DNA of 64,000 bases from Lytechinus pictus (Eukaryota): the NCBI RefSeq assembly GCF_037042905.1, contig NC_087259.1, forward strand, positions 22,754,001 to 22,818,000, in the 5' to 3' direction. The notes below the pieces were generated by a model. The model was not told the origin of the DNA and made no database searches. It saw only the letters and a list, made by a program, of their open reading frames with translations. Made by a program: the position numbers and the translations under genes. Shown here piece by piece: positions 1 through 64,000 of this stretch; positions within the stretch are counted from its first letter, which is position 1; each line of letters opens with the position of its first letter.

Positions 1-999
1 GAATTGGCGTCCGAAGATGATGCTCATAATGTAAGGCATCCAGGCAAGATAGATAATCAGTGTCAGAATCATGATCATCTTAGTTGCCTTGATGTGGTTA
101 GTTGGTTTCACTGCCTGAGCTGGACGCCGCTCAGCCAAGATGGCATCTGTAATCTGTTCGGGCTTGTCTCGTAATTGTCCAGAGACAGTTGGGATATCCT
201 TGGAGGCAGCCGCACATGGATCCCTGATGGTAGTTACTCCAGTCTCGATGCTACATTCAAACTCATCGCTAGATCGTGTTCCAATTGTGACTTGTGGTGT
301 ATTCTTAGATGGCACTTTCGGCTTCTCTGACCACGCTTCAGTCACTGTTTTCTTGACACCCTTCGGCGATACTAAATGGTGAATGCGCCGGGAACGAGAT
401 TTTCTCAAAAACCACAGAATCCTAGCATAAAGAGAAGTGACAGTGGTGAGGCAAACAGCGAAGATGCCAACGACAATCCCCCGGTAAATCCAGAGCCCTT
501 GTGACTGTATTCCCCCGAAAGGCAAACAAAACTGATCGTCTTCGTACTTTGCATGGACCAATACAGCAGTATGCGTCAAGAAAGCTAAGATTAAGCACAA
601 GATATAGACCGTTCCAACGATCCAAAGATTTCGGGACTCTTTGACACTATTGCATAAAACGATACGATATCGAAATACCGCTAGGGCTACAGTCACAAAG
701 AGAGCCGAGAGGCAAGCAAGTCGACTCATGAAAATTACGTACTTACACATCCAGTCGTTACTTGTTACTAATCGAAAGCCAATATTTAACGGTGACGTCA
801 CACAAGCTGTAAAATTGATCGCAGCTAACCCCAAGAGCAGGAGATCTGTTGACGTGAACCCACCGAGGGCGCCCTTTTGACCTGCCCTCCTACGTTTCAT
901 CGACATCTTGTAAAAGACCCATATCAGAAACCCGTTTGCTGGGACGCCAATAAAGAACATGGAGCCATAGATGACCAAGATCGCCACCAGGACAGACAT
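1..999 (-). CDS. Rhodopsin-class (class A) GPCR, TM1-TM6, 3' end runs off the window
   Basis: Manual translation of the minus strand from ATG at 999 is open for 333 codons to base 1: MSVLVAILVIYGSMFFIGVPANGFLIWVFY (TM1, GxxxN), TDLLLLGLAAINFTAC (TM2), WMCKY..LAVFRYRIV (TM3, FRY at the DRY position), extracellular-loop Cys (DDQFCLPF), TSLYARILWFLR (TM5), long third intracellular loop, KATKMIMILTLIIYLAWMPY (TM6, WxP). A possible in-frame acceptor (..ccccag) just before 1017 allows an upstream exon. Absent from the ORF track because there is no stop codon in the window. Confidence 0.9.
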   Translation of the reverse strand, partial: MSVLVAILVIYGSMFFIGVPANGFLIWVFYKMSMKRRRAGQKGALGGFTSTDLLLLGLAAINFTACVTSPLNIGFRLVTSNDWMCKYVIFMSRLACLSALFVTVALAVFRYRIVLCNSVKESRNLWIVGTVYILCLILAFLTHTAVLVHAKYEDDQFCLPFGGIQSQGLWIYRGIVVGIFAVCLTTVTSLYARILWFLRKSRSRRIHHLVSPKGVKKTVTEAWSEKPKVPSKNTPQVTIGTRSSDEFECSIETGVTTIRDPCAAASKDIPTVSGQLRDKPEQITDAILAERRPAQAVKPTNHIKATKMIMILTLIIYLAWMPYIMSIIFGRQF

Positions 1000-1435
1000 C
1001 TTACTATTTTGACTGGTCTGGGGATAAATTTTAAAGAGGGACAACAAAATGATGTCACACATGTATAAACGCTATACGTTATGAATTTAATCATGTCTAC
1101 AAAAACCAAAGAGATCTTATTTGAAACACACACACACACCCTGTGCGTCCCAGAAAAAAAGTAAATCGCAATTCAATGTATTTTTTGCCATCACATTCAA
1201 AGTCGTAAATTTGCTTCGGAGACATAAGTCAATGAACAGATTTGCTTTCCCTCTTTCATTCGAAGCCCATCTTAACGTTCATCATCACATGACTGTCTTT
1301 TGAGTTAGAACAATAGAAATTGGTGATACCAAATTTCGCATTTGCACAAGCAAACTACGATTTTGAGTGAGTTATTCTGGCTTGGCCCCGCTCTGTGTCG
1401 TATCGAATGGTTATTTGAGTGTGCGAGCCCTTTGG

Positions 1436-3475
1436 ATAGTGTCACTCTGAAGCCATGTGCGAAGTTTCATGAGAAAATTGTTGGCAGAAGTAACAAAAAC
1501 CGTCTATGAAACAAATCCTTATTTCACTTTTGTTAAAATTTTGACTTCCTCTCTCATAGACATTGTGTACACTATGGGTGCATATTTTTAAGAATAAGTA
1601 ACCCCTCTTCAATATGGTGGAACCTTTTTCAAAGCTATCTTTAGCGCTATCATTTGGCAGTAATGTTTATCAACCTATGGGCAGAATTCTACACAAAAAA
1701 TGAAATCGATTTGTTTGTTTATGGATGAGTGAGCACGCCTCAAAGGGGAAAAGGGGCATTTTTAATGTCACAGACTCATTTTGAGGGGTTAAAAAGTGAA
1801 TAATGGGGGCAAATACATGCGTATAGGGAATCTACTTTTCTCAAGAGTGAGAATCATAAAATACATTTAACTGTGATGTATGAGTAAAAATATTGTCTTA
1901 AACATGATTTCTAAATAAATACATCACCTATTGGTCATGGGGGTAATAAATGCTGAACTTTGAAATTCAAAATGCCTGTCATAAGTCCTAAAAGTATTAT
2001 GTACATAGTAATTTGGGACATATAATTTTGACAGAATTTGACTTTGCTTGACTATAAGTATTGCATATGATTGTGATGTAAGAGTGAAATATTGTCTAAA
2101 ACCATTGTTCCTAACGAGGTATATCATATCTGATGCATGCTGCATTCTGAAGTGGAAAATGGCCGCCCATGGCCCTTATTGTATATGTACAATTTGAAAG
2201 AGGACAGATAATTTTCACAAATGGGCATATGGCGGCCATTTTGAATTTTAAAATATAACACCTATCACCTTAATTTTAGATGATATGATATAGTTCGTTA
2301 GTAATCATGTTTTCAGACAATATTTCACTCATACAACACCATTTACTTAAGCAAAGCCAAAATCTGTTTGGGGACAAAATCTTTTGTCCCCATTCACATT
2401 GTACATAATACTGTTGGGGCCTGTAGCGGCCATTTTGACTTTCAAAATACAGTATTTATCACCTACCTTGCAGAAGAACTGATATATCTTATTAGAAATT
2501 ATGCTTTCAGATAATATTTTACTGATAGATCACAATTATAGGCATTTATGGTGGTCACTCGTGTGAAAATGTATTTCCTAGTTCGCATTGTACATAATAC
2601 AATCAATGTCTAAGGCGGCCATTTTGAAAGTCAAAATACAGTATTATACACAAACTTTAAACCTGAATGATAAATTTCATTAAAAGTTATGTTTTCAGAC
2701 AGTATCCCATTTATTCATCACAAATAAATGAATTTCAGTGCTCACTCTTGTGATTTCTTTGGTCCTCTTTATTATTGTACATAATACTGTTAGGGCCTTT
2801 AGCGGCCATTTTGAATATCAAAATATAGCATTTATCACATACATGGCATATTAAATAATATATTTTGTGTTTTTAGTCAGTATTCCACTCGTTTCTCTTA
2901 ATAATATGCATCTTAGTGCTTACTATTGCGATTTTTGTTGGCCCCCATGCCATTAAAAAAAATACTATTTGGGCCAGTGGCAGCTATTTTGAATATTAAA
3001 TACAACAATTTTCCCATAAATGAATCAATAAATGATATATCATGTTAGCATTGATGATTTTCATATATAACTTCGTCCATAGATCACAATTACTTGCAGT
3101 TTAGTGATAATTTTTGTGAAAAATTAATTTTCCCTATGCATATTGTACATAATAGGGTATACAGAGGTCTGTGGCGGCCATTTTGAATATCAAGAAATAA
3201 ATACTTTGTCAAAAAAAAAAATTCGGATAGTTTTTCACTCCTGCAACACAATTACGTACATTTTATTGCCAATTTGCTGGCAATTTTATGATTTTCATGG
3301 GTAATATGCATATTTTGGCGGCCATATTAAATTTTGCCAATTTGCGGAAAATGCTCAAGGTTGCACGAGTGGCATCATTCAGATTTGTAATCAGCACCCT
3401 CGCATTGACAAAAATCCATCAAAATATATTGTATATATGAAAAATCAAGGTTATGCCTCTTCTATCCTGGACTAT
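1436..3475. repeat. Degenerate ~185-bp periodic array carrying GGCGGCCATTTTGAA, probably a non-autonomous DNA element
   Basis: Motif recurs at about 2231, 2425, 2614, 2801, 2979, 3174 and 3317, inverted at about 2158; region bounded by ATAGT...ACTAT. Boundaries uncertain. Confidence 0.45.
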
Positions 3476-3575
3476 TATTCAGATGACAATCACCATGATT
3501 ATCGTGAATTCGCGGCCGCTATCCATCTCTTCATAATTATATCCATGTTATCACTCACTTTTCCAAGAAACTAGT

Positions 3576-3741
3576 NNNNNNNNNNNNNNNNNNNNNNNNN
3601 NNNNNNNNNNNNNNNNNNNNNNNNNNNNNNNNNNNNNNNNNNNNNNNNNNNNNNNNNNNNNNNNNNNNNNNNNNNNNNNNNNNNNNNNNNNNNNNNNNNN
3701 NNNNNNNNNNNNNNNNNNNNNNNNNNNNNNNNNNNNNNNNN
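3576..3741. other. Assembly gap (N run)
   Basis: 166 N bases; the inverted partner copy has (CA)n(TA)n at the equivalent position. Confidence 0.99.
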
Positions 3742-3853
3742 TGTGGGTGTGTGTGAAAGAAATGAATCAAGAGAATAATGGTAGGTGTAGCGTTAAATCA
3801 AGGTTCCCCAGATCTATCTGCCCTTTTGGAAAAATTGGTGATGCCGAAAAATT

Positions 3854-3926
3854 GTCTCTGCCGGGAATCGAACTCGGGCCCCCAGCTTGAAACGCCGCCG
3901 GTGCCTTAACCACTATACCACAGAGA
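3854..3926 (-). pseudogene. Second, more degenerate tRNA-Glu-like copy
   Basis: Reverse complement of 4318-4387 with a 3-bp insertion and substitutions. Confidence 0.6.
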
Positions 3927-4317
3927 CGGGTTAGTGCTTGGGGAGACCCCGATCCGATTGACCGTCAGATGAGCAGATTTTCGACCAAGTTTATTTTCCT
4001 TTGTCGGGTTTAATGACAAGCCGCCATGCCCCGGCTGGATCAAAGCTATTGCTTAGATACAGTACATGTATAGGAAAAATTCTACAACTGTGAGAAATTA
4101 TACATGTACAACAGCTTTTGTGAAAGAAAATAATGAATGAAGAGAACAATGGTAGACGTACATGTAGCTTTAAATCAAGGTTCCCATAGCTATCTGCCTT
4201 TTTGGAAAAATTGGTGATGCCGAAAAAATGTCTCACCGGACAAAGGAAAATAAAATTGGTCGAAAATCTGCTCATCTGACGGTCAATCGGATCTGGGTCG
4301 CCCTAAGCACTAACCCG

Positions 4318-4387
4318 TCTCTGTGGTCTAGTGGTTAAGGCACCGGCGTTTCAAGCTGGGGGCGCGGGTTCGATTCCCGGCAGAGAC
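4318..4387 (+). pseudogene. tRNA-Glu-like sequence (pseudo-tRNA / SINE-type head)
   Basis: TCTCTGTGGTCTAGTGGTTAAGG (A box) ... TTTCA (TTC at anticodon position) ... GGTTCGATTCCCGGCAGAGA (B box, acceptor stem); the anticodon stem pairs poorly. Confidence 0.65.
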
Positions 4388-4483
4388 AATTTTTCGGCAT
4401 CACCAATTTTTCCAATAGGGCAGATAGCTCTGGGGAACCATGATTTAAAGCTACACCTACCATTGTTCTCGATTCATTTCTTT

Positions 4484-4538
<55 letters not shown>

Positions 4539-4998
4539 CACATACCCACACGCTAGCTTCTTGGAAAGGTGAGTGATAACATGGATATAATGAAGAGATG
4601 GATTGCGGCCGTGAATTCACGAACAAGTGACTGTAATCATGGTTATTGTCATCTGAATAACATTATATTCATATTACTTGCGCAGAAGATAATATATAAA
4701 TTAAAGTGGTACTCAAGGCTGAAAATGATATTTGAACAGATAATGGAAAATCAGACAAACAATGTAAATTTGATGAAAATCGGAGTCGGACAAAGAATAC
4801 CAAAGCTATGACATTTCAAAGATTTGCATTATTTTGGTGAACTGTATAGTTTCATGTATGTCTTCATGAATATCAATGAGCAAATTGATGTTGTCATATC
4901 CCTAATTATTGTCCAATAATTCTTGTGTATTTTTAAAATATTGAGTTTATTTAAATTTTGTCCTCCAGGAATTCAGAAAAAATTGGATTGATAACTCA

Positions 4999-5029
<31 letters not shown>

Positions 5030-5118
5030 AAAGAAATGGATGAAGAGAACAAGGAATACAATACTTTACAATATTTAAATAAAAGAGTTGCCAAAGCTGT
5101 TGTACATGTATAACTTTA

Positions 5119-5149
<31 letters not shown>

Positions 5150-6364
5150 AAAACACATACCCACACACTTGTTTCTTGGAAAAGTGAGTGATAACATGAA
5201 TATAATTATATGCTTCGGTGATTTTTTTTTCATGCAGAAACGAATTTTTATAAGAATTATACAATTTATCCATGCCTTTGCATGCATTGGGGAAAATGCA
5301 AAAGCAAAATAAATTACACCGATAAGTCTTGAATCAGAATGATGGATACGATTCAAGATGAAAATTTAAAATTGTTAATTATTAGGTTTGATTTCATTGG
5401 AGTAGTCACAAATGGATATCTCTTTTTGGAAGATCACACACATTTTCTTTAAAGGACTTAAAATAGTTATAAGATATACTTACCCGTTGGTTGCACTGTT
5501 TTGATTTTGGCTTCAGTGTTGATATAACTTGGAAGTTTTATAGGTGATGCAATTGAATAAAAGAAGTCGTTATTTACGTTTCAGAAGAACATATTCTGAA
5601 GACGACTCCCGACGACTTTATGTTGATTGCTTGGCAATATAGATCGTGATTCTGATCTATTTAGTGATTTCGTTCGGAATGATAGCATCTCAATCGACCG
5701 ACCGATACATTATTTAAAATAAGGAGTCACCGTGACTTTGATTCTGCACGCGACGCAACACGTATAGATGAAGTATTTCCGACTTTCTGATTGGTAGTAT
5801 TTATACAACAAGGACACAATGTAATGAATATTCATCATTTCGGAATAGATTTGTCTCCGTAATTGGTGCATACCTATTACCTCCATGCTTTGTGAAAATC
5901 ATCTGCGCTGGAGGACAGCTTCTTCAGACGGGGATATGGATCTTCTGACAAAACAAACGCGATATACATTATTGTAAGCGACCGAGCTTGTCATTAGGGT
6001 GCTTTTGCATTTTGAAAAATAAAATTGAAGATTTTTTTCATACTTTTGGTGAATTTTATGAAAATTTTCATCAAAAAATGTAAATATTCTAAATTTTTGT
6101 GTGTGTGTGGGGGGGGGGGGGTTACTGCCCCCACCCCCGGTGCAAACGACCATGGACTAAATACTCAAACAACAATAAAATTTAATAGCCTTTGTTTAGC
6201 GGCAGACCGGATAATAATGATTTTATTTTATTTTATTTCAGCATTTTTCCAACAGAAATTATTAACATACATAGTGTACAACATAAAAAAAAATAGTGAT
6301 ACATTTCTTTTTACAAAAATAAATACAAATAGTAATTCATTGGCATGAAATGTATATAGATAGT

Positions 6365-6500
6365 ATTAGTCGGGTTTCCATCCGTACGGATTTGCCTCCC
6401 AGCATGAAAAGAGAAAGAGGAAGATTGGCAGCAATTGCATACAACATTCGTAAGAACAATAACCTGGCAACCAGGATCAAAGTCACTGGAACCATGGACC
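6365..6500 (+). pseudogene. Fragment of a LINE ORF1 C-terminus
   Basis: SRVSIRTDLPPSMKRERGRLAAIAYNIRKNNNLATRIKVTGT aligns with SRISVRTDLPPCMKFRRGKLASVAYRLRKENNMSTKILVQGT of the 7963-8796 ORF. Confidence 0.8.
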
Positions 6501-7983
6501 TATTCGTAATAGGTCCATGCTGGAACCACGATTTTGCTACAAACATGCAAACCTGTAAAGAATGGAGGCACGCCAGATCGTTGGGCTAGTTGGTCCGAGT
6601 AATCTTCATCCAAGAGCACCCATGTAATATATTTGATTTTGTTTATACATCATAGTCATATCTTATTAACTTATAAATTTGGATGTGAGTAAACTACAAT
6701 TTTTTAACATGATCATTCGCAAAATTTTGACTTTTTATATGTAGTAAATTGCATACCACGGTTCAATTTATACATCTTGACATGATTATGCCCAGTGAAA
6801 AAAATGTGTCCGTATGAGAAACAGGTTCTATACTTCTGGAGTTTACTCAACATTTCGCATTTGTTGATACCAGATTTAAGTGAATATTACAGTAAATGTA
6901 TACCAGGCACTTACCTGTATATGCTGATGGTAATAGTAACCAGATAGCATTCTCATTTTCTTTTAAATATCAATCAAAACTTACATCTCCATTTAAAGCA
7001 TAATAATTTTTTCTCTGGGGCCTATTAATTTACACACAAAAAAAAAATTATAGTAAAATATATGTGCATTGAAAAAATTTGACTTTTTTGCTAAAATTTA
7101 CGGGAATTCTAAGTATTGAACATCCTTAACTTGACTAACTCCTGGCGGTGCTTGTATTCATATAGCATTCTCATTTTCCTTTAAATTTAAGTAAATTTAA
7201 GTAAAAATAACCATTGTAAAGAGGTGAATGATTTTGTAAGATCTAACTTAGAATTTTAACATAGGCCGTAGAGGAGACAACATTTACTTATTTTGCTCTT
7301 CATGAAAGCATGTATGCTTAATATACAATGGGAGAGAAAGTATAGTACTATGACTGTATGAGCTTTTTTTTAAGATAGTAGAAGAAAATTTTCATCTAGA
7401 TCTTTTTTATAAACCCCTCTGAATTAAGATTCAAAACTTCAACTGAGTAAAATTTGGACATGCTTAGTGCCGGTTGAAACTTGGAATTGTTTTTTCACCC
7501 TCGTGGTTTTAATTTTTCAAAATAATACTCTATGGGCATGATGGGTTCACAATCCAATAAACGGATGGTCATGTGCATTATAGACTTGCCTTCGATTTTG
7601 AATCTTGATTCATTTATATAATCATGTGCATAGAAATGTTTGACCTTTTGTATTACAATTGCTTACAGTTTTATTGACGTAGTCATTCACATGATTAACA
7701 CAAGCTCTTTTGATAAAAATATAAATTATAATCATGTTAATCATGGTGCGCTACATGGACGCCGTTGTGTAAACACGCTCTTTTCTGACAGCTCCGGGCT
7801 GGTGCAAATTACTACAGAATTATTACAATCAAACTGTACCTTTCTTGGATTTACTTATCTGATATACATTCAGTTATCAGGTCTTGGAAACAATATATCA
7901 GTTTCATCTGGTTTTGACGAATTTTTGACTGCATTTCTTCAAATAAAGTTCTGTCATCGAACTTGAATTTCAGCAGCTCAAGC

Positions 7984-8796
7984 ATGCCGTATGATACACG
8001 AGCGAAGCAACCGATGAATCAACACGCACCAGCCCCGCCCACTACCCCGCCCGACCAGACCACCCTCAGTGAACTTAAAGCGGAAGTCATGAAATTGTCT
8101 GATGTTCTTTGCAAGAAAATTGACTCAATTCACATTAAAATTTCTGATATCGAAACATCATTGAAAGATACCAGCGACAGGGCCTTGAATATTGAACAAC
8201 ATGTAATCCCTCAACTACGCAACGATCATAAAGCTGAGGTGGCAGCATTGGAAAAGAAGATTTTGATGATGGAAATTTATCAACGTAAAGGTAACCTATT
8301 ATTCTATGGAGTTGAGCAAGCAAGAGAAGAAAATGTGTACGAGAAGCTTGTAAATGTTTTCATCGATTTGGGCCTACCAAGGGAAGAATCTGCGGGGATT
8401 ATGATCATCAACGCTCATCGACTTCCACGGAAAACGCGAAACGTCGATGGATCACCAGCACGCGATCAAGGACCGGAGCCCATTATCGCCAAGTTTGCAA
8501 TCATGAGGGATCGCCAGCACATTCTCGACGCTTACCTAGCACGCAACAAAAACGTAACCGATAGCGACGATCAAGCAACTAGTCAGGGTGCTCCCCGCGG
8601 AAGGCGAAGCAGGATCTCAGTGAGAACCGATCTCCCGCCGTGCATGAAATTCCGTCGTGGAAAGCTAGCAAGCGTTGCATATCGCCTTCGCAAGGAAAAC
8701 AACATGTCTACGAAGATACTTGTACAAGGAACTGAAGTCATTCTCAAGTTCAAGGGAAAAAGCGAGAGAGAATGGAAAACCTACAACGACGAATAA
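7984..8796 (+). CDS. LINE ORF1 protein (coiled coil + L1-ORF1-like RRM and C-terminal domain)
   Basis: First ATG at 7984; heptad region, then RKGNLLFYGVE, AHRLP, PIIAKF and ISVRTDLP motifs typical of L1-type ORF1p; intact frame; GC-richer 5' UTR-like stretch from about 7740. Confidence 0.85.
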   Translation: MPYDTRAKQPMNQHAPAPPTTPPDQTTLSELKAEVMKLSDVLCKKIDSIHIKISDIETSLKDTSDRALNIEQHVIPQLRNDHKAEVAALEKKILMMEIYQRKGNLLFYGVEQAREENVYEKLVNVFIDLGLPREESAGIMIINAHRLPRKTRNVDGSPARDQGPEPIIAKFAIMRDRQHILDAYLARNKNVTDSDDQATSQGAPRGRRSRISVRTDLPPCMKFRRGKLASVAYRLRKENNMSTKILVQGTEVILKFKGKSEREWKTYNDE

Positions 8797-10674
8797 AATC
8801 AGAGGATGAAGACTTCTCCGATCAACTCCCTAAGGCAAGATTACGGACAAATCAGAACATGAAACCAAAGTAAGATTAACCACTTTCGCTCATTTTGATG
8901 TAAAAAAAAAAATTATTCATGAAAAGATAATCTGAGAAAGATTTGACGATGATTTAAAATATTTGTTTAGTTTCATTGGCATTTTTAACGAAGTTATAAA
9001 GTCTGTTGACATAAATTTTAAAAGATAAATCTGAAAGAAATGTCAAGATTTATACACCTTTATCTTGTTAATTTCACAATAAAAGATTGAGCTAAAAGAA
9101 TTTTAAAAAGATAATTAATACATTATTAAATTTTTAGCAAGATCAAATAATTGGATTGGTTTTTTTTTTGTCTTGTATTAAATATCTGCGAAACCTGTAT
9201 ATTTCATTAAAATACGACAATGTGATCAAACATGGATAATACAATCATTTCAAATGAAAGCTGTTATAAGATATCATAAATATGTACGACCTTTTTTTAC
9301 TTCGATGATAATACAAAAATATTGAAAGAGTTGCTTTCACAATTTGCAACAAGTTTAATATAAACATGCCTGGATATTTAAAGTCGTGTAGACTGTGATT
9401 TTCCAGATTGTTATTATCAGGGATTAGTCCTTTATTCATCAAATTCCCATTAAATAAAAATTAATCATGCTTATTATTCCACTCTTACTGATCGGTGAAA
9501 ACATACAATCATGATTTGAGTTTCGATATTAACAATTTTTGGACGCAAATAATTCTTCTTTTTCACGGAAAATCGTCAAACCTGTTTCACAAGAAACCTT
9601 TATGAGCGTGTAATTGAAATGTACGTATCAGCTATTGAGTGATCTCAATTCAGTTTGGCCAAGATAACATCTTTTTGCTGGACATGCTTGTTTACATTAA
9701 TACAGCTTTTCTTAAACAACATGATCATTCTAAAGCGCTGCTTTTTACACCTTGTTTAGAATCGCTCTGTATACTCGGCAATTCAAGGTGTACATGTCTT
9801 GTGATCATTTTTACCTTTTTTAATGTTGTTTTCAAAAGAAATATAAAACAGATGGTACTTCCATTAGAATACTGAATGCACTAGCGTACTGTTAAGGGGA
9901 AAGATAAGCTGTATTTATGTACACACATCGTGACTTTAAATATTCGTAATAACTATGTAAACGTTTCGATTATTTTTTTACTTGTAATTTGCAGGTTACA
10001 GGCTTGTATGAAATATCACTCCTATAATCGGTGATATACACGATTGACATGTTGAGAACCTGAGATTCTCTTATATTCTTTTCAGAAAAAAACTGAATAA
10101 ATTTCTCTGTTATCGAATGAACTAAAAAAAAAAAAAATTATGGTATTGCTTTTCCATAAATGCTTGTTTCTTCACTGTCATAATATACGTTATGCTGATA
10201 TGACTAGTGTGTACTTGTTTTGATATATCACTCCCAAATATTGTTCTGTATATAGTTTTCTTTGCCACACATATCCACCTCTGTGTTTCTAATGAGGAAA
10301 AGAATGTTGCTAACATTATACGCTTACATGACATACACTGCATGAGTGAATCTATGCGAAAAAAACAATAATTTTACTCTTTCTTCTTCAATCTTGCCAG
10401 TTATTTCTTCTTTTTTTTTGCCAGGATAAACTTGCATATGTCTTTTTTTTTCCATGCTATAAACATACTAATGGACGCAAAATAACTCTAATTCTATTTG
10501 TATGGAAAAAAAAAGTCCTTTATAATTCTCTTAAAAGTTGCTTCCAAAAATATACTAAAACATATCTAAAATATTACAACTTCTTGTATATTTTCTCCAA
10601 TGAAAGAGATCTCACTTTGCATTATTGTTTATGACCATCCAACTTCAATTCTGTCGAATTAACACGATTTTTAT

Positions 10675-10930
10675 TTTCATTGCAACTAAAATCACCTCCT
10701 CAAACAGTTCAATGCAATGAATACAGTGGAATGCCTATGCAAATGATCATCGCTTATACAATTCAAACAGTTCAATGTCCTGCAGAGAACTGATTTTTTT
10801 TTTCTAATTGCAAGTAAAATCACCTTCCCAAACAGTTCAATACAATGAATATATATAGTGGAATGCCTATGCAAATGGTCGTCGCTTATTCGATTCAAAC
10901 AGTTCAAAGTCTTGCACTGAACTGATTTTG
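10675..10930. repeat. Two-copy ~127-bp tandem duplication
   Basis: ttgcaa..aaaatcacct..caaacagttcaat..agtggaatgcctatgcaaatg..aactgatttt occurs twice in tandem. Confidence 0.8.
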
Positions 10931-12141
10931 TATACAATGTCATTATCATTTATTTGGTTTGTCTGTACACTCTTGTCAAACTTGCAAGTAATTTAAATTA
11001 CATGTAAATGAGTGTTAATAGAACAGGTTGCATTGCAAGCAAACATCTACATTATTCCAAGTGCACTATTGTATTTTAACAACACCTTGTCCCTTTTCGG
11101 ATTTAATTGTGGCATCTTATTTGGTCTTTATGCCTTGTTTGATTGTTTGAAACAGAAAAATTCCAGCATAAACAGATAAATGAGGATCCCATATAATCAT
11201 GTTTCCGACACATCACATATTGTCTACTGTGTTTACCATGCACTATAACTGCATTCTTTCGTATATCTTTCATCATTCCAAAGCAAACATTTAGAGTGTT
11301 TCAATTATGGTCTGACATAAATACCTTTTTTGTAGTTATATTGCATTCATTGATCAATTAGAATTGAATAGAATTGAATCGGTTATAAAGTATACGTATA
11401 GGTGTATCGGAATTCCATGTAAATGAGGATCTTTTTGCTCTTTCAACGACTTTTTAAAATCACTATTTGTATAACAATTGAGACGTTGTTATGTATATTG
11501 TTATGTATATATTTGATCTCGTACTTTTTTTTTTCACAGCAATGCCTGTATTGCCCTATTACATTCTCAATCATTCATGGCTTGCTGACATAGAAGTAAA
11601 TGCTTTTCTATATGCATTCCAATCCCATTCACAGTTCGATGGCAATTTCCTATTTTTGTTCTTTCTAACTCTGAGAGGCAAGAAACTTTCTATTCAAATT
11701 GAAGACGCCTGTTTATTCATGAACAATCACATTTTGCTCTTGATTATTGTATTTGTTGGAGTTTATGACTCTATAGATAGACTATCCCCTATTCACTGTA
11801 TATACATATAGATATGCCTTTGCAGAAGATAGGCCCACGGTTAGTGAATAATAGAATAATGTAAAGCACGTTAATCATTTAAGGCACTATGATGTAATGA
11901 AATCGCCATACCGTCTGGAAAAAAAAAATCTTTATTACCAGCTGTTAATTGTATTAAAAGGTTTAAAAAGCCATTTCAATTTCATATTATCTTTAAAACT
12001 TATTTTACCAAACATTGGACAAAGATATATCAATATTTTCAAAGATCCATCATATAATTTATTTTAATGACAATGATGTAAGCACCAGCCCGAGTCTGTC
12101 AGATCGTCACACGTAAGTGAACATGTATAACACTTTCTTCA

Positions 12142-15100
12142 ATGCTTCTGGCATACACATTTACTTGCACTCACATGCACCATGCACCTCGGTTACTTCT
12201 TCAACGATTGCAACCAAAATCCTATTTATTCTCTTTCAATAGAGCAGATATATTAAACGGTGAAACCTTTTCTCCCCAGTGTAAATATTATACAGCCAGT
12301 GAATTTAATAAGGCTTTTCATAAAGTAGCTCAAAGTGATATTCCCGACTACTTTAGTTTAATGCATTTAAATATAAGAAGCTTACAAAAAAACTTTGATA
12401 CTTTTTGCGAATTTTTATCCACATTAAACACATTTCCATTTTCTATTATTGGTCTCACAGAGACATGGTTGCATCCAATGTCTCCTCCAATTTACAACAT
12501 TGATAATTACAACTTCCTCCATACAGATCGAAAAGTTGGTAAGGGAGGAGGTGTCGCTCTCTATGTACATAAAGATCTTAATTACAAAGTAAGACATGAT
12601 ATTGAACTTCAAAATATAGAATCCTTATTCATTGAAATTTCTAACGCTAAAAATAAGAATAAAATAATCGGTGTAATCTATAGACCCCCAACCTATAATG
12701 CTGATACATTTTTAAATGAATTGGAATCTAGTCTCGAATCAGTTTCTCGAGAAAACAAAAAAATCTATATCACGGGCGACTTTAACATTGATTTGTCCTT
12801 TCCCTATACTACAATAGGTCAACATTTTACTAATTTATTATCATCAGTTGGATTACAACATCTCGTTAATAAACCAACTAGAATTTCTAACATATCAAAT
12901 ACAATACTTGATAATATTTTTTCTAATGTACTTGATAGAAATAATAATGGAATAATATACTATGATATTTCAGACCATCTGCCTATTTTTGCAATGTATC
13001 CAAATGATAAACGCCCTCACCAACCTAGGGACAAAGAAAACATAACCAGACGAAAAGAAACCCAACGTAATATAGAATCCCTGAAGGTAGATTTGGCTGA
13101 AGAAAATTGGCATGATATTTACCTAGAACAAAATACAAATGACTCTTATGTAATATTCTTAGATAAACTTCTTTATTATTATGATAAAAACGTGCCATTA
13201 CTAAGAGTTAAATCGAGCAAAAAGAAGAACAAACAACCGTGGGTTACACAAGGTATAATTAAATCCATATTTACTCGGAATAGACTCTATAAAATATCCA
13301 TTAAATCGCCTACAATTCAAAACATAAATAAATACAAAAAATTCCGCAACAAATTAACTTCAGTTATCCGCCTAGCTCGCAAATCTTACTTTTCTGATAA
13401 AATTGAAAATAACAAAGATAATAAAAATTCATTATGGAAATCTGTAAATGAGATATTAGGTAAGAAAAAAGAAAGCTATGATAACATTAATTTCGTAGAA
13501 AATGGTCAACACTTGCGAAACCCAAGTGATGTTGCTAATGCCTTTAATAACTTCTTCAATAATATCGGTCCAAATTTAGCTTCAAAAATAGTATCTAATG
13601 ATAATGACTTTTCTGAATACTTAAACGACTTTCCGGAAAATTCTGTATTTTTTAATCCGACTAATACTCATGAGATCTTAGAAATTGTTAGGTCTTTGAA
13701 ACCGACTAAATCTTCAGGGCATGATGGAATAAGTGTCTATTTATTAAAACAAATAATTCACTTTATAGCTTCACCGCTCATGCATATTTTTAACCTTTCT
13801 CTGTATCATGGCATTGTTCCCGATCCACTTAAGATTGCAAAAATAATACCAATATATAAGAAAGATGACCCATGTCTTACTTCCAATTACCGACCAATAT
13901 CTTTATTACCGAGTATCTCTAAAATTCTTGAAAAAGTAGTTTACAAGCGATTGTATTCCTTTTTGAACAATAATAATATATTAATTCCAAATCAATATGG
14001 TTTTAGAGAGAATCATTCAACCGATTATGCTATTTTACAATTATTCGACAAAATATCTGATTCTCTCTCTAAAAAAGAACACACTGTTGGGATTTTTATG
14101 GATCTATCGAAAGCATTCGATACAATGGATCACCGCATTTTACTTTGTAAATTAAAGAGATATGGAATCAGGGGGGTGGTTTTCAATTGGTTCAAAGATT
14201 ACTTAAGTAATCGACGCCATTATGTTTCTTTCAAATCAAAAACATCCAATATTTGTACCATGAAATGTGGAGTACCACAAGGATCGATTTTAGGTCCCTT
14301 GCTATTTTTGATTTATATGAATGATATTGTAAATGCATCTCGAGAATTAACATACGTTTTATTTGCAGACGATACAAATGTCTTCTATTCCCACAAAGAC
14401 TTAAATATACTCGTCCCGACACTTAATTTAGAATTAAAGAAATTATCAAAATGGTTTAAAGCTAATAAACTCTCCCTAAATCTAAGCAAAACAAATTTTA
14501 TGTACTTTAAACACATTCAAACTAAACATATGTTCCTTAATATATACATAGATGACATACCTATCATTGAAAAACAAGAAACCAAATTTTTAGGTGTATG
14601 GATTGACTCAAATTTAACCTGGAACAGTCACATTCACAATATTTCCATGATGGCATCCAGAGGAATAGGAATTTTGTTTAGATTAAAATATTATCTCTCC
14701 AAAAAATCATTATTTATGCTTTATAATTCGTTCGTTTTATCCCACTTATCTTACTGCAACTTAGTATGGGGGTATAGTAGTAAGGTAAAAATAGAAACGA
14801 TTTTCCGTCTCCAAAAGAAAGCACTCCGCATATGTACTCATTCACATTTCATTGCACATACTGATCCAATATTTCACAACTTAAAGACATTGAAAATTGA
14901 AGATATTAACATTTATCAAACCGCCATATTTATGTTTAAATTTTCATCCAATATTATCCCGATTCCATTTCGCAATTTTTTTGTTTACAACAAAGACATT
15001 CACAAATATCCAACACGACATTCAACAGATCTTCACTTAACCAACCCAAGAATATTACTCGCTCATAAGACGATACGCCACCATGGCCCAGATATTTGGA

Positions 15101-15189
15101 ATGCATTGCCACATGATCTTAAACAATGTACATCTCTCTATTCGTTTAAAGCTTCGTTGAAAAAATTTCTTATATCTAAATATACCTAA
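12142..15189 (+). CDS. Intact LINE ORF2 (AP endonuclease + reverse transcriptase), CR1/L2 (Crack-like) group
   Basis: 1015 aa; endonuclease HLNIRS, LTETWL, YRPP, GDFNID, SDHLP; RT NYRPISLL, DLSKAFD, GVPQGSILGPLLF, FADDT, FLG; C-terminal WNALP..FK..LK; no RNase H. AATAAA at about 15533 and an A run at 15555-15568. Confidence 0.95.
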   Translation: MLLAYTFTCTHMHHAPRLLLQRLQPKSYLFSFNRADILNGETFSPQCKYYTASEFNKAFHKVAQSDIPDYFSLMHLNIRSLQKNFDTFCEFLSTLNTFPFSIIGLTETWLHPMSPPIYNIDNYNFLHTDRKVGKGGGVALYVHKDLNYKVRHDIELQNIESLFIEISNAKNKNKIIGVIYRPPTYNADTFLNELESSLESVSRENKKIYITGDFNIDLSFPYTTIGQHFTNLLSSVGLQHLVNKPTRISNISNTILDNIFSNVLDRNNNGIIYYDISDHLPIFAMYPNDKRPHQPRDKENITRRKETQRNIESLKVDLAEENWHDIYLEQNTNDSYVIFLDKLLYYYDKNVPLLRVKSSKKKNKQPWVTQGIIKSIFTRNRLYKISIKSPTIQNINKYKKFRNKLTSVIRLARKSYFSDKIENNKDNKNSLWKSVNEILGKKKESYDNINFVENGQHLRNPSDVANAFNNFFNNIGPNLASKIVSNDNDFSEYLNDFPENSVFFNPTNTHEILEIVRSLKPTKSSGHDGISVYLLKQIIHFIASPLMHIFNLSLYHGIVPDPLKIAKIIPIYKKDDPCLTSNYRPISLLPSISKILEKVVYKRLYSFLNNNNILIPNQYGFRENHSTDYAILQLFDKISDSLSKKEHTVGIFMDLSKAFDTMDHRILLCKLKRYGIRGVVFNWFKDYLSNRRHYVSFKSKTSNICTMKCGVPQGSILGPLLFLIYMNDIVNASRELTYVLFADDTNVFYSHKDLNILVPTLNLELKKLSKWFKANKLSLNLSKTNFMYFKHIQTKHMFLNIYIDDIPIIEKQETKFLGVWIDSNLTWNSHIHNISMMASRGIGILFRLKYYLSKKSLFMLYNSFVLSHLSYCNLVWGYSSKVKIETIFRLQKKALRICTHSHFIAHTDPIFHNLKTLKIEDINIYQTAIFMFKFSSNIIPIPFRNFFVYNKDIHKYPTRHSTDLHLTNPRILLAHKTIRHHGPDIWNALPHDLKQCTSLYSFKASLKKFLISKYT

Positions 15190-17159
15190 TTTGATTCACC
15201 TGCACTCACCCACATGCACACACTTGCAATTCTTTTTACCATTTTTTTCTACCAATATATATATATTTTTAAATCTTATATTTCGTGACGATCAATTTAT
15301 CAAATATGATTTATGATGGTTTTCATGTAGCCCCCTCTCCTGGCTGCTATTGCTTCAAGCATCTTTGTGCTTATAATAGCTGGCCCCTGTATTTTACCGA
15401 ACTATATCACATGCTTAGGTATGATTTAATTATCAGTCTTTTCTGTATTATTTACAATGTATCTCTTTAATTGTCACATTTAAATTGTATTCATTCAATT
15501 ATGTGAACATGTTAATTTATTATTGATTTATGAATAAAATGCAGAAACTCCTGCAAAAAAAAAAAAAATGGTACATTTATTTTAGACCAATGGAGGAAAG
15601 AACCTGGTCATTTCAGATGATCTTTTTTCTTTGCATGTTTAACTTTTCTGTTTACAAATACGAAGGCTGTTAAAGTAATAACCACTCTTTTTGTTGCTAA
15701 CAGTATTGGACAGAAGATGTAAGCTAGTTCAATGATCATGATGATGAATTGAGTTAGATTTATTTTCTAATTCTACAGTATGAAAATGGCCTGCAGCCAG
15801 TAGAGCATTCTTTTTGTCTAAATAATTCATCCGGTAATTGAAACATGATAAACGATGTGTTTTATAGGTGTCGGTCAAATTTTGAAATTGGTTCCTAACT
15901 TCGTGGTATATTAATAAATATGTCTTTTTTAGAGTTCAAACAAAAATATAGATTGTAACTCTGGATTAAAAAAAACAGTTTTTTTTTTTTTATCTTTGAG
16001 GAGTTTTAATTGATCCAGTGATCTGTTGGTGCTTGATTACTCTAGACTTATTTTTGATTACTTAAGTGTGAACATGACCTGGATCTCAGTAAAATATTCC
16101 TTTTATTCATTTCTCCGGAAATGTATATACATAAGCAAGATTAATATTTTGCCGGTGGATTTTTTTTTTTTTTATTTTTTTTTTTATTTTTAAATCTCGC
16201 GGTTCATTTCGGAGTAAAAAAGGAGTATATAGTAACTCCATTGATTAAAAAGAACAAACAAACCTGTGACATGTGACTGTGATGAATTCTAAATTCTAAA
16301 TCCAGTAAACTGCCCATTCTGGATTTATTTTGGAATTTTGGATTTAATGACAATCTTGTTTTAACCTTTGTGTACATTTTAATGCCATGCTTGTGCATTA
16401 TTCATAAAGGCTTATTCTTAACTGCAAAATTTTCTTTCTGTTTTGAAGAAGAAGAAAAAAATTTTACTGATCATAATCATAAGTGTACATTGCTGTTTTA
16501 AGGTCAAAAGAGGAAAGAACTTTGTAATTGTCATGTAGGTTTACTCTGTTCACTGAGGACGTACAGTATATAGGACATAATTATTTGTAAAAACAGTAAC
16601 CATTCTACATAAGAAAAAGATAGCTTTAGTTAATTTATGTTTGTGACAAATCAACTATGATTAATGTACAGCTAGTGTAACATGATCTGGATCTCAGACG
16701 ATCATTCTTTTTATTCATCAATTCACCGGTATTTCGATCAAGCCAAACAAATTGTATACCAGGTGTAAGAGTACAAGTTTTATTTAAATGTACGAACACC
16801 ATAACTACATTCGAATGCCTTTTCTCCTTCTTTCAGTTTTCTGGGAAGCATGCTCTGAACAATTTGAATTTGTGTCATTCCTTATCCTATTCTATATAGG
16901 GGAGGCTTCCCAGCTTGTTTTATTCACGGGAGCTCACCCAACTCTTTTATGCTTATTTAGTACAAAATATTTACGATGCAATTGACATCGTATATAATTG
17001 CCAATGTTTACCTGATGACTTTTCATGTGTTTGTGCTCCTTTTCTTCATAGGAATGTGTATAACCAGTTTTTCTTTATCCAATTATTATTCTCTCCAGTA
17101 CGTCCTTGCCTCGCTGACACTCAGAGCACGCGGTCTCGTCGGTCTCTTCAGGAAGCGAT

Positions 17160-20029
17160 TCTTTTGCATTTCGTGTTTTTCTCTTTCAATTCCCAGTGAT
17201 TGAAAATTTCCCCTTTTCAGTGTTGAATGATGATGAGTTTTACAATTTGTTTAGGCCGAACAACGAAACCCAAAATACTAACTACAATTCTTCTTTTGAA
17301 AATCTCGTATCAATGGAGATGAATTTAGCTGCAGATTTAAATGAAAATAACGACAATAATTATCCAAGTTCGAATTACTTTACAATAAATCAATTTAATT
17401 ATCTTGATAAATCTACTTATACACTTTCAATAACATGAATAATGCACATGAATATAAGGAGCTTGAGCTCTAATTTCGACAATTTACGCCTTTTATCCGA
17501 TTAATCTTCACAAACCAAAATGTCCATAATCGCGCTAACTGAGACATGGTTATCACAGGAATCTGATGGTTTATACTCACTTCCTGGTTACACATTTGTA
17601 GAAAACCATATAGGGGTAATAGACGGGGAGGACTCAGGGGTAGGTATCTATATCAATGAACAACTAGAATATTTTACTCACAATGATCTTAATTGTATGA
17701 ATGAAATTGCTGTATCTCTTATCATTGAAATTCGGGTACCAAACTCTAAAAACATAATGATCGCAGTATTTTATAGACCTCCTAACTCCAACACAAATAA
17801 TTTTTTGAATACTTGCAAGACTTTCTACAAAATCCGGTTTTTTATAATAAAGATTGTTATGTGGTAGGTGACTTTAATATAGACATATCTAAATCTAATC
17901 ACAATAGGTCACATGAATTTTTGGATATCATGCTTTCATCATCCTTTTTACCATTGATAACAAAACCCACTAGGGTTACTAACTAATCTGCAACCCTTAT
18001 TGATAATAATTTTTGTAATGTTTCTCCTTTACCCGAGTCTGGAATAATTTTATCTGATATTTCTGACCATTTCCCGATATTTTCAAGAACTCCGTTTAGG
18101 TTAGCAAAAAAAGATACCCCGCAACATAAATTCCGACGACTAACACCAAATAATTTACAGAGCTTAAAAGATGGTCTTGAAGACGCGGATTGGTCTGAGG
18201 CATTCAGTTCTCAAGATACCAATACAGCATATAATATATTTATGAAAATTTTTACTTCACATTTAGATAGACATGTACCATTGGTCAGTAAATGTAATAA
18301 TTATAAAAATAGTCCAAGACTTCCTTGGATATCGAAATCAATATTACGATCAATAAATCGCAAAAATAACTTATACTATGCCGATAAAATTAATCGCTCA
18401 GAAAAGTCACATCGTAAATATACTACATATAAAAATACCCTCACTAAATTATTGCGGAGTGAAAAACGAAAATATTTCACAAATCAATTAATTCGTTTCA
18501 AACACGACATCAATAAAACATGGAAAACAATAAACACTTCCATAAATAAACAAAGCACAAAAGCACGCATAAAAACAATAAAGCACAATAATGTTGAAAT
18601 TTATGATTCTTTTCGTATAGCTTAATATTTAATCAATACTCTACAAAAATTGGAAAAAGTCTTGCAGACAATATACCATTAACACAAAAAAAAATTACAG
18701 ATTTCATTCACCAACCAAACCCTAATTCTTTATTTTTAGTACCAGTACATAGAAATGAAATAATAGATATAGTGAACAACTTAAAAAACAAAAAAAGCTA
18801 TGGTCACGATGGTATTGACAATTTTTTTTTAAAGAATGTTATATAATATATTGTTGATCCATTAGCATACATATTCAACCTTTCTTTAAGTAATGGCGTC
18901 GTGCCTGACAATATGAAAATATCAAAGATAATACCAGTGCACAAAAAAGGAGAAAAGATTAATGTATGTAACTATAGACCGATAGCTTTATTACCTACTT
19001 TGTCCAAAGTTATGGAAAGGGTGATCTACACAAGATTATTAAATTTTTTGAATAAATATAATATAATCTCTGATTTTCAATTTGGATTTCGCCAAAAACA
19101 AAGTACATCTCATGCCACTCTCTCATTTATTGACAAAATAACAAAAGCTATTGACGACTTTGAACATACAATAGGTGTTTTTCTGGACCTCTCCAAGGCC
19201 TTTGACACTATAAATCATGAAATACTGCTCTACAAACTTGAAAATTACGAAGTTCGTGGAAAAGCCTTGGAGTGGTTCAGAAACTACCTCGTAAATCGTA
19301 AACAATTCGTAAGCATAAATGAACAAAATTCTTCTCTACAAAATGTTAACTGGGGTGTTCCCCAAGGCAGCCTCCTGGGCCCTCTCTTATTTATAATCTA
19401 TATAAATGACATCCAGAACTCCTCTGAAATACCCCGGACCATCCTTGCAAAATCAATTTTTACTTTTGAAGGCCCTAGACTCTGGGGAACTATTAATAAA
19501 AACATCAAAGAATCACCAAGCCTTTATTCTTTCAAATATAAGTTCAAAAAATTTCTCCAAGATAACCATTGAATTTAACTCTTCATCACTCAAACTCTTG
19601 TATTTTTTTTTAAATCAAACATGATTATCATGTCACGTACGCTTTTCCATCTCTTTCGTTTTCCTGTTGATCAACGAGGTCCGTCTGTGAGTGCTGGGGC
19701 TGGATTCCGGAGACCTTTAATCTCTCTTTTTCTTATTTCCTTTTCTATTTTAATTTCCCCTATTTCCTTTTAATTTAACTGGTTCATGCTCAAGTTGTTA
19801 TTTTGATTTGTATATGCTATGCAACTACAAGAATATTTATTAGGAGGCTGCACTCTACAAGCTCCGCTTTTTAGCAGCCTCCTCCATTTCCAACCTGATA
19901 TGTAATAATCTTGAATATAATTTTTGTACAGGAATACTTGAATTATGTTTTGTTATTTATATGTTAAAATGTACAAAATAAACTGTAATTGTTGAAAATG
20001 GAAATAAACGAAATGAAATGAAATGAAAT
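17160..20029 (+). mobile_element. Decayed CR1/L2 (Crack-like) LINE: ORF2 pseudogene with 3' UTR and (GAAAT)n tail
   Basis: ORF pieces 17196-17438, 17520-17867 (LTETWL, YRPP), 18242-18625, 18901-19572 (NYRPIALL, DLSKAFD, GVPQGS) broken by stops and frameshifts; internal deletion at about 19432 removes the ADD motif and thumb; ends aataaac(gaaat)4. Confidence 0.9.
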
Positions 20030-20793
20030 ATTAGTTTGCAATATTATGAGTTGTACTTTGTTGAGTAGACAAAAAAAAATGCTGGAGAACGCTACCATAA
20101 GCAGTGCTTGACTAGGGTAGCGGCCTCAAACGTAATAGCGAAATAAACAATGCGGATGAATATGATTTTCCTGCCCGGTCCCCTTTATTTGACCAAAACA
20201 TGATCCTACCCTGGAAATGATATATGAATTTTGTAAACGCTGGTTTAAGTGCGATTAATAAAATGAGTTAATAAAGTCAAAGCTGAAAAAAAAGCAAATA
20301 CAAAGAAAATAGAAAAATGAGACATTCGATCTAGACTGGGTGCAAGGTGCAGTTAGTTTCATATATATTAGTTTTAATGTTTAGCCTATTAAAAGTTTAT
20401 CCGGCAGTTTCTATCAAACTTTGTCGAAACTTTAAAGTGCCTTATCGATTTGACAAAAGGGCGAAATATTTTATATTATCAAGTCTACTTAATATCGATA
20501 TCATTTTAACACCTCATCTTGCCAAGCAGGCGCGGTTCTAGGCTAAAATTTTGAAGGTGTTTCTGGGGGCTTGAGAGATTTTCGACGTTGGCTTATTCAA
20601 TAAATGGTATGGGCAGCGTATGTGTACTTGGGAGAATATGCTGATGTGATTCAGCAGCTAGTCCCCCGCCCATGTTTCTAATAAAAACTAAAATCACATC
20701 TTCAAAATGTTTGAGAATGTTTGTAATAACCATGTCATGTATGATACCTATCTACGGAGCCCGAGAGGGGACATGCATGAAATTTTTTTTTTA

Positions 20794-21103
20794 GTAAGTC
20801 GTTCCCACCACTTATAAGTCGTTACCACCACTTATAAGTCGTTACCACCACTTATAAGTCGTTCCCACCACTTATAAGTCGTTACCACCACTTATAAGTC
20901 GTTACCACCACTTATAAGTCGTTCCCACCACTTATAAGTCGTTCCCACCACTTATAAGTCGTTCCCACCACTTATAAGTCGATACCACCACTTATAAGTC
21001 GTTCCCACCACTTATAAGTCGTGACCACCACTTATAAGTCGTTCCCACCACTTATAACTCGTTACCACCACTTATAAGTCGTTCCCACCACTTATAATTC
21101 GTT
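20794..21103 (+). repeat. Left subterminal tandem array, ~15 x 20 bp (CTTATAAGTCGTTMCCACCA)
   Basis: Head-to-tail units with no spacers; the palindrome ACTTATAAGT recurs every 20 bp. Confidence 0.97.
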
Positions 21104-21214
21104 TACTGCGTCTGGACTAAATTCTTCGTAAGGCCTATGCTAGAGCGATTTAGAGTCGATTTAGAGTCGTCTTTTTTAAAACTACTGATTTTGTTCTGAC
21201 CATTTTAGCCAAAA

Positions 21215-22060
21215 ATGGATGAACGAGAGCAAGAACGAAATGCAGTGATAAAGATATGCTTTGAAATGGGACTCATGTACAAAGACATAGTTACGATTCT
21301 TGCCACAGAGTGTGGAATTGTAATTTCTTTCCGTCATTTGAAAAGGCTGCTCAGACAGCATGGCCTGTCAAGGAGAAAAAACTACAGTGACATCGGTGAG
21401 GTTGTAGACTTTATTCTAAAGCAGGTCGAGGGATCGGGTCGTCTGCATGGCTACCGATGGATGTTTGAAAAATGTCGGGCACATCATATCAATTGTAAAA
21501 AGGAAGATGTAAGGATAATCCTTGGAGTTGTCGACCCAGAAGGGACAACTCAGAGGAGAAGGAGAAGACTGAGGCGACGTCAGTATTCATCCAAAGGGCC
21601 AAACTTTTTGTGGCATCTGGACAGCTACGACAAACTGAAAGCATTTGGAATATGCATTAATGGCTGCATCGATGGGTTTTCCAGGAAAATAATGTGGATG
21701 AACGCCTACCACACTTCATCAGACCCGAAGGTGATTGGAGGGTACTACATAGAAAAGGTGTCAGACATCGGAGGATGTCCATCTGTTGTACGTGGGGATC
21801 TAGGTACCGAGAATAGATATGTGCGTGACTTTCAAAGGTTCTTCCGTGAGGACGACGAAGATGGCATGGCGGGCATTCGCAGTTATCTAGAAGGTCCAAG
21901 CACCGCCAATCAAAGGATCGAGTACTGGTGGTCCTTCCTTCGAAGGGAGTGCATGGAATTTTGGATCTATTTTTTTCGCGATTTGCAAGATGACGGTGAT
22001 TTCATTGGCAATTTCGTAGATGTCAATCTCCTACGGTTTTGTTTCTTACATCTTATCCAG
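21215..22060 (+). CDS. IS3EU DDE transposase, exon 1
   Basis: HTH-like N-terminus, GYRWM, WHLDSYDKL (D), GCIDGFSRKI, RGDLGTEN (D), STANQRIEYWW (E); donor CAG|GTAAGA after 22060, phase 0. Confidence 0.9.
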
Positions 22061-22607
22061 GTAAGAGCAATGGCAATTTTTACCTCCATTTTAGATTTGC
22101 ATGACCATCGACCAAAATTAAGAATCAGAAATTAAGATTAGAAGAAAATCTTTAACTTTACTTTATAATATCATATAGATCTAGGCCTTTAATTGTTCTT
22201 TTACAGTGATCAACTTTTTTGTTCGCACTGCAAATGAATTGAAGCAGCGCAAGGATCTGGTTCTGGACATTTGAGAATGTCGATCCCCAAGAAGTAACGA
22301 AGTTGGATGTTGATCACACTTTCAAAAGGATCAATGTAAAAAAAAGTTGGGGCGTTTTTGCAGGGTAGCTTTGCCCCACCCCCTCCAAAGGGTCAGGGGT
22401 GCTGCTCTCAGGGGCCTGATTTAATATAGCATTTAGTAACCGAAGCCATAGATGTTTAATCATGCTTCAGTGCCGAATAGAATATTGCCAAACATTTTAC
22501 ATTTTCATTTTCATGTTTCCTCCCTTGTGTCTTTTGTTGACGGTATACTGGTTTATGCTTAAAATATTAAATGACGCCGTTTTATCTCTTTCCCATCTCA
22601 ATTGCAG

Positions 22608-22940
22608 GCTGAGCTTGATGAAGTGGTAGATGTATGGGATCGGCATCTCATTAGACCATCGAGGAACGTCCAAGCTCCTAGCGGCCGCCCAAACATTATG
22701 TTCAACTTGCCGTCTTTGTACACTACAAGAGATTATCTGCATGGTGTGAGCCAGGAACGTATGCAAGCATGCAAAGAGGAATGTGTTTTCAGAAAAACAA
22801 TACCATGTGATGAAGACATCTTTGAACTCTGTTGCATCGTGATGAATGAAGTTGGGTACGAGTATCCAAGAGACGGACACGGTGCTCGACTTCTTTATGT
22901 AGCTCTTCGACGTGAGATAACACACTTGCTTAACAATTAA
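22608..22940 (+). CDS. IS3EU DDE transposase, exon 2
   Basis: Pyrimidine tract + TTGCAG acceptor at 22607; phase-0 join gives FCFLHLIQ|AELDEVVDVWDRHLIRPSRN..GRP; spliced product 392 aa with no internal stops. Confidence 0.88.
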   Translation, partial: AELDEVVDVWDRHLIRPSRNVQAPSGRPNIMFNLPSLYTTRDYLHGVSQERMQACKEECVFRKTIPCDEDIFELCCIVMNEVGYEYPRDGHGARLLYVALRREITHLLNN

Positions 22941-23786
22941 TTCTGTCTGAAGGTGCAGCAGCTATAGGTTCAAACCAACTTAACCAAGGAATACAAACAA
23001 TACCTGTTCATGTGGGTGTGTTTTAAGTTTTTCCTTTTTTGTTCTTCTTAAAAATTTACTATGAGAAGGCTTTTTTTTTCCACCGCCACCCCCCCCCCCG
23101 GTTGCCCCCTCTTTCTTTCTCTCTCCCTCTCTCTTTTTTTCTCTCTACCCCTCTCTCTATATTGATAGGTTCACATGGTGTGATTACCATGATAATCAGA
23201 ATAGATTGATATATATGATGACGGTACGTAAATGTAAGGTGAGGTAAATGTAAGGTGAGGTAGATCTAGGCCTATATCAGTATATGTAATTAAGAAAAGT
23301 AATATTTCAAAATGATATTGTGTGGGTTTACGTTAATTTTTAAACTCACCTAGCTGGCAATCACAACAGTACTTGGAGTTGGAAGTGTAATTATTTAAGC
23401 TTTGGAAATGTCTGACTTGTTATAGTTATAACAGGACCAACTCCCCGCCCCCCCCCCCCTTCTCTCGATTCCTCTCTTGATCCAACTCTCTCCCTGGTCG
23501 GAACGAAGTCAGTCCTAATTAGACCTAACGTTACAAGACTGTGAAGACTCTCAATTAAATATAAATCGCTCTATCCTAGGCCTATAGGATAAAGGTTTAT
23601 AGTCGATCTGTAGTCACGTTAAAAGCAGTAAAATAAAGTAAACGTAGGCCTACCTATACGGGACCTATACATCTATCCAGGTCTTACTTGTTTCCGTCCT
23701 CGGCATGCATGACCGACCCCATTCAGAAAATCGTCAGCAACATGCTTCTTCTTCTTGTTGTTGTTATAATGTTGGGTACCCGGGTC

Positions 23787-26700
23787 TGTTGTTGTTGTTG
23801 TTGTTATTTTAAATAGGCAAACTAGTCAGTTTTGACGATTGTTGCCTTGTAAATTTGCTTTCCCTTTTTTTTCAAAAGAATAATTTCTTTGTTCAATCTA
23901 TATCAGTTAAAAAAAAGTGAAGGAAAGATAGGAAAGAAAAGTTCTTAGGAAATCGTGCAAGACCACCTCTCCTGCCCTGTATTAGTACGTTATCCTGACA
24001 AGCCCGCTCGAGGTACATTTCGAGGGCGTCTCAGGCGTACAAACAAATTGTACTCCCTATGTCTCTCAAACGTGAGCAGGTGGCGCTCTATCCGATACCT
24101 CGTAGAACTCCATTTTAAAATTCCGCAGGTGAAAATTTATGTCAAATCGATCAGATCAATATTAAATTTTTTTTTTTAACTTTTTAACAAAAAAATACAT
24201 TTACAGTAGAGTAAATACTGACATTCAAGGGCCATATGATAAAGTGAAAGTGACAAGAAAGGTGCACACATAGACTATTTAGGTGAAAAGATCATCGATT
24301 ACATCATAAACAATTACCCCCCAAGATGAATAATATACACCTTGCTCAGAAAAGTATTTTGGTCACGAAGTCTTGACTACACCCTGTTGTAATGGTTGCC
24401 ATCCTGGCAACCAAATTGAAATCTATAAGTCCTTTTGAAATATCTGATAAGTGCACTTTGGGTCTTTACTGCGAGATTCTCCACTTTACGTTCCGCATCA
24501 GAGATATTGTTAACATTTAATTCAGCAAGTAATAGGGCTCGTTGAATTATAAATCTAGGGCGAACATATAAGAAGTGGTACATCGTTTCTCTTTCATTGC
24601 AGAAATCACACTTTCCAGTTGTGTGTCTTCCCGTCTTAAAAAGGAAGTCATTCAAACCCAAACCTCCCAAACGTAATCTGTGGATCATTTTTTCACCACT
24701 TTTGTCTGTGCAGAGATAATCAAAGGGTGTTTTTTCTGATACAACTTTCTGGTATTTTCTTAATTCTGAAGTTGACTTGTCCCATCTCTTCTGCCATTCA
24801 TTTCTTGCAAGGACTTTTACAATCTTTTTTGTTTCTTGGATATTCAAACCATTATTTATCTCTATTTCTTGTTTTAGGGCTGCCTTTGCATAGAAGTCAG
24901 CCGTTTCGTTTCCATTAACCCCACAGTGAGATGGAATCCACTCTAAGCAAATCAATATACCTTTATATTTTAGACAAGTAGCGGTATTTATGATTTCTCT
25001 AACGAAATTATCATCGTTGTTTTCCTTCACTGCTTCGATAGCACTCAGAGAATCGGTAAAAATTACCACTTTATTATAAACATTCAAAATTTCCAACCAT
25101 CTTCTTCATCCTACACTGACTGCCTCCTTCAATCCTGAAGATTCTTGCAGTATTGTAGTACCGGGGGCCGGCAGGTGCAATACACCGGGTGAACACCCTA
25201 CTCTTTGACGAACCACTGCAGTGCCAGAACAATGGCGACCAATTCTGATCTATACGATGATGTAAAATTTTGCATTCTTTTACATTCGATTACCCGCATA
25301 GCAGGCACGTAAAAACAAGCAGAGGCATTGCCGTGCACCGGGTCTCTAGAACCATCAGTGTAAATATGGAGATTCTCTCTCCACTTTGTATTAATATACT
25401 CCACAGTTGTGTTATATTGATAAAAAACGTTATCACTTTTGGATACAAGCTCATGCAGCTTCAATGACACTTCTGGTGGAGAGAGATGCCAAGGAGGCAT
25501 GGGTGTATAAGACTGAAAAGATTCAGTTGTGTAGTATATATCATCTTCCAAAACTCTCAAACCAAAAGGTTTTCGTGCTTTCTTATTTTTTTCGTATTCA
25601 AATTGCCAACAGTTCTTCAATGAAGATTGGAGTGGGTGTTTGGCGTTTTGTCTTATTTTTGCTTTGTAAACCTTGCTAAGCATGTATCTTCTCAGATCGA
25701 GTGGTAATTCACCAGTATCTACCTGTAAGGATTCCAGGGAGGTACCCGGCAACGCCCCTGTGCACAATTTTAAAGCCTGGTATTGAATAGTCAACAAGAA
25801 GTTCTTCACATGATCATGAGCTGAATCATATGCTTCTGCTGCATAATCCAACAATGGCCTGATGACCACTTTATAAAAAGTCAAAAGGCTTTTATAACTA
25901 CTTCCCCACTTAGTTCCCACTAGTCTTTTCATTATATTTATTTTCTTTTTTGCTCTTGTTACAATCATATTTATATGTGGTCTCCATGTTAACTTTCTAT
26001 CCAGTACTACTCCTAAAAATAGATGTTCGTCCTTTTGTGGTAAGGGGACCTCATCTAATTGAATCTGTACACATTTGTTAGTGTTACTAAAAAGCAAAGT
26101 AACAGATTTTTCTTTAGAAAGGGTAAAACCCCATCTGTTGAACCACTCATTTAGGATATTCACATAGGTTTGTACTTTTCTTTTTTTTTTTCCACTTTTC
26201 CATATAACACAGTCGTCTGCGTATATAGAAATATTGACAGATTCGTCCATTGGTATGTCCGACAACATTAAATTGAAAAGGACGGGACTTAGGGAACTAC
26301 CCTGCGGTAGCCCTTCCTCTATGTCCTGTATATCTGAGAGGTACTTATTTGCCCTGACCTGGAAAGAGCGCCCGCTTAAATAGTTCCATAAGAACTTGAC
26401 CATGTTGCCTTGGAAACCAAGTTTATTAAGTTTATAAATCAAGCCTTCCTTCCATAGTCTATCATAAGCCTTCTCCATGTAAAAGAAAACGGCCAGGGTA
26501 TGTTCTTTATTCCCAATACTTTTTTTAATGTCATTTTCAAGTTGGGTTATATTGTCTTTTGTGCTTCTTGCCTTTCTAAAAGCACTGTGGCAACATGGTA
26601 ACAAACTATGTTTTTCCGTAAACCATACCATTCTTTCTTTGATGATTTTCTCAACTATTTTGATGAAACAGTCATTAAGAGCGATAGGCCTGTAGGAAGG

Positions 26701-27292
26701 AACGTCTGTAGCTTCCTTGTGTGGTTTCAATATTGGGACTATGACGCAATGCTTACATTGGAGGGGAACAATAATCCTGTTTCCCATATGCTTTTAATTA
26801 TAGTTAACATTATCACTCTCCCTTTGTGTGAGAGATTTTTATATACTTCATACCCAACGCCATCTTTACCTGGAGAAGACTCTTTACATTTTTTTAAAGA
26901 TATTCTCAATTCGTACATGGTAAAGGGTTCATTAAGGACACTGCTACCCTTAGCATCACCAAATGATGATATGATGTCCTCATATTTTTTAACAATATCT
27001 ATTTGTTCAGGGGTAAAAACTTTGCCCTTAAAACTATCGTTTATGTTTTTAAAGTGGTTGGCGAAAGTATCCGCAACGTCATTGCCAGTAACAACGGAAC
27101 TATTCTCTCTCATGAGAACAATGTTTTTCCTGGGCGAAATACCATCATTATTGATCCTTTTAATCATATTCCAGATCTCGGATAAAGGGGTAAAACAATC
27201 AATGTCTTGACAGTACTTTTCCCAGTAAACTCTTTTGGCTTGCCTTAAAGTTTTCTGGGCAATAGATCTTTTCTTCTTAAAATCCTCCAATA
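23787..27292 (-). mobile_element. 5'-truncated RNase H-containing LINE (I/Nimb/Ingi group) nested in the IS3EU element
   Basis: ORF pieces 26739-27290, 25198-26787 (SYRPIAL, GLPQGSSLSP, YADD, RNase H YTDGS..SELVAI) and 24377-25096 (FTDSLSA, WIPSHCGVNGNETAD, CDFC..H zinc knuckle); (AAC)n 3' tail at 23787-23805; frameshift near 26760. Confidence 0.9.
25100..25210 (-). mobile_element. Short retroposon (SINE-like 3' fragment) inserted in the LINE RNase H domain
   Basis: Flanked by a 5-bp direct repeat AACCA (25095-25099 and 25211-25215); ends GAAGAAGA on the minus strand; removal restores ALQW-LEILNV. Confidence 0.8.
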
Positions 27293-27452
27293 AATCTGGA
27301 GGGGGACGTTGGCGCTATATATCCATCGATTTCGATGATTTTCGCCAGGCTTGGTTTGAGAGCTTCGGCGTCGGCGTCGGAGCTTCCTGGAGTTAGGGCG
27401 CGGCGGACTGCTCCCTTCTTCATAATTATATGCCATCACGTGGTAGTTATAA

Positions 27453-27614
27453 ATAAGTGGTGGGAACGACTTATAAGTGGTGGGAACGACTTATAAGTGG
27501 TGGGAACGACTTATAAGTGGTGGGAACGACTTATAAATGGTGGGAACGACTTATAAGTGGTGGTAACGACTTATAAGTGGTGGGAACGACTTATAAGTGG
27601 TGGGAACGACTTAT
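27453..27614 (-). repeat. Right subterminal tandem array, ~8 x 20 bp
   Basis: TTATAAGTGGTGGGAACGAC units, the reverse complement of the left array. Confidence 0.97.
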
Positions 27615-29137
27615 TAAAACAAAATTGTCATGCATGTCCCCTCCCGGGCTCCGTACCTATCAGTCCAAGGTTGATGTTATGTAGATGAGGGCATGTGATT
27701 CCACTTCACAAGGGGACAATAATTGCCAAGTTTTGTTCAAGCTTCATGCGCCAAAATTTTGTGTTAAAATTTCGATTTTTTATTTTTATTTTTCACCCCC
27801 TTCCGAAACATGAATCGACATCCCGACTCTGAATTATACATATATATATATATATATTTTAGCCTATAGCGACCAAACCATTTTCTTCAAAAAATATCCT
27901 TAAGAATTAAACAATTTCAGAGCGCTAACTTTCGGCAAAATAGACAAACCGAGTTAAATCGTGAATTTTACGACACAAGTATTCGTGTTAGGTAAAGTGG
28001 AGTAGGCATATTTGAAGAAAAGAAAAGTCGCTAGACATTTTATTGTTTGTTTTCCAATGTTAACATTTTATTGTATTGCAGGGGATCGATCAATGACTTG
28101 ATATACTCATCCTTCATGATATCATTAATGTATTATGCATTAAGATGTTATTTTGTTTGGCGAGGGAGCGTAGCGACCGAGCAAGAAAATATAAGGCATT
28201 AATTTTAGAGCACTTGACGACTTGAATAGAATACTGCATTGCTCAATACAAATATACGCATAGGGCCTACATATCTATTTTTTGTTCTTTGTGGTCGATC
28301 TTTTTTCTCTTTTTTTGAGGGGGGGGGGGGCTTCAGCGATTTTGAGGGCGGCTTCAGTCCAAACTCCCCGAAGCTCCCCCCTTCCCGAACCGCGTCTGGT
28401 GCCAAGTCGACTTACAGAGAGTTCTGTCGGCATTAAAATATACATTAAGACCATTATGTATCTTGGCAAGTCGACATATAACTTTCTATTAGTGGACTTG
28501 ACATGATAGCATATCTCACCATGTTAACATGGTCGAAAATGAAAAGATCTATCTTTCCCTCTTGTGTCAGTTGCGTTAACGAAGAATTCCCGAACACCAA
28601 ATGGCCTAAAAGTGATTAGTTTTGGTCGACCTACCCTATACTAAGGTGTCTTATAAAATGATATGTAATTGTACAATATAGTGGGCCTCCACATCCCAAA
28701 AGAAGAGACATGAGATGATAAAAATTTATTTTCCTAACAAACAATCGTTTAATTGCATGCATTGGCGTAATGAGCCATTAAACAATATTTAGGGACCGGA
28801 CATGGCGTATCGGGCAAAATTGATAAAAAGTTACATTATTTTTTAAAAAAATCAAATTTTGTCATAGATTTTGATATATTCAGAAAATGATTTCATATTT
28901 CAGCCTTCTCTCTTTCCTTTTCTTTCCTTTTCTCTTTTTTATTGGTCTTAAAAACTTAGGGGGCAAGCGCCCCCAAGGCCCCCATCTGCACGCCACATGC
29001 CCTTTCGATAGCGCAGTATAGGTACGGGGACAGAATTTACAAAAGCGCAATTTTTGTAAATGGGTCACAGGTATCAAAAGCATCAATTCTAGTCACCAAT
29101 TACTTGGCAACCTATTTTGAAATGCTAATTCATGCAA

Positions 29138-29430
29138 ATAATAATAATAATAACGGTATATTTACCCAGGGTAGCCGCTTCAGTTCCGAAAACTGTTCTC
29201 CCAGCGGGCCCTGCTATTATTATTACACCGGCTAAGCTAGGCTACTTATTCAGGTGGACATAGCTTTTTGAGGAATTACTTCCTGCTGGTACCCATTTAC
29301 CTCACCTGGGTCGAGTGCAGCACATTGTGGATGACTTCCTTGCTGAAGGAAACTAAGCCATGGCTGGGATTCGAACCCATGACACTCTGTTTCAAAGTCC
29401 GGAGACTAATCCACTGGGCCAAGACGCTCC
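29138..29430 (-). mobile_element. tRNA-derived SINE
   Basis: Minus strand: GGAGCGTCTTGGCCCAGTGG (A box), GGTTCGAATCC (B box), core TGTGCTGCACTCGACCCAGGTGAGGTAAATGGGTACC, (TAT)n tail. Confidence 0.88.
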
Positions 29431-30492
29431 AAATTTCATGCAGAAAATACATATATCACCACTTCTCCTTGTAGAGTAATAATAACAATCAAATTAGGCC
29501 GACTACATTTTGGGACCGTTTTCAGGTCAAGCATAGGCTATTTATTGTACATCACTATAGGAGTCGATAAACTGTTTAACCACGATTATATAAACACTGA
29601 ATGATAATCTATGTGATTATGTGCTATAATAAAACACACATCAACAATCATGGATAGCAATTTTATCACTTTTGAATGATTAAGCGTTTTGGAGAGAAAT
29701 CAAAAAATGGGTTACTGGGAATTTGCTCAAAGTGATGATTTATGCAAATTGATATGTTACATGTATGGAAGAAATACACAAAATCAATCATATCTCATGA
29801 TGCAGAATTGAACACAACGCCCTTTTCTGTACATATCTCCCTTTTATGATAGAGCATTAATACTAGACATAAGGGGCCAAGAAAATGATGAATGGCCTAT
29901 ACTTACAATGGACATTTCATGTAGGACTCACATGCACTATCATCTCATCTCACATCTCATCGAGGATAAATCATAAAAACCCACTTTTTACGTGTATTTA
30001 TTTATTTATTATTTATTTTATTTATTTATCCATTTATTTATTATTTTCTATTATTTATGTACTCATTTCTCTCCCCTCTTGCGTTAATTCACTCTTATTC
30101 CATTCTTTGTCAACTCGATATTATGTAAGACTGTCACTGCATATAGGAGCCTTCAACCAACAAGCCTTTTTTTTACTTTTTTGGCTCTTTCATTTCCACA
30201 TCTCTCATTTTATTTTCTCAGTCATTACTACAAAATATAATTTTCATTCCTTTCTGAATTCATGTAATCAGTATTTTTTTTTTTTGTATAGGCCTATTTT
30301 TTTTTACATTTATTTTGTCCTGCGTCTGAAAAAACATGAGGGCGACGGGCGAGTTCGCCCTCATGACTACCCAAATCGCCCCTAAAGTTCCCCCAAAAAC
30401 TATGCTTTGGGGCGACCATGCTTTCTAGAGTCGCCCCAAGATGATCTGTCCCAAACAAAGTTCAAGACTATTTAGAAAATCCCTATTCAACC

Positions 30493-30634
30493 TAAATAAG
30501 AACCTTGTCTATTTGTTGCTCTGGGCTATGAAGCTTCAGGTGCTATGGCAGCTAACAATGAACACGGTCCCTGTGCACATAAAAGAACAAACGCTTACAC
30601 CAATGATGCAGTGTGCATAATACATAATCCTCTA
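30493..30634 (-). repeat. 3' LTR (TA...TA termini)
   Basis: Direct repeat of 35599-35740. Confidence 0.93.
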
Positions 30635-30886
30635 TCTCCCCCCAAGTCTTTGGCGTGTATTGTAGAGAAGATGGCAATACGGGAACGAAGACTGAAGAAG
30701 TCAAATTAACAAAGATGGTGCATCGTCGAAACGAGTCCATAAAGCTCCATGTATAAAATCAAGAACCGTGGGAATAACATAATTAACTAACACTAAGGAA
30801 CGCGAAAACAACGTGCAAAGTCAACACCAGTGCAAATAACAGGAAACTCTTGAATGCAACACTAATGTCAGTTGAACTGGCTGAAA

Positions 30887-32680
30887 TCACATGGAATAGT
30901 CCGAGTGCCAGACAGGCTGTCTGGTGCGACGGGTAGAGCACCGTGGTGCTGTAGGAGGGGTGCCAGGCGGAGGAGCAGTGATCGGTGCAGGAACTGGATC
31001 CAAGCCGGGGGCTGCTGGTGGTGTCTCAGGCGGCGTTGTGAGGGAGTCCTCCACGGTAGAGGGGGGATGCGTTCCACGAGGGGCATCCTTGGCTGCCTGC
31101 GGAGGTGAAGAAGCGGCAGAAGCAGGCTCAGGGGGGCGGCATGGGGCATCTGCAGTGCCGGTATGTCGCAGGGAGAGTGGCACCTGTCCCACACGGCTAG
31201 AGAGGGGTGCGGGTGCTGGACGGTGATGTAGAGAGATGTCTTCCTCCATAGTCAGTGGGGGTGGGTGCCGTCGCACAGGCACATATTTCCGAAGAAATTT
31301 CCTGTTGCGGAGGGTGACCCTCCCAGAACCATCAACTCGGATGACGTATTGGTCATACTGTCGAACTTCGATCACAGTCCCAGTTCTGTCCCACTTGAGT
31401 GGGTGTGGTCCTGTCTGATTCTGGAGGCGGACGTGGTCTCCGACGGCAAGGGGCAGGAGCCGTTTAGTATGCTCGGACCAACGTTCTGCGTCCCTCATGT
31501 GACGGGTACGAAGTGCTTCTTCCCGAGCTGCCAGGGTCTCGCGCCATGTGTTGTGTGGTAGATATTTGCCTGGGGCAATGGGGATGAAGTCTTGGATTGG
31601 ATGGCCAAAGACACACATAGCCGGGGAGAGCCTGGTGTCCCTGTCAGGAGTGTTCCGGTACTGCAGCATAGCCCGTTGGAAGGTATCAGTGTCTAGGGCA
31701 CCTGCAGGGCTGGTGTTGGACATGATGAGACGTTTCACGGATTTGACAGCCACCTCAGCACGACAGTTGCTATGTGGGTAAGCAACGGATGAAAGTCTGT
31801 GATGAATGCCCCAGTCCTTGAGAAAGCGGCGTGTGGCAGCTCCTGTAAATTCTGGGCCACCATCCGATGCTAGTTCATCCGGGATCCCGAAGGTGACGAA
31901 TGTCCTCCGTAGGCAAGAAATGAGTCCAGTTGCCCCTTGATTGGACCTCTCAACGATGGGCCAATTGGAGTAGCGGTCCACGATGACCAGGTAGTTGCAG
32001 CCCTTGTAGTGAAAGAAATCGGCACAGATGCATTGGAAAGGGAAAGCCGGAGACAGCAACGGGGTCGGGGGTGCACGCGGGTTGGAGGGTGCGATCCTGT
32101 TGCATTGGTTGCACCGGGCACGGAGAGCTGTAATGGCTGGAGTGATGCCAGGCCAAAAGACTGAGGACTCGGCTCTGGCTGTCATAGAAGTTACTCCTTG
32201 GTGCGCAGCATGCAGATGAGCCAATACTTCCTCCCGGAGTGATGGTAGTATGACAATGCGGTCTTTGTAGAGGATGACACCATCACTTGTATAAAGGTCG
32301 TCACGGAATGGGAAATATTCGCGGACAGGTGAGGGGAGCTCATGACGAAACTCCGGCATGCCAGCTTCAACAGCATTGAGTAGTGCTTGCATGTTGTCGT
32401 CACTAGTTGTGGCAGTACGGACCCGGTCCCATGTGACTGACTTCAAGTGGAGGGACTCCAGGGCACACATAGCAGAGGAAAGCGTGCAAATCCCGACAGT
32501 GTCCTCTTGTGGGGCCATGGTTCGGAGGCCTGCCATGAGTGATTCGGAGTGCAGGAACATGGCAGGGGTCAAAGAGATTGCAGCGATGTCATCAGGGAGG
32601 TGCAACTTCTCTGGCTCACCAGGACGGTGTCTGACGCCTGGAATGTGGACCATACGGAACTTGTATCGCAGGGTTTTTTT
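30887..32680 (-). pseudogene. Gypsy integrase region
   Basis: HAAH..CNQC zinc finger, CADFF / SDGG / RAEVAV (DDE), Pro-rich tail; frameshifted from RNase H at the T run near 32675-32681. Confidence 0.9.
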
Positions 32681-33697
32681 TCCTTCAAATTCCTCAGGCG
32701 GGGATTTGGGATGTCTTGTAGGGCGCAATCGGCAAAGATCTTGAGGAGGGGCTTGTGATCGACAGCTATGGTGAGGTCCTCACATCCCAAGACGAAGTAT
32801 CTCGCCTTGTCCAGGGCATCAGCTACGGCTAGGGCTTCGCCTTCCTCTGGAGCATAGCGTGCCTCAGCGGCATGGGTGAATCTGCTCCCAACAAGGGTGA
32901 TCTTCCAGCCCGTATTGCAGCAGAAGGGTTCAGTGTTGTTGCAGCTGCAGTGTTTTTGTAGGAGCCAGAATCCGATGCCATTCTTGGACCAGTCTGTCGC
33001 GAGGCAGGTGGGTTTGTGTGGATCAAAAATGCGCACGCCTTCCTCAATCTCGCTGGCAATGGTGGCTTTGGACTCGTCGAAAGCTGTCTGGAGTGCTGTG
33101 GTCCATATGAAGGGTGTGTTGGGCTTCAAGAGGTCACGGAATGGGAGCATCTTCTCAGCCATACTGAAGGCGTAGGACACTTGATTGACAAGGCCAAACC
33201 AGGAGCGCACATCTGTGATGCCGGTGGGCGTCGGGAATTCAAGGATGGCTTTTAAGTACTTCTCACACGGGCGAACACTGTCAGGGGTGATCTCAAAGCC
33301 AGCAAATTCGACGATATCCGCACCGAAGGTGAACTTCCTAGGATTGAGGGTAATCCCGTTGCGGTCGCAGATATCCAGCCATTCAACAGCCTGGAAGAAA
33401 CTGTCTCCCACCGTGTCAGCCCACAGTGTCTTATTTTGGATGCCCGAGACGATGTAGCCCTGAGGGGCTGTCTTGTAACGGTACCTGCCCCATGGGGTAA
33501 TGAAAGTGGTGAGGTGTCGGTCCTCTGGGCATATGGGGACGCTGTGGTAACCATTCCATGCATCTAATACCGTCTTCTTCTTCCCATGAGGGACAGAGCG
33601 GGCCTGAATGAAGGGTGATGGTGTATGGTGCGTTTCACGTGTAGCATGGATGTTGAGGGCCTGAAAGTCGACTGTTCGACGCGGTTTACCATCCTTC
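32680..33697 (-). pseudogene. Gypsy RT/RNase H region lacking the catalytic YxDD motif
   Basis: KKDGKPRRTVDF, LDAWNGYH, TFITPWGRY, then PQGYIVSGIQNKTLWAD with no DD; RNase H ATDWS, EALA, VDHKPL. Confidence 0.88.
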
Positions 33698-33698
33698 T

Positions 33699-35576
33699 TT
33701 ATAAAGACTTAGCACACACCACCATCCTGTGGCACCATGTAACAGGCTCCCCAATGGGTACAGGTTCCAGCACGCCCAACTGCACATCATGATCCAAATT
33801 AGCCTTGACGGCATCATGCCAATGGAGTGGGACCGGCACAGGTGTGTGATGAGCGACAGGTTCCGTATCTGGGTCTACCATCAATTTCATCGGGGGGCTA
33901 TCCATGAGTGGCAAGAGCTGATGCTCACAGGTATTGAATGTGCTGGACTGGTAGTAATCTAGGAGATACTGTTGGAGCTTCTCACGGTTTGCGTCAGTCG
34001 CAGGGAATGGCAGTTTTGTAGGAGGCAGTGGGGGCAGTTGACGTCGAGGGCAGGGACAGGCGGCCCGCTTGGGAACCTCCTTGAGGGTGGCTGCTCTGTC
34101 TGATTGGTGTGCCCCTTGTGTCATGCCAAGAGTAGGGAAGCTTTTTGAGATGATCCCCAAGGCAATGCAGGCCTCTTTGCTTAGGAAGAGCTTATCAGAA
34201 CTGTCTGTGACATAAGTGAGTTGCCGTGACTCAACCATGTGACCAAGAGGATCTTGGCCAGAGAGGCGTAGGGGAACGGCTCCGAGGATCGTAATACCGC
34301 CCTCAGTTGCGGTGTGCATCGCCATGGTGACAGGAATGATGTCTTGCTGACGTAACCCAAGGCGGCGTAGGACCTTTAACCCGGCGAGGCAGCTCTGACA
34401 CCCAGTGTCCGCCATAGCTGGGATGGCGCTGGTTTGTGAGGGGGATGACAGGTTAAACCCGAGGGCTCGATAGTCCTCCGGAACAGCCCTTACAGTCACA
34501 TTGAGGTATGGCTGAGGAGTTGATTTCTTCCTGTGCCATGCTCGGGAAATGTCATCATATACGTGGTGATCAATGGGGAGGCCATGTGATTGTCCTAGGT
34601 CACGGATAGCACAAAAGGTATCGAAGATGGCCCCCTCCTGCTCACCCGAGGAGGTCGACTGTGACGTTTTCGGCTTGCCCTTGGTGCGGCAGACGTCCTC
34701 CACGTGGTGGAACTTGTCGCAGTGACCACATTTCTGTCCATAGGCCAGGCACTGCATCTTGCGGACACGAGCTGGGGCACTCCGTCCGTGTCCTTTCTTG
34801 CCACAGTAGGCACACAGTTCCTGTTTGTCCTTGGGTCCTGGGTATGCCTGCTTAGCTTTCCTATAGGAGGAGCTACTGGCCGTTTCCGTGTGTGAGTCGA
34901 GGAGAGAGGAGGCAGAGCGTTTACCAGCCTCTTTCGCTTCAATGAACTGGAAAACCTCTTCCAGGCCCATGTCTTGGTTTTTGTCCCCTAAAAGATCGAG
35001 CTGGATTTCAGAATCGGCAATCCCCCTGGTAAGCACATCCCGCATGATCGCGTCAGTGTAATTGACGTCAGCATTACAGGCAGGGCAAGCTATGATGAAT
35101 TTGCAAATATCCGCTTGTCCCCGCAGACGGGCGCCGAAGCTGCGAACTGTCTCGTCCCTGTCTTGACGCATGTTGTGGAGTGTCACGCGGGCAACCATGG
35201 TGTTCTCCTCTCGTACGGCAAGCTTCTTGATGGCTGTCAGCACCTCATCCTCAGTTTTGTTGGTGAGGCTGCCACCAGCAGCTCGCGTGAGGTCCTTCCG
35301 TAGGGGCTCGTCACAACATTCCAGAAGCTGGACAACTTTGTCTTTCCCAGTGATCCTAGTGGCATCGACGTAGTCGGACCACCGCGACTTGAAGTACGCC
35401 CATTCCTCGCTGGTGCCAGCAGCAGCAATAGTTGGTCTTTTGACCTTCTCGACCTTGGCGGCTTGTCCAGAGGTGTGAATGGTACTGTGGGCAGTTAGAA
35501 GGGCAGCTACGATGGCAGCATCAAGGTCTGGTGTGGCGTAGTCACAGCCGGGAATTGGGCAGTTAACGGTAGGCAT
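33699..35576 (-). CDS. Gypsy gag-protease (premature stop at the start of RT)
   Basis: Two zinc knuckles (CAYCGKKGH..C; CGHCDKFHH..C), aspartic protease ADTG; an ~11-bp insertion after VVCAK creates TAA and a frameshift. Confidence 0.9.
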   Translation of the reverse strand: MPTVNCPIPGCDYATPDLDAAIVAALLTAHSTIHTSGQAAKVEKVKRPTIAAAGTSEEWAYFKSRWSDYVDATRITGKDKVVQLLECCDEPLRKDLTRAAGGSLTNKTEDEVLTAIKKLAVREENTMVARVTLHNMRQDRDETVRSFGARLRGQADICKFIIACPACNADVNYTDAIMRDVLTRGIADSEIQLDLLGDKNQDMGLEEVFQFIEAKEAGKRSASSLLDSHTETASSSSYRKAKQAYPGPKDKQELCAYCGKKGHGRSAPARVRKMQCLAYGQKCGHCDKFHHVEDVCRTKGKPKTSQSTSSGEQEGAIFDTFCAIRDLGQSHGLPIDHHVYDDISRAWHRKKSTPQPYLNVTVRAVPEDYRALGFNLSSPSQTSAIPAMADTGCQSCLAGLKVLRRLGLRQQDIIPVTMAMHTATEGGITILGAVPLRLSGQDPLGHMVESRQLTYVTDSSDKLFLSKEACIALGIISKSFPTLGMTQGAHQSDRAATLKEVPKRAACPCPRRQLPPLPPTKLPFPATDANREKLQQYLLDYYQSSTFNTCEHQLLPLMDSPPMKLMVDPDTEPVAHHTPVPVPLHWHDAVKANLDHDVQLGVLEPVPIGEPVTWCHRMVVCAKSL

Positions 35577-35587
35577 GTTTGAGAGTT

Positions 35588-35598
35588 GACCGTGTTCA
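35588..35598 (-). promoter_or_regulatory. Primer-binding site complementary to the element's own LTR (putative self-priming)
   Basis: Minus-strand TGAACACGGTC directly after the 5' LTR is the exact complement of GACCGTGTTCA inside the LTR (35665-35675); no TGG tRNA-type PBS. Confidence 0.75.
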
Positions 35599-35740
35599 TA
35601 AATAAGAACCTTGTCTATTTGTTGCTCTGGGCTATGAAGCTTCAGGTGCTATGGCAGCTAACAATGAACACGGTCCCTGTGCACATAAAAGAACAAACGT
35701 TTACACCAATGATGCAGTGTGCATAATACATAATCCTCTA
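35599..35740 (-). repeat. 5' LTR (TA...TA termini)
   Basis: Direct repeat of 30493-30634; ends 22 bp before the gag ATG. Confidence 0.93.
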
Positions 35741-36575
35741 CAACATGTGGAAGAAAATGATATTGAAATTCGATGTTTATTTATTTATTTTAGTTATAAA
35801 AACTGCTCGACGTATGAAGGGGCCCTGTATCAACAAACATGAAAACACATAACAAAACAATATGCAATAGTCAACAAAATAAACATATGATATAATGGTC
35901 AATGATAAAGAAAAAAAAATACACCAAAAAGGAGGAAAATGCAAATAACCAAGAAACTAATAAATTTTAGTGGTGTATATGCCTAATCGCTTAAAATGAT
36001 TTACACTCACAATTTACATACATGTATTCTCGCGCGCTATAGTCGCGTTTGCAGTGTATTTTAGGGGTCCACCCGCTATAGTCATATAAGGACCACTAGT
36101 CATATACCGGCTAATACCATAGTCATAATAATCATAATGGTCACGTTCATAAGGTCTATATGTTCATAGAGGTCGCTAAAGTCATAATCAACTATGGGGA
36201 CGCTCCCCCTACCAAAAATAGTAGGGGGGACACAATATCAAAATCCCCTTACTATTTTTGGTCTTTAATGATAGAGAAAAATACATCATGCACAATCGAA
36301 ATAATACATGTATTTTGGACCAAACGAACTTACATTTAGCATGTTTAGGGTGAATAAAAACCCTTTTTTTTTTGTAATTTTTTTTTTTTTTTTTTTTTGG
36401 GGGGGGGGTCAAAATGACCTTACGTTTTGGGTGATAACTTTTTTTTTTTTTTTTTTGCTTGTCTAATTTTCCAGCTCCTGGTCCCCCTAACTTTGGGGAC
36501 AGATTTAATAATAATAAATTACATTTCTATAGCGCATAATACACAAGGTCTCTATGCGCTTCACATATACAAGAA

Positions 36576-37953
36576 TTAAAGGACAAGTCTACCCCAACAA
36601 AAAGTTGATTCGAATAAAAAAAAAAAAAAACCAACAAGCAAAACACTGAAAATTTCATCAAAATCGGCTGTGAAATAAGAAAGTTATGACATTTTAAAGT
36701 TTCGCTTCTTTTCACAAAACAGTTATATGCACATACTGGCTGGTATGCAAATGAGTAGACTGATGACGTCATCCACTCACTATTTCCTTTGCATTTAATT
36801 ATATGAAATATAAAATATTCTAATTTTCTCCTAATTGTCAAGTCAAACAACAATGGTTCCTCCCTGAACATGTGAAATTAACATTGTTTAATACTATATG
36901 GTTCAGTCAAGTTGGCCCTTCTAGTTAAATCTGTAAAAAATGAAATAGTGTAATTGAAACAATAAAAAACAAAAGAAATAGTATACAAATATTCAATGTT
37001 GATGAGTGCGATCGTTCCGAATATTGCATGAGTGTGCAAGTTGAAACAGTCTATTCAACGACGCGAAGCGGAGTTGAATAGGCTGTATCAACTTGTAACG
37101 AATGTAATATTCGGAACGTCGCACGAATACAACATTGAATATTTGTTTTATACAACACCGATAGCTTACACTTTAGACTAGATCTAGATAGGCTAGATCT
37201 ATAGGTGTAGTAGATGACTAACGCGCATTAGGTCTTATTTTGCTTACAATGTTGTCTTTTGAGCGTCGAGTAGATTTACTCCAGTAATCCCAGGAGTCAA
37301 GTACTTTCAACATAGATCCATAAAGTCATAGATCCATGAAGTCTAATTTGTGAATGAATTCAATAAAACCCAGAAGGAAACCCAAAAGGTACGCAGCCGT
37401 ACCCTGGGAATAATTTGCTTAGCAACGTACGTACGCGCATTGTGTTCAGCTTAGCAACGTGTATGCGCAGTGCTACGTACATCGGTCAGAGTTATACAAA
37501 AACGTGATTACGCGCGTATATCGCTAATTCACTTAACGTGTACGGGGCTATCAATGGGTTCAGTGTGCCCAGGGATCTTGCAGTCCTGGCTCATTTACTT
37601 AAGCGTGCTATAGTCGACTATAGCACGAGCGTGCAATAGTCGACTATAGCACGGCTAGCATATCTTAGCGTGCTATAGCTGATTCCTCTGAATGTCATGT
37701 GACACGCTTTCATCCAATCAGCTGTCAAGGATCTATACATGTGTTGTATAATGAGTGATGAACATCATCAACTGACACATTTGTATGTCAATGAGTTGTG
37801 CATATCACTGTTTTGTGGAAAATAAGCGAAACTTTAGAATGTCATAACTTTCTTATTTTACATCCGATTTTGATGAAATTCTCACCAATGTGCTGGTTTG
37901 ATTTTTCTCTATTTTTTCAAATCAACATTTCCTGGGGTGGACTTGACCTTTAA
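36576..37953. mobile_element. TTAA-flanked MITE (Kolobok-like) with a nested insertion
   Basis: TTAA-AGGACAAGTCTACCCC ... GGGGTGGACTTGACCT-TTAA plus subterminal inverted blocks; a diverged relative lies at about 4701-5075. Confidence 0.8.
36982..37751. mobile_element. Nested non-autonomous element with a long terminal hairpin (possibly Crypton-like)
   Basis: Interrupts the MITE; ~165-bp imperfect palindrome 36984-37147 centred on GCGAAGC; TTATACAACAC / GTGTTGTATAA inverted pair. Confidence 0.55.
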
Positions 37954-38436
37954 ATATCTCAACTTATACAATATGGGCATTGAAAAAAAAGAAGTTACAA
38001 TTAATTAATCAATGGTTAAATAGGTACGTTTTAAGTGCAGTCTTAAAGGTGTGGATGGTGGGTGCAGATTTACGCCCATGCAGTCATAATAGAGTACAAG
38101 AGGTTCGTCAGATTAGGGTCAGCCAGTCATAGCAAAAGAGGTTTGCCAGTCATTCAGAAGAGGTTCGCCATATGAGGGGAATGAGTGTAGCAGTGGCGGA
38201 TCCAGGGGGGCACAGGGGGCGCCCCCCCTAAATAAAAGTAAAAGAAAGAAAAGGCGCCGCTTGAAAAAATAAAAAATAAAGGAAAGAAAAGAAAAGGCGC
38301 CGCTTAAAAAAAAAATATACACTGATATAATATTAGCAACAGTAAAGAAAAGACTATCCCCCAGCAAAGCACAATCATATCATCTTCCTTATCTTTTCTT
38401 TTAATTACCCTTTTCCCAACAACTTCGCCGGTTGAA

Positions 38437-39190
38437 AATAATCAGCAGTGCGCTGCCTGCATATGGCGCCAATCAAGAATAATCAGTGCCACCTAAATCT
38501 AAATCGGCGCCGGACAAGAATAATCAGCGCCATTTGGTTATAGATCGGCGCCAGTCAAGAAAAATCGGCACTGCCAGAGTCTTAACCGGCGCCGATCAAG
38601 GATAATCAGCGCCACCTTAATCTAACTCGGCACCGGACAAGAATAATCGGCGCCATCTGGTTATAAATCGGCGCTGCCTGAGTTCTTAACCGGCGCCGAT
38701 CAAGGATAATCAACGCCATCTATATCTAAATCGGGGCTGGTCAAGAATAACCAGCGCCATCTGGTTATAAATCGGCGCTGCCTGAGTCTTAACCGGTGAC
38801 GATCAAAAATAATCAGCTCCACCTAAATCTAAATCGGCGCCGGACAAGAACAATCAGCACCACTTGGTTAAAAATCGGCGCCAGTCATAAATAATCGGCG
38901 CCTCCTGGTTCTAAATCGGCGCCAGTCGATTATGAATTGCCGCTGCCTGAATCTTACGTGACGTCGGTAAAAATATTCAGCACTACTTGTTCTAAATCGG
39001 CGCCGGTCAAGACAAATCGGCGCTGCCTTTGTCTTAACCGGCGCCACCTAAATTTAAATCGGCGCCGGTCAAGAATAATCAGCGTCCCCTGGTTCCAATA
39101 AATAGGCGCCGGTAGAATAATGAAGAAGGGCCTATTGCCAACCAAATCTAGATCGGCGCCGGTCAAGAATGATCAGCGGCACCTGGTTAT
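38437..39190. repeat. Minisatellite, ~19/38-bp units (AAGAATAATCAGCGCCACC..TAAATCGGCGCCGGTC)
   Basis: About 19 diverged dimeric units rich in GGCGCC. Confidence 0.9.
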
Positions 39191-39548
39191 ACATTAGTTT
39201 TATTGTTGAATGGTCATAACGAATAACAAAGCTTATCGCATGCCCTTACAAAGTGGACTGGGGCGGGGCAGTTGCCCACAGATGTCATGAAATCTTTAAT
39301 TTGTTATTTAAAAAATCCAAGAATCATACAAAAGTGTAGAGCAAATCCTTTAATTTTGATCTTATTTTCCAATGCTTTAATAAAAAAAGGTCGGTCGCTT
39401 TTCTTCTTTACACATTCCACATTGTGCCACCTCTATGGCCTTTAGTCATGTTAGTGTAAGACAGCTACTATCATGACTATGGTGTTTTATGAAGATGATT
39501 CTTTATTCAATTAGTCCAAAACTTTGCTAAAACCCGTTGCTAATACTT

Positions 39549-39707
39549 CGGGGCGTTTCATGAAAGGACTTGTCGGACGTTTTATCCGACAAGTCCCATT
39601 TTATCCGACAGTTACCATAGTAACAGTACCTCTCAGCCAATCAACATCAGAGAAAGATGTCAGATCTGACAACTTGTCGGATGAAAATGTTGATGAAACA
39701 CTCCCCG
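39549..39707. mobile_element. Small MITE
   Basis: CGGGGCGTTTCATGAA ... TTGATGAAACACTCCCCG imperfect TIRs. Confidence 0.65.
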
Positions 39708-40192
39708 GGAGTGTATAATTACGCAAACAGACGTATATTCGTTAGACCTTAAACCACTAAATATAATTTTCAATGTATAAATACAGTTTGTCAATACCTT
39801 TGTTTTAAAGTTTAAATGTTATCGCCACAAAATTTGATTTATTTTCATCTTCCATTAAGTTAATATTATTCATTTGATCACTCAGGAAGAAGTTAAAAAA
39901 AATAACGATACCTGTAAAACTGGAGAACTATTTCCAAAGCTCTGTCTTGAAGGATCTCTTTCTGAATTCAGGTCATAAGCATATCCAGTTTCATCAAAGT
40001 AGTTAGAGAAAAATTACTCATCATTACAAATTGCATTATATTTAGTGAAAAGCATCACAATATATATATATATAAATACCAAATCTGTATATAGGCCTAT
40101 ATACATCATGTACATTAAAAAATCGAATGATAATATAAACCTGGATTGGTGATGTATTCCAAATGATTCATGGTGTAGTATCATTGTATATA

Positions 40193-41085
40193 CAGAGGCG
40201 TCGATCCTGGGGGGGGGGGGCAGGGGGTCGATCGCCCCACCAATGAAAATATTGGGGGGGGGGCAAACATATCATTTTGCCCCCCCCCCCCCAATGATTC
40301 CGCATGTGCAAAAATAAAATAAGCTGGTAGTGTTACACAGAAATCAGCAAGCGAGCTTGAGCTACACAACTCATTCTTTATTTAAAATCATGCTCAAATT
40401 GTCCGCTTTTCAGATTGGAATATAAAAATGTTCAGCTCGCGCTTCGCGCTCGCATAATTTCTGTAGCAAAACCCCAGACTTTTCATTATTAAATAGGTGA
40501 ATAGAATGTCCCGTTTTCAGTTCTAAACCTCAAAAGAACTCCCGCTTCGATTTGCAATAATCTTTTGTTGGATATAATCCTGTTCTTTATTAAAAACTTC
40601 CATTAAACTGTCATTTTTTTCCAGATCGAAATATCAAAATTTTAAGCTCGCGCTACGCGCTCGCATTTATTGTTTTTTTAGATACCCAACTTAATCATTG
40701 GTAACAAAAATGCTTAGAATATCAAGCTTTCTGGTCAGTATATAAAGAAATTTAAGCTCGCCCTCGACACTCGCATTATCTGTGTAGTGAGATATGTATC
40801 CTCCTCATGATTTACCAAGAGCAGTCCTAAACAGACACCTTTTTCCTGTTTTCAGGTCAGAATACTAAAAAAAAATCAGCTCGCGCTCGCATTAATTTGT
40901 TGGTGAGATATGTGTCTCTATCTCATGAGTCATATAAATAAATAAATATATACATATATATGCATATGTGTGTGTGCGTGTTTGTGTGTGAGTTTGTTTG
41001 ATTTGTGTGATCGAGCGCCTTTGGAAAGTTGATTCATGATTTTGCCCCCCCCCCCCCCGATCTGAAAAAAGGATCGACGCCCCTG
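40193..41085. mobile_element. hAT-type MITE
   Basis: TIR CAGAGGCGTCGATCC / GGATCGACGCCCCTG; perfect 8-bp TSD TGTATATA; internal GCTCGCGCTTCGCGCTCGC repeats. Confidence 0.9.
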
Positions 41086-41408
41086 TGTATATATTTATAT
41101 AGTAAAAAAAAATTGTTTCTCAATTAATATACAAAAGTATTGGCCTCATCGCAATAAAGGGTTAGTACACGAGATTTTGAAATCGCACATAACATTCATA
41201 ATTTGTGTTACTTTTTGCTTGTTTCTTTCTTTAATAAGTTTTTCAATCTCTCTCTATATATGTTTTAGAAAGATTATATGTTTAAATTGATGTATATTTT
41301 CTGTTATAATGAGATATGTTTAAGTGGACTTCAGGGAATGGTCGTACGCAGCAAGGGGGAGCTAGGGGGGCAAATTCCCGATCAGCTGTTGTGAAAACAC
41401 ATTTTTTC

Positions 41409-42001
41409 CCCGGGGGGGGGGCACTCAGTATATAATGCATAGTGGGTATGTGCCGCGGAGGGGACCCCATTTTTACACTCAAATTTCCGTTCCAAGGCAT
41501 ATAATTTTTTGTCTTATTGAGAAAAAGATCAATTAAAGAAAGCCGCTCCAAAGCATAGCATTTTCTTCTTATCGAGAAAAAGAAGAAATAAATCCGCTCC
41601 AAGGCTTCGCATATTTTCCGTTACGCCGTTCCGGTTGCATTGTTCTGCTACAATCAGCCGCAATTTTGGTGAAAAGCGGCCGCAGAGCGCTGTCCGACCA
41701 TCGTCTCTGCGCTAGCGCACCCGGCGCCCGTGCCGCTGGGCTAGCTGCAAAGCAGCTGCATGCACGTTCCATAGGGGTGTATACCACTGAACTAGAGATA
41801 CGTATTTTTAGTTCAGTGGTGTATACGCACTCACACGCAGGGACCCGTTCCAAGGACCCCCGTTTTCACAAACATTTGTAGTTCCGAAGCCCGTTCCGAG
41901 GACCCTCCTTTTTACAATAAGCCCGCTCCAAGGCCCCCGTTTTTTGTCTCGCCCGCGGCACATACCCACTACTTTTTTGGTCGAGTGCCCCCCCCCCCGG
42001 G
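41409..42001. mobile_element. MITE with CCCGGGG..CACT termini and 7-bp TSD
   Basis: ~50-bp imperfect TIRs (GCACTC..TAGTGGGTATGTGCCGCGG); TSD TTTTTTC on both sides. Confidence 0.85.
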
Positions 42002-42922
42002 TTTTTTCCCTTAAAATTTCATGAAAACTATGAAAAATGTGCAAATGTGAGATTTGCACCAAATACTTTTATTACACTTGTAAAAAAAATAATCGCCCCA
42101 TTGAGCAGCTCGGTCCGTTTACTATATCGCTTTTATTTTATTTTTTTTAAATGCTTGCCCCCCCCCCCTCCAGGAAATATTATCTGCGTGTGGTCATGCA
42201 AAATGGCATGACTGGAAATCCTACATTTTGAAAAGAGCATTTGACAGGGTCAGACTGTACCCCTTTTTTAACATTTTCTTTTATGGCATGGCGCCGGTGA
42301 AGTGCAAAAATATGTGCGCCGCTCGATCGGCAGTGCACCCCCCCCCCCTTTCGCCAAAAGCTGGATCCGCTAGCCTATGTGTAGTATCGGGTTCTCCTGA
42401 CTTCGCCAGTCAAAATAGTAAGTGAGGGTCAAAAGAGGTTCGCCAGTCATAGTAGAAGAGGGTCGCCAGTGCCCCCCCCCCCCCCCCCGATCCCGATGAC
42501 TGTTCTGTTTGCGCGACTCTCGTCGTACCGTACTGCTAGTAAATCCAAATCATTTCGTAGCGCGCGGCGGCGCGGGCGGCGACGAATGGAAGGAGAGCGA
42601 GCTAGACTCCCTAGCCTAGATGATCAAGGGGCGGTTTGGGGAATCCCGAAAAGCTTGGCGTACCGACACACGAGTCCAATGATCATCCTAATTAACCCGG
42701 AACTCATTTATTTTGGATGACGTAGCCTACGTGACAGAATACCAGCGGATGACTGGAATCACATGTGTTCTTTGGTGGAATTCAATCAATCAAGTTCAAA
42801 GAAAGACTAGGGTAAATGGGTAATAATATTAATCAGCTTAGGCCTTCCCTTACTTAGTTAGAGTCAGACTCACAAATGCCAAATTTGCATAGGCCAGGGA
42901 GCTCCCGCCCGCGCAGCGGCCG

Positions 42923-43905
42923 GGAGCCCAGGGGCTTACCGTGTATTTGACCATACTCACGGGACTAGGGTGATTTATGGTCTAAATATTTCTCCAAATG
43001 AATTGTGAAAACAGAAAGCATACAATTACCACGATTATATGGATGAAGGTCTAACAAGTGGCAGTTTCCTGACATCTGGGCACAGACTGGAACCTCAAAA
43101 AACGAAAAGTTATCTCCTACCCCAGTCTCGATCGGCCATTTTGTTATGATTTTTAACAAAAATGGCCGATCGAGACGGGGGTAGAAGGAGAGAACTTTTC
43201 GTTTTTTTGAGGTTCCAGTCTGTGCCCAGATGTCAGGAAACTGCCACTCGTTAGACCTTCATCCATATAATCGTGGTTGTATACTTTCTGTTTTCACAAT
43301 TCATTTGGAGAAATATTTAGACCATAAAATCACCCTAGTCCCTAACCCAGGGAGCCCAGGGGCTTACCGTGTATTTTACCATACTCACGGGACAAGGGTG
43401 ATTTATGGTCTAAATATTTCTCCAAATGAATTGTGAAAACAGAAATTATGCACTTACCACAAATATTTGGATGAAGGTCTAACGAGTGGCAGTTTCCTGA
43501 CATCTGGGCACAAACTGGAACCTCAAAAAAACGAAAAGTTCTCTCCTTCTACCCCAGTCTCGATCGGCCATTTTGTTACATTACAATTCATAACAAAAAT
43601 GGCCGATCGAGACGGGGGTAGAAGGAGAGAACTTTTCGTTTTTTCAGGTTCCAGTTTGTGCCCAGATGTCAGGAAACTGCCACTCGTTAGACCTTCATCC
43701 AAATATTCGTGGTAAGTGCATAATTTCTGTTTTCACAATTCATTTGGAGAAATATTTAGACCATAAATCACCCTAGTCCCGTGAGTATGGTCAAATACAC
43801 GGTAAGCCCCTGTTTTCTGTTTTCACAATTCATTTGGAGAAATATTTGGACCATAAATCACCCTAGTCCCGTGAGTATGGTCAAATACACGGTAAGCCCC
43901 TGGGC
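42923..43905. repeat. Tandem foldback (palindromic) elements
   Basis: Two near-perfect palindromes with ~190-230-bp arms (centres near 43150 and 43585) followed by a partial arm duplication at 43813-43905. Confidence 0.9.
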
Positions 43906-43949
43906 TTTCATATGAAAAAAAACCTCATTTTTTAGGTGTCATATAAACC

Positions 43950-44110
43950 AAATAATGTTTTTTTCATTCGTGCAATGGACATAATACTCCATTCGGTGAA
44001 AGATGAAATAATGATCCATTCAACTCGGCTACGCCTTGTTGAATGGATCGTTTCATCTTTCCCCTCATGAAGTATTCTGTCCATTGCACTCATAAACATT
44101 CATTATTTGT
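43950..44110. repeat. Long imperfect hairpin
   Basis: TGCAATGGACA.AATACT..AAAGATGAAA..GATCCATTCAAC / GTTGAATGGATC..TTTCATCTTT..AGTATT.TGTCCATTGCA. Confidence 0.8.
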
Positions 44111-44308
44111 ATACCGGTAGATAACCTCGTTCGTAGGATGAGTGCATTATACTAACGTTAGCCTTGTTGTTTGATGAGTGGTTTGGCGGACGGTCTGTCG
44201 TGTGGCTCAGACACCGCTGACACTGAGTGACAGTGACACAGTGGCAGATGTAAAAAGGACAGGGGTAGTCTAGTAGTGTTATTACTAAAACCCCTGAAAA
44301 GTCGTATC

Positions 44309-44696
44309 TCAAAGTTAAATGAAAGTAGTTGCAGTAAACACTGATTTCACGAGAAAGTAAGTACAACCAGGCTTAATTGTCACTATATCATCGAGGATCT
44401 AGATCTGGTACAGTTACATAAACTGAACTTTGTGAAATCTTGAAATCTACGCTGAAAAATGTTCACACTGAAGATCACCAACACAGATAAGCGCACGTGG
44501 GACAGTGTATTATTATTGCTTTGAATGTCGGCCCGACCCGTGATTATTTGCTTATTTCTCAGCAATTACACAATTTCTTCCAGAATCCTTTGGCACATGT
44601 TTTTTATTTATACAAACGGACACTTTGGTGGTCATTTCATTGGATTCTGTACGAACTCATTTTGAAATCGTCACCACAACTGGCATTTATCTTTAA
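44309..44696. mobile_element. MITE (Kolobok-like), copy 1
   Basis: Similar along its length to 59909-60310; ends CATTTATCT-TTAA. Confidence 0.8.
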
Positions 44697-45254
44697 TTCA
44701 GCCTGGCTTGGGAGATTTTAGACTGATATTGTTGCGGAGGAGTTTTTTAAAAACTTTTTCTGATTTTTGTTTGCCTTCCTCCTACTACTCGGTCCTAACG
44801 TTAGTCCTACACTACACTACAGCCCAGGCTAGTTACATTTACGGAGGCCAGAGGGTATGCCGCGGATGGTATGAATTGATTTTAAAAAGCAATTGTTTCT
44901 TATTTTTTCCTTTCCACCTATAAAGCAGAGTCTTTCAATAAATGCCCATTTATCTTCTTAATTGATACACAAACTCAAACTGCTACTGAGACTTGAGTAC
45001 AAACTACATCGTCACAATGTTGTAAACTACACATTTTTCTTTTCCTTCTGAAGACTTGCTTTCTTTGTACTCTTTTTTTACTTTAAGCTTTTTTTGCTAC
45101 CCTTTTTTGTTGTTACTGAGCGTAATAGTCTTGCAATTACAACTCTCATCTTTCAATTCAATTTGATTTATTTGATTTATTTAAAAATTACAAACAAATC
45201 AAAATAATACTATAAGCTGAGAAGAAACAGAAACAACAAAGCAAGGCAATGAGA

Positions 45255-45428
45255 GGGGCGTTGGTTCGAATCAAAGTCATGGCATGTTTCCTTCAGCAAG
45301 AAATTTACACACAATGTGCTGCACTCAACCCAGGTGAGCTGAATGGGTACAAAGCAGGATTAATTCCTTGAATGCACTGAGCGCTGCACGCTGGTAGGCA
45401 CCAGGTGCTAAAGCTGGGGTAATAATAG
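45255..45428 (+). mobile_element. Partial tRNA-derived SINE
   Basis: GGTTCGAATC B box and core TGTGCTGCACTCAACCCAGGTGAG shared with 29138-29430. Confidence 0.75.
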
Positions 45429-47361
45429 TTTTCTGATGGAGTTCGAGTTTTAAGTTTGTTTGTTTTTTTCTCTTTTTTTGTTCTCTAAAAATCTCCAATC
45501 AATGTAGCTGATTTATTTGAAAGCTAAGAAAAAAGAAAGAAACTTTGTCACTCTTAGGTAGGATCATTTTATCATAATTTCTTTTTGCTACTGATTATAA
45601 ATGTGAACACGAATAATGTTGGTCTCCATTCGGAGAGGTCATGTTTTGATTTTAATACGCACTACTACAACATGAAACAATCTGTTATAATTGTCTTTAT
45701 GTTTGTATATATATGTATGTATCTATATGAAGTGTTACTTGTAGAACGTTACAATTTATGTCAAGCAATTCCCCCTTTTGGGGAATGCACAGGCATCTTT
45801 GGCGATTTGTTTTGTAATGTTAATAGTCTACATTGTCTTGTTTTTTCAAGGTACTTTATTAACAAACACAATTATGATAGGAGTGTTAAGAGGTCATGTT
45901 TTATCTGCCTTTAATATTTCAAATCCTAATGATATACGACAAGTGCTTGGCACTTTTTTACCAATGACAATACTTCACAGATTGGGATGTAGGCCTCTGA
46001 AAGGTATTCATGGACAAAGAATAGATTTTGAGAGTTCAGTAATTTGTATGCCCATATTGGAAGTCAGTATAGTTTCTTTTCATATGCAGCCTCTGGTTTT
46101 AAAGCAAACTCAGTATGCACATCAGTTTAGTCGTTATTCATGTAATTTGAATGATTGTTACATTCTCACGATTAGGCATATAATGAAAAAGATACACGTA
46201 CTATAATTCGAACGGGTGATTTTATAGTGTTTTCTAGTAGAATTATTCTTTTTCTTATAAAAATGCTAATTTTTAGCTACCGAAAGGAAATTTGGAGGAA
46301 TCTAATTATGTATATACACTTGAATCCACCTCTTCTTCTGGAATGTGATACATTGTTTCCTGGTTTAGATTATCACGATGATAAGGTATATTATCTTTCA
46401 CGCAATTCTTGGCTTTCAGTAAACTGTAAAGTCTGTAAACAATTCTTGCACACGAAATTCTTTGGACATGATATAAATACAGGTTGTTTTTGGTTTACAT
46501 GTTTGAATGAATGGGATTTTTTACATTGGCTTCAAAGCTCTCATAGGCAAAACATACCCAAGGTCTTTAAATTGCATTCTTACACAGTCATTCGACTGAC
46601 GAGTTTTTCAATTATTCAATTACCGCATTGTGTTAATGGAATGCATTGTATGATATTTCAACTAAACATGCTTCTCAATATCGAAGCCATGGTTCTTTCA
46701 CAAACGTTACATAATCAAATAGCAGTTGATTATGCACTTAGGGTTTGGATAATTTGGCGAATAAGCTTGTTATGCATGCTATCTAAAGTTTTTTACCGCC
46801 ATCTCTTAAGATACTTTAATACACCTTTGATTTATATTCAAATACTCCTTTTTCCAGTAGAAAGAATTTTTGAACTCCTCGTTATTGCAAATGTTTTAAT
46901 TGGGACTAACAGTCGGTCATTCATTGCGCATGCTTCCGGATGGAGTTTTTTTTACAAGGTCCATTCTCATGTTAAATCCTTCTTTAATTGCGATACTCTT
47001 GCCATGACCTTGTTGAAACGTATTCTCTTTGAATTATTCATGTTCACGAGATATACTTTGCCATGGCTTTCCATTCCGGTAAACTTTCCTATTTTCATTA
47101 CCCCGTATTTTTTATTCCAAAGTACAAAACTTCGGTTTTGTAAATCCAGCTTTGAGCTTTATGAGGTTGACAAATCAGGATGTCATATCTTTATGATTAT
47201 TAAAGAAACAAAGTTGAAATTTCTGTCGCTAAATGTAAGAGGCATAAGATCCAATTTTAATAGGAATAAAGTTTTTCATTGGCTGGAAGATATTAATGCA
47301 GATGTGATATTCCTGCAGGAGACATACAGCTCTGATGATATAACTAATCTTTGGTCGTCTC

Positions 47362-47927
47362 CCCGGGGGGGCCACTTACATTGACGAGTGGATACCATGC
47401 GCGACCAAAAAAACATGTATAAAGGATGCTTTTTTCAAGATAGGGCACGTTACGTACGTAACGTAATAAGTGTATCAAAAACACTAAAATAATGAAAAAA
47501 GGGTATCTATTTCGCTTGGAATGCTACGTGTTTAGGGTCAATTTTATGAGGGTGCAAAAAAAAAGTTTTATAAAGGATGTACTATTTTGGCACCAAGAGT
47601 CAACACTACGTGATTAGAGTACTAGACGATTTGCGCGAGATGTGGGAGGTGGGCTGCACTAAACCCAATGATGTAGGTAAAGGTAAAACCGACGTCTGTG
47701 ACATAACATTTGCTGTACTTGTTTAGGGGGTCAATTCAGGGAAAACTTGCCTAGAGTATCGATTTGTTTTCAATACTTGTTAAGGGTAGGGTTTCACACG
47801 CCAATACTTGTTAAGGGGTGCATTTTCAGAGTATAAAAAATATGTGTTTAGGGTGCTTTTCGAGACCCCATGGTCGCGCATGGTATCCACTCGTCAATGG
47901 AAGTGCCCCCCCCCCCCCCCCCCCCCG
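47362..47927. mobile_element. MITE with CCCGGGG..CACT termini and 7-bp TSD, inside the L1 endonuclease
   Basis: TIR CACTT(A/C)CATTGACGAGTGGATACCATGCGCGACCA; TSD TCGTCTC (47355-47361 and 47928-47934); removal restores LWSSQWKG. Confidence 0.92.
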
Positions 47928-48309
47928 TCGTCTCAATGGAAAGGGGACATTGTATTTTCCCACGGGTCCCGTCATAGTTGTGGAGTAACTATACTTTTTA
48001 AATATGACTTGAACTATACAATTTTATACAAGCAAATTTCGAGTGAAGGAAGGTTTATCCTTTTACGGGTTAATATAGATAATATAGATGATAATGAATA
48101 TATTTTATTGAACATATATATGCACCCAAGGCAGATAAACACGCAGATCAAAAACAATTCTTCAAGCAAATAAATGATAATCTGCTATCAATAAACGACA
48201 TAAAAACTATACCGGTTGTGTCGGTCTGTGATTGGGGGAAATTTTAATACCCGGTTAGATGTAGATTTGGATAGAATGGGTGGAAACCCTCACCTCCATA
48301 ATGACATAA

Positions 48310-50639
48310 GGGCATTTTCACCACAGATGGACACAGAGGCAAAAAAATCAAGTTCATATTCATGTCAAATGCTTTATGTTTTTTAATAAAACAAGACCTG
48401 AAGTTTCTGAGACAAAAATTTTTCCGACTCTGGCAGCCATTTTTTATTTCAAAATGGCTGCCAAAGTATGGATACAAATTAGTGTTGAAAATAGTATATT
48501 GATACATATTTTGTTTTGACAGATTTTTAAAGAACAGGTTTGATCATGATGTTTTCGCCTGTGATTTAGCTTGCTATTATAACACTTTTTAAAATCCCAC
48601 AGAAAGAAACACCAGTAATTCATTCATCTGATAAAAAACGTTGATGAAGTATGTGATATGATGTTATGTAATGTCAGTTACTGAAAACATGAACTTTTTT
48701 TTCTCATTTCCTGGAAAAGAGGATCTATTATATGAAACTTGGTAGATTTCCTCTCTCGGTAACACCCCTCCCTTCTACACCAAAATTAAAGATAACCAAT
48801 TAACAATGAAGCCATAGGGTACCATTAAATATATGTAATGTCAGTTACCAAGTGGAAAATGTAATGTCAGTTACCAAAATGTAATGTCAGTTACCATGAT
48901 AAAACATTGGTTACCAATATTGAAATGCAAATATGTGGTCAAATTTATGGTGAACAAATATTGTATACTTTTTATTTAAGTCTTTCACTTTAAAAGTCAC
49001 ACCAGAAGGAACTTGCTATTGACTTTTAAAAGGTATAGTTCACAAGGAATACTATATGAAATTATGAAGGAAATTGCGTACCCATCGTGCAAAAAAAATT
49101 ACTATGAAATTGTTTTGTACATGCACTTACCAAGTACCTAATTGTTTGTATCAGACAATTTTTTGTTTGGTTCGGGGGGGGGGGGGGTAGGGGGTACTTT
49201 TCCCAACCTATTGCCTAAATCTGCAACATTTTTTAAGCTTAACAATGTGATGAAGGGGATTTCCAGGGTCCCTTTTTTAGTTTCTAGGATTCTTTTGAGC
49301 ATTGCCTCGCTAAAAGTAAATTCCTGGTTTTTATACCTGTTAGTAGTGTGGATGTGTGATACAATTTTGTTTTTGGTTTACAAGTATAGATGAAAAGTGA
49401 AACTTGACAGTTCTGATCAATGTTGCATGGATCTACTAAAACTGGGGGTTTTTTTCGTCTAATTTACAAATACACTGTAGTTCAGTTTCAGTTTAGAAGC
49501 TGGAGTTTATTTTTTGTTGACAGCTTAAAAAAGAAATTAGCAAAGAAAATGATTAAACAAATTATGAAGAGAATTGAAATCCGACAGATATGAACAAGCA
49601 TTGCATGCACTGACCAGAATAGAAATCAATAAAACTACATGGTGCATGAGATTCGGGGGAGGGGTACGTGTAGCCTAGGGGAGGAGACCCTTATTCATTT
49701 TGCCTTTTTTGAGGAGGGGGAGGTTGGAGAAGGAAAGGTTTAAAAAGTCAATATAAAACTGATGAATATATTATGGGTGTATAGTCAGAAAAATCCATGT
49801 GTACAGTCAATGCAATATTGAATTACTATAGGAAAACATGTAGCTGCTATGACCCCACCCCCCCCCCCCCCCCCCCCCGTAAGTAAAACATACATTTCTT
49901 ATCTTTTTATCTTTTGATAATTAAAAATGTGAAGTATTATGAAACTTTTATGATTTTAAAAAGCCTTACATATAAGTACCAAGAAAATTATGCCTTTGAA
50001 AATCATATAGCACTGGTCAGTTACCGACAAGTAATGATAAAAATGTTCAAATCAAAGAAAGCAATTAAGAAAAAGAAAAAAAAAATTCATTAAAATGTTC
50101 CTAGAAAGAAACTCGAGGGTATACTTCCACATCAAGCTCACTTTCATGTGAAGCCCTGCACAGAAGATACAATGCAATGATTCCACACATTTGACTTCCA
50201 TGTGTTATCTCTATGGCAAATTAAGTGTAATGTCAGTTGCCGTAATGTCAGTTACCAGCATGGTTGTGGAAAAATTATCATAGCCCCCAAAAGACAAAAA
50301 TGAATTGTTAAATATTTTGACACATCTTAACCTAGTAACGGAGGTATATTTACATATTCAAATTTCTCTATCTACTCAGGGACATGAGATATTTCAATTT
50401 TAATGAACACCCTGAAATTGCATGTCCTTTTGCGTAATGTCAGTTACCGACACATTTTTGCTTGCTGATGCGTAAAAAAATGTGGTTACATAGGAAAACT
50501 TAGTATCAGAGTATACAGCAAGGTTCACTTTATTAACTCTATCAAAAGCAAACTCCCATCATTTGTTGTTTTAGAGATACACACAATGAAAGGTGTGAAA
50601 ACATTGTGCCGTGTAATGTCAGTTACCGTGAAAATGCCC
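48310..50639. mobile_element. Non-autonomous DNA transposon, Sola2-like
   Basis: 12-bp TIR GGGCATTTTCAC / GTGAAAATGCCC; 4-bp TSD ATAA; internal motif GTAATGTCAGTTACC repeated about 8 times; no ORF. Confidence 0.8.
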
Positions 50640-53600
50640 ATAAGTGATACTATTAATGAGATACAAAATAATTTTGATTTAGTTGATATTTGGAGACTAA
50701 GGAATCCGTTATTGAGGAGATACTTGGCGGCAATGCCATCCGTTAATACAAAGTAGACTTGATCTTTGGTTTATTTCTGATAATCGACAAGATTTCATAC
50801 AAAAAAATGATATTATACCCGGTGTGAGTTCAGATCATTCTGCAATTATACTTATTATCGAATTATCACAAAAGAAACGACCTTTGTCAATCAACTGGAA
50901 ATTTAATAATAGTCTTTTAGATGATGAACAGTCTCGTGTAGAAATGTCTGAAAATATAGACAATTGGATAACCGAATCGGTTCAATTTGAAGACATACGT
51001 ATGAGATGGGAATTTTTAAAATATAAAATCCGTTTATTCTCTAGGAAATATAGTATAAATAGAACTAAAATTTTAAGAGAGCAGAAAAGGGAGCTAGAAG
51101 GGAAATTAAAACGTCTTCATATTTTGGTGGATAAAGATGGTGAAAAATATGTTGACGAATATGAAAAGGCTAAGCTAGATTATGAAGCGCACATGGACCG
51201 TATAACTCATGGTATAATGGTCCGGTCCCACGCTATCTGGGTAGAATATGGAGAGAAAAACAGCAAATTCTTTTTAAACTTGGAAAAGGCCAAGAAGGCG
51301 AGATCAACAATATTAAACAGACTAAAAGTAGGGGATGAAATTTTAACCGATACTTTGAAAGTGAATACTCATATTAAGAATTTATATGCAAACTTATATA
51401 AAACAGAAGACCCCAAATCGTTTAGTAACTAATATACCCAAGTTATCGCCAAACCAGCGTGACTTATGCGAGAAAGAATGATCTCTTTCGGAATGCACTT
51501 CATCTCTATTTGCCATAGCTAAGAACAAATCACCCGGTAACGACGGAATAACCGTCAAATTTTATTGTCATTTTTGGAGCAAACTTGGACCGTTGGACGT
51601 AGATACTCTTAATTACAGTTTTGAACGAGGAATGATGTCTACGTCATTTTTTAAAAAAGCATTCAACTCATTGAACCACCAATTTTTGATAGAAGTTTTG
51701 AAATGTTTCAACTTTGGGAATAATTTTTGCAAGTTTGTCAGTGTTCTTTACAAAAACATTGAAAGCTGTGTGATGAATAATAACGTTTCAACTGGATATT
51801 TTACGGTCGGAAAAGGAATACGACAGGGGGATCCTTTATCTCCATATCTTTTTATATTAGCTGTAGAAACGCTAGCCATAAACATAAGAAAAAATGAAAA
51901 CATTCAAGGCATAAGATAAAAAATACTCATGAAATTAAGTTGTCTATGTACGCCGATGACATAACGGTTTATTTGTCAAAACTTTGAGTCGTATCATCAC
52001 CTCACGGAAGCTCTAAATGATTTTCAATTATGTTCATCACTCTCACTGAATTACGATAAGACGAAAGCAATGTTTATAGGACAATTCAATTTGCAAAACC
52101 CATCTATACCACTAGATATAAAGTTTTTTAACGTTTTGACAATTCTTGGAATCGACATCTCTTACTCTTTTGAGGATAGAATGGCGCAATTAAAAAGAAT
52201 TCTATCCAACATTAAATCTCAACTAAATTTATGGAAAGCCAGGAATTTATCATTATACGGGAAAATTCAAATTGTGAAAACTTTTGCTACCTCTCAGCTG
52301 TTATATGCAGCCAGCATATTATCTATACCTTATTCATTTATTCATAAGGTGAACACATTACTGTATGAATTCATTTGGGGTGGTCCTGATAGAGTAAAAC
52401 GTGAAGTGTTGGTTAAAGAATACGATGACGGGGGGTTAAAGATAACTTGCATCAAATCGATTATTCAAGCTCAGAAAATTAAATGGGTTTCGAGACTTTT
52501 CTCCTCAAATTCGAAGGGCTGGAAAGATATATGTATAGAATTGTTGTCACCTGTCGGTGGAGAATACATTTTTTATTGTAATTTTGATATGAAATATTTG
52601 AATATTGAAGTGTCAAATTGGTTGATGGACATTTTACAAACATGGTGTTTATTGGAAAGGAAAATAGATATTACCAATGAGTTTATATGGAACAATCAAT
52701 ATATCACATTTAAAGGAAAATCTATTTATAAACCAAACATAAAAGAAGAGGGATTCACTAAAATTACTGATATGTTAGATGAATTTGGACGTCCACTGCG
52801 CTGGAGGGAAGCGAAAGAAAAGGGTTTAAAGTTTACTGAGTATTTTGAATTGTTAGATTGCTATAAAATAATGCCAGAAAAATGGAAAGTTTTCTTTTTA
52901 CAACAAAACTACCATCATCTTGTAAAAGAACCTGGGGATTTCCCTTCTCTTTTCTGTGAATCTGCATTTAGACAAATTCACAATATATCGACTAAGCAAT
53001 TTTATCGCACTTTTTTAAATATTAATAACTCCGAAACCTCCAAGGTGTTTACTTGTTTTAATCAACTTTACAACATCAATAGGCAACAGACTTCCATATT
53101 GTTCACTCTTCCATTACGAATCACTATTGACACCAGACTTCGAATCACACACTATAAAATTTTAAATAACTTAATACCTACAAATGAATGGCTCACAAAA
53201 ACAGGAAAGAAAACCAATGCATTATGCTCTTTTTGCAATGCGACACCCGAGACATTGGATCATTTGTTTTTTGCATGCCCTAAAATAGCATCCTTTTGGA
53301 ATGCGTTGCGTATGAGAGTGACTGATTTTAATCCTAATTATTTCCTTTCACGAGATCCTATTTTATTTGGATTACTAGAACCGTTAAGTCAATCCACCTT
53401 AGCATTTAATTTTCTAATTTTACTTGGTAAACAATTCATTTTGCGATGTAAATACCAATAGACTCTCCCTAGTTTGAAACAATTTAATTATTATCTTTTA
53501 TCTTATAAAGTTACTGAGGAAATTATTGCAAAAAAGAAAAACAAACTCAATAAACACAATGTAAAATGGCAAAACATAAACAATTATTTTTCCATTGCAT

Positions 53601-54416
53601 AAATTGTAACCACTGTAGATTAGCATTTTGTGTTAATCGTCTTTTTGTGTGTTTGTTTTATCTTCTGTTCATGTTGTAGAGGTGTTTCTTATGTCATATT
53701 TTCGGTCATGTTAATACATTAAAATGTCATATTTTTTTTGGTTGCACTATACCCCGGCCATGTCGCCAGGACGACAATGGACCGACGGGTATTACCGTAC
53801 CCCTTTTCTTTTTTGGTTAATGGGTCATCCTGTCGGCAGGACTAGGGTACAAGTTGCTATTCTGAGTACACAATTTATTTAGGATATGTTGTATGTACTT
53901 ATAACACAGTTTGTATCAATGTTCTGTTTGATTGAAGTGCAACGATATGTTTTGTATATGTTGATTGTTTTTGTGATGAATAAAAACTGCAAAGATGAAA
54001 AAAATAATAGTTTTTTTTTTTTAAAGATGTTTTATTGTTTTTCTCTCAAATCAAATTTCATACAACGCAGTTTATAAAGTAACAAATGTAAATAATAATT
54101 CAAACAAATAGTGCGCCTCAGAAGAGATTATTTCTAGATAGATGATGGTAATGATAATAGTATGTATTCATATAGCGAATAATATGATCTCCATAGATGT
54201 GATTTTCATATTGGCCTACATTACAATAGATATCGGATGAATTATTTGAGTTTCATTAAATTACAATATTATTCTACACTATATGGTGATTATTAGTTTG
54301 CGCTAGATTATTATACAGTGCACTTTACATAAATGCCTCTATCAATTATTGAATTATTAGTATTATTATCATACATTTGCTTCATAGGAACACCATTTTG
54401 AAGTAAAACAGGAGAT

Positions 54417-54513
54417 ATGGCAAGAGGGCAGGAAAGAGCTGAGGAAATCCAGCGAGAATTATTCAGAGATATTTGCAATGAAGTAACAGACCGGGAACTG
54501 GATCTTATAAAAC
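54417..54513 (+). CDS. DED-caspase gene, coding exon 1 (DED start)
   Basis: Acceptor TTCATAG at 54387, ATG at 54417, MARGQERAEEIQRELFRDICNEVTDRELDLIK, donor GTAAGA, phase 1. Confidence 0.78.
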
Positions 54514-55630
54514 GTAAGAGTTTATTTTGGTGCCTGTGTTATGCAATATTGTTATTATCAGTATCTTGATTTATTGGAAATAACAGGCTTTGTCATTTGG
54601 CAGCAAATTCAGGGAGATACAAAGTTTCAATACAGTATTTTGTACTGCCCCAACTACTATGTTTCTTCATTATTTTTTTATCAGTACTGATCTATGAGTA
54701 TGAGACATAAACATTTAACGTCAATGGAAGTTACTTTAACATGGAAAAGATCTATTATTGGAAAGAGTTCGCTAAATCGCATCAGCCATCCTAACCCTTT
54801 GGCTGTCGCAAAAGGATCTCTTCCCATTTCTATATCTCCAGCTAATGCAGTAAAGGTTTGCAATTTTGAAGGAAAGTTCTTTCAATTAATTATTCAATAT
54901 TTTCAAAGATAAATAATTATTTTTGCCATAGATGCATTTTCTTCATTTGTGTAACAGATTTTATAACTTATAAACCATTCTGAAGTTTTTATTTAGCATG
55001 AGTGCATTCTACTACCTGAATATCTATGATATAATATTTATAATACCTGCCATAGAGAGAACTTTCATATGTTCAAATTTCTGAACATACACTGCAGCCA
55101 TTGTTTGGAATGCACTTCCAAAAGAAATCAACAAAATCAGTAATTTTCATGTTTATAAAAGGGAGCTATAGTCATATCTGTTAACAAATATTTAATGACA
55201 ATCAAGTTTTTACTCTTCACTTAACATGTTTGTAGCACACTTTGTAAAATTATTTTAATAGTATTTTTATACTGGTCTAAAAGTTGTCTATTCTAAAAAC
55301 ATAGATTTATTCAATATCCCTGCACAGCCATGGTATTAAAGTTCAATTTTTTTTTTTGCAGTGATTCCATTAGATTACTTTTTTAAAATGTAAAATGAAT
55401 GCCCCTTCTGTGTTTGTAATTATCTTCGTCTTTGAATACATTATATTTATTGTAGTAAATTTGTATCTTTCATTTCAATGGGAATGAATAAATCTTGAAT
55501 TTGTGAGTGAGTGGGTGGGTCGGTCGGTGAGTGAGTGAGTGAATAACCATTATTCAGATTGTGAACCATTCTTCATAACTTGAATGTATTCTCCTTATTT
55601 ATTGTGTCCATGTAATCTTTTCTTCTATAG

Positions 55631-55740
55631 AGGAACTTAAACAAAAAGCCTTTGGTGGATTCAAATCTGGGGAAATTGAAAGGGAGCTGAAAACAACAAA
55701 TGATATTTTAGAAAAATTAAAGAGAAAAGGTTTAATCAAA
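55631..55740 (+). CDS. DED-caspase gene, coding exon 2
   Basis: CTATAG|..|GTAAGT; QELKQKAFGGFKSGEIERELKTTNDILEKLKRKGLIK; phase 1 in, phase 0 out. Confidence 0.82.
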
Positions 55741-56499
55741 GTAAGTATGGTAAAATATATTATTTATTCTTTCATGTGAAACTGTTCTTAAGTTATAAAA
55801 AAATGTTTTCAACTTTATTGCACATTATAACCGTTAGCAGGGTTCATGTAATATGGCTATTATACAGTGCGTCCCAGAAAAAAGGAAAGCAGGGTTCCCA
55901 TGTCTTTATTCTTCAAAGACAAGTGAATTATGATATTTCATTTACCCAAATCATACATATCAATTATTATTCCTCTAGATTTTGATACCTAATAATAAAA
56001 GAAAAACTCTTCACGCTTTAATGAGCAAGACGAGTTTGACATTTTAATGTGAAAATCAGAATCCACAAAAAAATTGGACATCATTGGTTCTTGATAAAAC
56101 AACCGTGCTTATTCGACGAATGGCTCATTAGCATTTCTTTTGTATTTGTTAAGTTTCTCTCACTGATTCCTGAAATGAGAGTTGATTCATATTCACACTT
56201 GAATTTCTGCGCAAATCATTTATGATATGCCTCAATATTTCTTGTTTCCAAATTGCCATGCATGAACAATTTGCTAAGCTTTTGGTTTCAAATTAAGATT
56301 CCACTCTTACCATGAGTATCAAATTGATAGTATGGTAAGGTCCCCCAAGTCTGTGCAGTCCCCCTTGTCTGGGCACACGCGTATCTGCACGATTCTATAG
56401 AGAAGATATAATGCAACAAACACTATTCTAGGTCTCTGGAAACCTGTGTCTTTTGCACCACAATGTGAACAAGTATAGTAAGAAATATTGACCCGTTTA

Positions 56500-57656
56500 T
56501 TTGTCTCGCCCACCAGAGACGAAGGCGAGACTTAGGGATTCGTTAAAGTTTACATGCAGGTCAACGTTAAAGTTTACATGCAAGACTCTCCTATGACACC
56601 TAACTCCGCAACCGTAAGTCACTTTTCAACCAAACTTGGATGGTAGATGGACTTGAGGGACCTGCATATTATGCTGCAGTCGGAGGTCACATGGTAAGGT
56701 CAAAGGTCATTTTCAGGTCAACGTTTAAGTTTACATGCAAGACTCTCTTATGACACCTAACTCCACAACCGTAAGTCACTTTTCAACTAAACTTGGATGG
56801 TAGATGGACTTAAGAGACCTGCATGTTATGCTGCAGTCGGAGGTCACATGATAAGGTCCAAGGTCATTTTTAGGTCAATGTTAAAGTTTACATGCAGACT
56901 CTTATGACACCTAACTCCGCAACCGTAAGTCACTTTTCAACCAAACTTGGATGGTAGATGGACTTGGGGGACCTGCATGTTATGCTGCAGTTGGAGGTCA
57001 CATGGTAAGGTCAAAGGTCATTTCCAGGTCACCGTTAAAGTTTACATGCAAGACTCTTATGACACCTTACTCTGCAACTGTAAGTCGCTTTTCAACCAAA
57101 CTTGGATGGTAGATGGACTTGGGGGACCTGCATGTTATGCTGCAGTCAGAGGTCACATGATAAGGTCCAAGGTCATTTTTAGGTCAATGTTAAAGTTTAC
57201 ATGCAAGACTCTTATGACACCTAACTCCGCAACCATAAGTCACTTTTCAACCAAACTTGGATGGTAGATGGACTTGGGGGACCTGCATGTGATACTGCAG
57301 TCGAAGGTCACATGGTTAGGTCAAAGGTCATTTTCAGGTTAATGTTAAAGTATACATGCAAGACTCTCTTATGACACCTAACTCTGCAACCGTAAATCAC
57401 TTTTCAACCAAACTTGGATGGTAGATGTACTTAGGCGACCTGCATGTTATGCTGCAGTTGGAGGTCACATGGTAAGGTCAAAGGTCATTTTCAGGTCAAC
57501 ATTAAAGTTTACGTGCAAGGCTCTTATGACAAGTGTTATTCCATCCCAGTCATTTCACAATGAAGTTTTGATACAATTTTGTTTTGTACCCTCGCAAATC
57601 ACGATATTTCTGGTTATTTTCATTAGTGGGCGAGACACAAAATCGCTTTTGCCTTG
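56500..57656 (+). mobile_element. Helentron/DINE-like non-autonomous element with ~6 x ~155-bp tandem array
   Basis: Subterminal inverted repeat TGTCTCGCCCAC / GTGGGCGAGACA, short 5' stem-loop, central tandem units starting near 56566, 56725, 56881, 57035, 57190, 57345 and 57502. Confidence 0.75.
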
Positions 57657-57737
57657 TGATACTAACTGATTTATTATATTTTATTGATGTTTTTATATGG
57701 GACATGTCAACAAGATTACTGAATTATTGACAATATC

Positions 57738-58009
57738 AGGGCCCCGCCTTGCAAAGAGTTACAATTGATCCAATCAATCTCAACTGTATGGAAATCCATC
57801 CAGAACATAATTTTTTCTACATGAAATTTGCACAATCTTAGTAAACAAAGAGAATCGCACTGAATCTTCAAGAGAATGGTGAATGTATGAATATGCATCA
57901 TATCTAGAAAATATTTTGAACAAATTTGCATTTTAGATGTTGACGTTGCTGGCTGTCCATAGTTGTGGTTGATCGGATTAATCGCAACTCCTTGTAAGAC
58001 AGGGCCCTG
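57738..58009. mobile_element. MITE
   Basis: CAGGGCCCCGCCTTGCAAAGAGTTAC ... GCAACTCCTTGTAAGACAGGGCCCTG inverted ends. Confidence 0.7.
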
Positions 58010-58450
58010 GAATCCAGATTCCTTACATTATTTTCTGCTATGTCTGGCAAGCTTTCAAGTTGTCAAGAATAAACTTTGTACAAAGTGTTTGCATGAAATT
58101 TTACTTTGCGAATAATGGTCCATTTGCTAGAAGCAGGACTCGCTATTGCCAATCTATATTAGAACATGAGGCTTGAGAAACTGCTCAGACTGTCAAAAAA
58201 GAGGAAAAAAAATACTTTGCAATTATAATCTGAGATTGGAAACAGAGTGAATTGTACATTTTTTTACTTGTGACCATCCTGCACTGAACAAACCGTGGCT
58301 ATAACACTGCTTGTTATATTCTAATGTTATTATCATACACTCTCCTGTCAGCATCCTAATCATTATTTTTTCATATTGTAGTATATCGTAGTACGTAATT
58401 CTGAAGTTCTTCATTTTCATGTATCTTGTTATTGTCATTGCATCGCACAG

Positions 58451-58550
58451 ATTGGTGATTATGTAATATTACATAAGCTTGCAGGAGCTATAGAGTCACA
58501 GCCTCTATTGGATTATGTAGCTAAAGCAGAGAACTCATTGGTTGCAATAC
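58451..58550 (+). CDS. DED-caspase gene, coding exon 3 (DED end)
   Basis: CACAG|..|GTAAGT; IGDYVILHKLAGAIESQPLLDYVAKAENSLVAI; phase 0 in, phase 1 out. Confidence 0.8.
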
Positions 58551-58777
58551 GTAAGTTGTGCCACTGTACACTCTTATTACAATAGCTGAAAGTATTTGGA
58601 TTATACGATGAAATCCAAGAATTGTGCTTTTGTGTATTTAGCGTAATTGTGTTCGAAGCACGAATTTCGCCAGATCACACTTTGGTATTTCTCTTAGGAT
58701 AATATAATTATGTAAAACAGGTAATAGGAACACGAGTGATTTTGCCATTTCATTTTTTTCAAAATGATAGTGACATT

Positions 58778-58930
58778 TGGGGCCCATTGCAGAAAAAATT
58801 GCAATCAATCGCAACTCTAAAAATCAGGCGCAACTTGATTTTCAACCAATCAACAGCCCGCATTTGGGACTTGCGATTGGTTTTTTTTCTTGCGTTTTTA
58901 AAATGCAACTCTTTCTGCAACGTTCCCCAG
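58778..58930. mobile_element. Small MITE
   Basis: TGGGGCCCATTGCAGAAA ... TTTCTGCAACGTTCCCCA. Confidence 0.6.
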
Positions 58931-59188
58931 GTTCAATTTATTTTGGTAATGATCTGTACCACATACAGTAACTTCTACTATCAAATGATGGCAAATAGAA
59001 TTCATATATACCGATTTTTACCCAAAAATGAAATTTAGTGTGGATTCATGAATACTATTTTTTGTGAATGGTCAAAACATATTTTCTGTCTAGTAACCTA
59101 CTAAAGTTTATCATCTGATTTTGCATTGGGATCTGATAAACATGGTCTGGATGGTATATAACTTACTTGATTACGTTTGATGTTCCAT

Positions 59189-59790
59189 ATTTATGCCCGC
59201 GCAGACAAAGTCCGGAGGGGGCTTTAAGCGTTGCCCCTGGCCGTCTATCCTTCCGTCTATCCGTCCGTCCCCCCACTTGGTTTTCGCGCAATAACTCGAA
59301 AAAAATATGTAATGGATTTTTAAAAATTTTGGTTTGTAGGTACATGTAGATGACACTAAAATACAGGCCAAGTTCAAATTCAGAGTCCGCAGATCCAAGG
59401 TCAAAGGTCACAGCTCATTAAATATGCGAGTTGGTTTCCACATGATAACTTTGAAATATTTGACGGATTTAAAAAGTTTGTGGTGTGTAGGTAGATGACA
59501 CCAAAATACAGGCTAAGTTCGGAGTCCGGAGGTCAAAGGTCACAGCTCTTTAAATATGTGAGTTGGTTTTTGCATGATAACTTATTAAATATTCAACAGA
59601 TTTTTAAAAATTGGGATGTGTAAGTAGATGACACCAAAATACAGGCTAAGTTCAAATTAGGAGTCCGCAGGTCAAAGGTCACAGCTCATTAAATATGCGA
59701 GTGGGTTTCTGCATGATTACTTTTGAAATATTCACCAGATATTAAAAATGTTTGGTGTCTGGGTAGATGTCATCAAAATACAGTGAGGTC
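59189..59790 (+). mobile_element. Helentron/DINE-like element with (GTCC)n and ~120-bp tandem units
   Basis: TTTATGCCC.. head, ccgtctatccgtccgtcc microsatellite, 3-4 copies of gtagatgacaccaaaatacaggctaagttc..ggtcaaaggtcacagctc. Confidence 0.65.
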
Positions 59791-59908
59791 ACATCAAATG
59801 ACCTGACTGTGATATCTTCTGTCAGAGATTATTATGGAAATGGTGAGTCTTTAGGTCAAAGTTTAAATGTGTTCATTATATATATGCAGTATTGGTTTCT
59901 GCACGATA

Positions 59909-60310
59909 TTAAAGCTAAATGAGCGTAGTTGCAGTAAAACACTGATTTCGTGAGAAAGTCTGTAAAACCAAGGTAAAGTATTGATATATCATCGTGGATC
60001 TAGATCTGGTACAGTTACATAAACTGAACTTTGTGAAATCATAATATCTAGCTAAAAAACGATCACACTGAAGATTGCCAACACAGATAGGCACACGTGG
60101 GACAGTGTATTATTATTGCTGGAATAAAGACCCGACGGAAGTGACCGAATCCGCGCTTATTTTGCTTATTTCTCAGCAATTACACAATTTCTTCCAGAAT
60201 CCTTTGGCACATATTTTTTATTCATACGAACAGACACTTTGGTGATCATTATATTAAATTCTGTAAAAAGTCATTTTGAGATCGTTCCCAAAACTGGAAT
60301 TTATCTTTAA
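59909..60310. mobile_element. MITE (Kolobok-like), copy 2
   Basis: TTAA at both ends; similar to 44309-44696. Confidence 0.82.
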
Positions 60311-61086
60311 GTTCAATCATATTGAATGAATTTCTGATCTCGCTAAGCGGGGTCATCTGTGTTCTTTGGACACGTCAAATTTCTAGTTTTCATATGATTT
60401 TTCTTGTGAATTCTTTGATCACTAAATTGGAAAAATCTCATTATGAGTTTGAATAGAATCCAATAAAATGACCACCCAAGTGTTTGTATGTTATAAGAAA
60501 AGGGATATGCCGATTGTTCCAGGTAGAGAATGCATAATTGTTGAGAAATAAACAAGTTATTAAGCAAAGTTACTTGTAGGTCTGGACACAAAGTTTCCAT
60601 ACTTATCCTGATCGAGGGTGATGTGGTTATGATCGTCATTGATTTTAATGCTCTTTTTTTTTATTATCATTGTTTGCTGTATTTGCTGCCATTTTGATAT
60701 TTTCTATGTATCTTGCCTTCTTCATGGTACAGTTGAAAGTGGACTATTAAAGTGGACTATTCTCATGTAGATGTTTATACATGTTCTGAGGTAATACAGT
60801 CATTTGTCTGTCCCTCAAGATAAGAGAGAATACATTTTCAGCCCTCACACTATTTAGTGCTCATCTTGGCAAGGTGATTTTTTTTAATCTCCGTATTTAG
60901 AAATACTCTCGGTAATAGTGGAACGAAGCAAGGCAGTCGAGGCCGGCACCCAAGCTGATTGCCTTCGTTGCGTTTGTTTAAAACAAGCCATGGTTGATAT
61001 TGATTGTAGTATTTAAGAATGAGCACAATATCAATACCCGCTTGCAAAGTGTTAATTTGTTTCGCTTTTTTCTCTCCATTTTATAG

Positions 61087-61491
61087 AGTGGCCTGTGAAG
61101 CAGCCAAAGACCGATCCCTCTCAAGAAAGCCCGATGCTTGGAGCAGTTGGCTATGGAGCATATGGTGGGCACCATGCCCAGTTCCCAGTGCAAAATACTC
61201 GTCCTCCACCCCCTTACCATCATTATGATGACCCTCAACCCTACCAGCCTACGATGGGACCCCCTCAGCATCAGGCTCCTCGTCGCCAGCAGCACCGTCA
61301 GTTCCAAGATAGCCCCACGAGAACACCACATCAGCAGCCTGGCGCACCTACCCAACAGAATCCCTATCAACAGGGTGGTGTAGCGCCCTCTCAGTTGGCC
61401 CAACCTATAACCGATCCCCACTATTCACACCAAGATGGTGGGAGTAGTACCCATCCGCAGCCCGCTTTCCCACAGTACACTCCCTCGTCAG
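61087..61491 (+). CDS. DED-caspase gene, coding exon 4 (Pro/Gln-rich linker)
   Basis: Strong pyrimidine tract + TATAG acceptor; QWPVKQPKTDPSQESP..YTPSS; donor GTGATT; phase 1 in and out. Confidence 0.8.
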
Positions 61492-62179
61492 GTGATTTTT
61501 TTTCATAATTTCTAACATTTGCTTTAATAGCCCAAGTCACTACCCCTTATGAAGCTGAGAGCAGTTCACTCATATACATCCATAATATGTCTTTCAGAAA
61601 TCAAGCCTCTCAGGATTTTTGCTTCCTTTGGCAAGTGCTAGTTAAATAATTCATTAAATCTCTATTTGGTACATATGAATGATAATGATAACAAAATGAA
61701 TATTTGAGCCAAACATTCATTTGAGCCAAAACAGTAGCCAAAGTTACTAAATATTTATAATATGCATATTAATTAATTAAATATTGATAAAAATAATTAA
61801 AAACTACTAGCCTACTCATTTGGTAAACATTATTTTTTTTTTTTCAGACCTACTTTTCACAACCTACTGGGCCTAATAAATCTGCAACTTTGCATAAGCG
61901 TGAATATTGCAATGAATGATGAAGGCCTCTTTATTTTCCAGGGCTCTTTTTGAGTTTTCTGGGGGCGAAACCGCCCTGAGCCCCATGTAACTATTTTCCC
62001 TGTCACTCAGTGTTAGTTAATCATAATTCATGTTAGTAGATTTTGGATAAAAATCAAGGATTGAATGCAAGAAAAGTACTTATACACTATATCCTTCTCA
62101 TTGAACTCACACTAAGCTTTCACAAAAGTCAACAGCTCAACAAATACTCTTTAATATTTCCCACTTTTCTACGACACAG

Positions 62180-62347
62180 CCGAGATGCAATTAAGATCAG
62201 GCTCATCCTCAAGCCGAAGCCATGATGACGTATTCTTGCCAGAACGACGGAATATTTCGTTTGATAATCGCACCGAGTATGAGCCAGGACCTGGATATGT
62301 TCTCTTCATCAACAACATGTTCACCAGGCAACCAGATTACCGCAGGG
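62180..62347 (+). CDS. DED-caspase gene, coding exon 5 (start of caspase p20)
   Basis: CACAG|..|GTAAGA; ..PGPGYVLFINNMFTRQPDYRRG matches the caspase GxxLIINN..RxG motif. Confidence 0.88.
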
Positions 62348-63385
62348 GTAAGAACAGCATAGATGTGCCCAGCCACCCCAAAACCAACAATTAGTTGCCA
62401 GAGACAGTTCTCTGTCAGTAACAAAAATTATTATTTGGTCTTCACAAAGAAAACAAATAGGAAATTACCTTATCTGAAAGATTAATTCTTCTTCATTATA
62501 CGGTCAAAATTTGAAGTTGTAAAATTGAATAAAATACAAGATACAAAAGTTGCTGTGACACTAGTATTTTTGTGGACTGCTTGGGAGTTTGGCTGAGATT
62601 GTATAGTGTGCACATAGACTCTTTAGTGAACCCCAAACTTCAAACATTGTTTTCTCCTTATATTTCAAAGATGTCACTTGGTGTCTTCTGCATTCATTCA
62701 AGTACTTGTTTGGGTTATTGGTGATCAATTTTTACAAGTTATATATTATCAAATACCTTAGGATGTGCTCTTTCAAACTCGATAAAAATTGCAAAATTCA
62801 TTTTGGGCACCTGTTGTTTGTTTAGAGGTAGCTGGTCACATATGATGATAATTTGATGCATTTTAATGGATATTCTAATTTTTGCGACCCAAAGGGTAGA
62901 GCTGCATGATGAAGGGTATCATGAGTAGGCAATCTTATCCCCATGAATAATTTACATACCATTTTTGCTTCAAAGGCTGACATATGCCTTTTTTATAATA
63001 TTATAAGATGTGCTGTATCACCACTCAAATATCCTCAGCAGTATTTTAAATACGCAACATATAATTTACCCCTGTTGCAGAGAATGATTCACCCGTGTCA
63101 CAGAGTATTTTATCAAATCATCTTTCCTATTATAAACTTCAAACATGATTAGTATTAGTTTGATATTAAACCATGAAATGAAACAAAGAAATGAATGTGG
63201 GAATTTTGTTCAGATTTATTTGTTCCTATGATCAAAGAGCAGGAGTGGCAGCAACATACATGTAGCATGCAATATACCACCAGCATGACTGCTAGGAGCA
63301 GCTAGGGTTGCGGTAGAGGCTAGCTAGGTACAATCAAGATTTGTTGACCAATCATTTCACCTTCTTTTCTTCTATGCATGTTCAG

Positions 63386-63600
63386 GTGCTGAAGTTGATG
63401 AGAGGAATGTTCGTAATCTTTTTTCAAATACCCTGAAGGGTTACTTCTTGCAGTATATTAAAGATGTAACGTGTGAAGAGCTCAAGGGTTACTTGGAGTC
63501 CTTGAAGGACACCCTCTCAACGGGCATCTACAAGAGCTTCATCCTAATTCTTGGAACACACGGTGAACCAAAGATGGCTGACAGCAACAAGTCCATGAAG
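63386..63600 (+). CDS. DED-caspase gene, coding exon 6 (catalytic His); gene continues beyond the window
   Basis: TTCAG|..|GTAATC; GAEVDERNVRNLF..DVTCEEL..SFILILGTHG, the caspase (S/T)HG motif; not in the ORF track. Confidence 0.88.
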
Positions 63601-63625
63601 GTAATCACTGAATTATTATAAGGAG

Positions 63626-63710
63626 AGGTGTTGTGCCTCCGTGGATAAGTCTCCAGACTTTGAATCACAAGGTCCGGGGTTTGATCCCCAACACAGCATT
63701 TGTGTCCTTT
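63626..63710 (+). mobile_element. tRNA-derived SINE head, truncated by the next element
   Basis: Degenerate A box, GACTTTGAATC, GGTTTGATCCCC B box, GTGTCCTT. Confidence 0.6.
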
Positions 63711-64000
63711 TTGTCCACCAGAGGTGAAGGCGAGACTTACATGTAGGGATCCAAATGTCGTCTGTCCGTCACAAACCTAATGACACATAACTCCACAACC
63801 GTAAGTCGCTTTTCAACCAAACTTTGATGGTAGATGGACTTGGGGGACCTGCATGTTATGCTGCAGTCGGAGGTCACATGGTAAGGTCAAAGGTCATTTT
63901 CAGGTCAACGTTAAAGTTTACATGCAAGACTCTTATGACACCTAACTCCGCAACCATAAGTCACTTTTTAACCAAACTTGGATGGTAGATGGACTTGGGG
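63708..64000 (+). mobile_element. Second copy of the Helentron-like ~155-bp array element, runs off the window
   Basis: CCACCAGAGGTGAAGGCGAGACTTA head and the same tandem unit as 56500-57656. Confidence 0.8.

Follow-up and report, generated by a model that had tools for sequence, protein, structure and literature searches.

An internally deleted, recently inserted IS3EU/GingerRoot transposon in Lytechinus pictus and the HECT-domain gene carried by its sister copies

The 64,000-nucleotide stretch of Lytechinus pictus DNA analyzed here (the window) contains, at positions 20747 to 27661, what is very probably a single insertion of a very young IS3EU/GingerRoot transposon family, of which the window copy is a derivative. 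Few superfamilies of eukaryotic DNA transposons have been studied as little as IS3EU/GingerRoot, which is known mostly from Repbase entries. A first-pass annotation made from the sequence alone had described the element as a complete and recent IS3EU-type transposon in which no second gene could be recognized. Comparison with the sister copies elsewhere in the genome corrects this reading. The insertion is indeed recent, as its divergence of 0.35% from the family majority sequence and its perfect TSD indicate, but it is not complete: about 8 kb has been lost, leaving a copy of 6.9 kb versus 10.8 to 15 kb for sister copies. The second gene is absent from this copy, as had been noted, but its absence is not a family trait, since sister copies carry a gene encoding a HECT-domain protein. 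Judged by these sequence comparisons, the missing second gene is a loss in the window copy rather than a property of the family, and it can be named as that of a HECT ubiquitin ligase.

The outer boundaries of the element are as the first-pass annotation had placed them (Table 1), with a perfect 6-bp TSD, CCTATC on both sides, enclosing near-perfect TIRs that match at 27 of 28 positions. The single A/G mismatch is common to 11 of the 13 sister copies (and to 10 of the 11 copies in which both ends were read) and is therefore a family trait rather than a sign of decay; sister copy c17 has matching TIR ends without it. The termini TACGG...CCGTA are found in all copies of the family, and the first 20 nt of the left TIR are similar to the TIRs of elements from zebrafish and pupfish. 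Inside each TIR lies an array of the same 20-bp repeat, in inverted orientation at the two ends, and with these arrays the inverted repeat comes to 203 nt at 96% identity. The left array is found in all copies, with 11 to 37 units, while the right array has 7 to 23 units in sister copies, 15 to 23 in most of them, and about 8 in the window copy. These subterminal repeats may be binding sites for the transposase.

Table 1. Features of the IS3EU/GingerRoot element in the window (positions counted from the first nucleotide of the window)
Feature	Position	Strand	Evidence
Left TSD, CCTATC	20747..20752	.	Identical hexamer at 27656-27661
Left TIR, begins TACGG	20753..20780	+	27/28 complementary to 27628-27655
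Left subterminal array, 15.4 units of 20-bp repeat	20795..21103	+	TRF score 541, 94% matches
Transposase exon 1, 282 aa: N-terminal HTH region and DDE core D136/D195/E236	21215..22060	+	Pfam rva_4
Predicted intron, 547 nt, GTAAGA...TTGCAG	22061..22607	+	Splice sites in 14/14 copies
Transposase exon 2, 110 aa and stop: conserved C-terminal region	22608..22940	+	Aligns with residues 283-392 of NCBI LOC135158071
Junction of ~8.3-kb internal deletion, AA microhomology, HECT gene removed	23050..23052	.	13/13 other copies diverge after 23051
Remnant of 3' internal non-coding region	23052..23791	+	c3a 10714-11150 and 11650-11936, 89-95%
Nested non-LTR retrotransposon (LINE), 5'-truncated, (AAC)n tail	23792..27304	-	RT and RNase H split over two ORFs
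3' internal region continuing beyond LINE	27305..27452	+	c3a 11930-12069 at 92-98%
Right subterminal array, 8.1 units of same 20-bp repeat, inverted	27453..27614	-	TRF score 310, 97% matches
Right TIR, ends CCGTA	27628..27655	-	27/28 complementary to 20753-20780
Right TSD, CCTATC	27656..27661	.	Pairs with left hexamer

The genome contains 14 copies of the family, which lie 0.06 to 1.1% apart in pairwise comparisons over the 1.7-kb gene region. Both ends were recovered for ten sister copies, which measure 10.8 to 15 kb (mostly 12.5 to 13.7 kb); the far ends of copies c6, c116, and c1 lay outside the end analysis. Perfect 6-bp TSDs flank nine of these ten, and the TSDs all differ except in one probable haplotig pair. 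With copies less than 1.1% apart and the transposase frame open in 12 of 14, the family is young enough to be active. In L. pictus, which is used as a laboratory model, such an element might be turned into a genetic tool and might also make lines unstable.

The transposase is encoded by two exons of 282 and 110 codons, which together give the 392-aa DDE protein of the first-pass annotation; both are open, and all three catalytic residues are present. Exon 1 ends in CAG/GTAAGA, the acceptor TTGCAG ends at 22607, and exon 2 follows in phase. As the first-pass annotation had also remarked, the ORF listing has this gene as two separate entries, 21215-22135 (306 aa) and 22602-22940 (112 aa). Exon 1 matched Pfam rva_4 (PF24764; E value, 3.7e-22) and, weakly, HTH_33 in its HTH region, while matches in NCBIfam were all below threshold (IS481, E value of 3.6e-4; IS3, E value of 0.037; and also IS630). 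In an alignment of 26 homologues, D136, D195, and E236 were invariant and no HHCC finger was found among the conserved columns; the exon 2 region has four spaced cysteines (C337, C341, C349, and C357). A structure model showed an RNase H-like fold with D136 on beta1, D195 after beta4, and E236 on the next helix, and a Foldseek search with this fold matched IstA, MuA, TnsB, and retroviral integrases, while a sequence search of the PDB with the transposase profile gave no significant match. The alignment and the first structure model were made with a database protein, P0001, the product of sister copy c28, in which residues 201, 372, and 384 are not those of the window protein; the window exons were themselves searched separately rather than joined as one sequence. 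Private to the window copy are the changes G201R and R372G, both at variable positions.

Splicing from 22060 to 22608 is probable from the sequence evidence, namely, GT/AG sites kept in all copies, an intron at the same codon in five other species (medaka, zebrafish, pupfish, seahorse, and mussel), and an NCBI model that predicts the identical spliced 392-aa protein. A different reading is that the intron is mostly or always retained, in which case the product would be the 306-aa protein of 21215-22135, with the full DDE core and 24 intron-encoded residues but without the conserved C-terminal region, and would be either inactive or a regulator. The Drosophila P element, in which intron retention yields such a product, offers a parallel. 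In favor of retention, sense-strand RNA reads and RNA-like contigs cover 22061-22607 at a depth similar to that of the exons, one contig stops 2 nt beyond the donor, and no read spanning the 22060/22608 junction was listed among the 38 stranded reads. However, these 38 reads were drawn from about 6% of a run of rRNA-depleted total RNA deposited under another organism label, and libraries of this type contain much unspliced nuclear RNA. The exon 2 protein, moreover, is conserved in homologues across phyla solely when the intron is removed, and the position of the intron is kept although its length ranges from less than 0.1 to 1.3 kb. Taken with the NCBI model, this makes retention as the rule unlikely, and we prefer the spliced reading.

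Downstream of the transposase gene the window copy departs from its relatives. All 13 sister copies extend beyond 23051 into sequence that it lacks, and beyond this position the window sequence picks up again in c3a, a copy of 12.5 kb, at its position 10714. A second deletion junction, at 23495, with CCT microhomology, removed about 0.5 kb. Derivation of the right part from a different subfamily was considered in view of its 89 to 95% identity and was ruled out, as most of the differences consist of indels within simple sequence. The LINE that the first-pass annotation reported in the right half is confirmed as an insert of about 3.5 kb, roughly half of the element, with matches to RVT_1 (E value, 4.8e-31) and RNase_H. 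It begins within coding sequence, and no endonuclease domain was found in it; it belongs to an abundant family (97 to 98% identity), and in this copy an addition of about 111 nt, at 25100-25210, lies between the two ORFs. The LINE target is uninterrupted in sister copies (CTGTTGACGTTGG). The window copy would thus have arisen through two internal deletions with 2 to 3 nt of microhomology, one of about 8.3 kb that took out the entire HECT gene and one of about 0.5 kb, after which a 5'-truncated LINE would have entered its 3' part. The microhomology would fit end joining or interrupted gap repair.

The search for copies with a second ORF, which the first-pass annotation had proposed, was rewarded with a gene on the strand opposite to, and convergent with, the transposase gene. 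It encodes a HECT-domain protein and has the full 563-aa frame in five sister copies and in-frame deletions alone in two more, making seven in all. In the protein, of 563 aa or longer, a disordered linker joins a conserved N-terminal domain to a complete HECT ubiquitin-ligase domain. The latter scored 34 bits against Pfam HECT (PF00632), for which the cutoff is 23.9; it aligns with the HECT domain of HUWE1 over residues 218 to 546, including the AHTC catalytic motif, and was modeled confidently as a HECT structure over residues 233 to 556. The catalytic cysteine, C529, lies about 35 residues from the C terminus, and at least 90% of 12 homologues share it. For the N-terminal part, ESM Atlas gave scores of about 0.8 and was uninformative. 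A convergent transposase/HECT pair occurs within TIR and TSD boundaries in zebrafish, medaka, and pupfish, the two genes, again convergent, adjoin in a freshwater mussel, and L. pictus itself has two families with the pair, at 54% and 46% identity; the HECT proteins have a specific N-terminal domain and the catalytic cysteine in common. Because the pair recurs in three fishes, a mussel, and a second sea urchin family, the two-gene form appears to be ancestral.

We tentatively suggest that the HECT ubiquitin ligase is more than casual cargo and may represent a conserved partner gene of ancient standing in an animal IS3EU lineage, although we hold this to be somewhat less than an even prospect. 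If it were, the element would use an E3 ligase of its own, for instance, against a host restriction or silencing factor or for control of the transposase. The ligase accompanies the transposase in echinoderms, molluscs, and teleosts, and the presence of an E3 ligase on a transposon points to a means of coping with the host that is so far unexplored among DNA transposons. A literature search for IS3EU with HECT, or for HECT with TIR and transposase, returned no relevant paper, although Repbase entries may record the association. At four different loci, a HECT-deleted form of the family is present with the same deletion junction in each. If the partnership is real, the window copy and these four copies would be natural deletion mutants in which the ligase is supplied in trans or is dispensable, and such derivatives are natural material for asking whether the ligase is needed.

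The first-pass assignment to IS3EU is borne out, as TSD length, termini, Pfam rva_4, and Repbase IS3EU motif blocks all agree. Elements of IS3EU/GingerRoot usually have 6-bp TSDs and TA..TA termini (PMC10045372), and fungal IS3EU elements have the termini TAYGG..CCRTA (PMC12730594). The superfamily is further defined by TIRs of 30 to ~150 bp, the values here being 28 bp for the TIR and 203 nt with the arrays, and by an integrase-type DDD/E transposase without an HHCC finger whose first D lies 100 to 300 residues from the N terminus, here at D136. The blocks around the catalytic residues, WH.D(S/G)YDKLKP, GI.INGCIDGFSR, R.D.GTEN, and ST.NQRIE.WW, match by eye, unscored, those of IS3EU-1_DR1p, IS3EU-1_CGi_2p, IS3EU-1_HM1p, IS3EU-4_CGi, and SL_GR in the supplementary alignment of PMC10045372. 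Described IS3EU elements encode two proteins (Kojima 2019 as cited in PMC8232023); the full copies of the L. pictus family do likewise, whereas the window copy, with its second gene deleted, does not. Ginger1/2 and Polinton were considered and set aside on TSD length and the absent HHCC finger.

Among known systems, the Repbase IS3EU elements of zebrafish (IS3EU-1_DR), oyster, and Hydra (Kapitonov, Bao and Jurka 2012 as given in PMC10045372 and PMC11934779) share the 6-bp TSD, the TA..TA termini, the DDE transposase without HHCC finger, and the same motif blocks. The zebrafish element is alike in its transposase (62% identical), TIR start, and two-gene layout, with the TSD GAGATA. By comparison with these, L. 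pictus provides a new host species and family, and the window copy differs in lacking the second gene. GingerRoot, described from Selaginella lepidophylla and animals, including fishes, oyster, and cnidarians (PMC6839031), has since been merged with IS3EU at 99% bootstrap (PMC10045372). It resembles the present family in its 6-bp TSD, integrase-like DDE, and long inverted ends of 100 to 150 bp, but its plant elements are reported to contain captured gene fragments, and the word HECT is absent from PMC6839031. The fungal IS3EU elements of rusts and truffles (PMC12730594) and Styx/REP9 of Zymoseptoria (PMC10853768, PMC8232023) have the TAYGG..CCRTA termini, the 6-bp TSD, TIRs longer than 30 bp, and, as in the L. 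pictus family, a second gene opposite to the transposase. There, however, the partner is an alpha-kinase (with TET/JBP in some) or Zymoseptoria-specific genes rather than a HECT ubiquitin ligase. Styx copies with a broken transposase can be mobilized in trans (PMC10853768, PMC8232023). Bacterial IS3 and IS481 are alike in having a retroviral-integrase-type DDE core after an HTH region, but the profile matches to them are weak and far below the family cutoffs, and they differ from the L. pictus family in their TG..CA ends, lack of introns, and lack of a HECT partner. IS3 elements use programmed frameshifting and copy-out/paste-in transposition.

A full-length member of the family comprises TACGG..CCGTA ends, 20-bp arrays, a two-exon transposase gene, and a convergent HECT gene. 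Its transposase would bind the ends, cut at the TA termini, and integrate with a stagger of 6 bp; the duplication of that length is directly visible, while the chemistry is presumed from the family. In the light of its open frame, the window copy could still supply transposase, and it could be moved by its own transposase or by open-frame sister copies; with intact ends it is possibly still mobilizable, as the first-pass annotation had proposed, though its short right array might impair mobility. Each flank was searched in the genome, and neither a paralogous empty site nor a haplotig was found; aligned DNA reads gave no depth over the left flank. A search of the assembly likewise found no second place spanning the 23051 junction, making it unique, and no daughter copies of the short form.

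That junction bears on two other readings of the element. It is quite unlikely that the 6.9-kb copy is itself a complete, self-sufficient one-gene IS3EU and the long copies an exception with captured cargo. The intact transposase frame and ends would allow it, and the HECT-deleted form at four loci implies that HECT is not needed in cis, but every other copy runs past 23051 into sequence missing here, the short junction stands alone in the assembly, and the recurrence of the gene pair in fishes, mussel, and the second sea urchin family marks the two-gene form as ancestral. A more serious contender, which we nevertheless consider less likely than not, is that the window copy is an immobile relic, in which the deletions, a LINE of 3.5 kb, and a curtailed right array have ended mobility and the frame is open owing to youth. 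Its form is single copy in the assembly, its right array has about half the units of most copies or fewer, and at 0.35% divergence an open frame of 1.2 kb is expected by chance. Yet its TIRs match the sister-copy TIRs exactly, internally deleted forms of the family have transposed, and sister copy c3d, with 7 right-hand units, has a perfect TSD; we retain the reading of a deleted derivative that may still be mobile. Domestication of the transposase as a host gene outside any mobile element would accord with the NCBI entry, an ordinary "uncharacterized protein" locus, but is extremely improbable given 14 near-identical copies, each with TIRs and different TSDs.

Exactly 14 copies of the transposon family are present in the genome, and these differ pairwise by 0.06 to 1.1% over the 1.7-kb gene region, with the window copy at 0.35% from the majority sequence. 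All 13 sister copies match the window copy as far as 23051 and then run into sequence that it has lost. The first-pass annotation had described a complete element with an intact transposase; the transposase frame is indeed open, but two segments, of ~8.3 kb and ~0.5 kb, are deleted relative to c3a, the 12.5-kb sister copy used as the reference for mapping (see table). A genome search found no second place that spans the 23051 junction. Both ends were recovered in ten sister copies, which measure 10.8 to 15 kb (mostly 12.5 to 13.7 kb) and have terminal inverted repeats (TIRs) identical to those of the window copy, and nine of the ten are flanked by perfect 6-bp target site duplications (TSDs) that are unrelated in sequence. 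The copies on C28 and C29 have the same TSD, are 0.1% apart, and are probably haplotigs. Among the copies with both ends read, only c2 (G000:C2:27386235-27398950) is flanked by differing hexamers (GGTACC versus GTTAAG), a difference that could be explained by recombination between two copies or by a deletion in the flank.

Features of the window copy and its correspondence to sister copy c3a
Feature	Position	Strand	Size	Remarks
TSD CCTATC	20747-20752 and 27656-27661			both sides of the element
ORFs in the ORF list	21215-22135 and 22602-22940		306 aa and 112 aa	two separate frames
Transposase exon 1	21215-22060		282 residues	donor CAG/GTAAGA
Transposase exon 2	22608-22940		110 residues	in phase; acceptor TTGCAG ends at 22607
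Non-LTR retrotransposon	23792-27304	minus		RT and RNase H; (AAC)n tail; starts within coding sequence
Part 1 on c3a	c3a 1-2381			
Part 2 on c3a	c3a 10714-11150			after ~8.3-kb deletion; AA microhomology at junction
Part 3 on c3a	c3a 11650-11936			after ~0.5-kb deletion; CCT microhomology at window 23495
Part 4			3.5 kb	foreign
Part 5 on c3a	c3a 11930 to end			

No second gene had been recognized from the window sequence, and a search for copies with a second ORF was proposed; full sister copies do carry one inside the part deleted here, namely, one long ORF that is encoded on the strand opposite to the transposase and is convergent with it. The NCBI model of this ORF is a 563-aa protein (LOC135153622) that scores above the Pfam HECT threshold, and its residues 218 to 546 align to the HECT domain of HUWE1, including the catalytic AHTC motif. 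Its structural model confidently places an N-terminal beta-rich domain (25-127), a disordered acidic linker (130-232), and the HECT domain (233-556). The HECT frame is full in five sister copies and has in-frame deletions in two, and in the C28/C29 pair a frameshift late in the gene removes the catalytic Cys. Four copies (c2, c3c, c17, and c116), each at its own locus, have an identical 750-nt deletion in the HECT gene in common, which shows that a HECT-defective form has transposed; the element can therefore do without the ligase in cis. At least one further exon of the HECT gene probably lies upstream of the NCBI model. In c3a (L015:9344-9390, minus strand; L028:549-640, minus strand), the frame MEKLKDFLRQRGLKEDIIQKMVEDK ends at a GT donor, and YIPAYGDRVA is read in the frame upstream of the long ORF; each has a weak match (E values of 0.015 to 0.13) to the N termini of fish and mussel homologs.

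Relatives of the HECT protein occur in the same kinds of animals as relatives of the transposase, and the pairing of the two genes is conserved. In zebrafish, an rva_4 gene (62% identical) and, convergent with it, a HECT gene lie within an element of 10,290 bp that has the TSD GAGATA and perfect 20-nt TIRs, which begin TACGGAACCCC; the same layout was found in pupfish (TSD ATAATG) and medaka (TSD CATGGT) elements. In the mussel Sinanodonta woodiana, the transposase and HECT genes are convergent and 3.7 kb apart. Lytechinus pictus itself has a second, diverged family (G000:C1:26592312-26601657) with a transposase frame that is 54% identical and a HECT-like frame that is 46% identical; the latter is found 6.5 kb downstream of the former on the opposite strand, again convergent. 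Described IS3EU elements are said to code for two proteins (PMC8232023). In fungal IS3EU, the partner gene in opposite orientation encodes an alpha-kinase (PMC12730594), whereas that of the L. pictus family encodes a HECT protein; among the papers searched, as distinct from Repbase records, none mentioned IS3EU and HECT together. About ten further rva_4 frames (37 to 41% identical) lie elsewhere in the L. pictus genome, and for two of them a sequence ~20 kb away weakly matches the HECT protein in its N-terminal domain. In Cyprinodon tularosa, a 5.1-kb element (L046:27135-32221; TSD AAATGC) with perfect 20-nt IS3EU-type ends beginning TACGGAGCCCCC adjoins the 17-kb two-gene element and is presumably a non-autonomous relative.

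The features first reported at 20747-27661, namely, a 6-bp TSD, near-perfect TIRs, and a 392-aa protein read from two exons that appear as separate ORFs, were all found as written, and no runs of N were met. The window belongs to contig C15 of L. pictus, and NCBI proteins with 100% identity confirm the species. The TIRs lie directly inside the TSD and consist of 28 bp (27/28 complementary; TACGG...CCGTA). Each TIR is followed on its inner side by a subterminal array of one 20-bp unit, which is repeated 15.4 times on the left and, in inverted orientation, 8.1 times on the right; with TIRs and arrays taken together, the pairing extends to 203 nt at 96%. According to Kojima (PMC10045372), every complete IS3EU family has TA..TA termini, the TSD is usually 6 bp long, and IS3EU and GingerRoot form a single lineage; the termini of fungal IS3EU are TAYGG..CCRTA (PMC12730594). 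The window element fits all of these descriptions. A supplementary alignment in PMC10045372 prints the Repbase sequences IS3EU-1_DR1p, IS3EU-1_CGi_2p, IS3EU-1_HM1p, and IS3EU-4_CGi along with GingerRoot SL_GR, and with these the window protein has in common the blocks WH.D(S/G)YDKLKP, GI.INGCIDGFSR, R.D.GTEN, and ST.NQRIE.WW around the three catalytic residues. TSD length, termini, and motif blocks all agree with the original assignment to IS3EU.

Exon 1 matches the Pfam family rva_4 (integrase core domain; E value of 3.7e-22), with no other significant Pfam match, and NCBIfam matches to IS481 and IS3 transposases were all below threshold. Across 26 aligned homologs from fishes, a mussel, and metagenomes, residues D136, D195, and E236 never vary, and the conserved columns contain no HHCC motif. 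Full-length protein work was done on P0001, a database protein encoded by sister copy c28, in place of the joined exons of the window copy. Its AlphaFold model (mean pLDDT of 74) has the order beta1-beta2-beta3-alpha-beta4-alpha-beta5-alpha of an RNase-H-like core, with the three acidic residues in the expected places, and its best Foldseek matches were IstA of IS21, MuA, TnsB, and retroviral integrases. The first 120 residues are helical and match a winged helix-turn-helix weakly. The C-terminal region encoded by exon 2 contains four cysteines (C337, C341, C349, and C357; CX3CX7CX7C) that are kept in most homologs and may form a small metal-binding module; c3a has the change C341Y in this region.

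The predicted splice from 22060 to 22608 is, on comparative grounds, very probably used. The GTAAGA donor and TTGCAG acceptor are kept in 14/14 copies, the junction of the NCBI 392-aa model is identical to the predicted one, and exon 2 residues are conserved in homologs in the spliced frame only; gene models of homologs that read through the donor diverge directly after the invariant LIQ. With tblastn, the intron was found at the identical codon in medaka, zebrafish, seahorse, pupfish, and mussel, at lengths from <0.1 to ~1.3 kb. The RNA data stand on the other side. One stranded rRNA-depleted run labeled with another organism gave 38 reads, all oriented as sense RNA would be in common library types; their depth is similar over the subterminal repeats, exon 1, the intron, and exon 2, and the junction appears in none of them. 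Intron sequence is also present in RNA-like contigs from two other runs, and one of these contigs stops 2 nt beyond the donor. The RNA thus supports transcription of the family. In an RNA-like contig of run X8, 131 nt are missing at 21060-21192, from the last subterminal repeats up to shortly ahead of the start codon, with GT..TT at the ends; either variation between copies or processing of the 5' UTR could account for this. Near-identical sequence to 20600-23100 (45 to 69% of sampled 31-mers) was found in runs under four coded organism labels and in a seawater metagenome, and for this reason the family or very close relatives exist beyond the assembled individual, through either related urchins or transfer.

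The LINE noted earlier in the right half was found with RT and RNase H. Sister copies hold its target, CTGTTGACGTTGG, uninterrupted, and the insertion is therefore private to the window copy; inspection revealed no clear TSD for it. Copies of this LINE family are numerous, and the family is young (97 to 98% identity). About 111 extra nt at 25100-25210, absent from >15 other genomic LINE copies, probably break its frame, as they lie exactly between the RT and RNase H ORFs.

The window copy was first proposed to be possibly still mobilizable. Its ends are those of its sisters, the single TIR mismatch being a family trait, and the right-hand array is equally short in one sister copy whose TSD is perfect. 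Its transposase frame carries the private changes G201R and R372G, both at positions variable among homologs, and the frames open in 11 sister copies are a possible further source of transposase. The form exists as a single copy and has 3.5 kb of LINE aboard, which count against movement. On balance, we consider the copy probably still mobilizable in trans, if by no means assuredly so, and as a source of transposase it would equal its sisters.

Follow-up and report, generated by a model that had tools for sequence, protein, structure and literature searches.

The Ty3/Gypsy-type LTR retrotransposon that occupies the minus strand from 35740 to 30493 of the window (the whole 64,000-nucleotide stretch of Lytechinus pictus DNA analyzed here) carries, directly after its 5′ LTR, a primer-binding site (PBS) complementary to a segment of the LTR itself. 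We consider it very likely that this family, and the whole clade to which it belongs, uses the 5′ end of its own transcript to prime minus-strand DNA synthesis. Three independent lines of evidence support this claim: covariation of the two pairing segments across the clade, the layout of promoter elements around the LTR segment (the arm), and genomic copies in which the PBS is extended by CC or CCC. What is observed directly is that the two segments are complementary, that their pairing is anchored at the LTR end and covaries in the clade, and that the CC(C) extensions follow the LTR sequence.

Features of the element are listed in Table 1. LTR boundaries were set by comparison of the 5′ and 3′ LTRs, which differ by one mismatch. 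The downstream copy of the target-site duplication (TSD), at 30488-30492, reads GGTTG and matches the upstream copy at four of five positions. Three frames separated by two frameshifts are present, and comparison of the second frame with sister copy L019 revealed two in-frame deletions, of 13 and 7 residues, with loss of the catalytic CVDD. The window copy is young but dead, with two frameshifts and without the catalytic motif of reverse transcriptase (RT).

Table 1. Features of the element in the window
Feature	Positions	Strand	Description
5′ LTR	35599..35740	-	142 nt, termini TA...TA (TAGAGG...TTATTTA); direct repeat with 30493-30634
3′ LTR	30493..30634	-	Partner of 35599-35740
Primer-binding site TGAACACGGTC	35588..35598	-	Adjoins 5′ LTR; without TGG
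Predicted self-primer, start of R, GGGACCGTGTTCA	35665..35677	-	11-mer 35675-35665 is exact complement of 35598-35588; kept in family; position covaries in relatives
First open frame	33702..35576	-	Gag with zinc knuckles, protease (ADTG), start of RT; ends by frameshift within RT
Second frame	32572..33708	-	Remaining RT and RNase H
Third frame	30890..32779	-	Integrase (H2C2 zinc domain, rve core), Pro-rich tail, no chromodomain
Polypurine tract AAAGACTTGGGGGGAGA	30635..30651	-	Adjoins 3′ LTR; same tract in sister copies and other species
Target-site duplication, upstream copy TGTTG	35741..35745	-	

At the end of the 5′ LTR the minus strand reads ...TTATTTA, followed by the PBS TGAACACGGTC, the 11-nt leader AACTCTCAAAC and the gag ATG. 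The PBS (35598-35588) is the exact complement of GACCGTGTTCA at 35675-35665, nucleotides 66-76 of the 142-nt LTR. The T at 35664 is able to pair with the last LTR base, and when this A is included a 12-bp duplex, GACCGTGTTCAT / ATGAACACGGTC, is obtained. The preliminary description had reported both the 11-nt complement and its extension to 12 bp, and both are exact. Its statements that no TGG-starting PBS is present and that only 22 nt separate the LTR from gag are likewise read directly in the sequence: no TGG-type tRNA site follows the 5′ LTR, the PBS opens with TGAA, and the gag ATG lies at 35576, 22 nt past the LTR end at 35599. The duplex closes the minimum-free-energy fold.

A lone 11-mer match in one element is weak evidence when many windows are scanned, and it could represent a chance inverted repeat or an assembly artefact. 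When the 126 nt upstream were shuffled 20,000 times, the LTR-anchored complement never reached 12 nt (maximum 11), and the analytic chance expectation for an anchored complement of at least 11 nt is about 3e-5. A whole-genome DNA search revealed at least 16 5′ ends and many LTRs of the window family at 94-100% identity. In four copies the 1611-aa frame is uninterrupted, and perfect 5-bp TSDs flank sister copies. Arm and PBS motif are kept together in 15/15 canonical 5′ ends of the family. Since the pair occurs in 15 independent canonical copies and, with compensated changes, in several assemblies and phyla, chance or artefact is refuted by the comparative data, and we assign it practically no probability.

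The preliminary description had called for a test of compensatory covariation between PBS and LTR motif in relatives, and 27 distinct duplexes, each perfect over at least 11 nt and each anchored at the LTR end, were found. An integrase search identified a sister family (family B) in the same genome with ~80% integrase identity to the window family. Its LTR is ~106 nt long, with the arm AGCTGTGAACAT at nucleotide 44 and the PBS ATGTTCACAGCT spanning the LTR end; 5 of the 11 duplex positions differ from those of the window family, and all five differences are compensated. In a protein search, RT-RNase H of the clade was 65-86% identical in Diadema antillarum (the nearest named hit), Mizuhopecten, Mytilus edulis, Nucella and the anemone Actinostola, as well as in many contigs of ~5.2 kb. 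Full elements from Diadema, Mytilus and three ENA assemblies have TA..TA LTRs of 106-192 nt and the same polypurine tract, and each has its own perfect duplex of 11-14 nt starting from the last LTR base. TSDs of 5 bp were seen where both flanks were clear (Diadema, L055 and L056, not Mytilus or L054). A metagenome scan yielded 80 relatives with 39-72% amino-acid identity. An anchored duplex of at least 11 nt, typically 13-17 nt, was present in 19 of the 22 metagenome elements with a genuine LTR pair, while in the remaining three the site contained a mismatch, a changed base or Ns. Logan/TARA contigs, which are circularly permuted DNA assemblies and contain no transcript ends, added two further lineages in which the pairing is kept.

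The 27 tabulated duplexes are 11-17 nt long, and every one of their first 11 pairs is of the Watson-Crick kind. The first two pairs are invariant (T:A and A:T). Three to four Watson-Crick types occur at each of positions 3-11, with C:G predominating at position 3. The duplex closes the minimum-free-energy fold in 27/27 lineages, and in 20,000 shuffles per lineage an anchored complement was rarely or never as long as the one observed. A single compensated pair distinguishes the near relatives L064 (AGTTATACTTATCAT/ATGATAAGTATAACT) and L081 (AGTTGTACTTATCAT/ATGATAAGTACAACT). A third element, L129, has one variant's arm (A) together with the other variant's PBS (C) and thereby a single A.C mismatch, as expected if arm and PBS may descend from separate templates. 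In distant Gypsy families of the same genome, the LTRs are of the TG..CA type, the sites are TGG sites, and complementarity is not anchored and does not exceed 7 nt. A small hairpin recurs just upstream of the LTR end, its stem differing in sequence among lineages: GGG/CCC in L056, L066, L075, L076 and L125, and GCGC/GCGC in L084, L096, L103 and L134.

The variability of the site also bears on the possibility that priming depends on a fragment of a host tRNA or on some other small RNA, as in half-tRNA priming, and that the LTR merely resembles this RNA. The window arm ends with GTGTTCA, loosely like a tRNA T-loop; lineage L082 has a 9-mer in common with a tRNA (an ARAGORN search that returned only 3 tRNAs); and the 11-mer is contained in a 2.9-kb tandem array on contig 2. 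Against this, 27 different sequences are found in close relatives, though tRNAs are conserved across animals; a conserved internal fragment of a tRNA cannot account for such diversity, and a mature tRNA 3′ end is excluded because all 27 PBSs open with TGA, TGT, TGC, TA or TC and none (0/27) with TGG. The 11-mer occurs in the genome at background frequency (169 matches compared with 149 for the control), and among the matches listed none lies in the tRNA arrays found, these arrays coming from an Rfam tRNA search in which only 63 of about 73,000 candidates were scored. An Rfam scan gave no relevant family match in the region. We regard a tRNA or small-RNA primer as highly improbable. The contig 2 array itself (G000, 20425313-20478304) consists of ~22 units with a period of ~2.9 kb and has GACCGTGTTCA in each unit on the minus strand. 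On G000 contig 4 (9700711-9735957), over 40 tRNA genes are densely packed into 35 kb.

A second kind of evidence for priming by the element's own RNA is provided by aberrant copies of the window family. The LTR of the family reads CACAGGGACCGTGTTCAT, and the canonical PBS pairs only with GACCGTGTTCA and is followed by AAC. Genome-wide, the LTR end joined to TGAACACGGTC was found at 21 loci, 15 of which continue with the canonical AAC. All six non-canonical loci continue instead with CC or CCC, which is complementary to the GG(G) that immediately precedes the arm; the extension thus matches the LTR and not the element's own AA after the PBS. After CC(C), filler unrelated to the element follows. 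With random junctions, six of six would have a probability of about (1/16)^6. One further match, the 22nd, lacks an LTR arm in its vicinity and is compatible with a chance occurrence. Perfect 5-bp TSDs flank three of the six loci, L017/L028 (ATTGG), L019/L025 (GATGA) and L021 (AAATG), and the change must therefore have arisen in cDNA before integration. Non-canonical junctions of family B are not diagnostic: because its primer and PBS are identical, they are uninformative on the primer.

Such an extension is what would be expected of plus-strand strong-stop DNA that copies the RNA primer GGGACCGUGUUCA to its 5′ end, and the genomic fossils of the window family appear to record the 3′ end of that DNA. 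The two 3′-terminal C's would mismatch the genomic AA, and the second strand transfer would be derailed. Read in this way, the extensions would map the primer 5′ end to 35677-35675 (LTR nt 64-66). Part of CC(C) could also be non-templated C added from a capped 5′ end, in which case the start would be 35675 and not 35677.

Individual loci show further arrangements. L017 holds both versions, a CCC copy being followed by 181 nt of filler, 7 nt of U5 and then the canonical PBS and gag; part of the filler is a repeat with more than 360 copies, and for this locus alone a LINE/SINE-type insertion with an 18-bp TSD could be an alternative. L021 (G000 contig 11, about 5819200-5819950) is a chimeric insertion with the perfect TSD AAATG, in which a full LTR is followed by a 13-nt primer copy, ~510 nt of unrelated sequence and then just the final 31 nt of an LTR. 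At L015/L024 (G000 contig 3, 68984401-68990053) the same 8 nt precede both LTRs and the 3′ LTR lacks a polypurine tract, which suggests local duplication or recombination.

Pairings between U5 and the leader that are not primers exist in retroviruses and Ty1. The duplex could accordingly be a conserved RNA structure serving packaging, dimerization, cyclization or translational control of gag, with another, unrecognized primer being used; in favor of this reading, the support for self-priming is comparative throughout. A purely structural role, however, leaves the extension of the PBS by LTR bases in six copies unexplained. The last LTR base is the exact starting point of the duplex in all lineages, and it is there that minus-strand synthesis has to begin if the LTR end is to be defined; no alternative PBS is found within the 22 nt before the gag ATG. 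We consider the structural explanation improbable, and self-priming the preferred one.

If the arm is the self-primer, it should open R, and the sequences around it are arranged as expected in that case. In many lineages the arm opens at the A of TC|AGTT or follows CAG. The initiator (Inr) consensus is TCAKTY, with transcription starting at the A (PMC3601003), and TC|AGTT at the arm start matches it. A/T-rich TATA-like boxes (CATATTTAG, CATATAAC, GTATATAAT) are located ~25-35 nt upstream of the arm, and several lineages have ATTAAA/AATAAA poly(A) signals between the arm and the end of the LTR. In the window family, a clean TCAGTT initiator or TATA box is absent at the predicted start. On 35300-35900, no more than 7, 23 and 1 reads matched from three rRNA-depleted RNA-seq runs of the species; at these thin counts, from libraries of uncertain strand convention, no pile of read ends was seen. 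In one run the depth was flat at ~2 from gag to the LTR start, across U3/R. Another run was dominated by a diverged LTR copy with a foreign upstream flank; nine reads of run X9 cover such a copy, the indicated source being a solo LTR within a host transcript from another part of the genome.

The following sequence of events can be proposed. Transcription would begin inside the LTR at ~35677-35675, and the first 11-13 nt of the RNA (GGGACCGUGUUCA) would fold back over a 64-nt R-U5 loop and pair with the site directly after the LTR. The element RNase H would then cut past the paired CA, or past the next U, and RT would extend the short RNA primer into U5 and R. Later, plus-strand strong-stop DNA would copy the primer, so that the PBS of the progeny could be rewritten from the LTR arm. 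Such rewriting would explain why the two arms stay complementary as they drift.

The domain order RVT_1, RT_RNaseH(_2), Integrase_H2C2, rve is that of Ty3/Gypsy elements (Metaviridae). Pfam recognized RNase H, the integrase H2C2 domain and the rve core in the window frames; the RVT_1 score of P0002 and relatives is weak. Among proteins of solved structure, the best matches were to the Ty3 Gag-Pol polyprotein (7q5b, E 1e-42) and Ty3 RT (4ol8, E 4e-29); Atlas and PDB searches thus support a Gypsy-type Pol and no finer naming of the clade. The element had been described as chromodomain-less, and this held in the Pfam searches, which gave no Chromo hit in the window frames or in the full-length relatives P0002 and P0010. 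At the RT active site, CVDD takes the place of the usual YxDD and is invariant in 10 diverse members (alignment A1). LTRs of the clade are about 91-340 nt long and have TA...TA termini (TAGAG/TAGAC...TTTA or TCTA) and 5-bp TSDs. Troyka elements have CG...CG termini and a 3-bp TSD (PMC12440569), and assignment to Troyka was rejected on account of the TA...TA termini and 5-bp TSDs. Elements of the Mag lineage (Mag, SURL, Steamer-like) resemble the clade in their compact gag-pol of ~5-6 kb, short LTRs and marine invertebrate hosts (PMC6238403). The Mag-type families sampled in the same genome differ from it in having TG...CA LTRs and TGG sites, and their integrase identity to the element is 33-35%. 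The element, called Mag-like in the preliminary description, may be so, may belong to an unnamed MolGy clade (PMC6238403), or may be related to Tf1/sushi and lack the chromodomain.

Tf1 pairs through its first 11 bases, and its RNA is cut by RNase H between bases 11 and 12 (PMC7175516, PMC4600332); Tj1 and the sushi elements of vertebrates have been inferred to prime likewise (PMC4600332). Like Tf1 and Tf2 of S. pombe, Tj1 of S. japonicus and the Tf1/sushi chromoviruses of fungi and vertebrates, the clade has no tRNA-type PBS, and, as in the Tf1/sushi group, the bases after the 5′ LTR complement a short segment, which in that group is the start of R. The duplex, 11-17 nt here, is of similar length to that of Tf1. 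According to Lin & Levin 1998, as cited in PMC7175516, Tf1 needs a U5-IR-like stem; in many lineages of the clade, too, a small hairpin in U5 immediately precedes the PBS and may be analogous to the U5-IR stem-loop. Unlike the Tf1/sushi group, the clade lacks a chromodomain, its LTRs are very short and TA...TA rather than TG...CA, its RT active site is CVDD and its hosts are marine invertebrates. The preliminary description had proposed tRNA-independent, Tf1-like self-priming with RNA starting near 35675. The proposal is strongly supported by sequence comparison, and priming is here, unlike in Tf1, a prediction; the predicted primer 5′ end lies within 2 nt of the position guessed earlier.

Self-priming appears to recur, since it has been predicted from LTR-PBS complementarity in lineages outside yeast, namely the Tcn1 clade (Cryptococcus, mosses) and the plant Ty1/copia TAR lineage (Houba, Osr-1) (PMC6317226, PMC7175516). 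The clade differs from these in superfamily or clade and in hosts, and while the Tcn1 and TAR predictions are based on complementarity, covariation across the clade and LTR-templated PBS extension are available here in addition. A PBS without TGG is also found in half-tRNA users, i.e., copia, Ty5 and plant Osser/Bianca (PMC6317226, PMC5006619), and Skipper combines unconventional priming with the lack of a complementary LTR segment (PMC5006619). With both the clade shares a non-canonical PBS without TGG. Half-tRNA sites, however, are conserved because the tRNA is conserved, whereas the site here varies freely and always matches its own LTR; unlike in Skipper, an LTR segment complementary to the PBS is present.

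In the literature searched, no report of self-priming in a chromodomain-less animal (invertebrate) clade was found. Priming of the Tf1 type is already known; for the clade described here, the comparative support is unusually rich. Self-priming has so far been described mainly in fungal, vertebrate and plant elements; here it is predicted for elements of marine invertebrates, whose clade amounts to dozens of natural "compensatory mutants" and would tie the identity of the primer directly to an initiator element. Such elements will be missed or mis-scored by LTR annotation tools in which TG..CA ends and a tRNA-type PBS are required.

Tentatively, and giving it somewhat under an even chance as a whole, we propose a joint reading in four parts. 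Self-priming would have originated independently in a non-chromoviral Ty3/Gypsy clade of marine invertebrates. The Inr, the primer (11-17 nt at the start of the capped RNA) and the PBS would evolve as one unit, because the PBS would be rewritten from the primer in each replication cycle. Where primer and site have a short mismatch, as in the window family, a visible class of aberrant insertions containing filler would result. Finally, freedom from tRNA may help explain the near-identical polyproteins in echinoderms, molluscs and cnidarians. The RT-RNase H identity of 65-86% among elements of echinoderms, bivalves, a gastropod and a sea anemone suggests either horizontal transfer across phyla or extreme constraint, and independence from host tRNA, as predicted for this clade, is relevant to how such elements cross phyla.

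Follow-up and report, generated by a model that had tools for sequence, protein, structure and literature searches.

Studies of extrinsic apoptosis outside the vertebrates usually equate "DED caspase", a caspase bearing a death effector domain (DED), with caspase-8. A gene of the sea urchin Lytechinus pictus raises the question of whether this equation holds. It lies in the last part of the window, by which we mean the whole stretch of DNA analysed (64,000 nucleotides; NC_087259.1, 22,754,001 to 22,818,000, forward strand), and an earlier note had read it as a lineage-specific initiator caspase or caspase-like regulator of unusual architecture. Here, we find that the gene is a member of an old bilaterian single-DED caspase family, a design previously described in amphioxus. 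Our overall explanation, to which we assign a probability of about three in four, is that it is the sole L. pictus copy of this long-prodomain family and encodes an effector-like zymogen in which the DED would act as a regulatory or recruitment module.

Gene structure

The six exons predicted in the window were reproduced exactly, with canonical GT-AG sites (AG acceptors at exons 2 to 6, GT donors on all six, exon 1 opening at the ATG) and phases of 1,0,1,1,1, then 0 after exon 6. Their 365-aa product is translated without an internal stop, ends in the residues ...THGEPKMADSNKSMK, and is identical to the first 365 residues of the NCBI protein "cell death protein 3-like [Lytechinus pictus]" (P0153). 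All exons lie on the plus strand. Coding exon 1 (54417..54513; aa 1-32; ATG start, GTAAGA donor, phase 1) encodes the first DED helix and the beginning of the second; its product is the identical N-terminus of P0153, where the AlphaFold2 (AF2) model places helices at residues 2-22 and 25-35. The start given in the note, 54388, falls on an acceptor-like site within the 5' UTR stretch (54388..54416), in which a direct read finds an in-frame TGA (54399-54401) just 5' of the start codon at 54417. Exon 2 (55631..55740; aa 33-69; AG acceptor, GTAAGT donor, phase 0) encodes DED helices 2-4 and, at C15:22809630-22809755, is matched at exon level by the S. purpuratus paralogue. Exon 3 (58451..58550; aa 70-102) encodes helices 5-6. 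The DED is thus split over three small exons, compared with the single-exon DED1 of L. pictus caspase-8.

Exon 4 (61087..61491; aa 103-237) encodes a Pro/Gln/Tyr-rich linker; its 405 nt are phase-symmetric (1-1). Exon 5 (62180..62347; aa 238-293) holds the end of the linker and the start of the large subunit, with the first beta strand and the S1 arginine in YRRG, and exon 6 (63386..63600; aa 294-365) continues the large subunit to the catalytic His in THG (63556-63564). Exons 3 to 6 are delimited by splice sites, and the junctions between them additionally by the transcript joints given below. The earlier note suggested looking beyond the window for a QACRG cysteine; splice sites and Pfam exon matches in the genome locate three further plus-strand exons there (C15:22819711-22819798, 22821259-22821429 and 22822206-22822426), the second containing the active site in the form QSCRG (aa 403-407) together with SLSD, and the third the stop codon. 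These complete a 524-aa protein identical to P0153 over its full length, encoded by nine exons across 14 kb. Rfam and tRNA scans of 54000-64000 gave no match above threshold.

A single-DED caspase family across Bilateria

The same architecture, together with a monophyletic catalytic domain, was found in other echinoids, starfish, a crinoid, hemichordates, amphioxus, the brachiopod Lingula, a nemertean, an annelid and a bryozoan, a distribution that rules out the label "lineage-specific". Orthologues from three other urchin genera and four other phyla share the N-terminus with its one DED. The clade received support of 100/98 and 99/94 in two trees, with the deuterostome branching following the species tree, and in free trees it stood apart from both L. 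pictus tandem-DED caspase-8 (QACQG; C1:9510310-9520511) and caspase-3/7; the L. pictus caspase-3/7-group genes (C18, C4) clustered with their vertebrate counterparts, away from the single-DED clade. L. pictus paralogue rows in these trees were rebuilt approximately from exon-level HMM matches, with short exons missing. The AU test did not reject a sister relation of the clade to the caspase-3/7 group (p 0.19) and only marginally rejected a joint clade with caspase-8 (p 0.034), the groups having been named after the tree was seen. With a family catalytic HMM, the original members scored at least 238 bits and the proteins later added from amphioxus and Owenia 206-277 bits, compared with a maximum of 194 bits among the clade members from Tubulanus and the remaining caspases scanned. 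A homologue search with the nemertean tandem-DED protein P0117 recovered no named caspase-8 references.

By published description, architecture and motif, the closest described analogue is amphioxus bbtCaspase3-like, which combines one N-terminal DED with a caspase-3/7-like protease and a QSCRG active site (Xu et al. 2011, BMC Biol 9:60, PMC3196919). The architecture, which the note called unusual, is so relative to vertebrates but was already on record. The Branchiostoma proteins P0135, P0175 and P0176 share both architecture and clade with the urchin gene; they differ in reading QACRG or QACRR and in having a Ser/acid-rich rather than a P/Q-rich linker. The amphioxus caspase of this design still kills cells when its DED is missing, and it localises to the nucleus (PMC3196919), properties shown for amphioxus only. 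A related arrangement, DED plus death domain, occurs in amphioxus bbtCaspase-1/2 and in S. purpuratus LOC100891245 (P0005). The latter, a close paralogue (49% identity both to S. purpuratus P0003 and to the L. pictus protein), shares the DED and the protease domain and has a death domain (Pfam Death, E 9e-4) in place of the P/Q linker; no such copy was found in the L. pictus genome, where the single-DED caspase gene is present once.

One sea urchin thus carries two genes of different kinds, a tandem-DED QACQG caspase-8 and a single-DED caspase with an effector-like protease domain whose family extends from annelids to amphioxus. As a laboratory model for genetics that has one copy of the latter, L. 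pictus offers a clean system for finding the DED partner and the function of the family. Public records name these proteins "cell death protein 3-like", "caspase-1" or "caspase-3-like", and the urchin annotation has no DED record; correcting it matters for apoptosis-gene inventories.

Relation to caspase-8 and proposed mechanism

The protein resembles caspase-8/-10 in joining a DED prodomain to a caspase domain and in the KPKVF that precedes the active site. Caspase-8, however, has tandem DEDs with RxDL in each, an FL patch and QACQG, whereas in the urchin protein a lone DED carries SQPL and no FL patch, and the active site reads QSCRG. Alignment with L. pictus FADD (RKDL), caspase-8 DED1 (RYDL) and two other L. 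pictus DEDs places SQPL (58496-58507; aa 85-88) at the RxDL-equivalent position, as the note had proposed. The E/D-RxDL charge triad of helix 6 occurs in no member of the family, compared with four other L. pictus DEDs in which RxDL is present, and the helix-2 hydrophobic (Phe/Leu) patch is missing family-wide, here reading IKQEL versus FKFLC in L. pictus FADD and LKYLC in caspase-8 DED1. Since the family has lost both features, the DED is probably not part of a caspase-8-type DISC filament, although such a loss, read from sequence, does not prove loss of FADD binding.

Under our preferred explanation, the protein would be made as a zymogen and activated when the conserved Asp site between its subunits is cut, through self-cleavage once molecules cluster or through the action of an upstream caspase. 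The activated enzyme would then cut after Asp with effector-like properties. The DED would serve regulation or recruitment, and the tether would space it from the protease domain; in echinoids, a PPxY motif in the tether could provide a handle for WW-domain proteins (a Nedd4/Itch-type ligase or YAP-type).

A more far-reaching version of this scheme, possible but doubtful, is that the family represents a second ancient bilaterian DED-caspase lineage, lost in vertebrates, with a signalling partner that would be neither FADD nor caspase-8 because both canonical DED-DED surfaces have been given up, and in which the echinoid PPxY would be functional and subject the enzyme to control by a WW-domain ubiquitin ligase or a Hippo-pathway protein. 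If true, this would mean a cell-death input with no vertebrate counterpart.

Somewhat less probable still, and in our judgement unlikely, is that the gene encodes an apical initiator in the extrinsic pathway, of caspase-8 type, which would dock through its DED onto that of FADD in a death-receptor complex, the zymogen being activated by induced proximity. Such a role would fit the long DED-containing prodomain and a genome that encodes FADD (DED at C18:24276504-24276755, death domain 2 kb downstream), and the best solved matches of the DED profile are caspase-8 DED2 and FADD; single-DED caspases of molluscs have moreover been called caspase-8 (PMC3037946). Yet the genome holds a separate canonical caspase-8, the family lacks the patch and motif that FADD and caspase-8 DEDs use, and the catalytic domain ranks with caspase-3/7 and falls outside caspase-8 in the trees, at the marginal level given above for groups named post hoc. 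In addition, the amphioxus prodomain of the same design bound neither bbtFADD2 nor the ASC adaptors tested (PMC3196919) and was dispensable for killing.

Identity of the N-terminal domain

The family profile, the Pfam matches of relatives and a six-helix model show that the N-terminus (residues 1-105) is a true but divergent DED. The profile matched caspase-8 DED2 (E 1.2e-5) and the FADD DED (1.6e-4) over its own full length; designed PPR repeat proteins in the top rows of that search were discarded as sums of insignificant repeats. In the AF2 model, the domain has six helices at a pLDDT of 86.5, and the first 18 Foldseek matches in the PDB are all DEDs, the best being FADD (TM 0.86, rmsd 1.6 A). 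Every echinoderm, hemichordate and amphioxus member has exactly one match to the family DED HMM (E 1e-16 to 1e-42 in members), which, with the upstream in-frame stop, bears out a single DED.

Could the domain instead belong to another death-fold class (CARD, PYD, DD) or be a generic helical bundle? The Pfam scan proposed in the note left room for this, detecting Peptidase_C14 above its cut-off but DED (PF01335) in L. pictus at only 13.4-17.5 bits, below the gathering score of 35.9, although with profile positions 2-80 of 82 covered; the urchin proteins scanned scored 13-19.5 bits. A PDB sequence search with aa 1-108 of the L. pictus protein alone found no DED, only spurious helical matches, and P0010 gave a weak PYRIN match (E 0.09). 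Nevertheless, we regard this reading as very improbable: P0008 (37.3) and P0010 (38.5), family members aligned over the full length, pass the DED cut-off, the full-length matches of the family profile are to DEDs only, and the first PYD in the structural list appears at rank 26 with an rmsd of 5.5 A. A DED is also precomputed for P0011 and P0038.

The linker

Residues ~106-270 form an intrinsically disordered Pro/Gln-rich tether between the DED and the protease domain, with AF2 pLDDT below 50 over aa 112-259 and also over 410-435 and high values elsewhere. The ~135-aa low-complexity linker that the note described corresponds to exon 4, whose 135 aa comprise 20% P, 18% Q and 6% Y. The long P/Q-rich form is narrowly distributed, having been found in echinoids and one unidentified transcriptome. 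It contains one PPxY motif in L. pictus (PPPY, 61206-61217), and PPxY occurs in every long echinoid linker; shuffled sequences yield it in 10-30% per sequence, so the motif could be a by-product of composition and is a lead only.

The protease domain

Residues ~271-524 constitute a complete caspase protease domain, matching Peptidase_C14 (PF00656) at 151.5 bits (cut-off 21.4) over profile positions 2-232 of 233, from aa 276. Arg292, His352 (THG), Gln403 and Cys405 (QSCRG) and Arg457 align with caspase-3 Arg64, His121, Gln161, Cys163 and Arg207, respectively, and the GSWF loop is conserved in alignment with caspase-3. All these positions are invariant across 20 family members, implying selection for catalysis. 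A predicted inter-subunit cleavage site, SLSD418|S, aligns with the caspase-3 activation site IETD|S, and Asp418 is at least 90% conserved. Among solved structures, the best sequence matches are caspase-3/7 (E 8e-26), ranking above caspase-8. The domain therefore looks catalytically competent and effector-like, sharing with caspase-3/-7 its catalytic residues, its S1 residues and the place of the Asp site between the subunits; it differs from these executioners in its prodomain, which is 270 aa long and contains a DED, compared with ~25 aa.

These residues also bear on the "caspase-like regulator" of the note, taken in the cFLIP sense as a catalytically dead protein that does no more than compete for DED partners. 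The protein does resemble cFLIP (CFLAR) in being a DED-containing caspase homologue, its DED is divergent, and its p20 half is diverged enough that exon 6 alone gave no Pfam match (exon 5 gave only noise). However, cFLIP is a tandem-DED protein from which the catalytic Cys and His are missing, whereas the urchin protein keeps both, along with both S1 arginines, Gln403, the GSWF loop and a strong Peptidase_C14 match, leaving this reading scarcely credible.

Transcripts

In two RNA runs from 2026, sampled at 6% of raw reads, depth on the exons was almost zero, and expression in those samples is therefore low or restricted. Assembled transcripts demonstrate that transcription takes place and that splicing follows the prediction: in contigs from two independent studies, exons 3, 4, 5 and 6 are joined at 58550>61087, 61491>62180 and 62347>63386, all GT..AG, which upholds the part of the exon chain that the note wished to see in RNA. 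These contigs reach a further 331 nt on the upstream side and 1456 nt on the downstream side, and no retrocopy able to mimic spliced contigs was found elsewhere in the genome. In the X1 transcript contig, just 331 nt precede exon 3, 207 nt of these coding, which leaves no room for a missed second DED exon, and no upstream DED exon could be joined in frame through exon 1 because the TGA at 54399-54401 closes the frame. Although the introns are long (1.1-2.7 kb) and repeat-filled and the DED, unlike caspase-8 DED1, is spread over three small exons, the idea that a DED gene and a neighbouring caspase gene were wrongly joined, or a second DED exon overlooked, is already largely refuted by these single contigs, by the stop before the ATG and by orthologues with the same single-DED N-terminus. 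One contig record is 2676 nt long, consistent in its layout with 124 nt of 5' UTR, 1578 nt of coding sequence and ~1 kb of 3' UTR.

Gene structure and expression

We reconstructed a caspase gene of nine exons whose product carries one divergent death effector domain (DED). Splicing of the six exons predicted in the window (54417-63600) reproduced the proposed phases and the 365-aa partial product, while the start of the model was moved to the ATG at 54417, just downstream of an in-frame TGA (54399-54401). The window covers C15:22754001-22818000 (NC_087259.1), and the gene runs past its end. Through reading Pfam-positive ORFs in the next 10 kb of the same contig and checking AG/GT sites and phases, three further exons were obtained. 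Exons 7 (C15:22819711-22819798) and 8 (C15:22821259-22821429) have AG/GT sites and consistent phases, and exon 9 (C15:22822206-22822426) continues in phase and ends in TAA. The active-site cysteine, expected by the earlier note in the following sequence, was found in exon 8 as QSCRG (Cys405). The full product of 524 aa is letter-for-letter the NCBI protein "cell death protein 3-like [Lytechinus pictus]", demonstrating that the gene is already annotated; this match was reached by comparing the last exon with protein-cluster representatives and then using the best full-length hit as the query. The public record of the urchin proteins does not contain the DED, its sole precomputed domain being PF00656.

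Symmetric 1-1 phases flank both exon 4 (61087-61491, 405 nt) and exon 5 (62180-62347, 168 nt), so skipping or exchanging one of them would preserve the reading frame.

Logan RNA contigs placed on 58400-63650 supported the exon chain: two spliced contigs, X1 (2676 nt) and X15 (1178 nt), displayed the junctions 58550>61087, 61491>62180 and 62347>63386, all GT..AG. RNA-type assemblies of this species, drawn from two studies, contained approximately 27% of the words of 61087-63600, about the share that the exons make up. In X1, exon 3 occupies contig positions 332-431 and is thus preceded by 331 nt, of which 207 coding nt are exons 1 and 2. This leaves no room for a second DED, which would need about 240 nt more. 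The 1456 nt following exon 6 fit 480 nt of coding sequence and a 3' UTR of about 1 kb. The joined exons in the contigs cannot stem from a retrocopy, because the sole match of each exon in the genome (812 Mb) is the gene's own locus on C15. In two RNA runs from 2026, hardly any raw reads fell on the exons, suggesting that expression is low or restricted in those samples.

The N-terminal domain is a DED with altered interface motifs

The region described from the sequence as death-fold-like matched the Pfam DED profile over nearly its whole length (aa 13-96). The score was below the curated cut-off in L. pictus (only 13-17 bits) but above it in relatives, namely a Patiria protein (37.3 bits) and the transcriptome protein P0010 (38.5 bits). 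A profile built from 17 family N-termini matched caspase-8 DED2 (E 1.2e-5) and the FADD DED (E 1.6e-4) end to end. AlphaFold2 with the family alignment predicted six helices (pLDDT 86.5), and the 18 best Foldseek matches of the predicted fold in the PDB were all DEDs (FADD, PEA-15, caspase-8, cFLIP).

We aligned the domain with the L. pictus DEDs of FADD, caspase-8 (DED1), a protein encoded on contig C13 and a DEDD-like protein. Each of these carries RxDL at the position where the gene under study reads SQPL, as had been noticed earlier, and RxDL was found in no member of the family alignment from any phylum. Across the family, polar residues also take the place of the helix-2 Phe/Leu patch (FKFLC in FADD, LKYLC in caspase-8); the L. 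pictus gene reads IKQEL. Conserved positions specific to the family DED are K32, G46, G71, Y73, L76 and E96.

The protease domain retains the caspase-3 active site

The full protein scored 151.5 bits against Peptidase_C14, and its best 60 matches among solved structures, from E 8e-26, were all caspase-3 or caspase-7. Arg64, His121, Gln161, Cys163 and Arg207 of caspase-3 are all matched, and SLSD|S aligns with the caspase-3 activation site IETD|S. Across 20 relatives, the catalytic, S1 and activation-site residues show little or no variation. The suggestion of a caspase-like regulator, taken in the cFLIP sense, is not borne out, as the residues of the caspase-3 active site are all kept; given their conservation among the relatives, a dead enzyme of the cFLIP type is excluded on sequence grounds.

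A variable linker joins the two domains

The 135 aa encoded by exon 4 are 20% Pro and 18% Gln. In the full-length AlphaFold2 model, aa 112-259 had pLDDT below 50, with both flanking domains confident. P/Q-rich linkers of 120-165 aa occur in Lytechinus and Strongylocentrotus, in P0010 and in two proteins from Diadema. In the family members from starfish, a crinoid, hemichordates, amphioxus and Lingula, the linker is shorter and Ser/acid-rich. The Diadema protein P0154 has a much shorter linker. Every long linker contains exactly one PPxY (PPPY, PPQY, PPHY or PPAY; PPPY at aa 143-146 in L. pictus), which we regard only as a lead because composition-matched shuffles yield one in 10-30% of cases. 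In the S. purpuratus paralogue P0005, a death domain takes the place of the linker, which fits swappable phase 1-1 exons.

P0010, from a Logan contig of 2412 nt (SRR27871391), has QACRG, and its P/Q/Y-rich linker of 149 aa contains PPAY. Its place in the tree, close to crinoid and echinoid members, raises the possibility that the long P/Q linker predates the echinoids.

An old family distinct from caspase-8

The first interpretation of a single divergent DED, a linker and a caspase domain stood, but its lineage-specific part did not. Relatives of the same architecture, checked with family HMMs, were found in other echinoids (L. variegatus, Diadema and S. purpuratus, the last of which has three genes on a single chromosome), starfish and a crinoid, two hemichordates, the amphioxus Branchiostoma, the brachiopod Lingula, the nemertean Tubulanus (one isoform with two DEDs), the annelid Owenia and the bryozoan Watersipora. 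L. pictus has one copy. Within the same clade, isoforms of Tubulanus polymorphus (P0117 and P0163) carry two family-type DEDs, and the MetaClust Lingula protein P0161 has a DED duplicated in near-identical copies, which looks like a model artefact.

For the trees, approximate catalytic domains were rebuilt from exon-level HMM hits at nine or ten further caspase loci of L. pictus, the canonical caspase-8 among them. In maximum-likelihood analysis the family formed one clade (support 100/98, and 99/94 with more taxa), whose deuterostome part follows the species order of amphioxus, then hemichordates, then echinoderms. The vertebrate caspase-3/7 group lay elsewhere, together with L. pictus caspases from contigs C18 and C4, and L. 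pictus caspase-8 fell outside the clade. Deep nodes were weak. With groups named after seeing the tree, constraining the clade to join caspase-8 cost 13 log-likelihood units (AU p 0.034), and a constraint joining it to the caspase-3/7 group was not rejected (AU p 0.19).

The canonical L. pictus caspase-8 (C1:9510310-9520511), with DED1 in one exon (RYDL, LKYLC), a weak DED2 and catalytic exons with QACQG, is clearly a different gene. FADD lies at C18:24274182-24276983 on the minus strand, with a DED exon containing FKFLC and RKDL and, about 2 kb downstream of it, the genome's best death-domain match (78 bits).

Comparison with known systems and proposed mechanism

A DED joined to a caspase-3/7-like domain is already known. 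Amphioxus bbtCaspase3-like, cloned by Xu et al. in 2011, shares with the L. pictus gene a DED prodomain and a caspase-3/7-like protease with QSCRG; it is nuclear and lethal to HeLa cells whether or not the DED is present, and neither bbtFADD2 nor the ASC proteins co-precipitated with its prodomain (PMC3196919). Amphioxus also has a DED and death domain caspase (PMC3196919), which parallels P0005. Single low-scoring DEDs were noted in mussel "caspase-8" (PMC3037946), and a 2024 lophotrochozoan survey placed two Owenia DED caspases outside the main DED-caspase group and described metazoan DED-caspase relationships as unclear (PMC11463336). We found no description in the accessible literature of the urchin member, the family-wide loss of RxDL and the Phe/Leu patch, or the echinoid P/Q linker.

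Most likely, the gene encodes an active protease specific for Asp, synthesized as a zymogen whose activation would follow cleavage at the predicted site Asp418. A flexible tether joins the protease to the DED, which would act as a regulatory or recruitment module, probably without using the canonical FADD/caspase-8 filament interfaces.

Repeats in and around the gene

Upstream of the gene, a decayed LINE (46227-53461, plus strand) retains endonuclease-like and reverse-transcriptase-like ORFs broken into several frames. Introns 2 (56557-57531) and 6 (63780-64000, continuing past the window end) share a 157-bp satellite (6.3 copies, 90% alike), and intron 3 has a tandem repeat of another kind, with a 139-bp unit (3.2 copies), at 59346-59783. 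Also in intron 3, approximately 59900-60350 is extremely abundant in RNA data, with contig word depth up to about 30,000, a raw-read depth that ranges from 80 to 500 at individual positions and reaches about 380 in bin means, and first mates mostly on the minus strand. No Rfam family or tRNA scored above threshold at 59900-60350; its many variant positions and loose ends suggest a multi-copy transcribed repeat.
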